Shown here: piece after piece, positions 1-64,000 of the stretch
How positions within the stretch are numbered: the first letter of the stretch is position 1
Layout of the letters: each line of letters begins with the position of its first letter
Source: an uncultured delta proteobacterium
Lineage (GTDB): Bacteria > Desulfobacterota > Desulfobacteria > Desulfobacterales > B30-G6
DNA: 64,000 nt
Direction of reading: 5' to 3'
Assembly: GCA_963823335.1 (NCBI GenBank)
Contig: CAWGLD010000002.1
Location: 32,001 to 96,000 of the forward strand
Position numbers and translations under genes: made by a program
Notes under the pieces: model-generated
Database searches by the model: none
The model's input: the letters and a program-made list of their open reading frames with translations, nothing else
Told to the model about the DNA's origin: nothing

Positions 1-967
1 ACACCGTTGGCGCATGGCCCAGCCTTGCGGAAAAGAAGGCCGTTGAAAGTCCTTGGACACCGCCACCCATAACAGCTATTTTTCGACCCGTATCCGGTGC
101 CTTGAATGGTAGAATTCTTGCTCCCTTTTCTTTTTCGTAGTCGGCCACAAAGCGTTTCAGAAAATTGATCGCAACGGGTTCATCAAGGAGTTGTCGTCTG
201 CAGACATCTTCACAGGGTCGCGGACAGATACGACCGATGACGGTGGGAAATGGATTTCTTTCCTTGATAATCTGGACTGAGCGAGCGTAGTTTTTCAATT
301 GAATCTGTTGTATATATTCGCAGATATTGATGCCGGCAGGACAGGCTCTCTGGCAGGGTGTGGTACAATCCTCGGTGGTGTACTCACGGATGATACGACG
401 TGTGACAGAGGAAAGGGTGATAATATGTTTTGGACAGACCCTTTCGCATGTTCCGCACCCGGTACATTTGACTTCATCCACCACGGGCAGACCATCCATT
501 CCCATGGTGATGGCATCAAAAGGGCATACCTTTGCACAGGTTCCAAGACCCAGGCATCCGATCCGGCAAACTTTCATTCCTCCATTGATGAGAGCTGCGG
601 CCCTGCAATCTCCCAGACCGTCATAAAAAAATTTTATGTCGGCAGTCTGGAGACCGTAGGTACATCCCGGCCTGGCAATATCAGGTTCTTTGGCTTCAAT
701 GGCGACACCCAATATAGCGGCAATGGCTTCGGCAACTTCCGGACCCGCTGCCACACAGGAATTGGGAGACGCCTTTCCGGAAACAATAGCTTCGGCATTT
801 GCGCTGCAACCCGGAAGACCGCATCCCCCACAATTGGCACCTGGAAGGGCTTCATCGACAGCTACAATCTGGGGATCCACATAAACATAAAATATTTTTG
901 ATGCCATGGCCAAACCCACGCCCACAAGCAGTCCGAGACCTCCCATCATGAATACGGCTTCAATCAT
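1..967 (-). CDS. RnfB-like ferredoxin fused to GltD-like Fe-S/FAD oxidoreductase (3' end runs off window)
   Basis: Hand translation (absent from ORF track): MIEAVFMMGGLGLLVGVGLAMASK..LPGANCGGCGLPGC..CLGLGTCAKVCP..CTGCGTCERVCP..PCQRACP..GRICPRPCEDVCRR..KIAVMGGGVQGLS; AGGAG RBS upstream. Confidence 0.85.
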   Translation of the reverse strand, partial: MIEAVFMMGGLGLLVGVGLAMASKIFYVYVDPQIVAVDEALPGANCGGCGLPGCSANAEAIVSGKASPNSCVAAGPEVAEAIAAILGVAIEAKEPDIARPGCTYGLQTADIKFFYDGLGDCRAAALINGGMKVCRIGCLGLGTCAKVCPFDAITMGMDGLPVVDEVKCTGCGTCERVCPKHIITLSSVTRRIIREYTTEDCTTPCQRACPAGINICEYIQQIQLKNYARSVQIIKERNPFPTVIGRICPRPCEDVCRRQLLDEPVAINFLKRFVADYEKEKGARILPFKAPDTGRKIAVMGGGVQGLSTAFFSARLGHAPTV

Positions 968-1143
968 TGTTTGCTCCTGTTCAAACTGGCATTAGTATTT
1001 TTATTTTGAGAAAGTTCCTCGAACTTTCGACACCTTGTATGCTTGGACGCCAGGACGCGTGGAAGCTATAATGCTGCTGTCCGCTGATAGCTTTCAGCCA
1101 CCCTCGGACCCTTGTATCACCCTTGGTCCCTTTTACCTTTTTT

Positions 1144-1497
1144 TTACCATGAACCGTCAAGGCCACGCAGGCCTTCCATGTAAAGCTTTCCACTGGCCAC
1201 AAAAAGAGAATACCCGGTGAGCAACAACGGAATCTTGTAGGATGCTGCCAGGGCGATAACATGCTTTTCCGGCTGTTTACCCCGGACGAAAACGATGACT
1301 CCCACCCTGGCGACTTTTGCAGTGCGAATGACCTGCTCGGTGACGACACCGGTTAGCAGCGCACACCCTTCTGTGGCGGCTGCCAGCACATCATCCATGA
1401 GATCTGCGCTACCACCGCCTGCAATTGTGTTCTCCATCTGATCTTCACCCGATAGTACGGTCGCTTTCAGAGCATCTTTGATTTCAGCTATTTTCAT
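1144..1497 (-). CDS. DRTGG domain protein
   Basis: MKIAEIKDALKATVLSG..ADLMDDVLA..LLTG..IVFVRGKQP; start moved to ATG 1497. Confidence 0.75.
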   Translation of the reverse strand: MKIAEIKDALKATVLSGEDQMENTIAGGGSADLMDDVLAAATEGCALLTGVVTEQVIRTAKVARVGVIVFVRGKQPEKHVIALAASYKIPLLLTGYSLFVASGKLYMEGLRGLDGSW

Positions 1498-1783
1498 TTG
1501 GCAATCAACCTTTCGAACCGCAGCAGCGAGCGTATTCCCCGTGGATAGTCGACCGAGTTCGCCCAGGTCTTGTCGCGGGGTTAACGAGAGACGCTGAACT
1601 GGATGGTCCTGAAATGTATAGCCTTCCGAATTTTCAACCAATAAGTGGATCAAATTGACAGTTACCATTTCATAACTATCATGGATTGTCAATGCTATCA
1701 TGATCTGAAAAAGAGATCTTTCCGTTGACAAGTAGAGGAATTATTTATGATAACGGCTGGAAAGAGAGTTGAAAGGAATTTGT

Positions 1784-2605
1784 ATGTTGGGGTATCAAAA
1801 CAAGGTTGCCGAGGCAGTCGCATATATCGAAAAGAAAATCCCGGAAAAGCCATCTGCCGGTTTGCTGACCGGGACCGGCCTGGGAGACAGTGGGCGGTCT
1901 TTGCTTGTGTCTGTGTCCCTGTCTTATAAAGACATTCCCCATTTCCCGGTATCTACGGTGCAGAGTCATGCCGGAAAATTGCTGGCCGGCAGGATGGCCA
2001 ACCGATCGGTCCTTGTCATGCAGGGGCGTTTTCATCTTTACGAAGGCTATTCGCCACTGGAGGTCACTTTTCCCATACGGGTTATGCAGGCATTGGGTGT
2101 CGAAACGTTGTTTGTCACCAATGCCGCCGGAGGACTCAACCCATCGTTTAGACCAGGTGACGTCATGCTCATAGAAGATCATATCAATCTGACCGGTGCC
2201 AATCCCCTTGTGGGGCCGAACCATGATGACTGGGGTGAACGGTTTCCCGATATGACCGAAGCCTATGACAATCGATTGATATCACTTGCAGAAAAAGCTG
2301 GAACTGACGCCATGATTCCCCTTAGAAAAGGGGTATATGCCGGTTTATTGGGGCCGTCTCTTGAAACACCTGCAGAGATTCGTTTTTTAAGAACCATCGG
2401 GGCCGAAGCCGTCGGTTTTTCGACAACTCAGGAGGTCATTGCTGCCGTGCACGCCCGCATTAAGGTGCTGGGGCTGTCGATTATCACCAACGTCCATGAT
2501 CCCGATCACCCGGCTCCTGCCAGTGTGGAAGAGATTATAAATGTGGCAAAGGCCGCTGCTCCCCAGGTCGATCGGATCCTTCATGCTGTGATAGGAAAAA
2601 TATAA
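1784..2605 (+). CDS. punA: purine-nucleoside phosphorylase (trimeric type)
   Basis: GTGLG, STVQSHAG, QGRFHLYEGY, TNAAGG, GPSLETPAE motifs. Confidence 0.9.
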   Translation: MLGYQNKVAEAVAYIEKKIPEKPSAGLLTGTGLGDSGRSLLVSVSLSYKDIPHFPVSTVQSHAGKLLAGRMANRSVLVMQGRFHLYEGYSPLEVTFPIRVMQALGVETLFVTNAAGGLNPSFRPGDVMLIEDHINLTGANPLVGPNHDDWGERFPDMTEAYDNRLISLAEKAGTDAMIPLRKGVYAGLLGPSLETPAEIRFLRTIGAEAVGFSTTQEVIAAVHARIKVLGLSIITNVHDPDHPAPASVEEIINVAKAAAPQVDRILHAVIGKI

Positions 2606-2610
2606 ACGAA

Positions 2611-2676
2611 AGGGTTCGAGGGTCTGAGGGGGGATACAAGGGTTGGAGGGTTGGAGGTTCTGAGGGTTCGAGGGGA
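2611..2676. repeat. degenerate 8-mer tandem array (AGGGTTCG/AGGGTTGG-like)
   Basis: Period-8 array. Related arrays in reverse orientation at about 1101-1132 and 40943-41000 share CCCTTGTATCACCCT. Confidence 0.7.
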
Positions 2677-2731
2677 AAAGCCAGTTTGCGTACAGCTTAA
2701 ATCCCGGCTTATCAAAGAAAAAAAAGAAATT

Positions 2732-2834
2732 TATACCGCTTGTCATAATAATGTTCCGAAAATAGGATGGCGGCATAAGGGGTTGTAGCAGAAAAAAGGT
2801 CCTTTATCGGAACGTTTTTCTGACAACCCCTATA
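2732..2834. mobile_element. 103-bp MITE-like element, copy 1
   Basis: TATA-bounded, imperfect terminal inverted repeats TATAnnnnTTGTCAnAAnAAnGTTCCGA; near-identical reverse-complement copies at 31472 and 32562. Confidence 0.8.
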
Positions 2835-2951
2835 ACCAGAATATACACGAAAATTACAATTAGGTATTGATATCCGGTTACGGACACAAACCCACAACAC
2901 ACCAAACACCAAACACCAAACACAACGATCCATTAGATTCGGAGCCATCCA

Positions 2952-4289
2952 TTGCAGACGACATTTGACACCATCATTTACAATGCCACCATTGTGACCG
3001 TCAATGCGACCTTTGATATCGTCCCCAAGGGTATGATCGGAATAAAGAACGGCAAGATTGAATCGATTGCTGACATGCCGGACAAGGTCGATATTCCGAC
3101 CGGAATAAATGCAATCGATGCCGCAGGCGGTGTCGTTATGCCCGGGCTGATCAACACCCACACCCACATGCCCATGACACTCTTTCGTGGTCTGGCCGAT
3201 GACCTGCCCCTGGATGTATGGTTGAATCGATATATTTTTCCAGCTGAGGAGGCCTGGATCAATCCCGAAAATGTTCGCCTGGGTACGGCACTTGCGTGTG
3301 CGGAAATGTTGCTCTCCGGGACGACGACCGTCTGCGGAGGATACTTTTACGAAGGTGTGGTTGCGGAAATCGTGAACCAGGCAGGGATACGCGGGGTACT
3401 CGGGCAGGGGGTTATCGATTTCCCGGCACCTGGTGTACCGGATGCCGGAGAAAATATCAATGCGGCCATAGCTTTCATCAAGAAGTGGAATGGCTTGTCG
3501 CCGATGATCCAGCCTTCCATCTTTTGCCATTCACCCTATACCTGTTCAAAGAAAACCCTCAAAGCGGCTAAGACTGCAGCCAGATCCCAAGGCGTCCTTT
3601 TTCAAATTCATGCAGCCGAAACAGCCCGTGAAAAGACCTTGATCGAGGGCGGTGGCGATATGTCGCCTGTTCAATATCTCGACCATATTGGTGTCCTGGA
3701 TGCGCAGACCTTGCTGGTACATTCAATCTGGGTAGATGACGAGGATATCGACATCATCGCCAACAGCGGTGCGGCAGTGTCACACAACCCCGAGAGCAAC
3801 ATGAAACTGGCTTCCGGGATCGCTCCGGTTCAAAAATTTCTGTCTGCAGGCATCCCTGTCGGTCTGGGGACGGACGGCTGTGCGAGCAACAATGACCTGG
3901 ATATGTTTCAGGAGATGGACACGGCCGCGAAACTTCACAAGGCGCATACGCTTGACCCCACTGTCATGGATGTCAACTCGGTGCTGAAGATGGCTACCAT
4001 CGAGGCCGCCAGGGCCATCGGCCTGGATAGCAGAATCGGATCATTGGAAAAAGGCAAGCAAGCCGACCTGATTATCATCGACACCCACCAGCCGCATCTG
4101 ATGCCTATCTACAACCCTGTATCCCAGATCGTCTATTCGGCAAGAGGTTCTGACGTAAGAGATGTCATGGTGGCGGGCAGAATGCTGGTGCACAACAGGT
4201 CCCTGACATCCCTGGACCAGGATGACATTTTAAATAAGGTAAATGCACTGAGCAGGGAGATATCCCGGACTTTTCATGCTTCGCCGTAA
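2952..4289 (+). CDS. mtaD: amidohydrolase, MTA/SAH deaminase family
   Basis: PGLINTHTH, IHAAET, HNPESNMKLASG, GTDGCASNNDLDMF; purine salvage context. Confidence 0.8.
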   Translation: MQTTFDTIIYNATIVTVNATFDIVPKGMIGIKNGKIESIADMPDKVDIPTGINAIDAAGGVVMPGLINTHTHMPMTLFRGLADDLPLDVWLNRYIFPAEEAWINPENVRLGTALACAEMLLSGTTTVCGGYFYEGVVAEIVNQAGIRGVLGQGVIDFPAPGVPDAGENINAAIAFIKKWNGLSPMIQPSIFCHSPYTCSKKTLKAAKTAARSQGVLFQIHAAETAREKTLIEGGGDMSPVQYLDHIGVLDAQTLLVHSIWVDDEDIDIIANSGAAVSHNPESNMKLASGIAPVQKFLSAGIPVGLGTDGCASNNDLDMFQEMDTAAKLHKAHTLDPTVMDVNSVLKMATIEAARAIGLDSRIGSLEKGKQADLIIIDTHQPHLMPIYNPVSQIVYSARGSDVRDVMVAGRMLVHNRSLTSLDQDDILNKVNALSREISRTFHASP

Positions 4290-4304
4290 AATCGTGCAAC
4301 GATT

Positions 4305-4826
4305 CTATTCACCTTCAAACTGACACATGGTAAATATCTTTTGATCTTTGATTTTCTCCCGCCCCTTAAGCTCCGGCAGTTCTACGATAAAACCACATTC
4401 CAATATTTCACCACCCAGTTTTTTTACCAGTTTTACAGCGGCCTCGATGGTTCCGCCTGTGGCGATTAGGTCATCGATGATGACAACTTTTTCACCTTTG
4501 GCAATGGCATCTGCGTGCATTTCGACAGTATTTTCACCATATTCAAGAGTATACGGCGCAGAAACGGTCTTATAGGGCAGCTTGCCCTTTTTTCTTACAG
4601 GTACAAAGCCCACATTCAGCTGGTAGGCCAGGACAGCCCCGAAGACAAAACCTCTGGCGTCAATGCCAATGACCTTGTCAATTTTCATGTTTTTGTATCG
4701 ATTGAAAAATACATCGCAGGTGTACCGATACGCTTTTGGATTCTGCATGAGCGTGGTAAGATCCCTGAAAATCACGCCTTCAATGGGCCAGCCGGGGATG
4801 GATCTGATGGAAGCTTTTAAATCCAT
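4305..4826 (-). CDS. apt: adenine phosphoribosyltransferase
   Basis: FRDLTT, DARGF, RKKGKLP, YTLEYG, IIDDLIATGGT. Confidence 0.95.
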   Translation of the reverse strand: MDLKASIRSIPGWPIEGVIFRDLTTLMQNPKAYRYTCDVFFNRYKNMKIDKVIGIDARGFVFGAVLAYQLNVGFVPVRKKGKLPYKTVSAPYTLEYGENTVEMHADAIAKGEKVVIIDDLIATGGTIEAAVKLVKKLGGEILECGFIVELPELKGREKIKDQKIFTMCQFEGE

Positions 4827-5582
4827 TCATTGCTCCTGATTGATTTTTGGAATTACGTTTTGAAGCAGCTTTTTAACACTATCCGCATTCTGATTAAACA
4901 CAGCAAGAATTTCTTCCCATGAGACCGGTGCCTCATCTTCTTTCCAGCAATCATAGTCGGTAGACATGGCAACCGCCGCATAAGGTATGCCCGCTTCATT
5001 GGCCAGTATCGCTTCCGGGGCGATGGACATATTGATGATATCGGCACCCCAGGCCCTGAACATATGGGATTCGGCCCTGGTGGAGAACCGTGGACCCTCG
5101 ATGGTGACCACGGTTCCACCATTGTGTGTCGGGTAACCGAGCGCGACAGAGGTATGATATAGCGTGGTTCTCAGTTTTGGATCAAAAGGGTCGGCCATGG
5201 ACGTATGGGCTGCTCCTTTTTCAAAGGAGTCGAAAAATGTGTTTTTCCTGAAACGGGTAAAATCGATAAACTGGTCAACGATGACAAAGTGTCCTCTCTT
5301 TATTCCCTCACGGAGACTGCCGCATGCAGTCGTCGCAAGAATATGCGTTGCCCCCATGGATTTCAAGGCATGGATATTGGCCCGATTATTTACCTGGGTT
5401 GGGCTGTACTGGTGTTTTTTCCCATGCCGTGCGAGTAGGAGTGTTTCGGTGCCTTCGATCCGACCGCAGGTGAGTGTAGAGGACGGTTTGCCATAGGGCG
5501 TATCCACATTCACTGATGTTGCATCTTTGATTATGTCGGGGTCATCCAGACCCGACCCGCCGATTATTCCGACAACTGGCAT
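4827..5582 (-). CDS. mtnP: S-methyl-5'-thioadenosine phosphorylase
   Basis: GIIGGSG, ARHG, TACGSL, IEGPRFSTRAES, STDYDCW. Confidence 0.9.
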   Translation of the reverse strand: MPVVGIIGGSGLDDPDIIKDATSVNVDTPYGKPSSTLTCGRIEGTETLLLARHGKKHQYSPTQVNNRANIHALKSMGATHILATTACGSLREGIKRGHFVIVDQFIDFTRFRKNTFFDSFEKGAAHTSMADPFDPKLRTTLYHTSVALGYPTHNGGTVVTIEGPRFSTRAESHMFRAWGADIINMSIAPEAILANEAGIPYAAVAMSTDYDCWKEDEAPVSWEEILAVFNQNADSVKKLLQNVIPKINQEQ

Positions 5583-5615
5583 AACAAACTCCAGAACAAA
5601 TTCGTGTTTGTGTCT

Positions 5616-7748
5616 CTATTTCAGAATGATTCTGGCGTCCACGAGGCTCAAGCCATTTTCGTGAACGATGACCGGGTTTAAGTCCATTTCTTGAATTTCC
5701 GGATAGGATTCAATGATATCCGAGCAGAGCAACAGTAAATTGATCAGCGCTTTTTTGTCATATGGTGGATTGCCACGAATTCCGTTCAGGATCGGATAGG
5801 ATTTGGTTTCTTCCATCATCTGCCGGGCGGATGTACGGGTAAGAGGCAGCACCCGGAAAGCGACATCTTTCAATACCTCCACCATGATACCGCCCAGACC
5901 GTACATGATAACGGGGCCGAATTGATCATCGACTTTTGTTCCGATGATAATTTCCACCCCTTTTCTGGCCATGGGTGATACGAGGACGCCCCGGATGTCA
6001 GCCTCCGGGGAGAAGTGTCGGGCGTTTTTGACGATGGTGGCAAATGCATCCCGAATCTGCTTTTCCGTTTTCAGGTTGGTCATGACACCGCCTGCGTCAC
6101 TTTTGTGGAGGATGTCCGGTGACACGATTTTCAGGACAACCTCGTCTTTTATTTTTCCGGCAAAGCGCGTGGCTTCATCGGGTGTGGATGCCAGCAGATC
6201 TTTGGATACAGGCGCTCCATGCAGCCCGAGCAGCAATTTGGCTTCATTTTCCAACAGAGCGCTGCGATGTTCCGCCGTTGCTTTTTCCAGAATCGCTTTT
6301 CCATCAGGTCTTGCTTTGGCGCCCCAGTTCATGACGAAACTGGCTTTGGTATGATATTTTTTCAAATATGTGCCATACTCGGTCAGTACACCGATGCATT
6401 TGCAGGCCACATCCAGAGAATCATAAACCGGAATGTTGTAGTACCGCAGCAGATCGAGTGCGTGGGGCTTTTCCGAACTGTAAAGACTGTGAACCACAAT
6501 AGGCTTTTTACCCTTCTTGACCATTTTTCCCATTTGATGGGCGGCGTCCTCCTCCAGTAGGGCCAGGCTTTCGGCGAAGCGGATACCGTATCCACCGAAC
6601 AGTCCCACCAGCAGAAGTCCTCCCACATTGGGGTCCTTAAGGATGATTCTTGCGCAGTCGGCGAACAGGGAGGGGTCGGCGTCCGTACCACCGGCCACAT
6701 CCACCGGATTGGGCACAGATGCGGCAAAGGGCAAAATCTGTTTCAGTTTGTTGCGGGTTTTTTCAGTGAACTCCGGGATATTCACGCCGAGGTCGCTCAA
6801 GAGATCTGCAGCAATGGTGGCGTGCCCGCCACCATCCGCCAGGATTGCCACGCTGTTGTTCTTGATGGGCGGCAGGCTGGCCAGAGTCTCGGCCGCGGGA
6901 AAAAGATCGTTGGAATTTTCAATCAAGATGATACCGGCCCGCCGGAAAGCGCCCCGGGCCACCTCGGACATACCGGCCAATGCCCCGGTATGTGAACCTG
7001 CCGAACGTTTGCCGGTGGTTGAACGACCGCTTTTTAACAGGACAACCGGTTTGTCGATAGTGGTTGTATAGGCCTGTTGGAGAAATTCACGACCCTGTCG
7101 CATTCCTTCGACATACATCAATATGGCGCGGGTATCGGGATCCTGCCGGAAAAATTCAAGGTATTCATGAAACTTGATGTCCGCCTCGTTTCCCACGCCG
7201 ACATAATAGGAAAATCCCATGCGGCTCTTGAGCTTGGCTTCCGTGATCAGGGTCAAGGCCATGTTTCCGCTCTGGGTTAGAAGAGCGATATTGCCCCTGG
7301 GCGCATTTTTCAGCCCCACGAGGTTTAAGCGATCTTTCAGGTTCATCATACCGGAGGTGTTGGGACCGATGAGCCGGATCCCGTATTTTCGGGCTGTCTC
7401 CACCATTCGGGTTTCCAGGGCCCGCCCTTCTTCGCCCAATTCACCAAACCCTCCGGCAATGATAACGGCACCATGAACGCCCTTGAGACCGCAATCTGCC
7501 AGAATTGCCGGTGTTGTATTGGCTGGTGTGGTAATCAATGCGATGTCTACGGGGCCTTCAATTGCCGAAACCTTTGGATAGCATTTCAGACCCAAAATAC
7601 TCTTTTCCTTGGGGTTGACTGGATATATCCTGCCGCCGAATTTTTCATCGATGAGAATCCGGATGGCCTGATAACCTCTTTTGGTTTCATTGGTCGAGGC
7701 CCCGACAATTGCGACGGATTCCGCGTTTAAAACCTTTTCAAGAGACAT
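5616..7748 (-). CDS. acetate/acyl-CoA ligase (ADP-forming), alpha-beta fusion
   Basis: VAIVGAS, GPNTSG, QSGN, SHTGALAG, NPVD, ILHKSDAGGV, DLNPVIV. Confidence 0.9.
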   Translation of the reverse strand: MSLEKVLNAESVAIVGASTNETKRGYQAIRILIDEKFGGRIYPVNPKEKSILGLKCYPKVSAIEGPVDIALITTPANTTPAILADCGLKGVHGAVIIAGGFGELGEEGRALETRMVETARKYGIRLIGPNTSGMMNLKDRLNLVGLKNAPRGNIALLTQSGNMALTLITEAKLKSRMGFSYYVGVGNEADIKFHEYLEFFRQDPDTRAILMYVEGMRQGREFLQQAYTTTIDKPVVLLKSGRSTTGKRSAGSHTGALAGMSEVARGAFRRAGIILIENSNDLFPAAETLASLPPIKNNSVAILADGGGHATIAADLLSDLGVNIPEFTEKTRNKLKQILPFAASVPNPVDVAGGTDADPSLFADCARIILKDPNVGGLLLVGLFGGYGIRFAESLALLEEDAAHQMGKMVKKGKKPIVVHSLYSSEKPHALDLLRYYNIPVYDSLDVACKCIGVLTEYGTYLKKYHTKASFVMNWGAKARPDGKAILEKATAEHRSALLENEAKLLLGLHGAPVSKDLLASTPDEATRFAGKIKDEVVLKIVSPDILHKSDAGGVMTNLKTEKQIRDAFATIVKNARHFSPEADIRGVLVSPMARKGVEIIIGTKVDDQFGPVIMYGLGGIMVEVLKDVAFRVLPLTRTSARQMMEETKSYPILNGIRGNPPYDKKALINLLLLCSDIIESYPEIQEMDLNPVIVHENGLSLVDARIILK

Positions 7749-7765
7749 GCTGATCCTTTCTTCGT

Positions 7766-8530
7766 TTATTTCTTGCGGTCTTCGAACGTTTTCAAAGAGT
7801 CCTGTCGTTCTTTGGTGGAGACACAGGCGAGGCAGGCTTCCACCTCGTAATCCATCAATGCTTCAAGGCTTGCTTCACTGCGGGCCATCAGCAGGCCTTT
7901 TTTGATCATTTTGATTGAAAATGAAGAATTTTCGGCAATCTTTTCTGCCATATGCCTGGCTGTGCTCATGAGCTCAGGACCGGGAACACTCTGGTTGACC
8001 AGACCGATCCTTTCGGCCTCCTTACCGGAAATGTATTCACCGGTAAAAAGAAGTTCTCTGGCTTTGGCCGGACCTATGAGATCCTGCACAAGACGCATGG
8101 CGCCGCCGGTAACGGATGAAGTGACCTTTGCTTCCGGTGAACCGATCTGTGCGTCTTCTGCCGCGATTCTGAGATCGCATGCCAGTGCCAGTTCATAACC
8201 GGATCCCAGGGCATAGCCGTTGATGGCGGCAATGGTGGGTTTCTCGAAACGGATCAGCTTTCTGGATGCTTCCTGGAGCTCCGTGAGATAATCGCGGTAG
8301 TCTTCGATGCTGCGGGTTTTCGATTCCTTCAAGTCGGCTCCGGTGGAAAACGCTCTTCCGGCACCGGTTACGATCAGCACTTTGATGGCCGGATCGGTTT
8401 TCACGTCTTGCATGGCCGACTGAAAATCAAGCCACAGCTGTTTGTTCATGGCATTCAGAACATTGGGACGATTGAGCTTGATGGTGGCGATACCATCCGC
8501 TTTTTCATAGAGAATACATTCAAGGTCCAT
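7766..8530 (-). CDS. enoyl-CoA hydratase/isomerase family
   Basis: LNRPNVLNA, AFSTGADL, AINGYALGSGYELALACD. Confidence 0.9.
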   Translation of the reverse strand: MDLECILYEKADGIATIKLNRPNVLNAMNKQLWLDFQSAMQDVKTDPAIKVLIVTGAGRAFSTGADLKESKTRSIEDYRDYLTELQEASRKLIRFEKPTIAAINGYALGSGYELALACDLRIAAEDAQIGSPEAKVTSSVTGGAMRLVQDLIGPAKARELLFTGEYISGKEAERIGLVNQSVPGPELMSTARHMAEKIAENSSFSIKMIKKGLLMARSEASLEALMDYEVEACLACVSTKERQDSLKTFEDRKK

Positions 8531-8638
8531 AATTAACTCGCTTTCTGCGTGTCAGTTTTAAGATGGCATTCAACAAGGCGTCACGCCTCTTACCGGTCAT
8601 GGTTTAAGGCAGGATGCAGGTCCTCCGGTCGTTGCAAG

Positions 8639-8784
8639 TAGAAGGCATCTCAAAAAAGTTTTTTGGCCCAATTTCTGTGTTGGTCCCTTGCTTCAACTCC
8701 TCGGAATACTTCAGTATACCTGCGGGTTGAAGTTCGGGCCCGCCTTGAACTTGAACCAAAACCTTTTTTTTGAGACAACTTCTA
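8639..8784. mobile_element. 146-bp MITE-like palindromic element
   Basis: Terminal IR TAGAAGnnnTCTCAAAAAA / TTTTTTGAGAnnnCTTCTA; core CCTCGGAATAC..GTATACCTGCGG resembles core of 29908-30122. Confidence 0.65.
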
Positions 8785-8955
8785 GAAATGCTACAGAATG
8801 AAGATAACAATGTCAACCGGTCAATTGCGGGTCAGTTCGGCAAAGTTCCTTTTGTGAAAGCGGCCAATTGTGATACCACCGAAACGATTAATAGCTGTGG
8901 AAAATATACGTTGCTTCTGATATGATAATTACAAAAGTCATTCAGGCAGAACATT

Positions 8956-8975
8956 CCCTGCAGCTCGCTGCAGGG
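8956..8975. repeat. REP-like hairpin
   Basis: CCCTGCAGC-TC-GCTGCAGGG followed by TAGTCTTCA. Confidence 0.6.
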
Positions 8976-9006
8976 TAGTCTTCAGTTTCTATTGTTGTGT
9001 GACTCT

Positions 9007-10443
9007 ATGGAAATAAAATCTCCACAAAATGAGCTGAATAGACTTAGGCGGGCACAAAAAGCGTTTCAGGCACAAAACAGGTTGTTTGAGAACCTGATCG
9101 AGATGGTGCGCTCCTCTTCAAAACAGGAAATGCTGAAGACCACCATGCAAAAAACCCTGGACGTTGCCTGCGACCTGTCCGGAGCGGAAAAGGGCAGTCT
9201 GTTTTTGCTCAATGAAGATGGTGTCGTCACCGATAGTATCCTTACCCGTGGAGAAGTGCCTTCGGAGCAACGGTTAAGCCTGATCGGGAGTGTACTGGAT
9301 CGAGGTTTGGCCGGTTGGGTCAGAAAGCATCTCGAAATTGGACTTATCAAGAATTCAGAGACAGACGATCGATGGCTGTCTCTCCCGGATGAACCTTATC
9401 TCATTCGTTCCGCGTTAGCCGTACCGATTCTCAGGCACAAATGGCTCTTTGGTATTTTAACGCTTATGCATTCGGCGCCCGGACATTTTACCCAGGATTC
9501 CATCGATATGATGCAACTCACCGCCGATCAGATGGCCCTGGCCATTGAAAATACTCAACTGTACATGAAGCTCGACGCCTCCTATCGTTCCTTGGGCAAA
9601 GCCAAACAATCCATTGAAACGTATTCCAAGGCACTTGACCATGAGCTGGAACAAGGACGGAAAATCCAAAAGGACTTTCTCCCTCATCAGATACCTCAGG
9701 TACCCAATTGCGAAATTAGCACGTATTTTCATCCCGCGTTACAATTGTCCGGTGATTTTTATGATGTATTTATTCTTCCCGACCAGCGTCTGGGACTGGT
9801 CATTGCAGATGTCAGTGGTAAAGGTGTTGGCTCGGCATTGTTCATGGCTCTGCTCAGAAGTTTGATCAGGGTCTTTTCAGGCTACGCCCGTTTGCAGTAT
9901 TCTCTCGAAAGCCGAGACCGGGAGAACCCTGTATTGCTGAGTGGCCAGACAGACCTAACATATGCCCATGAATCAAACGCGCTGAATGCGGTATCGCTTA
10001 CCAGCGAATACATCGCTCATGAACACGGTGACGAAGGCATGTTTGCCACCTTGTTTTTCGGTATTATCAATCCTTTGACAGGATCGCTCTCCTATGTTAA
10101 CGGCGGTCATGAACCCCTGATCATACTGAGTACAGATGGGATAAAAAACAGACTGAAACCCACAGGGCCGGCGGTGGGTCTGATGCCGGGAGCACGTTAT
10201 AAAATAGAAAAGGTTCAGCTCGAATCTGGAGATATTCTGTTCGGATACACCGATGGTGTAACAGAAGCCAGATCACCACAGGATAAACTGTACACACGCA
10301 GACGTTTTGAAGAAGCAGTCGTGAGATATAGTGTTCCGACAGCCGCAGAATGTATAGAAAAAGTTACATCAAATCTTTTTGAATTTATTCAAAACGCACC
10401 CCAGGCTGATGATATTACCATGTTGGCAATCCGTTATCGGTAG
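9007..10443 (+). CDS. GAF + SpoIIE (RsbU-like PP2C) phosphatase
   Basis: GAF region, SGDFYD, IADVSGKG, NGGH, YTDGVTEA, DDIT. Confidence 0.9.
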   Translation: MEIKSPQNELNRLRRAQKAFQAQNRLFENLIEMVRSSSKQEMLKTTMQKTLDVACDLSGAEKGSLFLLNEDGVVTDSILTRGEVPSEQRLSLIGSVLDRGLAGWVRKHLEIGLIKNSETDDRWLSLPDEPYLIRSALAVPILRHKWLFGILTLMHSAPGHFTQDSIDMMQLTADQMALAIENTQLYMKLDASYRSLGKAKQSIETYSKALDHELEQGRKIQKDFLPHQIPQVPNCEISTYFHPALQLSGDFYDVFILPDQRLGLVIADVSGKGVGSALFMALLRSLIRVFSGYARLQYSLESRDRENPVLLSGQTDLTYAHESNALNAVSLTSEYIAHEHGDEGMFATLFFGIINPLTGSLSYVNGGHEPLIILSTDGIKNRLKPTGPAVGLMPGARYKIEKVQLESGDILFGYTDGVTEARSPQDKLYTRRRFEEAVVRYSVPTAAECIEKVTSNLFEFIQNAPQADDITMLAIRYR

Positions 10444-10456
10444 AGGAGGTTAACCC

Positions 10457-10780
10457 ATGAAACACGCACGATCAATCATTTGTTTCGCTATCCTGATTTT
10501 TGCTTTGCTTCATCCCCCAACAGTCGTGTTTGGTGATACAATTTTTATTGATTTGGATGGCACTGTCATTGATAAAGAACAGTACCAACAAAATGCTTCG
10601 GATAGAGAAAAAACGTTAAGCACAAAATTAAGAGATGGCTATAATATGGAATCCAATGTCTGGAAAGATCCTATCAAGTTAAGAAAAACAAGAATCGAAC
10701 AGTGGAGAATAATGAGAACACATTATAGCCCTGATTCGTTACCGTCAAAAATAGAGAACGCATCAGCAAGAAATAAGTAG
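10457..10780 (+). CDS. hypothetical secreted protein
   Basis: GGAGG RBS, N-terminal signal-peptide-like segment. Confidence 0.6.
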   Translation: MKHARSIICFAILIFALLHPPTVVFGDTIFIDLDGTVIDKEQYQQNASDREKTLSTKLRDGYNMESNVWKDPIKLRKTRIEQWRIMRTHYSPDSLPSKIENASARNK

Positions 10781-10834
10781 CGCATTTCTGTTCAATCATT
10801 TTGCCCCTGAACGGAAAGACCTATTTATTCCGTA

Positions 10835-11023
10835 TCAGGCATAATATCCTATGAACTCACCGCATTTGTTGTTGAAATATTCCATGGCCTCATCAGCTGA
10901 ATCGAAAATCAGCCAGTCATGCCGTATTGTTTTATCGCCTTGTTTACGGGTCCGCTCAATCTCGGTGTTTCCAAAGTATTCATAGAAATCGTGATAATCT
11001 GTGTAAAGCTCATTCTTTCTCAT
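10835..11023 (-). CDS. small hypothetical protein
   Basis: 62-aa ORF with GGGGAA RBS and protein-like composition. Confidence 0.55.
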   Translation of the reverse strand: MRKNELYTDYHDFYEYFGNTEIERTRKQGDKTIRHDWLIFDSADEAMEYFNNKCGEFIGYYA

Positions 11024-11180
11024 GTTACGTTCCCCCATTTAAAAAGTTGTTTCAATTTTCCAGAAGATGAGCGTAGATTATCATATGTGTTTGACAGATA
11101 CGGTCACACTGTATCATTTTATTTTAACGCAATTTAAGTTAATAAATATGGATCATCTCCAAAAGAGTTGATCTAAAAGA

Positions 11181-11217
11181 AGGATTCCAGGATTCCAGGA
11201 TTCCAGGATTCAAGTGA
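11181..11217. repeat. 8-mer tandem repeat (AGGATTCC)x3 + AGGATTCA
   Basis: Seen directly; mirrored by an inverted degenerate 8-mer array at 11449-11481. Confidence 0.85.
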
Positions 11218-11218
11218 T

Positions 11219-11460
11219 ATGCTTAAAAATTATAAAGAGTTAAACGTTTGGCAGAAATCGTACGCCCTTTGTTTGCATATTTATAAAATCACGAAAGGTT
11301 TTCCAAAGGATGAAATATATGGTTTGACCTCCCAAATCAGAAGATCTGCTGTTTCCATACCATCGAATATCGCCGAGGGATACGGGAGAAAAACGACCAT
11401 AGAGATAGAATGCTGAAAGCGTTAATCAAATCCCTGGAAAACAAACACTTGGATCCTTGA
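11219..11460 (+). pseudogene. four-helix-bundle (23S rRNA IVP-like) protein with internal deletion
   Basis: YKELNVWQKS..FPKDEIYGLTSQIRRSAVSIPSNIAEGYGR; the C-terminal piece MLKALIKSLENKHLDP* follows in another frame at 11410-11460, middle helices missing. Confidence 0.8.
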
Positions 11461-11533
11461 ATCCTCGACTCCTAGAACCCTTTCTCCCAACTAAATGGGA
11501 GAAGAGCCATAAATAGATTTTCGATTATGAAAA

Positions 11534-11902
11534 ATGAATAAACAGGAGTGGGTGGTATATCTGGCTCAGTGTTCTGACGGGTCTCTGTATTGTGGCACAA
11601 CAAATAACCTGAAAAACCGGCTGGCAGCGCATAATGCAGGTAGCGGTGCCAAATATACACGATCCCGAAGACCGGTTACCTTGGTTGGCGTCAGCGCCAC
11701 AATGACAAAAAGCGATGCCCTCAAACTGGAGCATCGCGTCAAGCGGGTTCCTGCCGGAAAGAAAGAAAAAGAACTGGCAAAAGGGGAGGGCGCCAAAGTT
11801 AGCAATGCGAATACAGAGCTGACGGCCATCAAGAAGGAGCTCAAAATACTTTCAAAAAAAGTTCAGAAACTGATCGATGCAATGGGAAAGCAATCTAGTT
11901 AG
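11534..11902 (+). CDS. GIY-YIG nuclease family protein (UPF0213-like)
   Basis: VYLAQCSDGSLYCGTT..RLAAHN..GAKYTRSRRPV. Confidence 0.85.
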   Translation: MNKQEWVVYLAQCSDGSLYCGTTNNLKNRLAAHNAGSGAKYTRSRRPVTLVGVSATMTKSDALKLEHRVKRVPAGKKEKELAKGEGAKVSNANTELTAIKKELKILSKKVQKLIDAMGKQSS

Positions 11903-12232
11903 CCATCATTTTCAATCTCCCAAAGTGAAATTAGACGATAGGCGGTACCTAAAAGAGTGTTCTCCAACAGTTGACTAGGTTAAGACTGCCACACTATGAT
12001 GCCTATGTTATCATCTTGACATACAATTGTCATCTCATCTATACTCCGTTAAAAAGTAATATGTTATCTATTCTATTGACTATTTTATGGTTAAGTAACT
12101 TTTCCTGGTACAAGATACGTAAGTATAAAATCAGATCATCGAACCATTACACCACATTTAAGCATAGTATTTCCGGCTAAAACAAACGTCACTTGTTGGA
12201 ACAGGTGAATCCTGTTTTTTGGTTTCGGAACA

Positions 12233-15232
12233 ATGGACAAAGAAATCACTTATAAAGATTTAGGCTGGAACTTTCATTCCTTTCTCCTGGGTGGGATGCT
12301 CAAACAGCCCTTGTCTGTCGTCCTCATTTTAATTGTTATCACAATCGCCTTTGGCTGGCGCATTCCTCGAATATCCTTTCGGACATCCGTTTATGATATG
12401 GTGGTGGACAGTTTGCCCGAGACGGTCCGTTATAATATCTTCAAGGAAGTGTTCGGTTCCGATGAGATCATTCGCGTGGTCATCAAAACGGATGGTATAT
12501 TCACGCCCCGGAACTACAGTGTTGTGGAAGAGATGTCCGGTGCTATCGAAAAAATTCCCGGCGTGAGACGGGTTATCAGCCTGCCCGTGATCAAGAAAGG
12601 GATTGAGCTGTCTGGAAAATGGGATCTGCAGAAGTTCAAGGAGGTGATTCAACCGGTTATACTGTTTAAAAAGAATCTAATCTCCGATGATCAGAAAACA
12701 ACGATACTGACTGTCGTTCTGGCACTTGATGCAGATCAGGAACGCGTCATCCATGATATTCAAGCTCTGATCACTAACACGGCGAAGCCAATTACTGCAT
12801 ACCAGATCGGTATGCCTCTCGTATCACAGGCCATGGCCCGGTTTTCAGAGGCTGATTTCAAACGGTTGCCGCCCATAACTCTTTTACTGGTTGCCGTGAT
12901 GGTATGGGGCCTTTTTCGCAATGTTTCATTCACCATCGTAGTTTTGGGAACGGTTGTGTCAGCTTCGATCTGGACTATCGGTCTGATGGGGTGGTTGCAG
13001 ATCCCCTTGTCCATGATGACCATGATCGTACCGGTATTTTTAATCGCGGTGGGGACGGCTTACTGCATACATATCATTTCGACCTATTTGGTCTGCAGTC
13101 AACACGCGAGTTCGCGACGCCATGCAGTGCTGGAGACCTACCAGAGAATTTTTCTGCCGACGATTCTAACAATCGTAACCACCGCCATCGGCCTGACATC
13201 TCTGCTCGTCAACCGCATGCTTGCCATACATGAATTTGCGCTGCTTTCTTGTTTTGGTTTGTTCAGTTTTCTGATCATCCTGCTTACGGCATTTCCGGCG
13301 GCGCTTATGCTATTGCCTAAACCAAAATTGCGGAGTACTCAGCGGACAAACACTCGTGATGGTTTTGATCAACTCCTCGATTTCATTGTACGGCTCAACT
13401 TGAAGCACCGCAAGACCATTCTGATTTCCATCGGCGTTCTGGTACTGCTGGGCATTGCCGGTATGTTTTCCATACGTGTTGAAACCAATCCCATCGGTTT
13501 TTTCAAAGCCCACACATCCATCAGCAGACACTTTCACGATATTTACCAGGACCTTTCCGGGAGTTTTCCCATCAATGTCATCATGGACGGTGGCGAGGAT
13601 GACTTTTTTCAAGACTCGAAAAACATAGCCCTTATTCAGAAGCTGCAGCACTACCTGGAAACACTCCCGGGGGTGGATAAAACCGTATCCATTGCAGATT
13701 ATATGCAGATGGTCCACTATGCCATGAATCAATACGATCCCGATTTCTACATGATTCCCGAGGAAGGCTTTGAAATTCGCATGCTGGTCAACAACTATAA
13801 AACCATGCTGGGCGACGACATGCTGAAAAGCGTTATGAACCCCACCTTTTCCAAAACCAATATACTTCTTTTAACGCACATATCCAGTTCCAGTGATTTT
13901 TTAACGATCAAAGATAAGATTCTGAACCATGTCAAAAACGAGTTCCCGGAAACGCTGGAATGGGATGTGACCGGTTTCGGAATGGTGGCGGCGGCAAGTA
14001 GTCATCTCTTGACATGGGGCCAGGCAAAGAGTTTCTCGTTGACGTTGGTTTTCATTTTTCTGATCATGCTGATACTCTTCCTTTCGACCAGGGTCGGGTT
14101 TATTGCCGTCCTGCCGAATGCATTTCCGATCATCATAACCTTCGGCATAATGGGCTGGTTCGGTATCCACCTCTCCATGGTGACAAGCCTGATCGCGAGT
14201 ATCGCAATTGGGCTGGCCGTTGACGATACCATCCACTATTTGTACCGGTATAACAGGGAATTTAAAAAAGATCTGGATAAAGATCGGTCGCTAAGAGATT
14301 CCATTCTGCATGTCGGGCGGCCGGTTCTTTTTACGACCATCATTATTGGTATAAGCTTTGCGGTTCTACTTTTTTCCAGTTTCGAGCCCACGTCGATTTT
14401 CGGGCTCTTGATGGTCATAACCATGCTGGCAGCCGTGATCGGGGATTTGCTGATTCTACCGGCCCTGATGCTCAATGTGGAACTCGTCACGGCCTGGGAC
14501 CTTCTGAAACTGATGCCAACTTTGAGCGGGATTTCAAACTCCGCCGCGCATGAACTGAACCAGCCGCTGAATGTTATCAAGATGGGCAGCGACTATTTAA
14601 AAATGATAGAGCAGAAAGGCACCCTGGTTCAATCGGAACATTTAGCCCGGGTGGTAAATGAAATTGGCACGCAGGTAGACCGGGCATCGGAGATTATTCG
14701 TCGGTTGATGACGTTCAGCCAGAAACCGGGATTTCGCAAGGAACCCACTGATGTCAACAAAGCGGTCCATGATGCACTGGTGCTTGTGGAAAATCAGTTA
14801 AAAATTGAGGATATCGATATAAATCTTGATTTGGACCATTCGTTGCCCTATATTTATGCTCATCCTGCAAAAATCAGCGAAGTTGTTTTCAATCTCCTGG
14901 TCAATGCCTGTGAGGCCATAACCGAAAATAAATCTATACAGAAAAATATTCGGAACGGCTCACGAATCACCATCCGAACATCCATGATCGGGAAACAGGT
15001 TAAAATTTGGGTGAGTGACAATGGAATTGGTATCCCCGCCCACCTGATTAACCGAATCACAGAGCCTTTCTTTACGACAAAAGCAACGGGAACAGGTAAA
15101 GGTTTGGGATTGAGTATCAGCAAAGAAATTGTCAAGAGTTATGGTGGTCGTCTCGAGGCAAAAAGTGAGCAAGGCCGACAAACTGATTTTATTGTGACGT
15201 TTCCGGTATATTTAGAGCCAGTCAACCGATGA
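12233..15232 (+). CDS. MMPL/RND-family membrane protein fused to C-terminal HisKA-HATPase histidine kinase
   Basis: Two MMPL repeats (IAIGLAVDDTIH), then H-box AHELNQPL, N-box NLLVNA, G1 DNGIGI, F-box PFFTTK, G2 GKGLGL. Confidence 0.85.
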   Translation: MDKEITYKDLGWNFHSFLLGGMLKQPLSVVLILIVITIAFGWRIPRISFRTSVYDMVVDSLPETVRYNIFKEVFGSDEIIRVVIKTDGIFTPRNYSVVEEMSGAIEKIPGVRRVISLPVIKKGIELSGKWDLQKFKEVIQPVILFKKNLISDDQKTTILTVVLALDADQERVIHDIQALITNTAKPITAYQIGMPLVSQAMARFSEADFKRLPPITLLLVAVMVWGLFRNVSFTIVVLGTVVSASIWTIGLMGWLQIPLSMMTMIVPVFLIAVGTAYCIHIISTYLVCSQHASSRRHAVLETYQRIFLPTILTIVTTAIGLTSLLVNRMLAIHEFALLSCFGLFSFLIILLTAFPAALMLLPKPKLRSTQRTNTRDGFDQLLDFIVRLNLKHRKTILISIGVLVLLGIAGMFSIRVETNPIGFFKAHTSISRHFHDIYQDLSGSFPINVIMDGGEDDFFQDSKNIALIQKLQHYLETLPGVDKTVSIADYMQMVHYAMNQYDPDFYMIPEEGFEIRMLVNNYKTMLGDDMLKSVMNPTFSKTNILLLTHISSSSDFLTIKDKILNHVKNEFPETLEWDVTGFGMVAAASSHLLTWGQAKSFSLTLVFIFLIMLILFLSTRVGFIAVLPNAFPIIITFGIMGWFGIHLSMVTSLIASIAIGLAVDDTIHYLYRYNREFKKDLDKDRSLRDSILHVGRPVLFTTIIIGISFAVLLFSSFEPTSIFGLLMVITMLAAVIGDLLILPALMLNVELVTAWDLLKLMPTLSGISNSAAHELNQPLNVIKMGSDYLKMIEQKGTLVQSEHLARVVNEIGTQVDRASEIIRRLMTFSQKPGFRKEPTDVNKAVHDALVLVENQLKIEDIDINLDLDHSLPYIYAHPAKISEVVFNLLVNACEAITENKSIQKNIRNGSRITIRTSMIGKQVKIWVSDNGIGIPAHLINRITEPFFTTKATGTGKGLGLSISKEIVKSYGGRLEAKSEQGRQTDFIVTFPVYLEPVNR

Positions 15233-15268
15233 ACGGGTCAACGGGTTCAAGAAGGATGAAAACTGCAG

Positions 15269-15643
15269 ATGCTTAAAGCGCTTGTCATAGACGACGAACA
15301 ACCGACCTTATTCATGTTCAATCTTTTTCTAAATGCTTATGGTTACGAAGTGATAACCGCGGAGAATGCTGCCACCGGTATTGAACTGTTCAAAAAAGAG
15401 CGGCCATCCATCGTGTTTACAGACATTAAAATGCCGGGAATGGATGGCCTGGATGTGCTTAAAATACTCAAATCCATCGATCCCGCGGTTCATGTGATCG
15501 TTATGACCGGCCATGGGGATCAGGATTTGATGAAGCAGGCTATGGAATTAAATGCAACAGCATTCATCAACAAACCCATCGGGCGCGAAATACTGGAACA
15601 GGTGCTCAAGAAGGTGGGGGATAACCCATTTCAAAAAAAATGA
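15269..15643 (+). CDS. single-domain response regulator
   Basis: VIDDE, TDIKMPGMDG, MTGHG, FINKP. Confidence 0.9.
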   Translation: MLKALVIDDEQPTLFMFNLFLNAYGYEVITAENAATGIELFKKERPSIVFTDIKMPGMDGLDVLKILKSIDPAVHVIVMTGHGDQDLMKQAMELNATAFINKPIGREILEQVLKKVGDNPFQKK

Positions 15644-15701
15644 ACCGCATTTACACCTGGCTGAAGTTGCTGGCGAATGTGATTTGGGAAGGATATAAGA
15701 A

Positions 15702-16640
15702 ATGGAAAAGACGCTTTTCTGGTTGCAATGCGGGGGATGCGGTGGTGATACTTGGTCGATGTTCAACATCGAATCACCGAACCTCCCCGACTTGTTCAAA
15801 TCATTGAAGATAAAAATTCTGTGGCATCCCACGTTATCCGTTAAAAATGGGACCCATCAGAAACAATTGCTTGCAGACGTTCTGTCCGGTCGCCAGCAGC
15901 TCGATTTCTTATGCATCGAGGGGGCCATCATTCGTGGCCCGCGTGGTACCGGGTTGTATGATCTGGCCTATGGAAAACCCAAAAAGGATCTTGTTGCCGC
16001 GCTGGCAAGACAAGCTCAGTATGTGATTGCTGTCGGGACATGTGCCAGCTTTGGTGGATTCGGGGCCGATGGTGAAATCGAAGCGGCCGGCATGCAGTTC
16101 CTAAAGTGGGAAAAAGGTGGCTTTGTCGGCGAATCGTTTCAATCGAAAAGCGGCCTGCCCGTAATCAATCTGCCGGGCTGTCCGTGCCATTACGACATCA
16201 TCGGGGGAACCCTTTCCCTGTTGGTCTCTGAAGCACCGTTGAATCTGACAGAACACCAATCGCCCACGGAATGGTACAACATCATGGTTCATCAGGGCTG
16301 CACGCGTAACGAGTATCATGAGTATAGAGTCGAGGACAAACGATTCGGCGAGAAAGGTTGCATGTTTTTTCACCTGGGGTGTCATGGTCCTCTGGCTCAC
16401 GGTCCATGCAATAAATTGCTCTGGCACCGGCGCTCATCCAAGACACGTGTCGGTGTTCCCTGTTTTGGCTGCACCCGACCCGACTTCCCTCAGCCCTATC
16501 CATTTTTCGAAACCCGCAATATAGAAGGAATTCCGCTGGAGCTCCCTGAAGGCATTAATCGTGCACACTACATGGCGTATAAGGGAATGGCCGCAGCTGC
16601 TGCCCCCGGAAGACTGACCACAAGAAAAACAGGCATATAG
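15702..16640 (+). CDS. [NiFe] hydrogenase small subunit, sensory (HupU/HoxB-like)
   Basis: WLQCGGCGGD, GTCASFGG, NLPGCP, HQGCTR, GCHGP, PCFGC; no twin-arginine leader. Confidence 0.85.
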   Translation: MEKTLFWLQCGGCGGDTWSMFNIESPNLPDLFKSLKIKILWHPTLSVKNGTHQKQLLADVLSGRQQLDFLCIEGAIIRGPRGTGLYDLAYGKPKKDLVAALARQAQYVIAVGTCASFGGFGADGEIEAAGMQFLKWEKGGFVGESFQSKSGLPVINLPGCPCHYDIIGGTLSLLVSEAPLNLTEHQSPTEWYNIMVHQGCTRNEYHEYRVEDKRFGEKGCMFFHLGCHGPLAHGPCNKLLWHRRSSKTRVGVPCFGCTRPDFPQPYPFFETRNIEGIPLELPEGINRAHYMAYKGMAAAAAPGRLTTRKTGI

Positions 16641-16651
16641 GGTGATGCAGA

Positions 16652-18160
16652 ATGACGCGTAAAATTGAAGTATTTCCGCTGAACCGTGTTGAGGGCGATC
16701 TGGAAATCTCGATTGAACTGGAAGACGATGTCGTGATCGATGCACGTAGTGCCGGAACCATGTACCGTGGATTCGAGAATTTCATGGTGGGTCGCTCACT
16801 TCTGGATGGATTGGTTATAACACCCCGAATCTGCGGGATTTGCAGCACGTCCCACTTATATGCCGCAGCCAGCGCCCTGGATATGATTTATCATGTAGAT
16901 GTACCTCGTCATGCCTCCTGGGTTAGAGGCATTACCGCGATGACGGAAAAGCTTCAGAACGACATCCGACATGCCTTCTTGTTGTTCATGCCCGATTTCA
17001 CCGACGCTACGTACCAGAAAGAGCCACGGTATGCCGACATGGTAAAACGATATGCGCCACTCGAAGGATCTTCTGTGCGCCAGGCCATTGACGAAACTCG
17101 CAAGATATTGGAAATCATCGCTATCCTTGGTGGACAATGGCCACACTCCTCTTTTATGGTACCGGGGGGTGTCGTGTCCATGCCCAGCAACACTGAATTG
17201 AATCGTTGTGCCTATTTGCTGAATAATTTCAAACAATGGTACGAACGCCAGGTGCTGGGATGCAGTCTTGAAAGATGGCATGCCATTCAGACAAGAGCCG
17301 ATTTGATTTCCTGGCTCAAGGAAAGTAAAACACACCTTGAGAGCGACCTCGGGTATTACATCCGCTTTGCAACCAGGACAGGACTGCATCGAATCGGTAA
17401 AGGACACGGCAACTTCATCAGCTTCGGTATGCCGTGCCCAATACCGGCGTCTGAAGGACAGATGGAGGGCGGGTCAAATCCCTTAGCAGCCGGGGGGTTT
17501 TATACTGACAATCGTCTGTTCCCTCTGGATCAGGAAAATATTACCGAGGATGTTTCGCATAGTTGGTTTGCCGGCGGCGGCACAGGTCAACACCCCTATC
17601 ACGGGCAGAGTTCACCTTATGCCACGGGCAGTGAGGATCTGAGATATTCCTGGGCCAAGGCCCCGCGGTACAAAGGACTGCCGGCTGAAACCGGACCATT
17701 GGCTGAAATGGTCATTTCTTCAAACGCCCTGTTTGAAGACTTTATAAGACTCGATGGCCCGAGCGCATTTCTCAGAGAACTGGCAAGACTGGTCCGGGCG
17801 GCAACCATAATTCCGGCTGTTGAACGTTGTATTGAAGACGCCATGTCGACACCAGGCCAATTCTACAGGGAGCACGGGGATATAATAAATCAGCAGGGTC
17901 ACGGCTTGATTGAGGCGCCCCGGGGAGCCCTGGGTCACTGGGTCAAAATCAAAGAAAATAAAATCTCATCCTACCAGATTATTACCCCTACTGCCTGGAA
18001 CGCCTCACCCCGTGACGCAGATAACGTCCGAGGACCCTGTGAAGAGGCGCTAATCGGGACCAGGGTGAAGAACCATGAAAACCCGATGGAGATTCATCAC
18101 ATTATCCGGTCGTTTGATCCATGTCTGGTGTGTACCGTGCATGCGATTGACTTGAGGTGA
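16652..18160 (+). CDS. [NiFe] hydrogenase large subunit, sensory (HupV/HoxC-like, group 2b/2c)
   Basis: NRVEGD, L1 PRICGICS, L2 FDPCLVCTVH with only 5 residues after His. Confidence 0.9.
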   Translation: MTRKIEVFPLNRVEGDLEISIELEDDVVIDARSAGTMYRGFENFMVGRSLLDGLVITPRICGICSTSHLYAAASALDMIYHVDVPRHASWVRGITAMTEKLQNDIRHAFLLFMPDFTDATYQKEPRYADMVKRYAPLEGSSVRQAIDETRKILEIIAILGGQWPHSSFMVPGGVVSMPSNTELNRCAYLLNNFKQWYERQVLGCSLERWHAIQTRADLISWLKESKTHLESDLGYYIRFATRTGLHRIGKGHGNFISFGMPCPIPASEGQMEGGSNPLAAGGFYTDNRLFPLDQENITEDVSHSWFAGGGTGQHPYHGQSSPYATGSEDLRYSWAKAPRYKGLPAETGPLAEMVISSNALFEDFIRLDGPSAFLRELARLVRAATIIPAVERCIEDAMSTPGQFYREHGDIINQQGHGLIEAPRGALGHWVKIKENKISSYQIITPTAWNASPRDADNVRGPCEEALIGTRVKNHENPMEIHHIIRSFDPCLVCTVHAIDLR

Positions 18161-18164
18161 CCCT

Positions 18165-20279
18165 ATGAGCACTCTGTTGGCATTGTCAACGAGATCTTTA
18201 GATACAGGACACCAGTCCTATCAAGATCTGCAGGAGGAGAACAAGCTATTGCGGCAGGAGATTCGCACAGCTCGAAAAGCTGCAGAAATTACTGCCGACC
18301 TGGTCGTCAAACAATTTGAGGAAACGGAAAGGGTCTTGCAACGGTTTCAGGTCGCCAATGCTCAGCGCAAAACCGTGCTTGACTCGGCAAGTCAAATATC
18401 CATCATCGCCACAAATCCTCAGGGAATTATCACCGTTTTCAACAAAGGCGCCGAGAATCTGCTGGGTTATAAGGCTGAGGAAGTCATCGACCGGCAGAGT
18501 CCCTTGATATTTCATCTGGAATCAGAGCTTGAAAAACGCAGTCAACTGGTCAGCATGGAATTTGAACATACGGTAGAAAACGTGGATTTGTTTTTTGCCT
18601 ATGCAGCCGAAAAACCGCCGGAATATTCCGAGTGGACCTACATACATAAAACCGGAAAACAATTCCCTGTCAGAATGTCCATAAACGCTTTACGCGGCCC
18701 CTACGGTTCGGTTGAGGGTTTACTGTGCATTGCGCTTGATATCAGTGAAAAAAAACGGTCGGAAAAAGCGCTCATGGAAAGTGAGCGAAAGTATCGCCTG
18801 CTTATCCGGAATTTACCGAATGTTGTCTACAAAGGCTATCTAAATGGGGATATTGATTTTTTTGATGATAAAATTGAGATTTTGACCGGCTATAGTCGAC
18901 AAGAATTTTCATCACGCAAAGTGAACTGGTTCGACTTTGTCCACAAAGAAGATCTTGAAGGTGCCAAGGAAATATTCAAGCAAGCACTCAGAACAGATCA
19001 AATGTTTATCCGGGAATACCGGGTTAAATCTAAAAACGGAAAAATCGTCTGGGTGGAAGAAGGCGGTCAGATCATTTACGGGGAGGACGGAGAAGTCGAG
19101 TTTGTCACAGGGGCCTTCCTAGACATTACGAAGCGCAAGCTGGCCGAAAGGGCTTTACACGAATCGGAAAAGAACTATCGATCGCTTTTCGACAGCGGAC
19201 CGAACCCCATTTTCGTACTGGACATGCATCGCTTCAAAATCATGGATGCCAATCCCAGCGCCGAGGAAACCTACGGTTACAGCAAGGAGGAGCTGGTAGG
19301 ACGACCGTTTTCAGATCTCGGGCCATTCGGGAATGAAATGTTTGAGGAAAAAATGAAGATCGGCCTGTCCAACGCAGGCGATCGTCCGAGTGCGTGTGTG
19401 ATCAGCCTGAAGGATCAACACTTTAAAAAAGGCCATAAACCGTTTTATGTGCGGGTCACGGCATGCCCGACCCGCTATCACCAACGTCAGGCTATCATTG
19501 TGGCGGTCACGGATATCACAGAACTGTTGGAAAAGGATGCTCAGCTGGCTCAGGCCAGCAAAATGACCACACTCGGAGTAATGTCTGCAGGCATAGCCCA
19601 CGAATTAAACCAGCCGTTGAATGTCATCAAAATGGGCAGTGAGTACCTGCAAATGAGTATGGAGAAGAATCAGTACCTGCAGCCGAAACTGCTCGATGTC
19701 GCTATGGAAGTCAGCGCGCAGGTAGATCGGGCATCTGCGATTATCAATCTGCTGCGTGAGTTCGGCCGTAAACCTGATTTCAAAAAAGAACATGTCAATA
19801 TCAATGCTGTAATCACGGCAGTTCTCGGAATTATCGGCCGGCCGCTCGAGCTTAACAATATTGACATCATACTCGATCTTGACGAACCCATTCCGCCGAT
19901 TCTGGCCCAGGCTAACCGTCTGGAACAGGTATTCTTCAATTTAATGACAAATGCCGGCGATGCCATCCATCAAAAACGCGAAGCATCAGGTGAAACACTC
20001 CCGGAACAGATCAGGATATCTACGTACCGTAGTCATGATCATGTTGTCGTGAGTGTATCTGATACGGGCATCGGCATTCCTGAAGAGATCAAGGAAAAAA
20101 TATTTGAACCTTTTTTTACGACCAAAGAGGTTGGAAAGGGAATGGGGTTGGGTCTTTCAATCATTTACGGTATTGTAAAAGAATACGGTGGCGAGATCGA
20201 GAGCCATAGCAGCCCGAATCAGGGAACCTCCTTTAAATACAGCTTTCCCATCGCTGACATGCAGGCGACTCTTGAGTAA
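18165..20279 (+). CDS. cytoplasmic multi-PAS histidine kinase
   Basis: Three PAS/PAC-like blocks, [32 protein letters not shown]. Confidence 0.9.
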
Positions 20280-20324
20280 TTGACTGCCCGCAGAAAAGGG
20301 GGTCTAAAGACCCCTGCTGTGATA

Positions 20325-21209
20325 TTAGGCGAGCATATCCTGGATGGATTGATCCTTCTCTTTCCACAGATCGTTGAGCCAGGTATGAAACCGGGCCCGA
20401 AAGGACCTGTCCGTCGTATAATCACCCAGAAGATCTGCGGTCACCGGCATATGCTTAACCCTGACCTTGATTTCGTGGATATCACCGCAGACAAAGGCCC
20501 AGAAATTCTTGATGCCTTCCGGGTAGACAATGGTAACGTCCAGGATAGCGTTCAGCTGCTCGCCCATGGATGTCAATACGTAACCGACGCCGCCCGCTTT
20601 CGATTTCAGCAGGTTTTGATAGGGGGATTGCTGTCTCTTGTGTTTTTCTGCGGTAAATCTTGTCCCCTCGACAAAATTCATGATGGAAATCGGAAACGTC
20701 TTGAATTTTTCGCAGGCCTTTCGGGTGATTTCCAGGTCCTTGCCCTTTAAGTGGGGCTTTTTTTTCAAGAACTGTTTTGAATAGCGCTTCATGAAAGGGA
20801 AGTCGAGGGCCCACCAGGCCTGGCCAAGAACAGGAAACCATATGAGTTCTTTTTTCAGAAAAAATTTGAGAAACGGTATTTTGCGATGAAAAATCCGCTG
20901 CAGCACCAGGATGTCCACCCATGACTGATGATTGGCCAGAACAAGATATTTATTCTTCAGGCTGAGGTCTTGAAGACCCTGGACGTCCAGGGTCGTTTTG
21001 GAAAACAGACGCTGGTTGACAGTGTTGGCACCAACCCAGCCGGTGGCAAGGGTGCTCAGGGTCCGGCTGCACCACAGTCGAAAGCTTGTCAGCGGAATCA
21101 GAAATTTCAAAACCGCCAGCGCAAAGAGCAGGGTACACCAGAAAATGGTATTACAGAAATAAACAAACAATGAGGTAAGACCCCGCAGGGTTTTGATAAA
21201 TGCTTTCAT
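20325..21209 (-). CDS. lysophospholipid acyltransferase (YihG-like)
   Basis: NHQSWVDI, KFFLKKEL, DFPFMKRYS, FVEGTRF. Confidence 0.85.
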   Translation of the reverse strand: MKAFIKTLRGLTSLFVYFCNTIFWCTLLFALAVLKFLIPLTSFRLWCSRTLSTLATGWVGANTVNQRLFSKTTLDVQGLQDLSLKNKYLVLANHQSWVDILVLQRIFHRKIPFLKFFLKKELIWFPVLGQAWWALDFPFMKRYSKQFLKKKPHLKGKDLEITRKACEKFKTFPISIMNFVEGTRFTAEKHKRQQSPYQNLLKSKAGGVGYVLTSMGEQLNAILDVTIVYPEGIKNFWAFVCGDIHEIKVRVKHMPVTADLLGDYTTDRSFRARFHTWLNDLWKEKDQSIQDMLA

Positions 21210-21287
21210 TCCTGACCTATAATCGAAAAAGGGGAAAAAATTCAAGGCTGGTTGACATTGTGACAGTATTTTTACAATAATCGTTTC

Positions 21288-22604
21288 ATGATACTACTCC
21301 GGTTATCAACATATATTCTGTGCTGCTGCTTTTGTGGATGGATGGGTCTGCTTTACGGGTGCGCCCAGAGCCCCGATGGTATCGGGGCAAAAAGCCTGTT
21401 ACAGCCTGCTGCAATTACCAGCGGGGAACGGCAGCAGGCGCCCGCAGAACAATATGCCGGGGAGGTACTTGCCTATTTGGTGCCGGTGACCCTCGGAAAG
21501 GCCGGGAACCCCAAACTTAGGGGTGAATGGGGTGAGAGGGGCTTGACGCTGCCCCTTGATTATGGGGCTCTCTCGGACATGATGCAGGGGCCTGAAAAGG
21601 ACCCACGTCGTTTAATGGTGCTGGACAATAGCATCCTGGGGCTTTCCCAGGTGCTTTATCATTATGATCAAAAATTGAATCTGTTCAAAGGTGAGGGCAT
21701 ACATAGATCTGTTTTTCCCAGTACAGAGCTTCTTGCTATTCGGGTGATGCTGTTACAAAAGATGAATCGCGGTGAAAAAGTGGGTCTGGCGGAACTGATG
21801 GGAAAAAAGGAAGAGCTGCTGAATCCCCGTGTAAGAGCTGGCAAGATCGATCTTAAAGGCACCCGTCTAGATTACTCTGAAATGAAACTCTTGAAAGATG
21901 TCATCCAGTCGGAGCCATCGTTTATGGCTTACCTGGAACACCCCTTTATTGTGGAGATGCTTTACAAAATCGGCGCTGTTTCCATGGACTCGTATGTCAA
22001 GGAAAAGATCCAGTCTGCTCATTACAGGAATTCCGGGTTCCAACAGGGCCGGCAAAAAACCGGCAAAAAATCTGTGCAGGTTGCCGTCTTACCCTCCATT
22101 GTTGATTCATTTGCCTATCAATCCATCGATACGGACGCTTATCCAATGGGATTTATGCCGCAGGAAACCTATTTCGAGGTCATTCAAACGTTTCAGGATA
22201 CGATGATCACTTTTCTGCAAAAACTTGTCGAGGCACAGATGTTTGGAGACGTAGCAACAGGAGACTCAGAGGAACCGAAAAGACGCAATAGACTGGTGAA
22301 GGCGTTTATAGAAGCGCATGTAGCTATCAGGCTCATGGATCAGCGACCGCTTGTTATTTACCCGGATAATGCCGAGAAGGTGATACAAGATGTTTGTCGT
22401 GATTCTGATTTCAATGTGATCGTTCTGGGAAAGAATGTCTATCTTTCCATGCAGATTTTGGATGTGGACACTTACCCGCATGTCAACCGACTGTACCTTG
22501 ATATGAGTGATGTCAGACATGGACAGGTGGATTATGAAATCAGCCAAATCAGCATGTTTGTGTTTAATAGACTGAAACCGTTGATACACAGAAGTCACCC
22601 ATGA
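21288..22604 (+). CDS. hypothetical protein, possible lipoprotein
   Basis: 438-aa ORF; LYGC lipobox-like; overlaps next gene ATGA. Confidence 0.65.
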   Translation: MILLRLSTYILCCCFCGWMGLLYGCAQSPDGIGAKSLLQPAAITSGERQQAPAEQYAGEVLAYLVPVTLGKAGNPKLRGEWGERGLTLPLDYGALSDMMQGPEKDPRRLMVLDNSILGLSQVLYHYDQKLNLFKGEGIHRSVFPSTELLAIRVMLLQKMNRGEKVGLAELMGKKEELLNPRVRAGKIDLKGTRLDYSEMKLLKDVIQSEPSFMAYLEHPFIVEMLYKIGAVSMDSYVKEKIQSAHYRNSGFQQGRQKTGKKSVQVAVLPSIVDSFAYQSIDTDAYPMGFMPQETYFEVIQTFQDTMITFLQKLVEAQMFGDVATGDSEEPKRRNRLVKAFIEAHVAIRLMDQRPLVIYPDNAEKVIQDVCRDSDFNVIVLGKNVYLSMQILDVDTYPHVNRLYLDMSDVRHGQVDYEISQISMFVFNRLKPLIHRSHP

Positions 22605-23398
22605 CAATATTCGATTTGATCGAGAGGTTATTCCATTTTGCTGCAGACGGCCTGTTTGCCGGGTTACCGCAACCGAAACCCGGGCAAGCGGCTCTGCGAA
22701 GATGCAGAATCATTTCCCATCGGGGCGAGCACGACAACGTTGCGGTGTTTGAAAATACGCTGGCAGCGTTTGACAGGGCCCGGGATCACGGTGTGTGGGG
22801 AATCGAATGTGACATCCGCTGGACAAAAGATCTCGTACCGGTTGTGTTTCACGATGCAGATTTGCAGCGTTTGTTCGGCGATTCCCTGGTGATCGGGCAG
22901 ACCATGTTCGAGCAGCTGAGAAATGAGTTTCCCCGGATTCCAACCCTGTCGGAAGTGCTGACACGATATGGCAAAAACATGCACCTGATGGTTGAGATCA
23001 AAGCCGAAGTATATCCGGATCCTGACTATCAAGGCCGGATTTTGTCCCAGATGTTCTCCGATTTGGTTCCTGGAGAAGATTTTCACTTTCTGGCACTGAA
23101 CCCACAACTGTTTAAATACGTTGATTTTGTGCCGTCCAGCACGTATCTCCCTGTGGCTCAGCTAAATCTACAGGAAATGAGCCGCCTGTCACTAAAGGAA
23201 AACTACGCTGGTCTTGCCGGGCACTACCTGTTTATTACGGACGCGCGTATGCGGAAGCATCAAAAAAATCGTCAAAAGGTCGGTACGGCCTATATTCGTT
23301 CAAGAAACAGCTTGTTCAGGGAGATCAACCGTGGTGCCGACTGGATTTTTTCCAACCATGCCTGTAAGGTTCAGAATATCTTGAATAAGACTATCTGA
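22601..23398 (+). CDS. glycerophosphodiester phosphodiesterase family
   Basis: ISHRG, ENTLAAF, ECDIR, VVFHD, VEIK. Confidence 0.85.
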   Translation: MTIFDLIERLFHFAADGLFAGLPQPKPGQAALRRCRIISHRGEHDNVAVFENTLAAFDRARDHGVWGIECDIRWTKDLVPVVFHDADLQRLFGDSLVIGQTMFEQLRNEFPRIPTLSEVLTRYGKNMHLMVEIKAEVYPDPDYQGRILSQMFSDLVPGEDFHFLALNPQLFKYVDFVPSSTYLPVAQLNLQEMSRLSLKENYAGLAGHYLFITDARMRKHQKNRQKVGTAYIRSRNSLFREINRGADWIFSNHACKVQNILNKTI

Positions 23399-23523
23399 AG
23401 GGAGAATGCTGGAACCTGTGCTGCAGAGATCGCTGCCATTGTGGGCATTAGTAAATCTGAAAAGGTTGCTCAGACAGACGGCTGTCAGCACGTGAGGTGT
23501 GGATTTCAAAATAAGGACCCTGG

Positions 23524-24654
23524 TCAGATGGTTTCAGAAGTCTTGAGTGATTCGATCTCCTGGGTGGTGAAGCCAAAATCCGCCAGAACCTTTTCCGTGT
23601 CCTGTCCCGGAATGGGTGGCGGGCTTTTGATCTCGGCTGCGGTCCTTGAAAAACGGGGCGCAGGGGCGGGCTGGAGCACACCGTCATTTTCGACAAAGGT
23701 TTTTCGCTGTTTGTTGTGGGGGTGCTCGGGTGCTTCCGACATGGACAATACCGGGGCAAAGCAGACATCACTGCCTTCCATGATCTCACACCACGCTTCC
23801 CGGGTTTTTGTCTTAAACACAGCCGAGAGTTTTTCTTTCAGTTGAGGCCATTGGGCGAAATCGAGCTGGTTCTGAAAATCCGGGTCGTCGATTTCGGTGA
23901 GCTTCAGCAGCAGTTCATAAAACTGGGGTTCGATGGCACCGATAGCGATGAACTTGTTGTCCGCGGTTTCATAGGTATCATAGAAATGAGCACCGGTGTC
24001 CAGGAGATTGGTTCCCGGTTTGTCCGTCCAGAGACCGGCCGCCTTAAGCCCGTATATCATAGTCATGAGTGCAGCGGAGCCATCCGTCATGGCGGCGTCC
24101 ACAACCTGTCCTTGTCCTGAATTGCGGGCCTCGAACAGTGCGCAGACCATACCAAATGCCAACAGCATGCCGCCGCCGCCGAAATCTCCCACAAGATTCA
24201 ACGGTGGTACAGGCTTTTGATCTTTACGACCGATGGTGTGCAAAGCGCCGGAAAGCGCAATATAGTTGATATCGTGGCCGGCTGCTCTTGCCAGGGGTCC
24301 TTCCTGTCCCCAGCCCGTCATTCTGCCGTAAACGAGTCTGGGGTTCCGCTTCAGACAGACATCGGGTCCGATACCCAGCTTTTCCATGACACCGGGACGA
24401 AACCCTTCCTGGAGGGCATCCACTCGCTCCAGCATCCTGAGCAGTGTCTGGACCCCTTCCGGCGTTCTGAGGTTGATGGAGATGGATTTACGATTTCGGG
24501 TCAGGAGATCGTACTTGGGATCAGACAGCGCCAACCCGCCTTTTCTCTCCACACGAACGATGTCGGCCCCCATATCCGAGAGCATCATGCCGCAGAAAGG
24601 CCCCGGTCCGATACCGCCGACCTCGATAATCTTAACGCCGTTTAATGGACCCAT
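23524..24654 (-). CDS. CaiB/BaiF family III CoA-transferase / alpha-methylacyl-CoA racemase
   Basis: [31 protein letters not shown]. Confidence 0.9.
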
Positions 24655-24670
24655 TTTCCCCTCCTGAACT

Positions 24671-24739
24671 GAAAAAGTGAGCGTATTCCCCGTAGGTTCT
24701 GCCGTTCGGCAGTGCTTCGCATGCTGCGAGGTTCTTCAA
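24671..24739. repeat. REP-like hairpin repeat
   Basis: GAAAAAGTGAGCGTATTCCCCGTAGGTTCTGCCGTTCGGCAGTG identical to about 30042-30085. Confidence 0.75.
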
Positions 24740-24747
24740 TGTGCTGC

Positions 24748-25299
24748 TTATACTGAACGTATTGACTGCTTGTATTTCTTAAATGCCGGACCGTCGGAGC
24801 GCCAGACATAGCACGTGTTTTTCAATCTTTTCATGGAATAGGCCTTGAGTGCCTGAGAATCGTTTGGCGAACGGGTTGCCGCAGTCCAGGCGCCCTGTAC
24901 AGCCGCAGGCGCCATGGCCATCAGGAGCGCCACGAGGTGGGCACATCCCTTTGCGCCGCCCACGAGCGCTTTGACTTTTACGGTAAAACCGGAAACGATC
25001 GACATCCCTATGATGGGTTGGAGGGATCGGCGTGTTTCGAGACAGCCATCGTTGGGAACCTTTGGCATTTCAACATCGATATCTTCAATGATGAGTCGGG
25101 GCCCCCGGACTTTCATGCGGATGACCATGTTGTGGACCACTCCGGGCTTTATAACATCGCCGCCGGATCGATAAGAGTCGATCAGTCGGTTGTCTTTCAA
25201 CTGTCCTTCTACGACAATCGCATCGTCCTGACAGGCGTAGATGGCCACATGAATGTTGCGCGTGTGGATTTTTTGAAGTTTTGTTTTGTCAATTGTCAT
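24748..25299 (-). CDS. DUF2889 family protein
   Basis: IHTRNI, VHNM, GCAHL motifs; acyl-CoA metabolism context. Confidence 0.75.
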   Translation of the reverse strand: MTIDKTKLQKIHTRNIHVAIYACQDDAIVVEGQLKDNRLIDSYRSGGDVIKPGVVHNMVIRMKVRGPRLIIEDIDVEMPKVPNDGCLETRRSLQPIIGMSIVSGFTVKVKALVGGAKGCAHLVALLMAMAPAAVQGAWTAATRSPNDSQALKAYSMKRLKNTCYVWRSDGPAFKKYKQSIRSV

Positions 25300-25442
25300 G
25301 ATGGGTTAATTTTCCGTTTCTTTTTATGGTTGAAGGTTTCATCAAAATTTGTTTGCTGACCATATCATAAGATGGGCTTGATCTAAAACCCTATATCTGA
25401 GATGGTTAAATATTACGTTTATAAAAAGGTGGAAGGAATACC

Positions 25443-26048
25443 ATGAAGACAGAAATGACGATCGAGATCTTTTCAGACACCATTTGACCGTGGTGCTATT
25501 TCATTACAGGTCGTATTGAAAGATTGAAAAATGAGCTGGGTGTCCGTGTCCGCTGGCTGGCCTTTCCGTTACATCCGGAAACACCGGAAGAGGGGCGAAC
25601 GCTGGAAGAGCTGTTTGCCGGCCGTCCCTACAACATTCCGGAAATGATGGCCCATCTGAAAACAATTGCCGATGCCGAAGGGCTTCCTTTTGGAAATCGT
25701 ACGAGAACCTATAACAGCCGCCTGGCCCAGGAGTTGGCCAAATGGGCGGAATCTCAGGGTAAGGGAGATGTGTTTCATGCGGCTGCTTTCCGGACCTATT
25801 TTGTAGATGGGAAAAACATCGCCAGGATGGAAAACCTGATCGACATCGCGGTTTCCGTCTCCCTGGACCCGGATGAAGCCAGACGGGTTTTCGAGGAGAG
25901 AACCTATCGAGAAGCCGTTGATGCTGACTGGCAACGTGCGCACCAACTGGGTATTACGGCTGTTCCCACTTTCTTGTATGGGAAGGGTCGTCTGGTGGGA
26001 GCCCAGCCGTATGAAGCGCTGAAACAGTTTGTGGGTCAATGGACATAA
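25443..26048 (+). CDS. FrnE/DsbA-family oxidoreductase, predicted selenoprotein (UxxC; UGA at 25485-25487)
   Basis: MKTEMTIEIFSDTI-U-PWCYF reads in frame into ORF 25524-26048 (FPLHP, GITAVPTF); GGAAGGAA RBS. Confidence 0.85.
25499..25521 (+). promoter_or_regulatory. putative bacterial SECIS hairpin
   Basis: TTTCATTAC-AGGTC-GTATTGAAA, starting 12 nt after UGA, G-containing apical loop. Confidence 0.6.
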
Positions 26049-27043
26049 TGCTGGATAGGTCGGCGCCATCCAGCCGTGTTGAAATGGTCGGAAACATTGG
26101 TTCCAGGGGCCACCAGGGTGTCGAACCAGACCAGATCATCAGATAACAGGTGGATATTCCGGGCTGAAACCAGATCATCCAGGTGCTCGGGTGTGCGAGG
26201 GCCGATAATAACTGAAGTGATGGCAGGCTGGTGTAAGATCCATGACACGCTTAGTGATGTGGACGACAGTTCCATTTTTTTGGCCCGCTGGATGACTTTT
26301 TGAGCAACTCCTATGCCTGCGTTGGTAATACGTTCCGCATAGATGCTTTTTTGTGTTGCCCGGCTGCCTTCAGGGAAATCGTCTGCTTTCAGGTACCTGC
26401 CGGCCAGTAAGCCCTGAGCAAGTGGTGACCAGGTGAGTATGCCCATATCGTATTTCAGACACATGGGCACGACTTCGTTTTCGATTCTTCGGTCGAGAAG
26501 ATTATAAGGTGGCTGCTCGCAGACAAACTTAGCAAAGCCCTTTCGATCCGCTAGGTGAAGTGCTTCAACCGTGCGCCATGCCGGATGCGTGGAGCAGGCA
26601 ATGTATCGTACACAGCCCTGATTCACCAGATAGGTTAAGGCGCTCAATGTCTCCTCTTGGGGGATGTCCCAGTCCGTGCGGTGAAGAAAGAAAATATCGA
26701 TATAATCGGTCTGTAGCCGTTTCAGGCTTTCCATGCAACTGTTGATCAGGTTGTGCCGGCTGTTTCCACTCGTGTTTGGTTTATCACTGGTGGGCATATA
26801 GGCTTTTGAGGTCAACAGGACATGATGCCGTTTGCCATTGTTTTTAAGCGCCTTACCCAGGATTTTCTCACTCCTGCCGCCTGCATAGACGTTGGCGCAA
26901 TCCAACAAATTGATGCCATAGTCAAGCGCCTTGTCTATCATCAGCAAAGAGGTAGTTTCGTCTGTGGGCCCACCGAAATTCATCGTGCCCAATGTTAATT
27001 CTGAGATCATCAGTCCGGAGCGACCTAACCGTCTATATTGCAT
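26036..27043 (-). CDS. aldo/keto reductase
   Basis: YRRLGRSGL, LGTMNFG, DCANVY, SLKRLQTDYID, WSPLAQG. Confidence 0.9.
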   Translation of the reverse strand: MQYRRLGRSGLMISELTLGTMNFGGPTDETTSLLMIDKALDYGINLLDCANVYAGGRSEKILGKALKNNGKRHHVLLTSKAYMPTSDKPNTSGNSRHNLINSCMESLKRLQTDYIDIFFLHRTDWDIPQEETLSALTYLVNQGCVRYIACSTHPAWRTVEALHLADRKGFAKFVCEQPPYNLLDRRIENEVVPMCLKYDMGILTWSPLAQGLLAGRYLKADDFPEGSRATQKSIYAERITNAGIGVAQKVIQRAKKMELSSTSLSVSWILHQPAITSVIIGPRTPEHLDDLVSARNIHLLSDDLVWFDTLVAPGTNVSDHFNTAGWRRPIQHYVH

Positions 27044-27194
27044 ATGGCTGATTCTCCTTATTATGAATTCGTGTAACGAAGTTAATAGCATAAAATGATT
27101 TATTGAACCACAAAAAATCATAACTTCTTGAAAAGATGTGAGAAGTATGCTTCTGTTGTCAGGGCAAAACCAAGCAATAAAAGGAGAGGGCAAG

Positions 27195-28076
27195 ATGGCT
27201 ATACAGAAGATCATGGTTGTGGGCTCGGGTCTCATGGGGAGCGGCATTGCGCAGGTCTGCGCGCAGGCCGGACGTGACGTTCTGTTATATGATGTTTCCG
27301 CTGAGGCCCTGCAAAAGGCGGTCAAAAGTATTGAATGGTCCGTGGGAAAACTGATTGAGAAAGGAACCTTGCGTGAAACCGGGTCAGCCGTTATCGGCCG
27401 TATAAAGATGATTCAAGAACTTTCGGCGGGCAAAGATGTCGACCTGGTCATCGAGGCTGTTTTTGAAGAGCGTGAATTGAAGCAGGACATATTCCGACGC
27501 CTGGACAGAATCTGCAGCCCGGGAACCCTGTTTGCAAGCAATACATCCGCAATCCCCATCACGGATCTCGCGGCTGTCACCAGCCGGCCGGATAAATTCA
27601 TGGGACTGCATTTTTTCAGCCCGGTGCCCATGATGCAGGCCGTTGAAGTGGTTCGTGGTACGGCAACAGCCGATGACACACTGGCGTCGGGCATGGCTTT
27701 TGTCCGGAGCATCGGGAAAGAACCGATTCAGGTAAACCGCGATGTCGGGGGGTTTGTCATCAATCGGATCAACTTTCCCTCGGCTATTGAGGCCATGAAT
27801 CTTGTTGAGGCGGGTGTTGCCGCCGTGGAAGACATCGACAAGGGATTGCGACTCGCTTCCGGTAGGAAAATGGGTATCTTCGAGACCGGTGACATGGTCG
27901 GCCTGGACGTGACCTATGGTGCCTTGATGTCCATGTATCAGGAAACCGGTGACGGACGGTGGTATCCACCGCTTTTGCTGCGCAGAAAGGTCAAAGCGGG
28001 CCATCTGGGACGCAAAACCGGCAAGGGCTGGTATGAATACAACCCGGACGGCACCCGAAAAAAAAATAATAATTAG
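27195..28076 (+). CDS. 3-hydroxyacyl-CoA dehydrogenase
   Basis: GSGLMGSGIA, EAVFE, SNTSAI, GLHFFSP, GRKTGKGWY. Confidence 0.9.
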   Translation: MAIQKIMVVGSGLMGSGIAQVCAQAGRDVLLYDVSAEALQKAVKSIEWSVGKLIEKGTLRETGSAVIGRIKMIQELSAGKDVDLVIEAVFEERELKQDIFRRLDRICSPGTLFASNTSAIPITDLAAVTSRPDKFMGLHFFSPVPMMQAVEVVRGTATADDTLASGMAFVRSIGKEPIQVNRDVGGFVINRINFPSAIEAMNLVEAGVAAVEDIDKGLRLASGRKMGIFETGDMVGLDVTYGALMSMYQETGDGRWYPPLLLRRKVKAGHLGRKTGKGWYEYNPDGTRKKNNN

Positions 28077-28114
28077 CGACAACGTCGCGTCTGATAAAGT
28101 CGTGAGGCGATTTT

Positions 28115-29905
28115 ATGATGGATCATTTTAAGGTCAATCCAAAAGACCTCTTTTTCATCCTCAGGGAACAGCTCTCATACGGTTCCCTGTGCCGGCTGGA
28201 CCGGTACAAAGAGCTCAGCGAGAGTGCCTTTGACATGCTGGTGACCGAGGCTGTCAGCTTTGCCAGGGGGGTTGTGGCACCCCTCCAGGCGATCGGTGAG
28301 GCCAGTGGCGTGAGTTTTGGCGGTGGTTCCGTTACCTGCCCCAAGGAGTTTAAAGAGGCCTTCAGGCAGTACGGCGAGGATGGGTGGACCGCCGCCGCCA
28401 GAAATACGGAATACGGCGGTCAGGGTTTTCCGCATATGATGCGCATTGTCATCAACGACCTCATGTACGGGGCCTGCCAGTCATTTAACATGGCACCCAG
28501 TCTGACGCATGGTGCTGCTCATTTGATCGAAAGTTTCGGCAGTGATGCTTTAAAGCGGTTGTTTGTTCCGAAGATGTTCAAAGGAGCCTGGGCCGGCACC
28601 ATGTGTTTGACCGAGTCCGAGGCCGGATCGAATCTGGCGGCAATTCAAACAACGGCCATTCCTGACGGGAACGCATTTCGTCTCAAGGGCTCAAAAATTT
28701 TCATTTCCTGGGGAGACCATGACCTGACCGAGAACATTATCCACCTGGTGCTGGCGCGAATCCAGGGCGCTCCCCCGGGTGTAAAAGGCATTTCCCTGTT
28801 TGTCGTGCCGAAGATACGTGTTGAGAAAGATGGCAGTCTTGGCCGGCCCAACGATGTCGTTTGCACGGGCGTGGAAGAAAAACTGGGCTTGCATGCATCG
28901 CCTACCTGCATGTTGAATTTCGGGGCCGGGGATGGATGCATCGGGTATCTCTGTGGTAAGGAGAACAAAGGGCTCGCTCACATGTTCCAGATGATGAATT
29001 CGGCCAGGATCAACACCGGCGTCAGCGGCATGGGTATTGCCAGCACCGCCTATCTGAATGCACTGGCATACACAGCGCAGCGCCGGCAGGGCCAGGATAT
29101 CACCGGCAGTAAGGCCGGTGATGTGGCCATTATTGATCACCCCGATGTTCGCCGGATGCTCCTGTGGATGAAGGCGTCCGTGGACGGGATGCGGTCCATG
29201 ATATACAGCTGTGCGTTCTGGCAGGATTTTGCCTTGGAACTGCCCCAGGGCCCTGAGCGGGACCACTACGCCAACCTTGTGGATTTCATGACACCCATCA
29301 TCAAGGCTTGCTGCTCTGAATGGGGATTCAGGGTTTGCGAGACAGCCATTCAGTGTCTGGGTGGATATGGGTATTGTAAAGACTACCCGCTGGAGCAATA
29401 CTTGCGGGACGTCAAAATTCTGTCCCTTTACGAAGGAACCAATGGCATCCAGGCCATGGATCTGCTGGGTCGAAAAATGGTCATTCGCGAGGGGGCCTGC
29501 TACCAGGCTTTTCGAACAGAAATCATATCGTTCTGTCGTAAGCATCAGGAGCATTCCGGTCTGGGACAACAGGTGAAGGCATTGGCAAGGGTGATGCAGC
29601 ATCTCCACCAGGCCACCGGAAAATTGGCGGACATGAAAAAGAATGCCCCACGCCAGTGGGCTTCCAGGTCCTATCCCATGTTGATGGTGTTTGGCGAGAT
29701 CAGCATGGCCTGGCGGTTGCTGGATATGGCCCTGGTAGCCTTGGATCTTTCCCGGAAAAAAGGCAGGAAAAGTGATTTCTATCGTGGCAAAGTCATGCAG
29801 GCGACGTTTTTTATCGATCAAACACTGCCGGGAACGCTTACCAGCATGCAGACCTGTCTGAGGGAGGGCCGGGAGATTGTGGAGATGCCGGAAAGGGCGT
29901 TTTAG
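28115..29905 (+). CDS. acyl-CoA dehydrogenase
   Basis: GTMCLTE, GSKIFIS, EEKLGLHASPT, GGYGY, YEGTNGIQ. Confidence 0.9.
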   Translation: MMDHFKVNPKDLFFILREQLSYGSLCRLDRYKELSESAFDMLVTEAVSFARGVVAPLQAIGEASGVSFGGGSVTCPKEFKEAFRQYGEDGWTAAARNTEYGGQGFPHMMRIVINDLMYGACQSFNMAPSLTHGAAHLIESFGSDALKRLFVPKMFKGAWAGTMCLTESEAGSNLAAIQTTAIPDGNAFRLKGSKIFISWGDHDLTENIIHLVLARIQGAPPGVKGISLFVVPKIRVEKDGSLGRPNDVVCTGVEEKLGLHASPTCMLNFGAGDGCIGYLCGKENKGLAHMFQMMNSARINTGVSGMGIASTAYLNALAYTAQRRQGQDITGSKAGDVAIIDHPDVRRMLLWMKASVDGMRSMIYSCAFWQDFALELPQGPERDHYANLVDFMTPIIKACCSEWGFRVCETAIQCLGGYGYCKDYPLEQYLRDVKILSLYEGTNGIQAMDLLGRKMVIREGACYQAFRTEIISFCRKHQEHSGLGQQVKALARVMQHLHQATGKLADMKKNAPRQWASRSYPMLMVFGEISMAWRLLDMALVALDLSRKKGRKSDFYRGKVMQATFFIDQTLPGTLTSMQTCLREGREIVEMPERAF

Positions 29906-29907
29906 CA

Positions 29908-30122
29908 AGAAGTGGTTTGAAAATATCCCCTCGAGCTCAATCTCTGTGTAGAGGCGACACGCTTAATCCTCAAAATACCAACTGTATTCCTGCGGTTGAA
30001 CGAATCGCCTTGACCTTGAACCCGATCGAAGATTTAGAACCGAAAAAGTGAGCGTATTCCCCGTAGGTTCTGCCGTTCGGCAGTGTTACGCAGGCTGCTG
30101 CGGGGTTCTTCAAACCACTTCT
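29908..30122. mobile_element. 215-bp composite MITE-like element
   Basis: Perfect 14-bp terminal IR AGAAGTGGTTTGAA / TTCAAACCACTTCT; contains the core seen at 8639-8784 plus the hairpin seen at 24671. Confidence 0.7.
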
Positions 30123-30187
30123 ATTATTGTAAAAGCGGCAACGCCGCGTTCGATAAAATCTCTTTGCGATTTTATGGGGGTAAAAAT

Positions 30188-31432
30188 ATGAAAGAAGCCG
30201 TTATCATCAGTGCCGTCAGAACACCGGTGGGGCGTTATATGGGAGCCCTGAAAAATATTGAGGCATATGACCTGGCTGCAAAGATTTTAAATGCGGCGGT
30301 TGAGAAAGCACGCATTTCTCCGGAGCAGGTGGACGAAGTTATCATGGGACAATCCTATCAGAACGGCGAATATGTCAATATTGCCAGGATGGCTCTTTTA
30401 CAGGCCGGCTGGCCAGATCACATTCCCGGTGTAACCCTGGACAGGCGATGCTGCACCGGGCTGGAAGTCGTTCGCTATGCCGCCGCCCTGATACGATCCA
30501 ATCAAGCTGAGATCGTCATGGCCGGTGGTGTGGAGAGCATGAGCAATGCGGAATTCTATCTTCCCGGCCGGATCAAATGGGGCCTTGGTGGCCAGGCGGG
30601 TATGCCAAAAGGGCATGGGGATGTCTCCATCTGGGGACTCCCGTTTTATGATCGTATTCAACGTGCCCGGGTCATGTCTCAACCAAGGGCCCGCTATGGA
30701 ATTCTGCCATCCATGATGTCTTGGGCGGAAACAGCGGCGAAAGAAGAAAGCATTTCTAGGCAAGCCTGCGATCAGTGGTCTCTGGAAAGCCACCGAAAAG
30801 CGGTGTTTGCGGCATCTGACGGCAGATTTGATGACGAAATCCTTCCGGTGGAGGTACCTGAAAAGAAGGGGGCTGTCGTCCTGTTTGGTGCTGACGAGAC
30901 GCCTCGTCCGGATACATCCATTGAGACCTTGGCCGGCCTCAAACCAGTCATGGGGGGGGTATGCACGGCAGGCAATTCTTCCACGGAAAGTGATGGTGCA
31001 GCTGCCGTAGTGGTTACTTCCGCGGAAAAGGCCCGGGAACTCGGTGTTGAGCCCCTCGCGTCTATCCAATCCTGTGCAGTGGTGGGTGGAGACCCCCGAA
31101 GAGCCTACCAGACGGTGCCGCTTGCGGTGCGGAAAGCCCTCGAGGCGTCACAGATGACCCTGGACCAGATTGGCCGCATCGAAATTCAAGAGGCTTTTGC
31201 GGCCCAGGTTCTGGCGGATTTAAAGGCCCTGGGATTGGGCGTCGGTGATTACAAGAAAATCAATGTCAATGGTTCAGGGATCTCCCTGGGACATCCTATA
31301 GCCTGCACGGGAACGCGTGTGCTGGTGACGCTTCTGCATGAAATGAAACGTGAGGATATTGAATACGGACTGGTGTCCATCTGCGGCGGAGGCGGGCTTG
31401 GCATAGCGGCAGTGCTGAGAAAAGGGTCATAG
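30188..31432 (+). CDS. thiolase family (acetyl-CoA C-acyltransferase)
   Basis: RTPVG, DRRCCTG, GGVESMS, QEAFA, NGSGISLGHP, SICGGGG. Confidence 0.9.
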   Translation: MKEAVIISAVRTPVGRYMGALKNIEAYDLAAKILNAAVEKARISPEQVDEVIMGQSYQNGEYVNIARMALLQAGWPDHIPGVTLDRRCCTGLEVVRYAAALIRSNQAEIVMAGGVESMSNAEFYLPGRIKWGLGGQAGMPKGHGDVSIWGLPFYDRIQRARVMSQPRARYGILPSMMSWAETAAKEESISRQACDQWSLESHRKAVFAASDGRFDDEILPVEVPEKKGAVVLFGADETPRPDTSIETLAGLKPVMGGVCTAGNSSTESDGAAAVVVTSAEKARELGVEPLASIQSCAVVGGDPRRAYQTVPLAVRKALEASQMTLDQIGRIEIQEAFAAQVLADLKALGLGVGDYKKINVNGSGISLGHPIACTGTRVLVTLLHEMKREDIEYGLVSICGGGGLGIAAVLRKGS

Positions 31433-31471
31433 AGCTGCATTGATGGAGCACCAACAATATGAGATGCCTTC

Positions 31472-31574
31472 TATAGGGGTTGTCAGAAAAACGTTCCGAT
31501 TGAGGACCTTTTTTCTGCTACAACCCCTTATGCCGCCATCCTATTTTCGGAACATTATTATGACAAGCGGTATA
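31472..31574. mobile_element. 103-bp MITE-like element, copy 2
   Basis: Reverse complement of 2732-2834 with only a few differences. Confidence 0.8.
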
Positions 31575-31581
31575 AATAGTG

Positions 31582-31893
31582 TCACTCAAGCAGTGTACTC
31601 AGGATGGAAGTGCTGACGCCCATATTGAATTTGATACCCATTCCCTCAGGGCTGGACCACATAACTTCTCCGATGATCTTGATGGATTGTTCATCTCCAT
31701 GGAGGGGAATTGTCATACTGACCGATTCGCCGACAGGAACTTTGGTGTCTGATTGAATAAAGGCACCCCAGCAGTTAATATCCGTAATAAAGTCGATAAA
31801 GCTCAGATCCATGGTCGCATAGCCGACCTTTAGCTCGCAGGTTTGACGGGTGTGATTTCTGCGATCTTTTGCTTTTTCGGGATTGTTTGCCAT
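31582..31893 (-). CDS. PilZ domain protein
   Basis: RRNHTR (RxxxR) and DINCWG (D/NxSxxG-like), GMGIKF. Confidence 0.75.
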   Translation of the reverse strand: MANNPEKAKDRRNHTRQTCELKVGYATMDLSFIDFITDINCWGAFIQSDTKVPVGESVSMTIPLHGDEQSIKIIGEVMWSSPEGMGIKFNMGVSTSILSTLLE

Positions 31894-32121
31894 GTTCGAT
31901 TTTCTTTTCAGTCAAGTTGCCGGAAATTTATTGGAGCATGAATAGCTGACTTTGTCAAATCAATGATATGGGCGGACAGGTTGAGAACGAAATGGCCCTA
32001 AAAAGAAAAAAAATGAATATCCATTATATAATCCCTTGACATAATTATTTAAAACTGCCAATTGTTATATACGTTTCTGTACCTGTTTAAACGATATATA
32101 AACATAGGAGTATTTTTTACG

Positions 32122-32400
32122 ATGGCACTTACAAAAGCGGATATCATCAATACGGTTCAAGCCGACGAAGGGTTAACAAAGCAGCAGAGTACGGATATCA
32201 TCGAAACCCTTATAGAAATAATAAAAAATACACTTCAGTCCGGCGAAGATGTCCTCATCAGCGGATTCGGAAAGTTTTGCATCCGGGACAAAAATGAGAG
32301 AAAGGGCCGGAACCCCGCTACGGGCGACGATTTGATGCTGGCACCGCGAAGAGTTGTGACATTCAAGTGCTCAGGTAAACTGCGGGATCGAATCAACTAA
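32122..32400 (+). CDS. ihfA: integration host factor subunit alpha
   Basis: MALTKADI, ISGFGKF, RKGRNPATG, RRVVTFKCS. Confidence 0.9.
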   Translation: MALTKADIINTVQADEGLTKQQSTDIIETLIEIIKNTLQSGEDVLISGFGKFCIRDKNERKGRNPATGDDLMLAPRRVVTFKCSGKLRDRIN

Positions 32401-32471
32401 CAACTGTCCGGCCCGCGAAGCAGTTATTGCGGAAACCGGTGCAGTCTGAGATAAATAAAAGTGACACAAAT

Positions 32472-32506
32472 AAAAATCCCTTGTATCTGCTACAAGGGAT
32501 TTTTTT
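32472..32506 (+). terminator. intrinsic terminator after ihfA
   Basis: AAAAATCCCTTGTA-TCTGC-TACAAGGGATTTTTTT. Confidence 0.8.
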
Positions 32507-32561
32507 ATGAAACACCCAGCCTGAGGGTGAGAAAATTATCATGAAATATCCGGGGTAAACC

Positions 32562-32666
32562 TATAGGGGGGTTGTCAGAAAAACGTTCCGATTGAGGATC
32601 TTTTTTCTGCTACAACCCCTTATGCCGCCATCCTATTTTCGGAACATTATTATGACAAGCGGTATA
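32562..32666. mobile_element. MITE-like element, copy 3 (105 bp)
   Basis: Same as 31472-31574 with two extra G and one substitution. Confidence 0.8.
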
Positions 32667-32669
32667 AGT

Positions 32670-32781
32670 TGAGCGATTGTCGAGGTTGCCGCAGCTACAA
32701 GGAAGATGCTGTTCCGCTATAGTGTGAACTATGCGGTATGGCATCTGACGCCGTAGATGCGGTAAGATCGGCAATCGCTCA
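32670..32781. repeat. 112-nt imperfect hairpin
   Basis: TGAGCGATTGTCGA..GCCGCA..CTAC..AGATGC..ATAGT-GTGA-ACTAT..GCATCT..GTAG..TGCGGT..TCGGCAATCGCTCA. Confidence 0.7.
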
Positions 32782-32786
32782 TTAGG

Positions 32787-33260
32787 TTAAACGGTCTTGA
32801 TGTCAGCATCCCAGGAGCAATCGATGCCATTCTTCACGGACTGATAGGCAGGGCACATGTCCGCATAGACCTGAAGGGCTCTTTGCGCTTTTTGCAAAAG
32901 ATCTTTGGGGGCCTCGAATTGATATTTTAATCGAATCTTCGTAATTCTCAAGACGCCGTCAACAGCCTCCACATCTCCTTCGACATGGGCCACCAGGTTT
33001 TCTGTCGCTGATATTCCGCGCGCATCCAGCGCACCGGCAAGGGTTCCCGTCAGTCATCCGGCAACACCGGCAACCACATGGTCGAGGGTTGCCGGGTATT
33101 CCGGGCCTTCAAGTTTTCGCCCGTATTTTTCCTGGTAGAAATCCTTGATACCGCCATGGATACCGAAGTTTATGGGCGTATCAAAGTTTTTCAAATGGGC
33201 CGTTCGATGAGCCCCGGCATGCTTTTTTATGGTCAGATAACTAGTATAGGCAACAGTCAT
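32787..33260 (-). CDS. OsmC-like protein, predicted selenoprotein (UGA at 33056-33054)
   Basis: The two short ORFs join in frame: ..PATLDHVVAGVAG-U-LTGTLAGALDARG..YADMCPAYQSV; U at the first OsmC Cys position; GGAGG RBS. Confidence 0.85.
33016..33037 (-). promoter_or_regulatory. putative bacterial SECIS hairpin
   Basis: CCGGTGCGC-TGGAT-GCGCGCGG on the minus strand, 16 nt after UGA. Confidence 0.6.
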
Positions 33261-33333
33261 GATAACACCTCCTTATGGTTGTGCTTCAGATTGTAATCCA
33301 TATCCGGATTTTCCAGGCACTGAAAAATCCGGA

Positions 33334-35154
33334 TTAGTACATGGCCTCGATGAGATCACCAAAGGCTTTGTTGATAAAACTGCGCTTGACCTTCATGGTG
33401 GGGGTAACTTCACCATCCTCTTCATAGAGTTTTTTGGGCAGGATAGTAAATTTTTTGACCTGTTCTACACGGGACAGGGATTCATTGACGGTCTTGATTT
33501 CGCTTTCGATAAGTTTGTTGATCTCTTCGTGCTGAGTGAGATCCTTGTAGGTGGAAAACTGAACCTTGTGGTCCTGGGCAAACTTGACGACATTGTCTTC
33601 ATCGATGATAATCAGGCAGGACAGGAATTTACGGCGGTCTCCAATGACTACGGCATCATTGATATAAAGACTGGCCTTGAGTTTGTTCTCGATATACTGC
33701 GGGGTGATATTTTTCCCGCCTGCCGTGACAATGATATCTTTTTTACGATCGGTGATAGTCAGAAAACCGTCCTGGTCAATGGTCCCCACGTCCCCGGAGT
33801 GAAGCCAGCCGTCCACGATGGTTTCAGCGGTGGCTTGCGGGTTCTTGAAATAGCCCATGAACACACCCGGGGACTTGACGAGTATTTCTCCGTCATCGGC
33901 AATTTTGATTTCAACCCCTTTCAGGGGCAGGCCCACCGATCCAAATTTGACGTGCCCGATTTCGGAGGTCGTGGTGACGCCGGTACCCTCGGTCTGGCCA
34001 TAGCCTTCCACCAGGTTGACACCGATGGAATGAAAAAAATGGAGAATTTCCGGCGCGATGGGGGCTGCACCGGAATAGGCGACCCGAACCCGGTCGAAGC
34101 CCATGCGTTCCTTGAGTTTCCGGAACACGGCGAAGTGGGCCAGACCAAATAAGAGTTTATTGGATAACGGAATCGGTTCAAAATTCATTTCCAGGGTGGC
34201 GTGTTTCTTTCCTATTTTCATGGCCGCCCCGAATACAATCCGTTTGAACCAGGTGGCATCGGACATGCGGATCATGATGGCGGAATAGTATTTTTCCCAT
34301 ATTCGCGGCACCGCGTGTGCTACGGTGGGAGAAATTTCGATCATGTTGTCCACCACCGTATCCGGACTCTCGATAAAATTGACGATATGGCCCACCTGAA
34401 AGTGGGCCAGAATGGTAAAGAGCTGTTCAAAAATATGACACAGGGGCAGAAACGACATGATGGCGTCGTCGTCAAACATGGGGTTGTTGGATGTAAGCGC
34501 GCTTCCCATCCAGACGCAGTTGCGATGCGACAGCATGGCTCCCTTGGGAGGACCGGTGGTTCCGGAGGTATAGATGAGGACGGATAGATCTTCGGGATCG
34601 ATCTGGTCAATTCTGTTTTGAAGCATGTCCGGATTTTCCTGGGCAGTCTTTTCTCCCAATACCAGCAGATCGTCGAATGACATCACCAGGGGGTCGTCGA
34701 AGTTGCGCAGGCCTTCGGTGTCCCAGACGATGACCTTTTTTAAAGCGGGCACGTTGTCTCGAAAATGCAGCCATTTGTCCAGTTGTTCTTCATTTTCGGC
34801 AAACAGGAACTTGGCATCGGCGTTGGACACTACATATTCCACCTGCTGCCAGGCGTTGGTTGAATACACACCGGCCGCGCCGGCGCCGCAGCATTGAATG
34901 CCGACACTGGCGTAGACCCATTCCGGGCAGTTGTCACCGATAATGGCAACACAGTCGCTCTTTTCGAGTCCCATGGCCATCAGTGCGCAGGCGACATTCT
35001 TGACATTCTCATGATAGTCATTCCAGGTGATGTCATGCCAGAGCCCATATTCCTTCTTGCGCATGGCCGTCCGGGAACCCCAGTTTTTAACGGCCGCCAG
35101 AAATGCGGCCGGTACGGTCTGATTTTCTGTGTTCATAGTGTTTGTTGAGTTCAT
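33334..35154 (-). CDS. long-chain fatty acid-CoA ligase
   Basis: YTSGTTGPPKG, EGYGQTE, GWLHSGD, TDRKKD, TPTMKVKR. Confidence 0.9.
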   Translation of the reverse strand: MNSTNTMNTENQTVPAAFLAAVKNWGSRTAMRKKEYGLWHDITWNDYHENVKNVACALMAMGLEKSDCVAIIGDNCPEWVYASVGIQCCGAGAAGVYSTNAWQQVEYVVSNADAKFLFAENEEQLDKWLHFRDNVPALKKVIVWDTEGLRNFDDPLVMSFDDLLVLGEKTAQENPDMLQNRIDQIDPEDLSVLIYTSGTTGPPKGAMLSHRNCVWMGSALTSNNPMFDDDAIMSFLPLCHIFEQLFTILAHFQVGHIVNFIESPDTVVDNMIEISPTVAHAVPRIWEKYYSAIMIRMSDATWFKRIVFGAAMKIGKKHATLEMNFEPIPLSNKLLFGLAHFAVFRKLKERMGFDRVRVAYSGAAPIAPEILHFFHSIGVNLVEGYGQTEGTGVTTTSEIGHVKFGSVGLPLKGVEIKIADDGEILVKSPGVFMGYFKNPQATAETIVDGWLHSGDVGTIDQDGFLTITDRKKDIIVTAGGKNITPQYIENKLKASLYINDAVVIGDRRKFLSCLIIIDEDNVVKFAQDHKVQFSTYKDLTQHEEINKLIESEIKTVNESLSRVEQVKKFTILPKKLYEEDGEVTPTMKVKRSFINKAFGDLIEAMY

Positions 35155-35265
35155 TGAGTTTAGTATCTAGTATTTTGTATTTGGTGTTTGGTTGTGAGGC
35201 ATGTGCTGCAATATCCCGACCCGTCAGAGCGGCGGAGCCGCGTCAAATAAATTCGCAAAGCGAAT

Positions 35266-36025
<760 letters not shown>

Positions 36026-36042
<17 letters not shown>

Positions 36043-36814
36043 CGTCGTCTTCTCCCAAATAGGCTCGCAATACTTCAGGATGTTTCTGAACCTCTTGCGG
36101 CGTTCCCTCGGTAATGGTTTCTCCGAAATTTATGGCCAGGATACGGTCTGAGATGTCCATGACCATGGTCATGTCGTGTTCGATCAGCAGGATGGTGATA
36201 CCCAGTTCGTCCTGGATATCCTTGACCCAGAAGATCATGTCCTGCTTTTCTTCGGCATTCATGCCGGCACAGGGTTCGTCCAGGAGCAGCAGTTCCGGTT
36301 CCAGTGCCAGGGCCCTGGCGAGTTCGATCTGTTTCTGGGTGCCGTAGGGCAGGCCACCCACGAATTTGTTGCGCGCCGACTGAAGATCCAGGAGATCGAT
36401 AATTTCTTCCACTTTTTTGCGATGGGAAGCTTCCTCTTTGCCGGCAAAGGAATTCTTCCCCCACAGAAAGGCGCCTCGGAACAGACCGGTTTTCATATAC
36501 AGATGCCGTCCGATCATGATGTTTTCCATGGCGTTCATGTTGTTGAAGAGCTCGATGTTCTGGAATGTCCGGGCAATGCCCATCCTGGCGACTTTGTCCG
36601 GTTTTTTGCCCCGGATATCGCGGTCCTTGAAAAGGATTTGGCCCTGGTTGGGTTTGTAGATACCGTTGATGCAATTGAACAGGGTGGTTTTGCCGGCACC
36701 ATTGGGTCCGATGATGGCGTAGATCTCGCCCTTCTTGACCTCGAATGAGATGTCGTCGAGTGCCTTTAATCCGCCGAAATTGATGGACAGGTTTTTTACC
36801 TCAAAAAATGCCAT
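36026..36814 (-). CDS. ABC transporter ATP-binding protein (LivG-like)
   Basis: GPNGAGKT, RTFQN, LDEPCAG, IEHDM. Confidence 0.9.
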
Positions 36815-36848
36815 GAAATATTTATCCTATGCAAAAATATCCTGAGAA

Positions 36849-36887
36849 CATGGAGGCCGGATCCTGTTTCAGGTTCCAGCCTCCATG
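36849..36887 (-). terminator. intra-operon stem-loop after the substrate-binding gene
   Basis: CATGGAGGC..GCCTCCATG inverted repeat. Confidence 0.5.
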
Positions 36888-36973
36888 TATCAGTTTACCA
36901 ATCAACAAATAGAGCGACAATGTCGCGTCTCATTAAATCGTGACAGCAATTTTATTTACTCATGGGAATGTAG

Positions 36974-38204
36974 TCAGTCGTGAATCCAGTTAGTCAGAAC
37001 TTTGGATTTGCCGTCTGCTGTCGCTTGACCAAACAAACACCTCCTGTTGGCCGATGCGGCAAGTGGGTCATTGGGATCGAAGGGCGTATAACTGACACGA
37101 CCCATGATGCCCTGGAAATCTTTCATTTTTTCCATCTCGGCCACCAGTTTTTCACGGGTCAGATCCCGACCCACGCGCTTGAGGGCTTCCACAAACGGTT
37201 CCACATAGCCGATGCCGGCTGCAAAAGTCAGTCCCCAGCGTTCTTCCTTGGCAGCATATTTTTCAAAGGCATCCTTGCTTGTATTTTGCCAGCAACGGGA
37301 GCTGACGGGTTATTGGCATCTTCTATATTGCCAATGCCAACTGCTCCAGGGTCCATCATACCGAAAGCTGGCCAAAATGGTTCCGGCATACAGCCCTTTG
37401 GTGATGGCCATCATCAAGGGGATGATCACCACAGGTTGTTGTGGTCATCCACTGGGGATCGAACTGCATGGCCTTGCCGGTGCCGATGAGACGGGCCACA
37501 TGACCGAGGCCCGACAAAAAGAGCACTGCCTCGGCTTCAGCCTTTTTGAATTTCATGATATGGGGCTTCATGTCCGTGTCCGCCACATTCACCGGAATCT
37601 GCTCCACGAGTTCCAAACCGTACTTGGCCAGTTGCTTCTGGGCGCCTTCCAGTCCCTGTTTGCCGTAGTCATCGTTCTGGTAGGCGATGGCAAGTCTTTT
37701 AAAACCCAATGTGTTCACTGCATATTGACAAGAACTTGGGCATCCCCCAGATAGAGCGGATAGATGTTGAACAAATATTTTTGAGGCGGTTCAATCCAAT
37801 GGCGGGATCCGGCAGAAGGACCCAGCCAGGGGATTTTCCTTTCCATGAGATAATCTTTGACAGCCAGACCAGGGGCGGTGCCCACACCGGATACATAGGC
37901 AAACATACCGATTTCTTCCTGGAGTTGCTTGACACCGGCCATGGTTTTGGCCGGGTTGTAGCCATCGTCAAAATAATGGTGCACCAGCTTGCGCCCATGG
38001 ATGCCGCCTTCGGCGTTGATCATTTTGAAGTAGGCATCGGTTCCCCGGGCAACCGCTCCCCAGGGTGCTGCCGGACCGGTCATGGGTCCCCACTGGCCGA
38101 TGTGGATTTCAGTGTCTGTGACACCTTCTTCGGCTGAGGCCGTCAAGACCAGACCGAGTATCATCAGCCGTCACAGCAAAAACGCTTAAAAGATTCTTTT
38201 TCAT
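36974..38204 (-). pseudogene. ABC substrate-binding protein (LivK-like), multiple frameshifts
   Basis: Fragments GVTDTEIHIG..GGIHGRK..DDGYNP / YQNDDYG / GRDLTREKL in different frames; errors or decay. Confidence 0.75.
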
Positions 38205-38356
38205 CCTTCTTCTCCTTTTTTTGTTATTTGGTGTTTGGTGTATTGTATTTTCGTATTTTGTGTGTATCTGCTACTCTTCTAAGTCGATTTCGGGTGCGGT
38301 AAGATCTTCAACCTGAATCCAGATCTAAATACCTAAATCTATCTACCTATCTTAGG

Positions 38357-39236
38357 TTATACTTTCTTCACATAGTGCCTGGCAAACAAGCCGCTGGGCT
38401 TGAAACACAGCACCAGGACGATGACCACAAAAGCCACCACGGACTTGAATTCAATGGATACATAGCCACCGAAGAGATGTTCCACCACGCCCACGATATA
38501 GGCGCCGAAGACGCGCTCCGGGCAAAGAGGTCATACCCCCCACCACGGCGCCGGCGAATCCCTTGAGCATGGGGTCCCACATCATGTAGGGCTCCACCAG
38601 GACCGGCGCAATCAAAAGACCGGCCACACTTCCCACGGTAGCCGAGATACCCCAGGTAATCATGCGGATCTGGTTCGTCTTGATACCCATCAATGCGGCG
38701 GCGTTTTCGTTCTGCTGGGTCGCTTTCATGGCCACGCCGATTTTGGAGTACCTGAAAAAGAGAAACAGGATCAGCATGATGATCAGGGCCACCACCAGGG
38801 TCAGCATATCCAGGGTGCTGATGAAAATATCGCCAATGACGATACTGTCATAGGTCGAGATGGGAAAGGGCATGGCGCGCTGGTCGGCACCGAATTTCCA
38901 GGAGACAAACCCGATCAGCATCATTTCCATGACCGATGGTGATGATGATCAGACCCAGGACATTCGGTTCTTTGGCCCGTCGGAGAACGGCAAATTCCAG
39001 AAAACATCCCAGGAAAAGAGCAAAGATCAGGGTGGCGGGAAAGGCGATGTAATAGGGGATGTCCGTAAGAGTGAAAGCAGCATGAAGGCGATAAAGATCG
39101 GCAGAAGCGCCATTTCGCCCTGAACGAAATTGGGGACCTCGGAGGTCTTGTAGATCAGAACCATGCCGAGTCCCATGAGCGCATAGGAACTGCCCACGGC
39201 AATACCGCTGAGAACCATCTGTAGAAAATCGATCAT
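38357..39236 (-). pseudogene. ABC permease (LivH-like), frameshifted
   Basis: GSSYALMGLGMVLIYKTSEVPNF / GVAMKATQQN / VVGGMTS fragments. Confidence 0.75.
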
Positions 39237-39257
39237 TGCATTCCTCTTAAATTATCA

Positions 39258-39420
39258 TCACGAAAACACGAAAGAGCGAAAACACGAAAGAACGAATAAA
39301 GAGTGTTTTGTATCTGATGTTTGGTATTAGGGTTCCAGGAATCCGTAAAAGTCAGGGTCGCCCATACAACAAAACACAAAACACTACACACCAAACACAA
39401 AACACGAAATACCAAACACT
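39258..39420. repeat. degenerate 7-mer arrays in inverted arrangement (TGTTTGG / CCAAACA) plus CACGAAA repeats
   Basis: Intergenic between permease genes; similar arrays at about 2885-2925, 35155-35195, 38222-38265. Confidence 0.65.
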
Positions 39421-40471
39421 AATAGGGCCACATCTTCCAGTATTTCTTGGTTCGTATCCAGATACCGTAAATACCCAGGGGTTCAAAAAGCATGATCGCG
39501 ATCAGGATCGATCCGAATACGATCATCTGGATATTGGAGACGCCGGTGATGGAAAAATAGCTTTCTGGACAGGGTCTTCAAGCCATTCTCCAATATAGGG
39601 TACTCCCAGAATATTTCGCAGCTGAAGGTCGAGTAAAGCCGAGAAGACATGCGCCGGCAATGGGTCCCATCATGGAGCCGAGCCCCCCCACCACCGCCAT
39701 GGTCAGGAACATGACCGACATGAAAAGGCTGAACAGTTCCGGTTCGATAAAGCGCAGCACAAAGGCGTACAGGCCGCCGCCCACGCCCGCATAAAAGGCG
39801 CTGACGGCAAAGGCCAGTGTTTTGTAGAGCGTCAGGTTGATTCCCATGGTTTCGGCGGCGATATCGGCATCGCGGATGGCGATAAACGCCCGGCCGACTT
39901 TTGTGTGGACGAGATTGCGGGCCAGGACCGCCAGGAGGATGGTGATGGGAATCAGAAGGAAGTAAAAATCCTTGTCGGTATTCAAATGCCAGGGGCCGAT
40001 GGTCAGTTCCGGGGCGTGCAGCCCTTGACGTTCGCCCAGAATTTTAATTTTGCCGATAATCTGGGTGATGGTGATGCCGAATCCGAGTGTGGCGATGGCA
40101 AGATACGGTCCTTCCAGTCGCAGGGCAGGCAGACCCAGCAGGAATCCGAAAACAGCCGCAATAAGTCCTGCCACGGGCAGGGCCAGCAGAAACGGAAAGT
40201 GGGCGTGGGTCATCAGGGCAACGGTGCCATAGGCGCCAATGGCAAAAAAACCGGCATGCCCCATGGATATCTGTCCGGTGTAGCCCACCAGAAGGTTGAG
40301 ACCGATGACGACGATGACATTGATGGCCATGTAGTTGGCCACGTACACATAATAATTTTTGGCGACAAACGGGAAGAGGGCCAGTCCGATAACCAGAAGA
40401 CTCAGCCAGAAGGCGATGGTACCGGATGTAAAGAACTGCACATCCTCATAGTAATCCCTTTTCATGTCCAT
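39419..40471 (-). pseudogene. ABC permease (LivM-like), frameshifted near 3' end
   Basis: GYTGQISMGHAGFFAIGAY, LRLEGPYLAIATL, VGGLGS; C-terminus KKYWKMWPY* in another frame. Confidence 0.75.
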
Positions 40472-40644
40472 GGGTGAATTCTCCTGGATGCCGGGTCAGC
40501 GATTGTTGAAATGAGAGGTCTAAATACCCATGGAACCCTGCTTTAGTCAAGAAAAAAGAATTCCCAATTCCTTAAAGTGTGATTGCAGTCTTCTGTTCAA
40601 TGGCGTATATTTAAGGTGTGTCAGGACCTATTAGGAGATACCCC

Positions 40645-40866
40645 TTGGGGAACTTTATAGACAAAATACCCTATACCCTTCTGATTATTTTGGCCGTGTT
40701 TATGCTGCTGGCGCCTTTTCGACCCATGCCTCACGTAATCGAAAAGCTGATGATGCTAAAAAACGGCACATTGTACAGACCCATCGATATCTTTGACCTG
40801 TTTTACCATCTGACGCCACTGATCGTGCTACTGATAAAGTTTTACAGAGATCGTACCCGTAACTGA
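40645..40866 (+). CDS. small membrane protein
   Basis: AGGAG RBS + TTG; LAPFRPMPHVIEKL..PIDIFDLFYH. Confidence 0.6.
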   Translation: MGNFIDKIPYTLLIILAVFMLLAPFRPMPHVIEKLMMLKNGTLYRPIDIFDLFYHLTPLIVLLIKFYRDRTRN

Positions 40867-41007
40867 TGGTGGCCAGGATATTTGGAGGCTGGGAAGCTGG
40901 GATGCCTGGATGCTGCCCCATCGGTTGGAAGCTTTAAGCCGCCCTCCAACCCTTGTATCACCCTCGGACCCTCCAACCCTTCGAACCTGAATCCTTAAAC
41001 TCTCCTG

Positions 41008-41832
41008 TCACTTCACCACCCTCAACCGGTGCGTATCTTTCAGTTTATTCCACATCATCCTGATAAGCACCATGGGCAGGTTCGACTGATCCAGGTTTTC
41101 CTTCTCGGCAGCCGCCACACATGAATGGTATAGTGATGCATCCTGGGACCAGACGTCGAGTTTTTTCTTTATATACAGACCCAGGGTCAACTGAAGCGGG
41201 GCGAGCTCCTCTTTTCTCAAATTGGCCATTAGCGTACGGTCCTTCAGCTGCATCTCATTGATAATGATGTCAACGGCCGCTTGCACCGTTTTAGGTTGAA
41301 CGACCGTTTTCAGTGACTGGGCCAGAAGTTCCTGTGCTCCCATGGAATGGTTCATGCTGGTCTCTGTCAGGTTCAGAAAATAGACAGCCTGCAGAATGTC
41401 CAGCGTTGCTGAATATATTTTGTGGTCTTCTTTTTCGGTTGGGCCTGTGACATGAAGTATGTTGAGGTCGTTGTCGATGAGCCAGTCATTGATCAAGGAC
41501 GCGGCATTGAAGGCATTGGTGCTTTTCAGATCTAGATGGAGTAGTGGTGTGCTGTACCTCTGGAGCGTCTTTTTTGTGTTTTTTACGTTGCTGGATAATG
41601 TTCCATGGGAAAGCATCAAGGTTCCGTCTGACACCCGGATATTTTTTTTTAAGGCTTCAGTTGGGTTGCTTGTGGCCATTTCAGTTAGATTGTACCTGTC
41701 TGCGTTTATGCCACCGGGGTGGCTGCTTTCTTTGGGTATCCAACCGCCGCAGGCCATACCGAGTTTGATGGCCGCATCTAGAGCGGCCAGCTCTGCACCG
41801 GATCGGCCACCGGATATAATTTTCTCAATCAT
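41008..41832 (-). CDS. SLOG/putative molybdenum-carrier family protein with C-terminal extension
   Basis: KIISGGRSGAELAALD, GGWIPK, SDGTL, LHVTGP. Confidence 0.7.
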   Translation of the reverse strand: MIEKIISGGRSGAELAALDAAIKLGMACGGWIPKESSHPGGINADRYNLTEMATSNPTEALKKNIRVSDGTLMLSHGTLSSNVKNTKKTLQRYSTPLLHLDLKSTNAFNAASLINDWLIDNDLNILHVTGPTEKEDHKIYSATLDILQAVYFLNLTETSMNHSMGAQELLAQSLKTVVQPKTVQAAVDIIINEMQLKDRTLMANLRKEELAPLQLTLGLYIKKKLDVWSQDASLYHSCVAAAEKENLDQSNLPMVLIRMMWNKLKDTHRLRVVK

Positions 41833-41834
41833 TA

Positions 41835-42927
41835 TAGGGGACGTTCCTTGGTAAATTGATAATTATACTTTATACGAATCTTAAATTGTTATCCCTTGCG
41901 ATTTTTTCTCCGCGCTTTGCGGATTGGCTTACGGTCGGCTGAGATATTTTTAAACGTTTAGACAAGTCCACCATGCTCATGCCGAGTTCCCTCGTTGCCC
42001 AGAAACACAATAAGCTTCTGGCTTTCACCCGTATGGGTTGTCTACCCTTAGACAAAACGTCAGCAATTTCGATGCCCAATATTTCAGCGACACGAGCGAC
42101 AACAGAACTAAAATTGTATCCTTTGGCTTTCAATAAATATTTATGTTCGTATTCCTCCTGGCAGGATTGAAGCACGGCTTCGATAAAATCACTGTCGCCT
42201 AAAATTCTCTCATCTCCCTTCATATACACTCTTCTTTTTCTCAACTCTTTGAGAGCGTGCCAACCGCCTACACTTCTGACGAGACCGCCACCGACGAGAT
42301 CTGGCCTTTTTCCAGCGGATATTCCTTTTTGTATGTATTCGTGGTATTGCTGACGCGCTGATGACAACCTTCCAGGAAAATAATTAAGAATGTATTCAGT
42401 AGTTTGCCAATCATTTAGCTCAGTTCCAACTATCGCTGCATGACCGCTGTACCTGTATCTATCAAGCGAATTCAAATCCAGTACAATACCAGCGCGGAGA
42501 GGGTTCAAATGGATATATCTTACCAGTTCTAAGAGATATGTGTCTTCCTGGCAAAGAATTGATTTGTATCTATTCTGAAATAGATGACCGGCACGATCAT
42601 GTTTGTGATTGAAATAAACGGCATAACCGGTCAGTAGCCGTCTCATTATAGTTGAAATCGATGTATTGCCGGTTTTCAAAAGCAAATGAACATGATTGGG
42701 CATTAATGACCAGGCAAAGCAAAATGCTGCCCCATCCTTTATGATACTTTTAAATCGCTCAATAAAATTATCTCTATCGGCATCATCTTGAAAAATCGGT
42801 TTTTTATCGATTCCTCTCATAATAATATGATGTAAAGCCCCTGGGGCATCTATTCTTGATTGGCGTGGCATATTTATTTTATTACAGAGAACTATCACGA
42901 TGTCAAGATACAAAGGAACGTCCCCTA
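41835..42927. mobile_element. RAYT transposase element bounded by 15-bp perfect inverted repeats
   Basis: TAGGGGACGTTCCTT (41835-41849) and AAGGAACGTCCCCTA (42913-42927); more AT-rich than flanks. Confidence 0.75.
41870..42871 (-). CDS. REP-associated HUH tyrosine transposase (RAYT/Y1_Tnp) with C-terminal HTH
   Basis: MPRQSRID..HHIIMRG, MPNHVHLL, GHLFQNRYKS, YIHLNP, YSGH. Confidence 0.9.
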   Translation of the reverse strand: MPRQSRIDAPGALHHIIMRGIDKKPIFQDDADRDNFIERFKSIIKDGAAFCFAWSLMPNHVHLLLKTGNTSISTIMRRLLTGYAVYFNHKHDRAGHLFQNRYKSILCQEDTYLLELVRYIHLNPLRAGIVLDLNSLDRYRYSGHAAIVGTELNDWQTTEYILNYFPGRLSSARQQYHEYIQKGISAGKRPDLVGGGLVRSVGGWHALKELRKRRVYMKGDERILGDSDFIEAVLQSCQEEYEHKYLLKAKGYNFSSVVARVAEILGIEIADVLSKGRQPIRVKARSLLCFWATRELGMSMVDLSKRLKISQPTVSQSAKRGEKIARDNNLRFV

Positions 42928-43009
42928 AAATGGTGGAGGGTGTGTAAGTGATAAAATGCTTGAAATTCTTTGATAAGCGGGGGAAGATATCAAAATGTCG
43001 GCCAGGAAG

Positions 43010-43684
43010 ATGCACATAATCGAAAAGATACCTTTGGTGTTGCCCCTTGGAGAAATCAGGCGCCAGCTTCACCTGAAAAAGGACACACACTGGGATGAGG
43101 TCAAAGCTCTCATCCAGACAGTACTGCCGGATATTCAGGCCAAGGCAGTATACCGGGTTTGCTATATCGATGAAAAGCGGGACGATAGTATCGGCATGAA
43201 CGGGGTGCGCTTCAGAAGCCGGGTGCTGGCAAAAAACCTGTCAGAGGTGGAGCGGGTGTTCCCGTTCGTTGTCACCATCGGGAGCCACTATTTGGCGCAG
43301 GCCGACACGCAAAAGGATCTGGTAGTGAAATACTATCTCGACGTGATAGGCAACATTGCCCTGAGTAGCGTGCGAAAATATCTCGAACAATCGTTGCAGT
43401 CAAGGTATGGTCTCGAGGGCATGTCCTTCATGAGTCCCGGATCATTGGCGGATTGGCCTCTGGAAGAGCAGCGACCCCTGTTTACCCTGTTTGGAGACGG
43501 AAAAACCCCCATCGGTGTGTCCCTCAACAGCAACTGCCTGATGATCCCAACAAAATCGGTGTCCGGTATCTATTTTCCCACTGAGGTCCCATTTGTCAGC
43601 TGCCAGCTTTGTGACCGCAAGGATTGCTCTTCCCGAAAGGCTGCCTATGATCCAAAAATTGAAGCGGAATTTGGTGTGTCATAG
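43010..43684 (+). CDS. stand-alone MetH activation-domain-like protein
   Basis: FVVTIG, SPGSLADWPLEEQ, MIPTKSVSGI, C-terminal CQLCDRKDC. Confidence 0.75.
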   Translation: MHIIEKIPLVLPLGEIRRQLHLKKDTHWDEVKALIQTVLPDIQAKAVYRVCYIDEKRDDSIGMNGVRFRSRVLAKNLSEVERVFPFVVTIGSHYLAQADTQKDLVVKYYLDVIGNIALSSVRKYLEQSLQSRYGLEGMSFMSPGSLADWPLEEQRPLFTLFGDGKTPIGVSLNSNCLMIPTKSVSGIYFPTEVPFVSCQLCDRKDCSSRKAAYDPKIEAEFGVS

Positions 43685-43958
43685 AACAACCTGTCGGTTG
43701 CCGGTTATTTGCTGATCACGTTTGGCTGAACCTGATATATGTTCTTCGCGGCTTACTGCAACGACCTCTTATTTACGATATTGATGGTATAGGAATGACA
43801 ATCAAGTATCTATACAGCAATACGGGAACAGAAATAGTGACGGAATCCAAGAGCCGGGGATGCGAAACTTGGGCTATGGTGTGATAAAAAAACTTAAACC
43901 AATTATTGTACGAATATACTATAACCTGCAAAAAAAATAACAATAATGTATTGTGCGT

Positions 43959-44654
43959 ATGTGTACACAAAGCAAAATATGGGTGATCGGGGACAGCCAT
44001 ACACGGGCATTTTCATTTAATGACAATTTTATTCCTTTTTATATCGGTGAAGGAAAAGAACACTGTTTTTTAAGTGATCAACGCCTGTCTGATTTAATTT
44101 CAAAGGTGTTACATATTGTTAAAGAGGTTGTCGCTCAGGATTCGATCATTCTCTTCTTGGGAGAACCCGATACACGTTTCTATCTAGGAAGTGGATGGAA
44201 ACCTTGGAAAAAAAAATATAGATTTCCTATTATTAGAGGAAGATCGAAAATTAAAAAATCGTTCAAACGGTATTGTCAATTAATCAATGAGGTAAAGAAT
44301 AAAACAAATGCTAGATTATTGATATTAAATATTACGCCATCCAATAGAAAAGATCAGAATAAATTGGTTAATTATTTCAATCGGCTATTGTCGAAATATT
44401 GTTCGAAAGAAAAAGATGTGGCGTTTATCGATATAAATACAACTATTTATAATCCAAAAACAAAAACCGTCAGAGAAGAGTATTACGGTGATCATGTGCA
44501 TTTAAATATGAAACTTCAAATGCCTGTTGAAAAATGGTTGGTAGAAAAGGGAATTATTGAACGATCATTTTATGACGAAGAAAATACAATGGGCAAGAAA
44601 AAGCTAAAGAAAAACTTTAAGTATAATGAGAGATTTGGGTGTTATACTTTATGA
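43959..44654 (+). CDS. SGNH/GDSL hydrolase-like protein (AT-rich)
   Basis: IGDSH, GEPD, DHVH motifs. Confidence 0.6.
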   Translation: MCTQSKIWVIGDSHTRAFSFNDNFIPFYIGEGKEHCFLSDQRLSDLISKVLHIVKEVVAQDSIILFLGEPDTRFYLGSGWKPWKKKYRFPIIRGRSKIKKSFKRYCQLINEVKNKTNARLLILNITPSNRKDQNKLVNYFNRLLSKYCSKEKDVAFIDINTTIYNPKTKTVREEYYGDHVHLNMKLQMPVEKWLVEKGIIERSFYDEENTMGKKKLKKNFKYNERFGCYTL

Positions 44655-45008
44655 TGATAATATGCCATCATTTTTATTCTCTTTCAGCAATTGTGAACCA
44701 TAGTGACGTCTGAATTGTGTGGATGCATATTTTTCTAGTTTCCAGTCAGGGACGCCGCAGGCAGCGCAGGCCCCATTGAACCATTTGTTTCGAAGCCACC
44801 TAGCCGCACGGCTGTTTCTGGAGTTATTTACCATAAATGTTTTATTGCAATGGGTCGTGATACGGGCCTGGTCACCCATGATATCGATGGATTTGATACC
44901 ATGAAGGAGACCGCTTCTGGCCGGCCAGAGTTTTATCTTCTCTATCAAGCGGAAAAGCTCGACCCGTTTACGGTAAAATCGTTTGGCTGGTTTTTTTTGC
45001 TTTTTCAT
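44649..45008 (-). CDS. pylSn: pyrrolysyl-tRNA synthetase N-terminal (tRNA-binding) subunit
   Basis: KIKLWPARSGLLHGIK, THCN, NSRNSRAARWLRNKW, CAACGVPDWKLEKY. Confidence 0.92.
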   Translation of the reverse strand: MKKQKKPAKRFYRKRVELFRLIEKIKLWPARSGLLHGIKSIDIMGDQARITTHCNKTFMVNNSRNSRAARWLRNKWFNGACAACGVPDWKLEKYASTQFRRHYGSQLLKENKNDGILSS

Positions 45009-45094
45009 TCGATAATCTACAAATATTTCAGAAAGATTGACGATCGCCCCGGTGACCGATCTCGGCCCTGGCTTCCTTGACCCCTTCATTTTGA

Positions 45095-45958
45095 TCAACG
45101 CTTTTGAAGATGATCGAAACGAACATATGGGATTAAAACACCTACCACCATGGTTGCCACACCGATCTGAAGCGGGTCGTGAAGGAGTCTGTCACCGATG
45201 ATGTCCAGTGCTGACCTGTCAAGACCCAGGGGCATACCGGGAGCACTGATGATTGTATCGGACCTGATATGCTGCGCCAGAATGAAATTGCTTGCCGGGG
45301 ACGCATCGATCATGAGCTCATGTTGATGTAATGCCGGGTCGAGGTCGTGCAAATACTGAATCCCAACATCCGGGTCGTTCTTGAAATCTGCTGCCAGCGT
45401 TTCATATGCCGCGGGTTCGATGTCGTAGACAGAGATACGGCATCCTGTTTTCACCAGAGTTTTCACTGCGCTCTGCCCCACTGGCCCACATCCCAGGACA
45501 AGAACCTTGCGATCCTTCAAACACCCTGCCATGAGGTGCAGACCTGTCGCGAAACCCCTGCCGGTTGCATCGGCATTGTCCGCGAGTCTGCGCTGCTGCA
45601 TGTCAAGGGCCACAAAACGATCTTCATCGGCAAACATGAGGATGTCGGCCTTTTCTTCCACAGCTTCGGCGATACCGGAAGCATCTGTTTCCCGGGTGAC
45701 AAAAGCTCTGCAACCGATATGGTTGACAATTCCGGCCACGGTTTCACAAAATCCTTTTAGTACACCGTCACCCGATGTCATGGGTATCACACCGACAAGC
45801 GCATGTTCCATGGACGCCCGGATCTCTTTTTCGCTTACCTCCATTGCCCGGCAGGCAATCTGCCGCAGGGTGCAACCGGTCATTTTCATCAGCGATGATT
45901 CGTATGCGGGCAGGCTCTGGGCAATGCCTTGAATATTCTCCGTGGTCAGTCTGGTCAC
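45095..45958 (-). CDS. pylD: 3-methylornithyl-N6-L-lysine dehydrogenase
   Basis: MTRLT, PMTSGDG, DASG, ADEDRF, GCGPVG, APGMP, HDPLQIGVATM. Confidence 0.9.
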   Translation of the reverse strand: MTRLTTENIQGIAQSLPAYESSLMKMTGCTLRQIACRAMEVSEKEIRASMEHALVGVIPMTSGDGVLKGFCETVAGIVNHIGCRAFVTRETDASGIAEAVEEKADILMFADEDRFVALDMQQRRLADNADATGRGFATGLHLMAGCLKDRKVLVLGCGPVGQSAVKTLVKTGCRISVYDIEPAAYETLAADFKNDPDVGIQYLHDLDPALHQHELMIDASPASNFILAQHIRSDTIISAPGMPLGLDRSALDIIGDRLLHDPLQIGVATMVVGVLIPYVRFDHLQKR

Positions 45959-47145
45959 CTGAAGGATCCTTCCAAAAACAGGGATTGCTGGTCACCCCTA
46001 TGATCGATCGGGGTGGGATTCCTGTAGGTGTCGAGCTTGAAAAAGCGCATAATGTCGGCAATGACAGATTCCCGCTTTTCCCATGCCGCAGTTCTGCTTT
46101 CTGCGGAAATGATCAATGTTGCCACCCAATCCTTTCCATGATCCGACTGGCAGGTGATGGCTTCGTCGGCACCGAAAAAATTCTCGACCAGATGGAGAGG
46201 TCCTGCGAGGGCCATAGCGTGTTCACCCGTGACAGTCAATGTATCACCCCTGACCTTGATATGCTCGTACACGACGCCTCGCTGGGTAGAAGCCACTCCA
46301 TTGTGTGTGGCCTGGCAATGTTGCTCCGCCAGCAACTGGAGCATGTTGACACCGGTGGAGGCCAGCACGGTTATAGGGGTCTGACTGGGCAGGCGGGCAT
46401 CGATTTCAAGGACTCTCAGGATATCATTGTCTAAAATAACTTCTATGTCCATCAATCCCCTCAGGGTCAGAGCTTCGGCCGTGGTGGTGGCGATGCTTTC
46501 GAAATCCCCAATCAATTTCCGGGAAAGGCCTGAGGGTGCAAGCACTCGCTTGCAGTCAAAAAATGGATCCACTTCAATTTCGGTTACCTGAAGGGGACAA
46601 TAGTTTCCCGGGTAACCGATGATTTCCAAGGAGTATGAGGGTCCATGGACAAATTTCTGAATGACCTGCTCCTCCTGTGCCGTTGCAAGATGAGATTTGA
46701 GTTGTTTCAAGTCGTGGATAACACAAATTCCGTGACTTCCGCTGCCCTGACTCGGCTTTACGATGACGGGAAAACCGCTTTCGGGATAGGAAGTCGGTGT
46801 GGGGATGTGAATTCCGGTGAGCAATTTGTCTGATTCAATCTTGGAGGAGGTGACGGCATAGGCATCGAAATCGAAAAGAATTCGCCTCTGGTCATGTTGT
46901 GTGAAATTTTGAAGACACCTGAGGACGTCATGGTTTTCCAGAGCCGGTATGACCAGGTCAAACGGCTGCAGCAAGCGCTTCAAGTCAGTTTGGGAGGTAA
47001 TCTCGGCAAGCAAGAACTGCTGGCAGAGACCCGACGCCGGTACACCGGGCACCCTATCGATTATGGTCACATCCCAGCCGGCTTTTCCGGCCAGATATGC
47101 AGCTTCAACCCCTTGAAGTTTTCCACCGATGATCGCTACTTTCAT
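45955..47145 (-). CDS. pylC: 3-methylornithine--L-lysine ligase (ATP-grasp)
   Basis: IGGKLQGVEAAYLA, PALEN, GPSYSLE, DCKRV, EIDARLPSQTP. Confidence 0.92.
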   Translation of the reverse strand: MKVAIIGGKLQGVEAAYLAGKAGWDVTIIDRVPGVPASGLCQQFLLAEITSQTDLKRLLQPFDLVIPALENHDVLRCLQNFTQHDQRRILFDFDAYAVTSSKIESDKLLTGIHIPTPTSYPESGFPVIVKPSQGSGSHGICVIHDLKQLKSHLATAQEEQVIQKFVHGPSYSLEIIGYPGNYCPLQVTEIEVDPFFDCKRVLAPSGLSRKLIGDFESIATTTAEALTLRGLMDIEVILDNDILRVLEIDARLPSQTPITVLASTGVNMLQLLAEQHCQATHNGVASTQRGVVYEHIKVRGDTLTVTGEHAMALAGPLHLVENFFGADEAITCQSDHGKDWVATLIISAESRTAAWEKRESVIADIMRFFKLDTYRNPTPIDHRGDQQSLFLEGSFR

Positions 47146-47179
47146 ACCATATCCCAACACAATAAAACTACCCGGGGGC

Positions 47180-48022
47180 TTAAATATTTAAACGGATGCC
47201 ATCTAGATAAGCCAGGCTTCGGCCGAACCTGGCAAGATTCTTGGATTGATGGGATGCCATCAGGAGGCGTTCGAGGCCGAAACCGATTCCGATCCAGGCT
47301 TCATTTATTTTCCATGGCCGATCCAGTGGGTGGGGTCCCATGGCAGCAGAGGCGATTTCCAGATCCTCTTCCCCGGCCACGATATCCATGGTGTCGCCGT
47401 AGACTTCCGACGTCACGGTTTCAAAACGATAGTTTTTCACGCCTGCTGCCGTGGCCACACGTGAGCCCAGATCCTGGATTCTTTCTTTGCGTTTTTCTTC
47501 AGGTGTGCCCATTTCCACCAGGTTCAGCATGGTAAATTCACCGGCATGCTTTGCTCCCTTGGATTCTTTTCGGAAGCAGGGGCCGATTTCAAAGATTCGC
47601 ACAGGCCGTTCCCAAACGCGGAGCAGGTCGACCAGAAGGTAGTAGAGATGCGGCGCCAGCATCGGACGCAGGCATTTATCGTCCTGGAGCCAGAATATCT
47701 GGGAATTGAGCGGGTGTTTTGAATCGATTGACATCTTATTCAAAAGCCCCCTGGACATGATGATGGGGGTCGTTACCTGGGCAAAACCGATTTGCGTCAG
47801 CATTTCTGCGAGGTCGTTTTCAAGCCGGCATAGTTCAGGACGACCCTGTCTGGTCTGAAATTCAGCCAGTTGGTGTCGCTGCGTCATTACGAGGGATTTT
47901 TCCAGCGTTTGATACGCCTTATCACGAGCGGGTTCATCATCGAAGATCTTCTTCAACGTCGTGTCCGGGGCATTCAACGCATTCAATCGCTGTGCCTGTG
48001 TTTGGGTCCAAAATATTGGCAT
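47180..48022 (-). CDS. pylSc: pyrrolysyl-tRNA synthetase catalytic subunit
   Basis: WTQTQAQRL, CLRPMLAP, FEIGPCFRKES, EFTMLN, VYGDT, WIGIGFGLERL, YLDGIRLNI. Confidence 0.95.
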   Translation of the reverse strand: MPIFWTQTQAQRLNALNAPDTTLKKIFDDEPARDKAYQTLEKSLVMTQRHQLAEFQTRQGRPELCRLENDLAEMLTQIGFAQVTTPIIMSRGLLNKMSIDSKHPLNSQIFWLQDDKCLRPMLAPHLYYLLVDLLRVWERPVRIFEIGPCFRKESKGAKHAGEFTMLNLVEMGTPEEKRKERIQDLGSRVATAAGVKNYRFETVTSEVYGDTMDIVAGEEDLEIASAAMGPHPLDRPWKINEAWIGIGFGLERLLMASHQSKNLARFGRSLAYLDGIRLNI

Positions 48023-48110
48023 GGTTTTAAGTGTTACGTTTTAGGTTTTAGGTAAGCCACGAGCTGCGTGCTAAAAGCCAATGTCATCCAAAGGATAAAT
48101 GACTTTAAAA

Positions 48111-48184
48111 TGGCGGGGAGTACGGGAGTTGCACCCGTCTATGTGGATTTAGAGTCCACACGATCTCATTGCGATCCACCCCCC
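48111..48184 (-). tRNA. pylT: tRNA-Pyl (CUA)
   Basis: GGGGGGT-G-GATC-GCAATGA-GATC-G-TGTGGA-CTCTAAA-TCCACA-TAG-ACGGG-TGCAACT-CCCGT-ACTCCCC-GCCA: 6-bp anticodon stem, 3-nt variable loop, no TTC, G73, encoded CCA. Confidence 0.95.
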
Positions 48185-48274
48185 GCAATAAGGCTGTGAC
48201 GCTTGGCGGCTATGATATTGTGAGGCTGTTATTGGCTGTCCACTATGATAGCAGCCTTCCAACCTCCTGGCTCA

Positions 48275-48916
48275 TTAGCCTGCTAAAAGTTCCTTAACCT
48301 TGCGTACACCGTCGCTTGCATCCTGGGCATAGGCATCGGCACCGATTCGATCTGCCCAGCGCTGGGTTACGGGGGCACCGCCCACGAGGGTCTTGTATTT
48401 ATCCCTTAACCCGGCCTTTTTCAAGGCCTCTTCGATTTGTTTCTGCACGGCCATGGTGGTGGTCAAAAGGGTGCTCGATCCGATAATGTCGGCCCCGAAT
48501 TTCTCAGCCTGGTCAATAAAACGATCGATGGGGGCGTCCCTCCCGATATCCAGTACATCGAAGCCATTGGCTTTGAACAATGCCACGACAATGGTTTTTC
48601 CAATATCGTGTACGTCGCCCTCTACCGTGCCCACCAAAACTTTTCCTGATACCGTTCCCTTACCGCCTGGGATGGCTGCATTGATGATTTCTGTGGCTTT
48701 TTCCATGGCCGAAGCGGACATGACCAGCTGGGGCAGAAAAAGTCTACCGGTTTCGAAAAGATCGCCCACCTGATTGATGCCGACGATAAAACCGTTGTTC
48801 ATCAGGTCCAGGGGATCCATACCAGTATCGATTCCTTTTTGGGCGGTGTCAACGGCTTTGCCGGCATCACCTTTCAGAATGGCCTCCACGGCTTCCTGGT
48901 AAATTGTTTCAGACAT
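48275..48916 (-). CDS. methyltransferase cognate corrinoid protein (MttC/MtbC-like)
   Basis: FLPQLVMSA, GTVEGDVHDIGK (DxHxxG), STLLTTT, VGGAPVT. Confidence 0.9.
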   Translation of the reverse strand: MSETIYQEAVEAILKGDAGKAVDTAQKGIDTGMDPLDLMNNGFIVGINQVGDLFETGRLFLPQLVMSASAMEKATEIINAAIPGGKGTVSGKVLVGTVEGDVHDIGKTIVVALFKANGFDVLDIGRDAPIDRFIDQAEKFGADIIGSSTLLTTTMAVQKQIEEALKKAGLRDKYKTLVGGAPVTQRWADRIGADAYAQDASDGVRKVKELLAG

Positions 48917-49154
48917 GTTACGTTCCTTTCTAATACGGGTTAGGAGAATTGAAATATCATTTTCGTTAAAAGACAAAGAGATCTGCCCGGTATGCCTTGA
49001 GATATGCCATACAGTAATCATCCAACCCATTGGGTCCGGTAAAACTAAGTCATTTTTTTGAAAAAGCCAAGACATAAAATATGGAACAATGCAGGTGTAT
49101 TGATTGTTCTACAAACCGCATGCGTTTCAAGTTCTAAAAAATAGGTGTATGCTT

Positions 49155-49245
49155 TATAGCTGTTGTCATAAGCATGTTCCGTTTGACTTTTGACTGACGG
49201 TATTTGCCAAAGCTGTTTCGGAACGTTATTCTGGCAAACGTTATA
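49155..49245. mobile_element. divergent 91-bp relative of the 103-bp MITE
   Basis: TATAGCTGTTGTCATAAGCATGTTCCG .. TCGGAACGTTATTCTGGCAAACGTTATA; same terminal pattern, different interior. Confidence 0.6.
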
Positions 49246-49265
49246 AACTGATTACAGCTCAGTGC

Positions 49266-51278
49266 TTACCGCTTACCGCTGAATGCCATACCCGGTCTTC
49301 CAAGGGCCGTGAATGTCAATTCGGTTTCAAGAAATACCTCTTTGTTGCTTTTGGCTTTGGCCTTCTTTTCTTTTCGGATTACCTGAATCTGAACATGTTT
49401 GGCACCGGACTGACGTGCTTTTTCCTCTGCCAGGGGTATCATGTGGCGGTGTGCATACGTGACAGCTTCTTCTACACCATCAAAATCCCTGGGACTGATG
49501 GGAGAAAAAAGTCGCACTTTCTGGCTTCCGCTGATGGGTCGGATGCGAACCCTGATGCGCAGAACCGTCTTGCCGCTGACGGCGCCGACAGCATTGGCGA
49601 CCTCTGCAAATTTAGGAATTGAAAGCCCGGTCTGTAAGATATCCGCTGCCATGGGCAGATAGGCTTTTACAGGTGCTCCAAGGGCGACGATGGAATGCTT
49701 TAATCTGATTTCAGGGATAAGTTTCCCTTCGCGGTTTTGTTCGAGCGCCTTTTTCAGCAGAAACCCGTCACCTGTTGCTGGTTTCCAATCAGATTTTCCG
49801 ATTTCATCCCTGATGGCCTTGGATGCGATGGCGGCGGCGGTCTGCCTGGAAACGGTTTGCACAACCTGTCTGCAGAATGCCTCTGTAGACAATCCCAGAC
49901 GGGCGGAAAGAAGTTTCCCGGCCAGGCGCGATGCCTCTGCATGCCATTCCTGGAATCGGCCGAGGGTATGAAGCGCATCCGTGGGAGTGAAACCCGCAAG
50001 TTGAACCAGACCGGTTTCTATCAGCTGTTGGATGCGCCTCGAAATCCACGGATCCTTAAAGACAGCAGGGGTCGTGAGAGCCGTCAGGGGGAGAGGGCCG
50101 TTTTTCAATTGTGCCAATAGCCTTGCGTCATTTTCAGAAGGTCTGGCTTTGATTGTTTTCCCCGGGAGCAGGAACTGGGCTGTACCCGAATCCGGTTTGT
50201 TTGAACAAATCTGGGCTTTCAGCTCCGCCAGGATCTTGTGCGGGTATTCGCTGGCCAGTTTGCAAAGCGGTATGACGCGATCGGGTCCGATGACCAGCTG
50301 ATTTTCGGAAGATATCCGAACATGGCTGTCCCCCCCGAGCCCAACGGTGTGGACATCTACGGCCTCAACCATGGTCCGCCATCCACCGATACAGGCGCCT
50401 TCAGGATTGAGCGACGGCAAACCTTCAATGAGCTCGACAATGTCGGTGGTGGTTCCACCCATGTCCACGGCCCAGATGTTTTTTTCCCCGCTGAGTTTCA
50501 GGGCGCCCAAAGCGCTTGCTGCCGGGCCTGACAAAACCGTTTCGATGGGGCGCTTCACAGCCCAATCCGCCTTAACCAGACTTCCATCTCCCTTTACCAC
50601 CATCAGCGGCGCCGTAATGGACAAGGCTTTCAAAGTGGTACGGACATTGGAGATCAGATCTTGTATGATGGGAATCAGTCTGGCATTCAGGGCCACTGTT
50701 GTTGCCCTCCGGATCGCATCCAGACGTGTGGAGAGTTCATGGCCGCAGGTCACTGGAAGATCTGTAAGATCTTCTATCTGTTTTTTTACCCTTAATTCGT
50801 GCTCTGGATTGAATGCACCAAAATAGCCCGAGATCCCAAAAGCGCTGACCTTTTTGCGCCATTTTAGAACGGTGCTCCTGATGGCATCTTCATCCAGAGG
50901 TTGGCGCGCGATGCCCTGCTGGTCATGCCCGCCTTGCAGATAAACCACATTGGGTGTCCCGAGCGCGTGCTGGAACCGGTATTGATGAATCAGGTCCCGG
51001 TCATACCCTATCAATAAAAGACAAACGGGAACGCCGTACCCTTGGGCAATGGCGTTTGTCGCCAGGGTTGTGGACAGGCCGACAAGGGAGATTCTTTGGG
51101 GGGCAATTGTTTTGTGTCTGATGGTCGAAACGGATGTGACGGCTGCGTGGATACCAACGGAGAGATCCTCATGCGTGGTAAAAGATTTGGCACTTGACAG
51201 GATTTTACCGTTCTCGTAATTCACCAGAACTGCATCCGTGTATGTCCCGCCCGTGTCGATACCCAATACAATTGCCAT
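49266..51278 (-). CDS. hydantoinase/oxoprolinase N-terminal family (ASKHA ATPase fold) protein
   Basis: GIDTGGTYTD, STTLATNA, LSGPAAS, DMGGTTTD, GLGGDS, FTPTDALH, VANAVGA. Confidence 0.85.
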   Translation of the reverse strand: MAIVLGIDTGGTYTDAVLVNYENGKILSSAKSFTTHEDLSVGIHAAVTSVSTIRHKTIAPQRISLVGLSTTLATNAIAQGYGVPVCLLLIGYDRDLIHQYRFQHALGTPNVVYLQGGHDQQGIARQPLDEDAIRSTVLKWRKKVSAFGISGYFGAFNPEHELRVKKQIEDLTDLPVTCGHELSTRLDAIRRATTVALNARLIPIIQDLISNVRTTLKALSITAPLMVVKGDGSLVKADWAVKRPIETVLSGPAASALGALKLSGEKNIWAVDMGGTTTDIVELIEGLPSLNPEGACIGGWRTMVEAVDVHTVGLGGDSHVRISSENQLVIGPDRVIPLCKLASEYPHKILAELKAQICSNKPDSGTAQFLLPGKTIKARPSENDARLLAQLKNGPLPLTALTTPAVFKDPWISRRIQQLIETGLVQLAGFTPTDALHTLGRFQEWHAEASRLAGKLLSARLGLSTEAFCRQVVQTVSRQTAAAIASKAIRDEIGKSDWKPATGDGFLLKKALEQNREGKLIPEIRLKHSIVALGAPVKAYLPMAADILQTGLSIPKFAEVANAVGAVSGKTVLRIRVRIRPISGSQKVRLFSPISPRDFDGVEEAVTYAHRHMIPLAEEKARQSGAKHVQIQVIRKEKKAKAKSNKEVFLETELTFTALGRPGMAFSGKR

Positions 51279-51370
51279 GGCATGTGCTTTAAAAGGATGT
51301 CGGAATGAAAGTCAAGTGGTTTATGCTGAGTTGATGATTCCCCGCCGTTTTCAGGGCAGGAGAAAATGGT

Positions 51371-51590
51371 TTACACGATTTTCGCCGGTATGGGTTTGCG
51401 CAGCTTTACGGGTTTGACCTGATGCTTGCGGATTTTCATGTTGAGAATTTCAACGACTATCGAAAACGCCATGGCAAAATAGATGTATCCCTTGGGGATA
51501 TGCAGATCCAGTCCTTCTCCCACTAGGGCGATGCCTATGAGCAAAAGAAAGCTCAGCGCCAGCATTTTGATGGTCGGATGATTATCCAGT
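51371..51590 (-). pseudogene. TerC-family membrane protein, C-terminal fragment only
   Basis: HPTIKMLALSFLLLIG..HIPKGYIYFAMAFS..VEILN; N-terminal part absent. Confidence 0.75.
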
Positions 51591-52078
51591 TCATGTGACA
51601 TATCCTTTATCGATGACATATTTTTTTTCAAAAGAGTAGGAATAAATATATTACCTGCCAATATTCCCTAACAGTCTCAATCTTGGTCAACCCATACGGC
51701 TTTGCCGATTAGTAAATCAAATCATGGCGATATTCAACCAACAATGCCAATTGCGCCTGGTATTTTTTTCTCATCAACGAGTGATGTAATTGGTCGATTG
51801 AAAGTTCAAACAATTGTATTGCTTTATTTCCTCGGTCTATCGAAGGTAGTGTATCAATCTAACTATCTAAAATAACAATGTATACTAAGATAAAATTCCT
51901 AACCTGTCTCTTGCTAAACCGAAAAGGATCTGTTACCATCACACCTGTGAAGAAAGGATTCTTACTGTTTAAAGATTTGAGCAATATGGACCAAGATTCC
52001 CTGTAACTTGCTGCAAAGTTCTTCAATACTTTCAACAACGTTGACAAGAAAGTGTTAAAAGAAAAAGGAGGTGATTTC

Positions 52079-53551
52079 TTGAAACGCAATATGCGCGCTG
52101 GAAAAAGCAGGAATGGCGGTTTAGAATTCAAAGTTTTTACCGATGATGAAATGGATGAAATTCATCTGGCTACGCTTGAAGTCTTGGAAAAGACGGGCCT
52201 TTTTTTCGATGATGAAGAAGCCCTGGAGCTTCTCGATGGTGGCGGGGTCGTCGTCGATAAGAATAGCCGAACTGCCAAATTTCCCCCGCACGTGGTTGAG
52301 GATGCCATCCGCTCAGCACCACCAAAAATTTTGTTGGCCGGGCGGGATGAAAAAAACGACTTTGTTATGGAAAAGAACCGCGTGGGGTTTACGAATTTTG
52401 GGGAGGGTGTTTTCATCAACGACCCATACACGGGAGAGCATCGGGAGACGACCAAGGCGGATGTGGCTGCCTCGGCATTGATCGCCGACTACCTGAGTGA
52501 AATCGATGTTTACGAACGGGCCGTTGGCGCTAGTGATGTGCCGACACAGTCGGTTCAACTTCACAACGCTGAAGCATGGATGCCAAATACGACCAAACAT
52601 GGATTCATGGGATCAGGCAATGGGTATTTGACGAAAAAACTGATTGAAATGGCTGCCGTCATTGTCGGGGACAAAGAAAAACTGAAGGAGCGTCCCATCA
52701 TTTCATTTATTACTTGTCCGGTCAGTCCCCTGCAACTCGTTAAGGACAGCTGTGAAATTATCATGGAATCCGCCCGGGCGGGCTTGGCCGTCAATGTTTT
52801 ATCCATGGCCATGGCCGGCGGATCATCTCCAGTGACACTGGCCGGGACGCTGGTGGATCATAACGCAGAAATCCTCGGGGGACTTGTGCTCAGTCAATGC
52901 ACCCGCAAGGGGGCAAAATTCATATATGGCAGTTCTACTACCGCTATGGATTTGAGGCTGGCTGCCGCATCTGTGGGATCTCCCGAATGTGCTTTGATCA
53001 ACGCTGCGGTGGCCCAAATGTCGATTTACTATCTACTTCCCAGCTGGGTTGCCGGCGGGTAGGGCGACAGCAAAGTCTGTGATGCCCAGTCCGGTCACGA
53101 AAAAACCATCACAGGCCTGTTACCAGCGTTGGCAGGCGCCAACCTGATTTACGGCCTGGGAATGATCGAAATGGGCATGACCATTGATTTTGGCCAGCTG
53201 GTTATGGACAATGAATTCGCCAAGATGATCAAATTCTTATTGCACGGCATCCCCGTCAATGACGAAACCCTTGCAGTTGATGTCATTCGGGAGATTGGGA
53301 TCGGGAAAAATTTCCTTAGTCATGACGCCACGTTCAAACACATGCGGTCTCAATCCCAGCCCAAACTGATTGACCGCAGAATGCGAGAGGAATGGGAAGC
53401 ATCCGGCAGTAAAGATATTCATGAAAGGGCGTCGGAAGAGGCACGGCATATTCTGGAAACTCACAAACCCGAGCCACTGCCCGATGACGTTCTGACTACC
53501 CTTCGATCCATCGTGGTGGAAGCAGAAAAAGAACTGGGGGTTCCCAAATAA
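52079..53551 (+). CDS. mttB: trimethylamine:corrinoid methyltransferase, Pyl at TAG 53060-53062
   Basis: AAGGAGG RBS + TTG; ..[43 protein letters not shown] continuous in frame (490 aa). Confidence 0.93.
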
Positions 53552-53564
53552 GAAAGGAGATCTT

Positions 53565-54950
53565 ATGGGAAAAATCATGACGAGAATGGGTGACGGGTTT
53601 CCCGTTGAAATGAGTGAAAGCCAACTCATGGGAGATCTGGAGGAAGGCACGGAAGATGCGGCCGAATATGGCGATATCCCCACTCTTTCCAAAGAAGAAC
53701 TGCAATATCTGTTCGATCTTTTTACTGCACCGTATCGTGTTGTTGGTGTAGAACCTGGCCATGAGGTCGTACTTTCTTATGATGGCGCCCCGCTCAAAAT
53801 GATGCGTACCGCCATCGATGTTCATCGACTGCAGGCATCGCAGATCTATGAAAAACTGCTGGGGGCAGACACCCTTGAATTGGGTCATGTCGATTACAGT
53901 TACAAGCCGGTCAAACCCATCGTCAGCATGGAGCAGACCGTTCTGGAGCAAGTATTGATGGTGACGCACGCGCCACTTTTCTACGGCGCTATGCCGAATC
54001 TGGGTCTATATACGCAACCGGACGGCCCTTTCCCAAACCCATCGGAATTATTGGCCATGGGAAAGATCGGTGATGTTCAGGAATCTTATGAGAATGCAAT
54101 AGACGCCGCTGTCAAGGATATTGTCTTTGTCGCCAGCGCCATGGTTGAATCCGGAGCAGATGGTATAAATCTTGATACCGTAGGTGCTGCGGGGGATGCT
54201 GATTTCCTGGCCGGTTTGAAAGCTACTGAGATTCTGAAAGAAAAATACCCGGACATCTGCATTGAGCTAGGAATGGCTGGTGAGTTTGTTCTTGGGATGC
54301 ACGGGGAATTAACTTACCAGGGTGAGCGCTTGGCCGGTATGTATGCCCATGATCAAGTCAGGATGGCGGAAAAAGCGGGCGTTACCATTTTTGGTCCCGT
54401 GGTGAATGTCAAAACTAACGCTTCCTGCCCCTGGAATCTGGCACGGGTAGTCACATTTACCAAGGCCTGCTGTGAGGTGGCCAACATTCCGGTCCATGCA
54501 AATATGGGTATGGGCGTCGGGGGGGTCCCTATGACCAATCACCCGCCGGTAGACATTACCTCAAGAGCCTCTGCGGCCATGGTGGAAATCTGCCGGCTCG
54601 ACGGGTTGTAGGTTGGCGTAGGTGATCCGCTTGGCATGGCCATTTCACACGCTATTGCCTCGGGCATGGGCGGAATGCGGGCTGCCGGAGATCTGGTGGC
54701 GCGAATGCAAATGACCCATGGCATGAAGATTAACGATGCAAAGGCGTATGTGGCCGACAAGTTGCGTGTTTCAGTTTCCGACCTTTCCGACCCGGTGGTA
54801 ATGATGGAAGTTCGGGAAGATTTGGATATTGGAAGTCTTTCCCCGCTGCCTGGATGCGCAAAGGGAATCGAAGCTAAAATTCGTATTGCCAAAGTTCTGG
54901 ATATTGATATCAACTGTGTCAAGCGTCTAGAAGGCAAGAAACTGATATAG
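53565..54950 (+). CDS. mtbB: dimethylamine:corrinoid methyltransferase, Pyl at TAG 54609-54611
   Basis: [55 protein letters not shown] continuous in frame (461 aa). Confidence 0.93.
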
Positions 54951-55012
54951 ATTTTAATCGGAATTGTTGTATCGATAGGTTGAACAACAGGGCAAGGCGT
55001 ATTTACTGACCA

Positions 55013-55051
55013 AAAAAGGGGATTGCCTATTTTAAAAGCGAATCCCCTTTT
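55013..55051. terminator. bidirectional intrinsic terminator
   Basis: AAAAAGGGGATT..AATCCCCTTTTT between convergent mtbB and Cys-rich peptide gene. Confidence 0.75.
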
Positions 55052-55075
55052 ATAATTCTAAACAAGACAAGTCTA

Positions 55076-55225
55076 TCAGCAACAGCAACTGGAAACACGG
55101 CACCCACATGCATCGACATAGCACCCGCACGGATCTAAATAATAACAGCAGCTTGCCTTAGAAACATCCTGCTCTTTGTCGCTCTTGCCTGCCTGTTTTT
55201 TCTTTGCGTCTGTGTCTGTAGTCAT
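55076..55225 (-). CDS. 49-aa Cys-rich peptide (metallothionein-like or RiPP-precursor-like)
   Basis: MTTDTDAKKKQAGKSDKEQDVSKASCCYYLDPCGCYVDACGCRVSSCCC; AGGGGGTG RBS; below the ORF-track cutoff. Confidence 0.75.
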   Translation of the reverse strand: MTTDTDAKKKQAGKSDKEQDVSKASCCYYLDPCGCYVDACGCRVSSCCC

Positions 55226-55464
55226 AAAATCACCCCCTATCGTTCTGGTGATTGTTTTCAGAAATACGTGTCTTTATCAGAATGATTCGAACACGTAATA
55301 AAAATATACCACATAGTAGTACAATAGTCAAGTTTAATTGTTCTACAAACCGCGTGGTTCCGAACGTAAACGTACGGAGACGTGTCGTCTCCTGATCCTT
55401 TTCCACTTTGCGGAAAAAGGAAGCCACCCGTTTTACGGGTGGTCGTTTACTCTCAAGTCCACTG

Positions 55465-56028
55465 TCAGGAAACCAGGATTCTGCGCCAAAAATCTATGAT
55501 GGACTCCCGCATGGTTTGACTGTCTTTGTAATCATTTTTTTGAAGGATTTCATTGATCATCATGATGATGATACTTGTGGTCTCTTTAATCTGTACGGGA
55601 TTGAACTCACCGGAATGAATGCCCTTTTTTAAACAGTCGCCAATAAAAGATTTCAGCCATCTTTTGTGTCGTTTTGTGTTTTTGGTGTAAATATTGTCCG
55701 GATCGTTCAGTTTTGCAGGTCGGGGAGATAAAATTAGAGCCATTTCATCGGGCATTTGTTTTACAAGGGTGAAATGTATCAGGAATAGGCTTTCTATTTT
55801 TTCAAATATGGTTTTGGTTTCCTTTTTCAACACTTCCACTTGTTTGAAATAGTCGGAAAAGATTGAATCAAGAATCGATGTGTAGATTTCATCTTTTCCG
55901 GAAAAGTGATAGTATAGAAGCGGTTCTGTTACACCGGCCTTGACCGAGATTGCCTTGGTTGTTGTTCCATCATAACCCTGTGATGCAAAAAAGCGGGTTG
56001 CTGCTTTGATAATGTTGTTTTTTTTCAT
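55465..56028 (-). CDS. TetR/AcrR family regulator
   Basis: AATRFFASQGYDGTT..AGVTEPLLYYHFSGKDE. Confidence 0.85.
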   Translation of the reverse strand: MKKNNIIKAATRFFASQGYDGTTTKAISVKAGVTEPLLYYHFSGKDEIYTSILDSIFSDYFKQVEVLKKETKTIFEKIESLFLIHFTLVKQMPDEMALILSPRPAKLNDPDNIYTKNTKRHKRWLKSFIGDCLKKGIHSGEFNPVQIKETTSIIIMMINEILQKNDYKDSQTMRESIIDFWRRILVS

Positions 56029-56133
56029 GGGGTGGCCTTTTTAGTTAGATTTAACAATCCGAGCGTTTATATAGCGATTGCTAAATGCTACAATGTAGCA
56101 AGTGGACTGTCAAGTATAAAAAAGGAGAAACAA

Positions 56134-56466
56134 ATGACAACAGACTGTATTTTCTGTGACATCGTGAATGGTAAGACCGATACGGAATTTCTACTCGAAA
56201 ACGAAACCCTGGTGGTTTTCAGAGATATCAACCCCCATGCGCCGGTGCATCTGCTGCTGGTTCCTAAAAAACACATCCGCAGCATCAACGACCTGACACC
56301 TTCGGACGACAGCATTGTTTCTTCCCTGATTTCGGCGGGCAGGCACATGGCGAAGGAGCTGGGAATAGCCGCTTCGGGTTATAAACTTGTTTTCAACGTA
56401 GAGCGTGGTGGCGGCCAGATGGTCTTCCATCTGCACCTGCACCTTCTTGGGGGGTGGGAGAGATAG
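56134..56466 (+). CDS. histidine triad (HINT) nucleotide-binding protein
   Basis: DCIFC, FRDINPHAPVH, VFHLHLHLLGG. Confidence 0.9.
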   Translation: MTTDCIFCDIVNGKTDTEFLLENETLVVFRDINPHAPVHLLLVPKKHIRSINDLTPSDDSIVSSLISAGRHMAKELGIAASGYKLVFNVERGGGQMVFHLHLHLLGGWER

Positions 56467-56494
56467 GATAGGGAAGAGCAAAAATACGGGTTTT

Positions 56495-57445
56495 TTATCT
56501 CATCTGAACTTCGTTCAGTCTTATGGTAACATTGCCGACCATTGAAATATGGCCGCTTATTTGTATGGGTAGCTTTGACAGGGGATCGATAAAAAGTGTA
56601 ATGTCCTCCTGAAATCCAAGAAAGGAGAAGTCTTCAACCTTTTTCAGATCCGATGCCAGAGGCTGGGTCTCGAGTGTGATTTTGAGCGCTTGGACCTCGC
56701 CGCGACGACGAATTGCGCTTTGTTGTTTTTTTTCTAGAAAGTCAACCTTCAGGGACTGAAACCCATCCGGTTTAAGACGCACATGAAATAATTGTCTTCT
56801 CCCAAAAACACAAAATGACAGCGGCTGCATGCTTTCTGACAATTCAGCGGCTGAGACAATATAAATCAGCACCAAACGTTCGGTGACGTTGGGACATCCC
56901 AGCTGAACCGGGTTATAGGCATAGAACGACTCTTGGACATCGGTCCATCTGTCTGGTTGTTCTAATAATTCCTGGGCATCTTTCGGCTCTCGCTGATGTC
57001 TAAAGACACCCTGCTCGGTGAATCGGTAGACTTTCTTGAAGTCTTCATCACCCCTCCGCAGCCTGATTCTTCCCAGCGCTGTTGCATCCTTGGGATTGAA
57101 CCACACCTGGTTGAGTGTTTTTACGGGCGGTCTAAAAATAGAATCGACCCCATAATGGACCGTGAGTCTGCCTGGGTCTGGGCAACGAGTACTGATGGGA
57201 ACACCCTGAGAGCTCTTTATCAAAACAGACTCAACTTCTGCAGCCGGGAGCAATTCCATCTGAACCTGCACATTGACGTCAGCTGAGAAGGTTTTGATTT
57301 TATAGGAAAGCCGTGTCCAGGACAATTGCTTTGGATCGAGCTTGATTTGAGAATACGATTGGGCCTGGGCTGCGTGCGAAAAACACGTCAAGGAAATTGC
57401 CATGAAAAACAAGGCGGGCAGCCATAATTTATTGCGAATCCCCAT
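56495..57445 (-). CDS. hypothetical secreted protein
   Basis: AGGAG RBS, signal peptide ending AAQA. Confidence 0.65.
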   Translation of the reverse strand: MGIRNKLWLPALFFMAISLTCFSHAAQAQSYSQIKLDPKQLSWTRLSYKIKTFSADVNVQVQMELLPAAEVESVLIKSSQGVPISTRCPDPGRLTVHYGVDSIFRPPVKTLNQVWFNPKDATALGRIRLRRGDEDFKKVYRFTEQGVFRHQREPKDAQELLEQPDRWTDVQESFYAYNPVQLGCPNVTERLVLIYIVSAAELSESMQPLSFCVFGRRQLFHVRLKPDGFQSLKVDFLEKKQQSAIRRRGEVQALKITLETQPLASDLKKVEDFSFLGFQEDITLFIDPLSKLPIQISGHISMVGNVTIRLNEVQMR

Positions 57446-57771
57446 TGAATGATTCTCCTGCTGCAGTTCAAGCATTGGAAACAGGCCTTATTTGAAATAA
57501 GTGGTAACAGAACAGCGATATGTCAAGACATTTGATTTCTTTATTTGCAATAGTAGCTTACCGAAACTGGTTCGGCAACCCGTTTGTTCCAGTTACAAAA
57601 CCGGCTCTTTTTGAACAACCTGGTACACGATGCGGCTTGACACAAAACAGACATGTTGTAATACTCGGCTGTCACATGATTCTGAAGATCAATACCTGCT
57701 GAGGGTCTTGACAATTCGAGTGCAATGGACGCACATGGGCTCAATCGTGCGCAGACCCAATATGCCTGGAT

Positions 57772-59180
57772 ATGAAAATGAAGAAACCCGTACTGCTAAT
57801 TCCGGTGGAAAACCAGGTGCGCGAGCTGGATGCCAAGCTTCTGCTGGCGTGCGTTGCCGCCAAACGGGATTTTACCTCCATCATCGGCCCCAAAAGGGAA
57901 ATCGAAAACCACATCGCTTCTTTTCCGCGCGGTATTTTTTTGTCCAAGTCCCTGAGGATCGTGAAACGCGATTTTTTTCCGATATCACGATTGCTCGGCC
58001 ATGAAATCGTGGCCTGGGATGAAGAGGCGCTGGTTCATCTGCCGGCCGAAACGTATTTTTCACGCCGGCTCTCCCCTGTGGGAATGGAGACACGTGTCTC
58101 ATTTGTTTGCCTGGGGTGAGGACAACGCCGAATTGTGGCGGCAATACCCCCAATTGCCTCCTGGAATTCCGATTCACATTACCGGTAATCCGCGCGTGGA
58201 CCTGCTGCGGCCTGATATGCAGGGGTATTATAAAGATGAGGCAGATACAGATTCGTAAGAATTACGGCGAGTTCATCCTTATCAATACCAATTTTAATCA
58301 TGTCAATGCCTTCCATCCGGCCCAGAATTTGTTCCAGCCGGTGAAAGATTCCGGGGAGGAAGCCAGGTTCGGCCAGGCAGCCCGGGGGATGAATCGTGAG
58401 TACGCTGAAGGGTTCCGGGATCATAAACAGGCCGTTTTTGAGGATTTCCAGAAGCTGATACCCGAACTGTCAGAGTGCCTTTCCGGAACACACCATCGTG
58501 GTGCGTCCGCATCCCACTGAAAATCAGGATATTTATCACGAGATTGCCGCCCATTGCCGGCGGGTGAAGGTTACCAATGAGGGCAACGTGGTTCCCTGGT
58601 TGATGGCTGCCAGGGTCCTTATTCACAACGGTTGCACCACGGGCGTGGAAGCCTTTGTCATGCGTGTGCCCGCTGTTTCATACCGGGAGACGGTCAACGA
58701 TTTTTACGACGATGGCTTTTACCGCTTGCCCAACCGGTTGAGCCATCAGTGTTTCGATTTTGAAGAATTGCGGACAACCCTTTCGCGTATTCTAAGCGGT
58801 GATCTGGGTGCCGCTGAAGGGGAGGGGAGAAAAGCCCTTATCGACCATTTTCTGGCGGGACAGGATGGGCCCTCTGGCCTGTTCACGGATGGTCGATGTT
58901 CTGGACAGGGTCGCGGATGATATGTCCCACATGCCCGAACCGACCCTAAGGAAACGGCTGTGGGGTTGGTGCCAGGCCACCCGGCGTCGTGTGCGCAAGA
59001 CCCGCAATGCTTATCTGCCGGGTTCCTTCAAGTCCGTCGCTTTTGAAAGGCACCGATATCCCGGGATTACCTCCGGGGAGCTTGCAGAACGGATAGCACC
59101 GTTTTCAGCAGGTGCTCGGTGAAGACACCCAACTTCAATTGCGCCAAATCCGTGACAAGATATTTAAAATCAGCGCTTGA
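57772..59180 (+). pseudogene. surface carbohydrate biosynthesis protein, several frameshifts
   Basis: IPVENQVRELDAKLLL, WDEEALV, TGNPRVDLLR, INTNF, VRPHPTE, IHNGCTTGVEA across frames. Confidence 0.7.
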
Positions 59181-59380
59181 AGTGAACTTGTGAACGATTG
59201 CAGCGAGACTATTGGTAACCCGTGCGTTCCTTGTTATATACTAGCCGATTAAAAGGCCACGACATGCTGCAATGCTGATTGATAATCTGCGGCGGTCATT
59301 TTTTCAATGAGAACCCGCTGGTCTTTGTCCAAGTTTTTGATTCAGTTGAAACCTTGACATTTTTCAAGGGCTGGCCAGTT

Positions 59381-60364
59381 TTAAGTTGTGGACGATTGGA
59401 TGGGGATCCCGTTAAAGGTTGGTTCCAGAAGAATATCTTCATAGGAAATCCCCAAAAACTTCGCCAGGTGACGCATAACGGATTCCGTTTGGTCTATCAG
59501 GCTCTCGAATTGAATGACGCAGACGCGATCACCAAACCTTTTCCGGGCTTCCATTATACCTCGGACACTTTTTTTCCAGTGGCCAAGTGCTGATTCGACA
59601 TCTCCGTAGATCTGCGGTTCGCGTCTGGAAGCGGAAACAAACCAGTGCACAGGATCCCTGATGATAGAAATCAGTCTGCCATCAGGATATATTTCAAAGA
59701 AGTTATTTATGGCCTGGTTCTGCAGGATCAATCCGGGTGCATAAGCTGTGACGAATTTCTTGTCAAGTCCGTGATTTTGATAATTGAGCCAGGCCCCGAA
59801 ACAGGCGGTCATATGGGCATCAAATACATGGCGCGTGTTTAGCGGTTGGACGGATTCCAAATATTTGATGAAAATTTGTCTTTCAAGAATCGGTAGATAG
59901 ATGAAGGGAAATCGTACATTGTCTTCTTCGTCTTGCTTGAAGTCTTTCTGGACCTGAACGGCATGCTTGGAGAAGATGTTCAACCATTCTTCCGGTTTGC
60001 CCTTGATATCAATTTCTGGCCATGAACCCTTGTTGAGGGTGTCAACCGCGAAAGCACGGGGATAAGCATGTAGTTTGGAATGTCCGTCCAGAAGACGGCC
60101 CAGCAGCGATCCCCCCGAGCATGAAATTTGAGAAACCAGCGCAAGGGGCGCAGTAACCGGTGATATGTGTTGTAAACAAATCTGAAGAATATCCTCCAGG
60201 TGAGATGTTCCGGCGTCGCTGACTTGCCTGATCATTCTTCTTCTGGGTCCATCTTTCAGGTATTGCACTATCTTTATCCTTTTATCCTCCGTAATAAGGC
60301 GACTTATAATCCTTTTGCCTATTTTTTTCTTGGCATCCAATTTTTTGATAAACGGATAAATCAT
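59381..60364 (-). CDS. sulfotransferase family protein (degenerate PAPS motif)
   Basis: SQISCSGGSLLGRLLDGH, IIRDP; paralog of 61732-62772. Confidence 0.75.
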   Translation of the reverse strand: MIYPFIKKLDAKKKIGKRIISRLITEDKRIKIVQYLKDGPRRRMIRQVSDAGTSHLEDILQICLQHISPVTAPLALVSQISCSGGSLLGRLLDGHSKLHAYPRAFAVDTLNKGSWPEIDIKGKPEEWLNIFSKHAVQVQKDFKQDEEDNVRFPFIYLPILERQIFIKYLESVQPLNTRHVFDAHMTACFGAWLNYQNHGLDKKFVTAYAPGLILQNQAINNFFEIYPDGRLISIIRDPVHWFVSASRREPQIYGDVESALGHWKKSVRGIMEARKRFGDRVCVIQFESLIDQTESVMRHLAKFLGISYEDILLEPTFNGIPIQSSTT

Positions 60365-60382
60365 ATAATAGGTGTCCCTTTG

Positions 60383-61673
60383 TTATGCAAGCGTCGGCCG
60401 TTTGTTCGAAGCACAATTCACGATAAACTGTTCATAGGCGTCCAGCACATCCCTGTTGCTGTCACCCCCATAGACTACTTCCGAAAGAAAGGTCGCAACA
60501 CTTTTTTCACTGTACGGTACATCCGGCCTTTTGGGTCTGCAAGGATACTAAAGCATTCTTCAGTTCGAACTCATTGTGTATTATCCAACAGGCACCCAAT
60601 TCTTCAAACAAGGTTGTGTTGTCATGTAGATATTTAAGGTAAAGAACAGGCTTGCCGCGCATGAGCGCCTCGGTCATGACGCTGGAACCGACAACCAGAA
60701 GAACATCGGCCCATCCGAGCAGATCCGCTGTAAGCATATGGGATACATCCGGCAGGGGGTAGTTGTCGAATTGGTCCATGGTATTTGTCCGGGTGTGGGG
60801 TTTGATCACGGCTTCGATGCCTTTTTGTTCAGCGATGAGGCGACAGGAGGCATACATTCTTTCCATATCAAGCCGGCATTGAGGTTTGGAAGGCATTAGG
60901 ACAACTTTTAATTTTTCCGAATGCCTGCCGAACCCTGCAGTCGCCTTTGGTACAATTTCATTGTTTTGCTCAAGCCAGGTGCGGCAGTATCGGGCACTTC
61001 CGAGTACGGAGATTTTGCTCACAGTCACACCGGCTTTGACCAACAGGTCTTTGCGCAAGTTATCGGATGCGATGATGTGGTCGAACCGGTTGAATTTGGC
61101 GAATCTTCTTGATTCCGTCGATTTTGGTTTGGTCGTTTCGTTGGTATACAGCTGAACACCATGCGGTAGGGCCAGGGTGGGTATGGACATCTGCCCGGCG
61201 GCTTTCAAAAAGGCATCGACAACGTACAGTCTTGGCATGATGTAGTCAAAGCATACGGCCTGCGCATGGGTGCGCTCCAAAACCGATCGTGCCCACCGGG
61301 GGCCATAGTAAATTCGACGAGTGATTTTATAAAACATGGTTCCGGCTAGATCGGCCCTTCTGCCCAACCATTTTCTTAGTACCCCTGATGGTTTTTTTTG
61401 ATCGTAGGCCAGTTTCTGACAGGTCTTGTAACTCGCGCGAATGAGTGCGTAAAGAAATCGATGGAGCGGATCTCTTTTTTGGTCAAATGCATCGTACACA
61501 TAATCGACGATCATACCATGATCTTTTAAGAACTGCAGACGATAGTCCTGCTGGATATCATAGCGTAAGTTCATGCAGAAAACCGCAACCTCATAGCTGT
61601 CTTGGTGCAGTTTCCAGGCCACGGGGGTCAGGTGGTCTATGTCATTAAAATGCCTTACGAAAAATAAATACAT
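60383..61673 (-). CDS. GT-B-like polysaccharide biosynthesis protein, one frameshift near 3' end
   Basis: LPHG, GSARY, IKPHTR, ADVLLVVGSSVMTEALMRGKP; continuation DVPYSEKSV..LA* to 60383 in another frame. Confidence 0.65.
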
Positions 61674-61731
61674 ATTTGTAACTTTCACAGAATGTTTGCA
61701 ACCAACTTACTCTGGTAACCCCATCGGGCCT

Positions 61732-62772
61732 TCACGGGATTGTCGTAACCACACTCAGGACCTGTGCATGTATGTCGCCGGTCATTTCCTTGATGGTATT
61801 CAATTCTTCCTCACTTAAAGTCTTGTATCTTTCAAGGGCACTGATCATGATGCCGGGTTTTTCAAGCTTAAAACTCGTATTCGGTTTTATGGGTATTTTA
61901 TTGAATGTCGGCGTCAATAATATGTCATCAAATCGGATGGTTAGGAAATCAGCCAGATAGCGCATCACCGGCTCGGTGCGTTGTACCAGATCGTCGAAGG
62001 TGATAATACAAACGTAATCACCATAGTTTTTTTTGTTGCGAATCATACTGCGCGTGCTCTCATTCCATTGATTCAGCGCTTTTCTGATGTTGCCATACTT
62101 ATCCAACTGGTGACGTTTGGCAGAGGGAAACCAGTTTTTAGGATCACGCACCACAGAGATCAATCGACCATCAGGGTATATCTCGAAAAATGACGCCATG
62201 TTCGTTTCCATAAATGTCATTCTAGGCGTGAAAGCGGTGACCCATTTTTTATTTCCACGACGATTCTGGTTGTTTATCCAGGCACCGAAATAGGAAGTCA
62301 TGTACGCGTCAAACACGTCTCTTTGGTTTACTTTACCTACAGATTCTAAATGTTTCAGGAAAAGCTTTTTCTGCAAGTAAGGTAGGAAGATAAAAAGGAA
62401 AGTCTCCTCGTACTTTGCCATTTTTTTATATCCATAGCGGAAATGCCGTACCACGATATCTTCGAAGAGAATTTCAAACCATCGTTCCGGGCGGTTGCCA
62501 AGATCAATGGGGGGCCAGATATCTTTTTTAGGATATCCGAACTTCAATTCATGAGGGTGGGCATGTACTTGAGGATGGCCATCGAAAAGCTGGCTCAGCA
62601 TGGATCCTCCGGAACGCTGGATTTGCGAAATTAACGCTAGCGGGACAGATACCGGTTGTATATATTCCAGCCAGGACTCATATGCGTTGGCCAAAAGTGT
62701 ACGGCTCTCATCAAGTGCTTTGCCGGTCAACCCGGAATTCGATTCAGATTTAAGCAGAGGTGTCAAACCCAT
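61732..62772 (-). CDS. sulfotransferase family protein
   Basis: SQIQRSGGSMLSQLFDGHP (5'-PSB-like), VVRDP. Confidence 0.8.
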   Translation of the reverse strand: MGLTPLLKSESNSGLTGKALDESRTLLANAYESWLEYIQPVSVPLALISQIQRSGGSMLSQLFDGHPQVHAHPHELKFGYPKKDIWPPIDLGNRPERWFEILFEDIVVRHFRYGYKKMAKYEETFLFIFLPYLQKKLFLKHLESVGKVNQRDVFDAYMTSYFGAWINNQNRRGNKKWVTAFTPRMTFMETNMASFFEIYPDGRLISVVRDPKNWFPSAKRHQLDKYGNIRKALNQWNESTRSMIRNKKNYGDYVCIITFDDLVQRTEPVMRYLADFLTIRFDDILLTPTFNKIPIKPNTSFKLEKPGIMISALERYKTLSEEELNTIKEMTGDIHAQVLSVVTTIP

Positions 62773-62827
62773 GGTGTTATCCTTGTTAAGATTTCAATCG
62801 TCTTTAATATGTTCATTAAAATATTTT

Positions 62828-64000
62828 TCACGCGCTGATCCGGAAGAGACTGTGGCTTATTTTCTCTACATTGAGCCGGTCATCATCGCCCAGTATCTGC
62901 TGGAAACGTGCAACACGGTTACGCACCTCGGCAAGAGAAACTTCGGGATATTTATTTTGTTGGTGCTCCAGCGATCGGGTTGGATCTGTCTTGCGCAGTT
63001 TGATCCATCGCCGTATCCGGCGCCTGGTTGCCTTGAGCCACCCTTGCAGGCGATCGCCCATGGGTGGCCCCGGTAAACTGGATAGGTCGACCGCCGCTCT
63101 TTTGAGAACATCAATAATTTTCTCACAGGCCAGGGGCCCCTTTTGGGCGGCCAGATAGTGATCAATAAGCGCTTGCCGCTCACCTCCATTTCCAACACCC
63201 AGTTCCCCACAGAGGATTTTTTCCAAGGTTTGCCGCAACTCCTCGAAATTAAAGCACTGATGGCTGAGCATATTCGGCAGGCGGTAGAAGCCATAGTCGT
63301 AATCTTCATTTGTTGTGGCCCGATAACTGACAGTTGGAACTCCCATGGCAAAAGCCTCGACGCTGGTGGTGCAGCCGTTGTGAATCAAAGCTTTGCAAGC
63401 CATCAGCCAGAGCACAACATTACCCTCGTTTATTACATGCACCCGCTCACAGCCCGAAGTGATTTGTTGATAGATCTCGGGATTTTCTACTTGATGGGGA
63501 CGGACGATAATGGTGGTGTGGGGAAGGCCTTTTCAAGGGCCGGGATCATTTCTTGAAAATGTTCAAAAGTCGCCTGTTTAAGATCACGCAATCCTTCGGC
63601 ATACTCCCGGGGCATACCCCGGGCGGCCCGTCCGAATTCCGGCTCTATTCCTGGATTGTCAGTCGGCAGGAATAGATTGCGGATAGGAGAGAAAGCGTTA
63701 ACATGATTGAAATTGGTATTGATGAGAATGAAATCTCCATATGTTTCCCTTATTTTGCTGACTTCCTTTTCGTAATAGGGCTGTATCTCAGTGCGCAGCA
63801 AATCATTGCGCGGGTTGCCGGTAACATGGATCGGTAGATCGGGCGGCAGGTCAGGATACTGGCGCCACAACTCGGCGTTATCTTCTCCCCAGGCAAAAAG
63901 ATGGGAAAGGCAACCGATGGATACGGGTGAGAGCCTTCGGGAAAAATAGATTTCAGGCGGCAGGTGGACCAGGGCATCTTCATCCCAGGCCACGATTTCA
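62828..64000 (-). pseudogene. surface carbohydrate biosynthesis protein paralog (5' end off window, one frameshift near 63520)
   Basis: WDEDALVHLP, TGNPRNDLLR, INTNFNHVNAF, IHNGCTTSVEA. Confidence 0.7.

Follow-up and report, generated by a model that had tools for sequence, protein, structure and literature searches.

Several histidine kinases can act on one stand-alone receiver, as do KinA-E on Spo0F in Bacillus and DivJ and PleC on DivK in Caulobacter. Hydrogenases of group 2b are exemplified by HoxBC-HoxJ-HoxA of Cupriavidus necator and HupUV-HupT-HupR of Rhodobacter capsulatus, whose kinases HoxJ and HupT are switched off in an H2-dependent manner, and SCAP is a eukaryotic RND-derived protein with a sterol-sensing domain. 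In the consulted parts of the HydDB description, group 2b is labelled 'histidine kinase-linked, H2 sensing' and group 2c 'diguanylate cyclase-linked (putative)', with its role undetermined (PMC5037454). The transceptor kinases CbrA and CrbS, according to the sections of the sources consulted, combine an SLC5 solute symporter domain with a histidine kinase (PMC13022988, PMC7096432, PMC5715377).

The locus described here lies in a window of 64,000 nucleotides (the whole stretch analysed) from an uncultured member of the Desulfobacterales. It comprises five genes in one orientation at 12233-20279 on the plus strand, in the order MMPL/RND-HisKA-HATPase, lone receiver, [NiFe] small subunit, [NiFe] large subunit and PAS kinase (P0001 to P0005). 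All open reading frames were confirmed (12233-15232, 15269-15643, 15702-16640, 16652-18160 and 18165-20279, +), with gaps of 36, 58, 11 and 4 nt; coordinates, strand, gaps and Pfam domains thus agree with an earlier note, made from the DNA alone, that had described five co-oriented, closely spaced genes. The 330 nt gap 5' of gene 1 holds a candidate sigma-70-like promoter (12016..12045, +; TTGACA-18 nt-TATACT), proposed purely from its 11 of 12 consensus matches. A GC-rich hairpin, GGGGTCTTTAGACCCC (20299..20314), lies 20 nt past the gene 5 stop, between the convergent ends of gene 5 and an acyltransferase gene, and scored as terminator-like for the minus strand. RNA-library contigs join gene 1 to the receiver (X13, 15063-15611), the receiver to the small subunit (X10, 15323-15797) and the large subunit to the PAS kinase gene (X10, 17875-18355), which is a weak hint that the block is expressed, as such libraries possibly contain DNA and a contig over two genes is not proof of a single transcript. 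We read the five genes, with moderate confidence, as an operon-like unit for an H2-responsive phosphorylation circuit built from two sensor kinases and a single stand-alone receiver.

P0001 (12233..15232, +; 999 aa) combines an HAE3-like MMPL/RND transporter fold with a HisKA-HATPase kinase, as judged from Pfam, conservation and a structure model. The RND/MMPL part spans residues 1 to about 760 (12233..14512, +; Pfam, motifs and fold) and is followed by the DHp (HisKA) and HATPase_c domains (14513..15232, +; Pfam). Pfam matches MMPL in two stretches (E 2e-38), HisKA and HATPase_c, as well as a Sterol-sensing family (E 9e-7); the NCBIfam HAE3 score of 220 bits is below the cut-off of 352 bits, and by sequence all solved RND proteins are matched only marginally (E 5e-6 or weaker). 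The structure model has 12 membrane helices and two periplasmic domains and resembles MmpL5 and MmpL4 most closely (TM 0.78 on the target), with Foldseek returning MmpL5 at E 5e-25 and further matches to MmpL4, MmpL3, HpnN, NPC1/NCR1 and Dispatched. The kinase has ZraS as its best solved relative by sequence (9jfj, E 9e-24), and the phospho-accepting H773 (codon 14549-14551), N891, D929/G931/G933, F946 and G957-L960 are invariant in 47 sequences.

The RND fold and the conserved helix 10 Asp-Asp are shared with the lipid transporters MmpL3/4/5 and HpnN and the sterol-sensing Patched, NPC1 and Dispatched; unlike these transporters and receptors, P0001 carries a covalently attached bacterial kinase. 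The earlier note had stressed that helix 4 lacks the acidic motif, and the contrast between AVGTAYCIH in helix 4 and LAVDDTIH in helix 10 is indeed present and conserved in 18 MMPL-kinase and 11 MMPL-cNMP-GGDEF relatives (30 aligned rows; Asp-Asp kept in 29 of 30, helix 4 readable in 29 of 30 with one row incomplete). However, the genome encodes two ordinary MMPL paralogues, one of which also has an acid-less helix 4, and the feature is therefore no argument for a transport-dead sensor; judged from these sequences, it is not diagnostic.

At the junction (14483..14554, +; model, conservation and contigs), the end of helix 12 (VELVTAWDLLKLMP) passes into a short linker of about 25 residues that leads to the H-box. 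The interval of 14480-14560, for which the earlier note had asked for read support, corresponds to residues 751-774, the sole long low-confidence linker in the model (pLDDT <50), in which A754, W755 and D756 are invariant. Among the best 120 database relatives listed, 119 carry the same architecture (PF03176 and PF02518), the lone exception being a 627-aa partial, and the junction is crossed by DNA contigs from two independent runs (X5, 13892-14877; X3, 13861-14604) and by RNA-library contigs from two runs (X10, 14310-14885; X13, 14296-14748). Together these rule out an assembly chimera: the fusion is genuine and widely conserved. Like CbrA and CrbS as presented in the consulted sections, P0001 has a full secondary-transporter fold and a HisKA-HATPase kinase in one polypeptide; it differs from them in having an RND/MMPL fold with two large periplasmic domains instead of SLC5, in joining fold and kinase by its short linker with no STAC domain, and in the second kinase and lone receiver that accompany it.

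The hydrogenase is a heterodimer of P0003 (15702..16640, +; 312 aa; Pfam Oxidored_q6 and NiFe_hyd_SSU_C, conservation) and P0004 (16652..18160, +; 502 aa; Pfam NiFeSe_Hases, E 7e-81, motifs, tree). P0003 begins with MEKTLFWLQCGGCGG and has no twin-arginine leader, P0004 ends five residues beyond the DPCxxCxxH histidine, and Pfam reveals no cytochrome or maturation protease within the five-gene block, all as the earlier note had it. The Fe-S cysteines of P0003 are invariant in 25 sequences; C61, C64, C491 and C494 of P0004 are invariant too, and the hydrogenase retains every catalytic ligand. The nearest solved chains are 7uur_D for P0003 (E 4e-81) and 7uus_A for P0004 (E 3e-121), and the nearest solved relative is 'Hydrogenase-2' (entries 7UUS/7UTD), an energy-conserving group 2 enzyme. 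The L1 motif of P0004 reads RICGICSTSH, and L2, SFDPCLVCTVH, agrees with the 2c consensus SFDxCLVCTVH given in the consulted part of its source (PMC4853749), though the aligned chain of the nearest solved relative reads SFDSCLVCTVH and L2 cannot separate 2c from that relative.

In the large-subunit tree, all 40 MMPL-linked sequences fall in one clade of 58 rows (SH-like support 100), which also holds five rows with a nearby GGDEF-type gene by BLAST label; a receiver-GGDEF protein is confirmed by Pfam for L042 and L044 in this clade and for L039 in another. In this comparison the hydrogenase thus clusters with the cytoplasmic 'diguanylate-cyclase-linked' enzymes of the putative HydDB group 2c type. 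The parallel that the earlier note drew with the HupUV/HoxBC type (2b) holds as far as a Tat-less, sensory-type cytoplasmic [NiFe] enzyme is concerned, and the clustering points to the 2c type. With group 2b the locus shares a cytoplasmic Tat-less heterodimer whose large subunit lacks a long C-terminal tail, a neighbouring gene for a PAS-containing histidine kinase and, in relatives, a place inside a hydrogenase/hyp neighbourhood; it differs in the three PAS domains and distinctive N-terminal segment of its kinase, in a receiver with no DNA-binding output and in a second, membrane-embedded kinase. With group 2c it shares the L2 motif, a cytosolic enzyme, a host of the aquatic sulfate-reducer type and a clade with enzymes followed by PAS hybrid kinase, Hpt and receiver-GGDEF; in place of a diguanylate cyclase output it has a non-hybrid PAS kinase, a lone receiver and the MMPL-kinase, and this genome offers no GGDEF-bearing relative beyond a degenerate domain on an MMPL paralogue.

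The second kinase, P0005 (18165..20279, +; 704 aa; Pfam, alignments), is soluble and consists of an N-terminal segment, three PAS domains, HisKA and HATPase_c. The segment of about 60-70 residues is specific to hydrogenase-linked kinases and, in our reading of its heptad-like sequence, may form a coiled-coil. P0005 and P0001 keep all kinase boxes, and their kinase cores are 45% identical, that of P0005 being the best paralogue match to P0001 in the genome. The identical H-box of the earlier note is found in both, as 15 identical residues together with KPxFxKE: among the 15 HExxNPL-type H-box frames of this genome, P0005 agrees with P0001 at 17 of the 20 positions counted from the histidine, the closest of the other 13 at 11 of 20 and all remaining at 9 or fewer, so the identity is beyond chance within this genome. 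A pairing specific to the locus is not borne out for the H-box and helix 1, where same-locus identity is 0.68 and cross-locus identity 0.66 (permutation p 0.11; whole DHp, 0.49 vs 0.47, p 0.02). The identity would thus mostly reflect family-wide conservation, not locus-specific co-variation, and since same-locus DHp identity is not clearly above cross-locus, it may stem from shared ancestry within a conservative kinase subfamily and not from selection for one partner.

Between the kinases' genes, P0002 (15269..15643, +; 124 aa) encodes a stand-alone receiver with no output domain (Pfam Response_reg only), the single receiver gene of the module here as in relatives. As in the Spo0F and DivK systems, two kinases with matching DHp helices surround one single-domain receiver; unlike those systems, the operon contains no Spo0B/Hpt-like gene or terminal regulator, and its inputs would be a hydrogenase and an RND domain.

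Among 151 genomes sampled at order level, 17 carry a total of 18 MMPL-kinase genes. Of these 18, 12 are followed on their own strand, within about 4 kb, by an orthologue of P0004 (at least 49% identity), and one further case (G053) is split by contig ends. A second sample, of 80 MMPL-kinase loci from species-representative genomes, contains a P0005-type second kinase in 54, a lone receiver in 56 (49-87% identical to P0002), a 2c hydrogenase in 39, a Tat-type (periplasmic uptake) hydrogenase in 30 and any hydrogenase in 55; restricting the sample to the 47 loci flanked by at least 5 kb on each side gives, in the same order, 36, 38, 26, 19 and 35. Co-occurrence of the MMPL-kinase with a sensory-type cytoplasmic hydrogenase, as the earlier note proposed, is thus recovered in both samples. 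Yet the 2c hydrogenase is missing from 21 of these 47 well-flanked loci, and five have neither a hydrogenase nor a P0005-type kinase; therefore the MMPL-kinase does not need H2 sensing, and the hydrogenase, on this gene-content comparison, is an optional plug-in of a kinase-receiver-kinase core, no constant partner. The second kinase and lone receiver accompany the MMPL-kinase even at hydrogenase-free loci, and this persistence is the strongest argument available that the two kinases share the receiver. In each of the 33 second kinases encoded immediately 3' of a 2c large subunit, the alignment to P0005 begins at residue 22 or before, whereas in 20 of the remaining 24 it begins only near residue 300; many of the latter have instead an N-terminal hydrophobic, membrane-helix-like stretch, which suggests that where no hydrogenase precedes the input is swapped for a different, membrane-anchored one. 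In 80 loci from many phyla, the large subunit is nearly always followed by a gene for a kinase or other sensor protein. Relatives carry the module flanked on one side by a periplasmic hydrogenase operon (Tat small subunit, large subunit, HycI protease) and on the other by hypF/D/E.

We propose that the group 2c-type heterodimer is an H2 receptor, not an energy enzyme, whose state the soluble PAS kinase encoded 4 nt downstream would read, the N-terminal segment of P0005 being a hallmark of kinases directly 3' of such a hydrogenase. P0001 would be a 'transceptor', its twelfth helix running into an intact histidine kinase, that turns a membrane event into kinase or phosphatase activity, most likely either a proton-coupled RND cycle involving a lipophilic ligand or simply the proton-motive force. 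Because the first DHp helix is nearly the same in both kinases, both may act on P0002, which would combine 'H2 present' with 'membrane/energy state' and, having no output domain, would relay the signal through protein contact or further phosphotransfer. Likely targets would be the periplasmic uptake hydrogenase and hyp maturation genes that neighbour the module in most relatives, and the circuit probably controls hydrogen uptake genes; this output is a guess, since Pfam finds no DNA-binding regulator or Hpt gene among the five operon genes. Counting against such a circuit are the complete catalytic ligands of the hydrogenase, whose nearest solved relative is energy-conserving, and the location of the module in this genome on contig C2, whereas the uptake hydrogenase and hyp genes cluster on C1.

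An unlikely but credible arrangement is an antagonistic pair, in which the receiver is phosphorylated chiefly by one protein while the other is mainly an H2-controlled phosphatase, for example a constitutive or membrane-energised MMPL-kinase opposed by the PAS kinase with its hydrogenase, so that the circuit would gate and not sum. The evidence for a shared receiver applies equally here, the receiver is single-domain like DivK, and in known H2 sensors kinase output falls with H2; however, sequences cannot tell kinase-biased from phosphatase-biased HisKA proteins, and both keep all kinase boxes. We consider it improbable that the genes are neighbours with no shared pathway, the MMPL-kinase being a self-regulating envelope-lipid exporter-sensor with its receiver elsewhere, and the hydrogenase, PAS kinase and receiver an independent system in the same regulatory island. 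The loci that miss the 2c hydrogenase, or both hydrogenase and second kinase, and the non-significant helix 1 co-variation would suit such neighbours, but the second kinase and receiver stay beside the MMPL-kinase when the hydrogenase is gone, with another input domain, there is only one receiver gene per module, and no other pair of DHp helices in the genome is as similar as these two.

In a very improbable reading, the hydrogenase would be a functional group 2a-like uptake enzyme in the cytoplasm, recycling or scavenging H2 while the kinases merely regulate its expression. In its favour, the closest solved structure belongs to an energy-conserving group 2 enzyme (7uus/7utd, E 3e-121, 4e-81) and all Ni-Fe and Fe-S ligands are invariant; yet the block contains no electron-acceptor, membrane-anchor or maturation-protease gene, a sensor-protein or kinase gene follows the large subunit at nearly all of the 80 loci from many phyla (here 4 nt past its stop), and the N-terminal kinase segment marks 33 of 33 hydrogenase-adjacent kinases and few others.

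In the literature searched we found no description of an RND/MMPL sensor kinase, and could not find a prior account of a conserved transporter-fused kinase in a putative H2-sensing operon. If the circuit of two kinases and one receiver that we favour is correct, cytoplasmic H2 sensing would be joined in one circuit to a membrane cue from an RND "transceptor" kinase.

Between window positions 12233 and 20279 (+) lie five same-strand open reading frames with intergenic gaps of 36, 58, 11 and 4 nt, and their translations and Pfam domains agree with the five-gene make-up that the earlier note had proposed for a hydrogen-sensing operon. Gene 1 (P0001) encodes a 999-aa protein with two MMPL repeats followed by HisKA and HATPase_c, and gene 2 (P0002) a 124-aa receiver without an output domain. 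Genes 3 and 4 encode the [NiFe] subunits: the small subunit (P0003) has its proximal-cluster cysteines right at the start and no twin-arginine leader, and the large subunit (P0004) carries RICGIC and DPCLVCTVH and ends 5 residues past the histidine. Gene 5 (P0005) encodes a kinase of 704 aa that carries three PAS domains. At 12016-12045 a promoter-like site matches 11 of 12 consensus positions, and a GC-rich hairpin is found at 20299-20314. The surroundings are, by Pfam, unrelated to the operon: on the 5' side there is a GAF-SpoIIE (PP2C) phosphatase (8992-10443, +) and, directly 5' of the promoter region, a small GIY-YIG nuclease-domain protein (11534-11902, +); on the 3' side there is a convergent acyltransferase. 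A 107-aa frame upstream (10457-10780, +) has no Pfam match. GAF-SpoIIE proteins of weak similarity (26-34% identity) also occur within 10 kb of the MMPL-kinase gene in four loci from related genomes (L015, L150, L153 and L190).

The window corresponds to C2:32001-96000 in a genome of 11 contigs that is 93.9% complete with 4.6% contamination, and the named relatives of the operon proteins come from Desulfobacterales genomes assembled from metagenomes. None of genes 1, 3, 4 and 5 matches a curated NCBIfam name above its cut-off. Three of the four gene junctions are spanned by RNA-library contigs, which hints only weakly at expression, since such libraries may include DNA and a contig does not amount to a transcript; stretches of the operon lacking contig cover in single runs were left out of the interpretation.

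The MMPL-kinase fusion is real. An assembly chimera, which the earlier note had named as the danger to its reading, is countered both by the relatives and by independent contigs. Both Pfam domains, MMPL and HATPase_c, are present in 119 of the 120 top-ranked relatives that gene 1 has in the database, proteins of about 960-1036 aa; the remaining one is a 627-aa partial sequence. The junction is crossed by contigs of two DNA runs from different studies (X5, 13892-14877, with one mismatch; X3, 13861-14604) and by contigs of two RNA-library runs (X10, 14310-14885; X13, 14296-14748). In an alignment of 47 sequences the kinase boxes of P0001 (H773, N891, D929/G931/G933, F946 and G957-L960) are invariant, as is the AWD motif that ends helix 12, and the equivalents of the H, N, G1, F and G2 boxes are likewise invariant in an alignment of 25 PAS kinases.

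The membrane part of P0001 has the layout of an RND/MMPL protein, with twelve helices in two repeats and a large periplasmic domain in each, according to Pfam (MMPL in two stretches), AlphaFold and Foldseek. The AlphaFold model (pLDDT 78.9, pTM 0.66) contains the complete 12-helix RND fold with its two periplasmic domains, then a long helix 12, a low-confidence linker (residues 751-774) and the DHp and catalytic domains. Foldseek relates the membrane part to MmpL5/MmpL4 (E 5e-25, TM 0.78 on target), MmpL3, HpnN, NPC1/NCR1 and Dispatched; sequence similarity to any solved RND protein is distant (E 5e-6 or weaker), and P0001 falls under the curated cut-offs of TIGR00921 HAE3 (220 vs 352 bits) and TIGR00833 MMPL (124 vs 875). 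The contrast drawn earlier between an acid-less helix 4 (AVGTAYCIH) and an acidic helix 10 (LAVDDTIH) is conserved throughout the family: the Asp-Asp of helix 10 is kept in 29 of 30 aligned rows, and helix 4 has a Tyr and no acid. One of the genome's two ordinary MMPL paralogues likewise lacks the helix-4 acid, and the motif is therefore no sign that transport has been lost. Asp-Asp and Tyr, being conserved, suggest that P0001 may have kept its proton coupling.

Homologues of the MMPL-kinase are linked to hydrogenases, as the operon reading had supposed. An even set of 151 genomes of the order holds 18 MMPL-kinase genes in 17 genomes; at 12 of the 18 an orthologue of P0004 follows on the same strand about 4 kb or less downstream, and one further pair is split by contig ends. 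A second sample, overlapping the first, comprised 80 MMPL-kinase loci from species-representative genomes, with neighbours counted up to 10 kb away and a well-flanked subset of 47 loci having at least 5 kb on each side. Here a hydrogenase of any kind lies near the MMPL-kinase in 55 of the 80 loci (35 of the 47 well-flanked), a 2c hydrogenase in 39 (26) and a Tat-type periplasmic hydrogenase in 30 (19), while a lone receiver is found in 56 (38) and a second kinase of the P0005 type in 54 (36). In the well-flanked subset, 5 of the 47 loci lack both a hydrogenase and such a second kinase. The usual order runs from a periplasmic hydrogenase (Tat small subunit, large subunit and HycI protease) through the MMPL-kinase and a facultative receiver to the 2c small and large subunits, the PAS kinase, again a facultative receiver, and then hypF/D/E. 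One relative has an insertion between its periplasmic hydrogenase genes and its MMPL-kinase gene that encodes a HaeII-type restriction endonuclease and a DNA methylase (L032:3421-6743, +).

What stays constant in the module is the trio of kinase, receiver and kinase. For each of the 33 second kinases encoded directly after a 2c large subunit, the alignment to P0005 begins at residue 22 or earlier, and these kinases have in common the motif ENxxLRx[22 protein letters not shown]. Among the 24 second kinases that do not adjoin a hydrogenase, the match to P0005 begins only at about residue 300 in 20, of which many start with a hydrophobic, membrane-helix-like stretch and another N-terminal domain; in the four exceptions the match starts at residues 15, 71, 87 and 178. 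Thus the second kinase exchanges its input, whereas the MMPL-kinase and the receiver remain. That two kinases might serve one stand-alone receiver, as in systems of the Spo0F/DivK type, is consistent with the synteny of the trio and with the first DHp helix, in which P0001 and P0005 agree at 17 of 20 positions (the other 13 H-boxes of the genome reach at most 11) and whose consensus is common to both kinase families across loci. A permutation test found no clear locus-specific co-variation in helix 1 (same-locus 0.68 vs cross-locus 0.66, p 0.11), in an ungapped comparison that is distorted by an indel in the window's own kinase pair. Since same-locus identity is not clearly higher, the argument for a shared receiver draws on synteny and family-wide conservation, not on co-variation. 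The genome also encodes a third kinase (778-aa frame, G000:C1:158083-158781, -; L006) with a core 40% identical to that of P0001 and an H-box agreeing at 11 of 20 positions, next to a lone receiver 43% identical to P0002; it is a possible cross-talk partner.

Which class of hydrogenase is wired to these kinases can be approached from motifs, gene context and phylogeny. The group 2c L2 consensus given in PMC4853749 is SFDxCLVCTVH, and P0004 agrees with it, having its four Ni-Fe cysteines in RICGIC and SFDPCLVCTVH. The nearest solved group 2 chain reads SFDSCLVCTVH and so fits as well. The closest solved relatives of the two subunits are 'Hydrogenase-2' chains (7UUS/7UTD/7UUR; E 3e-121 and 4e-81), which we take to be the Mycobacterium smegmatis Huc enzyme of group 2a; because that chain fits too, the L2 motif cannot decide the class alone, and gene context and phylogeny are more telling. 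Several features are those of group 2b (HupUV/HoxBC), namely the adjacent PAS histidine kinase, the large subunit without a cleavable tail and the Tat-less small subunit, but the output of 2b systems is a DNA-binding response regulator of the NtrC type (HoxA/HupR), whereas the window operon has only its 124-aa receiver. The cytosolic character of 2c enzymes is seen in P0003, which lacks a Tat signal, while the periplasmic enzyme of the same genome has RRDFMK.

HydDB (PMC5037454) describes group 2c as 'diguanylate cyclase-linked' and its role as 'undetermined'. Pfam finds no GGDEF or EAL domain in the window operon, and hence no co-transcribed diguanylate cyclase or phosphodiesterase there; GGDEF linkage is present in L042 and L044, which belong to the same clade, and in L039, which is more distant. 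Among 80 loci spread over many phyla, whose large subunits share 41-62% identity with P0004, the genes for the small and then the large subunit are in nearly every case followed by one for a kinase or other sensor protein. In sister lineages of the same taxonomic order, the genes downstream encode a PAS hybrid kinase, in some cases an Hpt protein, and a receiver-GGDEF protein, an arrangement that corresponds to the 'diguanylate cyclase-linked' definition of HydDB group 2c (PMC5037454). In a FastTree phylogeny of 123 large subunits (SH-like support only), all 40 MMPL-linked sequences, whose number, not placement, is biased since most were found via MMPL-kinase searches, fall into one 58-row clade with support 100 that also holds five GGDEF-labelled rows. 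On gene context and this placement, we file the hydrogenase as a probable 2c type with a swapped output. At another locus (L038), a DACND-DACNH-DAC protein of the di-adenylate cyclase type (3416-4852, +) adjoins a second PAS kinase and receiver and is divergent from a 2c hydrogenase operon without an MMPL-kinase.

A paralogue of P0001 in the same genome (1064 aa, 54% identical over the MMPL part; L020:7352-10546, in the region G000:C1:796275-798506, -) ends in cNMP-binding and GGDEF domains. Its gene lies on contig C1 downstream of a periplasmic hydrogenase, hypC/F/D/E and apbE, and is followed by a small cNMP-binding protein, two class III nucleotide cyclases, an RsbW-like kinase and a STAS protein. 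The arrangement recurs in other genomes of the order, and in Syntrophobacteria-type genomes the sister gene comes directly after the hydrogenase genes; thus hydrogenase loci are associated with two RND-fold signalling proteins that differ in their outputs. An active diguanylate cyclase was rejected for the sister protein, as its motif site reads GRxDxxxF and none of 11 sequences has GG[DE]EF. An apbE (flavin transferase) gene stands directly 5' of MMPL genes in L028 (5849-6880 and 6877-9852, overlapping by 4 nt), L020 and L052-L055; flavinylation of the periplasmic domains via ApbE was likewise rejected, no [ST]GA[ST] being present in 19 MMPL-kinase and 11 MMPL-cNMP-GGDEF sequences. The large subunit of the periplasmic (Tat) hydrogenase on contig C1 (L051, about 7690-6011, -) contains an in-frame TGA at L051 7469-7471, in the place of the second cysteine of the L1 motif (RSCGV-TGA-TYTH), and its C-terminal motif keeps Cys. 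The same TGA occurs in the same context in 36 loci and Cys in 12, some loci being one contig counted twice; the genome has a selB gene (373 bits vs a 242-bit cut-off).

Transporter-fused kinases, RND-fold receptors in eukaryotes and kinase-linked sensory hydrogenases are all known. From the architectures, motifs and synteny observed here we infer the biochemical steps of the proposed mechanism: the 2c enzyme would sense H2 in the cytoplasm and the PAS kinase would read it out, a membrane event would be reported by the MMPL-kinase, both kinases would act on the lone receiver, and the receiver would relay the signal to the control of the uptake hydrogenase and hyp genes. Like the transceptors CbrA and CrbS, P0001 unites a transporter fold and a kinase in one polypeptide, as judged from Pfam and AlphaFold; unlike them it has neither an SLC5 symporter domain nor a STAC linker, its Pfam transporter matches being to MMPL/RND families only. 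CbrA itself is called a rare 'transceptor' in the abstract of PMC13022988. Among the papers listed by full-text literature searches, all of them unrelated, none describes a sensor kinase of the MMPL or RND kind; what Greening et al. 2016 (PMC4817680) and Pereira et al. 2011, both outside this scope, state on 2c neighbourhoods could bear on novelty. A recent paper on Desulfobacteraceae regulatory networks (PMC11887813) does not treat MMPL, RND or H2 sensing in any passage. Within this scope, the searches support the earlier note, whose author knew of no characterised RND/MMPL protein acting as a kinase sensor domain.

It is conceivable, if rather doubtful, that the MMPL domain is not primarily an exporter but a bacterial RND-fold receptor, a counterpart of Patched or SCAP, whose proton-coupled conformational cycle would report either the proton-motive force or a membrane isoprenoid, for example the quinone pool; together with the sister protein and its degenerate GGDEF domain, it would then belong to an RND receptor family that matches hydrogen uptake to the energetic state of the membrane. 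Cultured carriers exist in Desulfosarcina variabilis Montpellier (L158), Desulfatibacillum alkenivorans DSM 16219 (L205) and strain NaphS2 (L176), and the proposed two-kinase model is therefore testable.

Through this locus and its relatives, group 2c hydrogenases acquire a concrete signalling wiring, made up of a PAS kinase whose N-terminal segment is hydrogenase-specific, a lone receiver and a membrane kinase in an accessory role. Together, the MMPL-kinase and its MMPL-cNMP-GGDEF sister appear to represent a family of RND-fold signalling proteins not described before, one that is common in marine sulfate reducers, organisms that drive much of the carbon and sulfur turnover of the seabed. If the RND domain is truly a sensor, it would be the first bacterial case of the role that Patched and SCAP play in eukaryotes, and the MMPL-kinases would add to CbrA a second class of 'transceptor' kinase, unrelated to the first.

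Follow-up and report, generated by a model that had tools for sequence, protein, structure and literature searches.

Pyrrolysine is made by a pathway in which PylB, PylC, and PylD act one after another, and it is charged onto its tRNA by PylSc and PylSn. The canonical bacterial cassette, pylT-pylSc-pylB-pylC-pylD-pylSn, is described for Desulfitobacterium hafniense (PMC11467909) and also for the delta-1 symbiont of Olavius algarvensis (PMC1976440). In 'Candidatus Methanomethylophilus alvus', the reported distance between pylB and pylTSCD is about 0.7 Mb (Borrel et al. 2014, PMC3941956), which is a published precedent for a detached pylB. When E. coli carries pylTSCD and is supplied with D-ornithine, it makes desmethyl-pyrrolysine, or Pcl (Cellitti et al. 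2011, as recounted in PMC11467909).

We analyzed a stretch of 64,000 nucleotides, here called the window, which lies on contig C2 of the draft assembly G000 from an uncultured member of the Desulfobacterales and contains a pyl cassette without pylB. An intact pylB is present elsewhere in this genome, on contig C1; therefore, ordinary pyrrolysine is most likely made. The locus is most likely an ordinary split pyrrolysine system, and its arrangement an ordinary variant.

A pyl cassette without pylB

The cassette has the order pylT-pylSc-pylC-pylD-pylSn on the minus strand, and all four open reading frames scored above their NCBIfam equivalog cut-offs (Table 1). The pylC frame is open from a GTG at 47160 (ORF 45955-47160). 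Because TIGR03909 aligned only from residue 7 of this frame, the start codon is likely ATG 47145, which makes the spacer between pylSc and pylC exactly 34 nt. The overlap between pylD and the pylC stop is 4 nt. For pylSn, the model aligned from residue 44, and the true start may be an internal ATG near 45008.

Table 1. Features of the window, with the search that supports each one
Feature	Position	Strand	Evidence
pylSn, N-terminal subunit of pyrrolysyl-tRNA synthetase	44649..45098	(-)	TIGR03912 PylS_Nterm, 132.2 bits (cut-off 51.15)
pylD, 3-methylornithyl-N6-lysine dehydrogenase, 287 aa	45095..45958	(-)	TIGR03911, 251.3 bits (cut-off 150.05)
pylC, 3-methylornithine--L-lysine ligase (likely start)	45955..47145	(-)	TIGR03909, 389.6 bits (cut-off 248.3)
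pylSc-pylC spacer, 34 nt	47146..47179	(-)	sequence; the pylB slot of canonical bacterial cassettes
pylSc, catalytic subunit of pyrrolysyl-tRNA synthetase, 280 aa	47180..48022	(-)	TIGR02367 PylS_Cterm, 326.5 bits (cut-off 178.15)
pylT, tRNA-Pyl, anticodon CTA	48111..48184	(-)	ARAGORN
Methyltransferase-cognate corrinoid protein, MtbC/MttC-like	48275..49075	(-)	TIGR02370, 237.9 bits (cut-off 215.3)
mttB, trimethylamine methyltransferase, in-frame TAG at 53060-53062 (codon 337)	52052..53551	(+)	PF06253, 293.7 bits
mtbB, dimethylamine methyltransferase, in-frame TAG at 54609-54611 (codon 349)	53565..54950	(+)	PF09505, 658.9 bits

The first-pass annotation of this DNA had described the five genes as intact and tightly packed, the 34-nt spacer as free of any pylB remnant, and the window as devoid of a radical-SAM CxxxCxxC protein. 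Our searches bear out each of these descriptions. ARAGORN and the family scores agree with the first. Using tblastn with three PylB proteins (E ≤ 10), we detected no PylB remnant in the 64-kb window; the best match (27.7 bits, E 0.028) was noise, and no such match lay near the cassette. The motif CxxxCxxC was absent from all stop-to-stop frames of at least 100 aa in the window.

UAG-bearing methyltransferase genes

Both mttB and mtbB are intact in the window, amber codon aside. The TAG of mttB falls in the peptide VAGG-X-GDSK, and mtbB ends at a second TAG (54948-54950), which serves as its stop codon. Codon positions and family scores agree with the earlier observation that these genes keep their amber codons and look intact. 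Across the whole genome, one TAG occupies the pyrrolysine position in 5/5 mtbB and in six mttB copies, and TAG-containing copies of both genes are also found on C1. Because every one of these copies retains its single TAG, we conclude that the pyrrolysine system is in use. The pyl genes have dN/dS values of 0.12 to 0.35, which, together with the retained TAG codons, fits the earlier proposal that the system is under selection. The genome holds a complete decoding set, consisting of tRNA-Pyl with a CUA anticodon, pylSc, pylSn, pylB, pylC, and pylD; the three biosynthetic genes are each present in one copy.

An intact pylB on contig C1

We searched the whole assembly with TIGR03910, as the first-pass annotation had recommended, and found an intact pylB of 360 aa without stops at G000:C1:1461405-1462487. 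This gene scored 455.1 to 455.4 bits against a cut-off of 348.2 and aligned over model positions 2-347 of 347. It was the sole match above the cut-off in the assembly, the two others reaching 24 and 19 bits. A pylB elsewhere in the genome had been offered as the simplest way to account for the short cassette, and that is the arrangement we observe. The second-best family for the C1 protein was HydE (114 bits). Its radical-SAM motif CxxxCxxC reads CRNDCIFC, and the Radical_SAM domain PF04055 scored 64.1 bits. Among solved structures, the nearest was PylB 3T7V (E 2.7e-82, residues 17-348), ahead of the sister radical-SAM enzymes HydE (3e-28), BioB (2.9e-10), and ThiH.

The detached pylB is conserved and under purifying selection. 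Across 93 more distantly related PylB rows, 97 columns reach a conservation of 97% or more; the detached clade (37 rows) retains 94 of these in 90% or more of its rows. The G000 protein itself has two substitutions among the 97 columns, H109N and one change from E to D, and position 109 is His in 93/93 distant rows. Among G000, G001, G004, G005, and G006, the dN/dS of the detached pylB is 0.13 to 0.25 in 10/10 pairs. The same ten pairs give 0.17 to 0.31 for pylC, 0.18 to 0.35 for pylD, and 0.12 to 0.25 for pylSc, indicating that purifying selection on the detached gene matches that on the cassette genes.

The location of the detached pylB is shared as well. On C1, the gene is flanked by an aldehyde:ferredoxin oxidoreductase (AOR) gene on one side and by two branched-chain-type ABC transporter ATPase genes on the other, within a wider row of GABA-aminotransferase, AOR, and ABC-transporter genes. 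In G001, G004, G005, and G006, the same ABC ATPase genes directly follow pylB, and the AOR gene is just upstream of pylB in three of these four (all except G004). Across this shared locus, the flanking proteins are 79 to 97% identical and pylB is 76 to 85% identical.

The G000 assembly is a draft of 11 contigs and 4.37 Mb, with 93.9% completeness and 4.6% contamination. C1 and the window contig C2 have a tetranucleotide correlation (r) of 0.985, and a dispersed repeat family is present on them in 36 and 3 copies, respectively. We assign the two contigs to one genome because of this shared make-up and repeat family; in a draft assembly rather than a closed genome, the linkage is one of composition, shared repeats, and congener synteny. 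Should C1 and C2 form one replicon, the distance between pylB and the cassette would be at least 0.62 Mb.

We also compared the locus with contigs of three metatranscriptome libraries at an identity of at least 95%. One 1,505-nt contig from run X4 covers L021:4698-6148, which comprises the 3' end of the AOR gene and the entire pylB, with 18 differences. Contigs of RNA libraries can include DNA and carry neither strand nor level, so this contig gives only a hint that pylB is transcribed; uncovered bins in runs X9 and X13 were not counted as absence. A scan for promoters and terminators around pylB gave no excess over shuffled sequences (6 vs 5.1 and 6 vs 5.4).

Detached pylB in the genus and the order

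The first-pass annotation had asked whether relatives share the adjacency of pylSc and pylC. They do: pylSc is directly followed by pylC in 8/8 genomes of the genus that lack a cassette pylB. For the order, we sampled 401 genomes, 55 of which carry pylC. In 11 of these 55, belonging to four genera, pylB is detached, being on another contig in 10 genomes and about 5 kb away in one. The canonical form occurs in 41 genomes, namely, the congeners G002 and G003 and 39 others of the sample. G126 stands outside both groups, with pylSc-pylB at a contig end and pylC opening another contig; its cassette is probably canonical and broken by the assembly. In G362, pylC is at a contig end, which makes the missing pylB uninformative. 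A limited literature search found no papers on detached pylB in bacteria.

We considered a single solitary-type clade of detached pylB spanning genera and rejected it, as a quick tree of 32 rows places G107, G159, and G210 outside the clade of the genus.

One congener, G007, has pylSc followed directly by pylC-pylD-pylSn and four intact mtbB with one TAG each, and its best TIGR03910 match in a 95%-complete assembly reached 23.4 bits. Searching G007 for the pylB locus with a 5.7-kb repeat-free DNA query returned distant paralogues only. With an 11-kb query, the dispersed repeat dominated the matches, and 40 of 173 candidates were scored. The binding protein of the ABC transporter was not found in G007 at E ≤ 1e-20. 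If pylB were truly absent, G007 would depend on 3-methylornithine or pyrrolysine from outside, or else would build Pcl from D-ornithine and insert that. Once detached, pylB is free to be lost or separately regulated, so a natural pylB-less decoder may occur in the genus even if G000 is not one; we think this very unlikely. A gap in the assembly of G007 is far likelier, because this assembly lacks the entire AOR/pylB/ABC locus seen in its kin.

Which residue UAG specifies

Judging from gene content, G000 very probably has a complete pyrrolysine system with its genes in two places, in which UAG encodes ordinary pyrrolysine and not Pcl. PylB, a radical-SAM methylornithine synthase encoded on C1, would convert L-lysine to (3R)-3-methyl-D-ornithine, which PylC would join to a second lysine; oxidation and ring closure by PylD would then yield pyrrolysine. 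PylSc and PylSn would charge tRNA-Pyl, and this tRNA would read UAG in mttB and mtbB, so that the residue inserted would be ordinary pyrrolysine. We infer from the features of the gene that the detached PylB is enzymatically active, and the identity of the residue follows from the same reasoning.

The headline of the first-pass annotation was natural encoding of Pcl, or else an auxotrophic pathway; for G000 this is unsupported, because an intact pylB is present elsewhere in the genome, a finding that the annotation itself had named as a refutation. Such a reading would now have the C1 gene silent, inactive, or otherwise employed, with D-ornithine or imported 3-methylornithine used instead. In its favor, D-ornithine is accepted by PylC, PylD, and PylRS, which produce and insert desmethyl-pyrrolysine in E. 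coli (PMC11467909). Separation of pylB from pylC and pylD means that expression could be uncoupled, and H109N in G000 affects an otherwise invariant column. Yet the gene is intact, exceeds the equivalog cut-off by 107 bits, retains 94 of the 97 conserved positions, and shows purifying selection equal to that on pylC and pylD. Five species retain it with the same ABC-transporter neighbors, and it is present in metatranscriptome contigs; we therefore regard natural Pcl or scavenging as extremely unlikely. We give just as little credence to a binning artefact, in which C1 would come from an organism other than that of C2 and the true genome would have no pylB. A draft assembly with an estimated contamination of 4.6% invites this concern, as does the fact that none of the seven genomes of the genus with a split system has pylB and the cassette on a shared contig. 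However, C1 is the largest contig (2.0 of 4.37 Mb) and therefore the core of the bin, it matches C2 in tetranucleotide composition and in carrying the dispersed repeat family, and it bears TAG-containing mtbB and mttB copies itself. Four other assemblies of the genus also pair an ABC-adjacent pylB with a cassette that, like this one, lacks pylB.

Origin of the detached pylB

The question of where the detached pylB came from is compatible with an ordinary pyrrolysine function. One possibility, which we raise tentatively, is that the detached gene represents a second lineage, arising either by an old duplication or by horizontal transfer, that took the place of the copy in the cassette, with the two copies lost reciprocally in different species of the genus. 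All seven detached PylB of the genus fall into a single clade (100/99) with a long stem (0.55), while the cassette PylB of G002 and G003 group with G010 of another genus (88/91). The latter proteins are only 49% identical to G000 PylB, compared with 68 to 76% for PylC and 87% for PylSc. In a tree of PylC+D+Sc+Sn, G008 and G009 branch first, followed by the canonical G003 and G002 and then the rest. The pylB-less genomes are accordingly not one clade, which calls for at least two events in the genus. In addition, pylB of G008 and G009 is in a different neighborhood, G002 has an "empty" site in which the ABC ATPases directly follow the permease, and G148 has an extra pylB copy as well as a cassette pylB.

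Set against replacement by a second lineage, an AU test does not reject one clade for all PylB of the genus (p 0.427); therefore, one duplication or relocation with rapid subsequent change may have occurred instead, and we do not claim horizontal transfer. The nodes placing G002 and G003 are moderately supported (84/91 and 88/95), both assemblies are fragmented (93% and 74% complete), and we saw both copies together in none of the genomes of the genus. The G003 sequence is unassembled between AOR and the ABC genes: the AOR contig ends about 110 nt past AOR, and the ABC contig opens at the ABC start. The G003 tail after AOR gave no alignment to the 5' end of pylB.

Implications and comparison with known systems

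A pyl cassette that lacks pylB in one window does not amount to evidence that a new residue is genetically encoded. Annotators and surveys of the genetic code should look through all contigs of an assembly before they class a pyrrolysine system as incomplete. In the Desulfobacterales, the pyl "cassette" holds together less tightly than the textbook bacterial order would imply; on the evolutionary side, pylB is detached in four genera, and the pattern within one genus needs at least two events.

Compared with 'Ca. M. alvus' as described in PMC3941956, the system analyzed here likewise has single-copy pyl genes, a distant pylB, and a cluster beside methylamine methyltransferase genes. That organism is an archaeon whose PylS is described as being without the N-terminal domain (PMC3941956), whereas ours is a bacterium with split pylSc and pylSn, and here pylB sits inside a row of GABA-aminotransferase, AOR, and ABC-transporter genes, unlike in 'Ca. 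M. alvus'. Relative to the canonical bacterial cassette as presented in the sources above, the gene set, order, and strand of pylT, pylSc, pylC, pylD, and pylSn are alike, as is the link to TAG-bearing mttB and mtbB; the difference is that pylSc and pylC are separated by a 34-nt spacer without pylB, which is on another contig. Taken alone, the window resembles the E. coli system with pylTSCD and D-ornithine in having a pylB-less row of pylT/S/C/D; however, nothing here points to D-ornithine supply or Pcl use, and in the natural genome pylB is provided in trans.

Cassette genes in the window

The pyl cassette lies on the minus strand, and the gene order and 34-nt pylSc-pylC spacer that the first-pass annotation assigned to it hold in every particular when judged by ARAGORN, NCBIfam models and the spacer sequence. 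All four open reading frames (ORFs) 3' of pylT exceed their NCBIfam equivalog cutoffs, and tRNA-Pyl is the sole tRNA that ARAGORN finds in the whole window. Because the PylC model alignment begins at residue 7, pylC likely starts at the ATG at 47145, so that the spacer spans 47146-47179. The annotation had seen no pylB remnant in the spacer and no radical-SAM CxxxCxxC protein in the window, and tblastn and a frame scan bear this out: three PylB queries (the genome's own and the cassette types of congener G002 and of G010, from another genus) gave no remnant near the cassette at E ≤ 10, the best match in the window being noise (27.7 bits, E = 0.028), and CxxxCxxC was absent from every stop-to-stop frame of at least 100 amino acids. 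Its description of mttB and mtbB as intact genes with amber codons also stands.

Coordinates of pyl, methyltransferase and neighboring genes in the window and on contig C1 of the same genome (G000)
Feature	Location	Strand	Evidence or remark
pylT, tRNA-Pyl, anticodon CTA	window 48111-48184	minus	ARAGORN
pylSc	window 47180-48022	minus	NCBIfam equivalog, 326.5 bits (cutoff 178)
pylC	window 45955-47160	minus	NCBIfam equivalog, 389.6 bits (cutoff 248)
pylD	window 45095-45958	minus	NCBIfam equivalog, 251.3 bits (cutoff 150)
pylSn	window 44649-45098	minus	NCBIfam equivalog, 132.2 bits (cutoff 51)
mttB	window 52052-53551		TAG at 53060-53062; full-length Pfam family match with TAG read through
mtbB	window 53565-54950		TAG at 54609-54611; full-length Pfam family match with TAG read through
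Branched-chain-type permease	C1 row 1		
Methyl-THF:corrinoid methyltransferase	C1 row 2, G000:C1:1457355-1458215 (L021:936-1799)		NF005719, 359 bits
GABA-type class-III aminotransferase	C1 row 3		TIGR00700, 549 bits
Aldehyde:ferredoxin oxidoreductase (AOR)	C1 row 4		
pylB	C1 row 5, ORF C1:1461405-1462487		uninterrupted open frame of 360 aa
Two ABC ATPases, two permeases, binding protein	C1 row, after pylB		

The window's mtbB apparently terminates on a TAG (54948-54950), the codon also used for its pyrrolysine; a TGA comes 11 codons on (54948-54983). Near the cassette, a minus-strand ORF at 41870-43090 has a Y1 transposase domain of the IS200-like type; it also matches a DnaA_C-like helix-turn-helix, but weakly, at 20.1 bits against a gathering cutoff of 31.5 bits. 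Because this ORF keeps its place beside the cassette in congeners G001, G002 and G004-G007 (76 to 84% identity), it is unlike a recently mobile element.

An intact pylB on another contig

We searched the whole G000 assembly (11 contigs totaling 4.37 Mb; completeness 93.9%, contamination 4.6%) in six frames with TIGR03910, the PylB family model. As the first-pass annotation had allowed, pylB lies elsewhere in the genome: a single intact copy scored above the cutoff, at G000:C1:1461420-1462460 (455.1 bits against 348.2), and the remaining two matches reached 24 and 19 bits. Its ORF contains the radical-SAM motif CRNDCIFC. The closest solved structure is PylB of Methanosarcina barkeri (3T7V, E = 2.7e-82, residues 17-348), followed by HydE (3e-28); NCBIfam likewise scored the protein at 455.4 bits for PylB and 114 bits for HydE.

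We aligned this protein with 37 rows of its own clade and with a distant set of 93 PylB rows, made up of 10 cassette copies taken from relatives' genomes and 83 database matches of ≤60% identity, included irrespective of genomic context. Among the 97 columns conserved at ≥97% in the distant set, 94 are retained in at least 90% of clade rows, G000 PylB deviates at two (H109N and one E to D), and no fixed clade-specific change was found across the 37 clade rows. In all 10 pairs of the five species sharing the locus, dN/dS (Nei-Gojobori) was 0.13 to 0.25 for detached pylB, matching pylC (0.17 to 0.31), pylD (0.18 to 0.35) and pylSc (0.12 to 0.25), which indicates purifying selection on pylB as strong as on the rest of the pathway.

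The gene row around pylB lies on one strand throughout; 55 nt separate pylB from the preceding gene and 92 nt from the following one. In G001, G004, G005 and G006, pylB likewise immediately precedes these ABC-transporter genes, and the flanking proteins are 79 to 97% identical; the AOR gene is absent at the G004 locus. The corrinoid methyltransferase places two methylamine-pathway parts at the C1 locus. This methyltransferase gene, three genes upstream of pylB, is the genome's only close copy; in G004-G009 a relative 76 to 78% identical stands beside the pyl cassette, between a corrinoid protein and a hydantoinase-like gene.

Contig C1 and the window's contig, C2, are tied to one genome by a tetranucleotide correlation of 0.985 and by a shared dispersed repeat family (blastn; 94 copies in all, spread over 9 of the 11 contigs; C1 has 36 and C2 has 3, two of these in the window). 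TAG-bearing mtbB and mttB copies also occur on C1. If both contigs belong to one replicon, a minimum of 622,260 nt separates pylB from the cassette. The repeats, possibly REP- or MITE-like, are intergenic and about 100-160 nt long, with copies at L021:7570-7731 (the C1 locus) and at window 1033-1145 and 40884-40980; congener G007 has >40 copies.

Distribution of the split arrangement

The first-pass annotation had asked whether relatives share the pylSc-pylC adjacency, and a survey of G000 and 40 relatives shows that most of the genus does: pylC directly follows pylSc in 8 of 10 genus genomes, G000 included, and in seven of these eight (G000, G001, G004, G005, G006, G008 and G009) pylB is on another contig; the assembly of the eighth, G007, has no pylB. 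G002 and G003 have the canonical Sc-B-C-D-Sn order.

We also tabulated 401 genomes of the order, correcting the table by locus inspection; 55 carry pylC and 56 carry pylB. pylB adjoins pylC in 41 of the 55, and probably also in G126, where contig ends interrupt the arrangement. In 10 of the 55 (the seven in the genus plus G107, G159 and G123), pylB is on another contig and the pylSc-pylC junction was verified. In G210, pylB lies 5 kb off on the opposite strand, adjoining pylSn; in G362, pylC runs to a contig end, making the arrangement uninformative; G007 is the one remaining genome, with no pylB. Within the order, four genera thus show detachment.

The reverse case, pylB present and pylC absent, occurs in three genomes: G127, G330 (where pylB is a fragment) and G342 (pylSc-pylB-mtbB, L045). 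The G342 cassette is incomplete in the opposite way, with pylC not found at E ≤ 1e-60 in a genome 93% complete. A divergent PylB-like clade (L040 and L041 in G123, L042 in G148, L044 in G127; stem 1.23 changes per column) scores 434 to 438 bits against TIGR03910, above the cutoff. Its members lie away from the cassette in every case, those of G123 (L040) and G148 a few kilobases or less from an mtbB gene; G123 has two such copies, and G127 is without pylC.

Origin of the detached gene

The seven detached PylB proteins of the genus fall into a single clade (100/99), whose stem measures 0.55 changes per column, and the cassette PylB of G002 and G003 cluster with that of G010 (88/91). Identity between G000 and G002/G003 is only 49% for PylB, against 68 to 76% for PylC and 87% for PylSc. 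The PylC+D+Sc+Sn tree, ((G008,G009),(G003,(G002,(G001,((G000,G005),(G007,(G004,G006))))))), gives 100/100 to an eight-row clade and 84/91 and 88/95 to the placements of G003 and G002; under this topology the pylB-less cassette requires at least two events. In G008 and G009, pylB has other neighbors: genes for an Opp-type ABC transporter and a C-N hydrolase precede it, and a sigma-54 activator and a glycyl-radical enzyme pair follow. At the "empty" site of G002, the ABC ATPases come straight after the permease. This pattern may reflect one move of pylB accompanied by fast change or, at somewhat less than even odds, reciprocal loss between two pylB lineages; an AU test did not reject a single genus-wide PylB clade (p = 0.427). 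At the pylB locus of G009 (L009:6297-11038) and G008 (L008), the glycyl-radical pair comprises a PFL-like enzyme and its radical-SAM activase, which has ferredoxin domains; if of the choline trimethylamine-lyase type, the PFL-like enzyme would supply the TMA pathway.

G007 nests within the split clade and has a pylSc-pylC-pylD-pylSn cassette without pylB (L014, about 4052-7441); its four mtbB genes are intact, each with a single TAG. Its assembly (95% complete, 7% contaminated) yielded no TIGR03910 match above 23.4 bits and lacks the entire AOR/pylB/ABC locus seen in related genomes. True loss of pylB in G007 is very improbable; an assembly gap is much likelier.

Use of the system and the residue at UAG

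All five G000 mtbB copies contain exactly one TAG, and in six mttB copies a TAG falls on the aligned pyrrolysine codon, where eleven other MttB-family matches encode an ordinary residue. Part of pylB was found in twenty public sequencing runs, eight recorded as RNA. At ≥95% identity, contigs from each of four compared runs (three metatranscriptomes and one DNA run) cover most of the AOR-pylB-ABC region, and RNA run X4 has a 1505-nt contig over L021:4698-6148 that reaches from the 3' part of AOR through the complete pylB gene and shows 18 differences. Since RNA-run contigs may include DNA and carry neither strand nor level, this coverage is at most a hint that pylB is transcribed. Contigs of all three metatranscriptomes depart from G000 at L021:6148, 13 nt short of where the ABC ATPase gene begins, which suggests a strain variant of the pylB-ABC spacer.

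The first-pass annotation had proposed that the system might be naturally without pylB and encode desmethyl-pyrrolysine. The biochemistry it invoked is real: in E. coli, PylC and PylD use D-ornithine to make desmethyl-pyrrolysine, which PylRS then inserts (PMC11467909). For this genome, the intact pylB on C1 is the very finding that the annotation had named as refuting the proposal. With pylB intact, conserved, under selection and supplied in trans, the residue at UAG is most likely ordinary pyrrolysine, a conclusion in which we have high confidence.

Our literature search, which covered main texts, returned no description of a detached pylB in bacteria. In 'Ca. M. alvus', according to Borrel et al. 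(2014, PMC3941956), about 0.7 Mb separates pylB from the pylTSCD genes. Given this precedent and the recurrence in four genera, the split arrangement is already known in kind.
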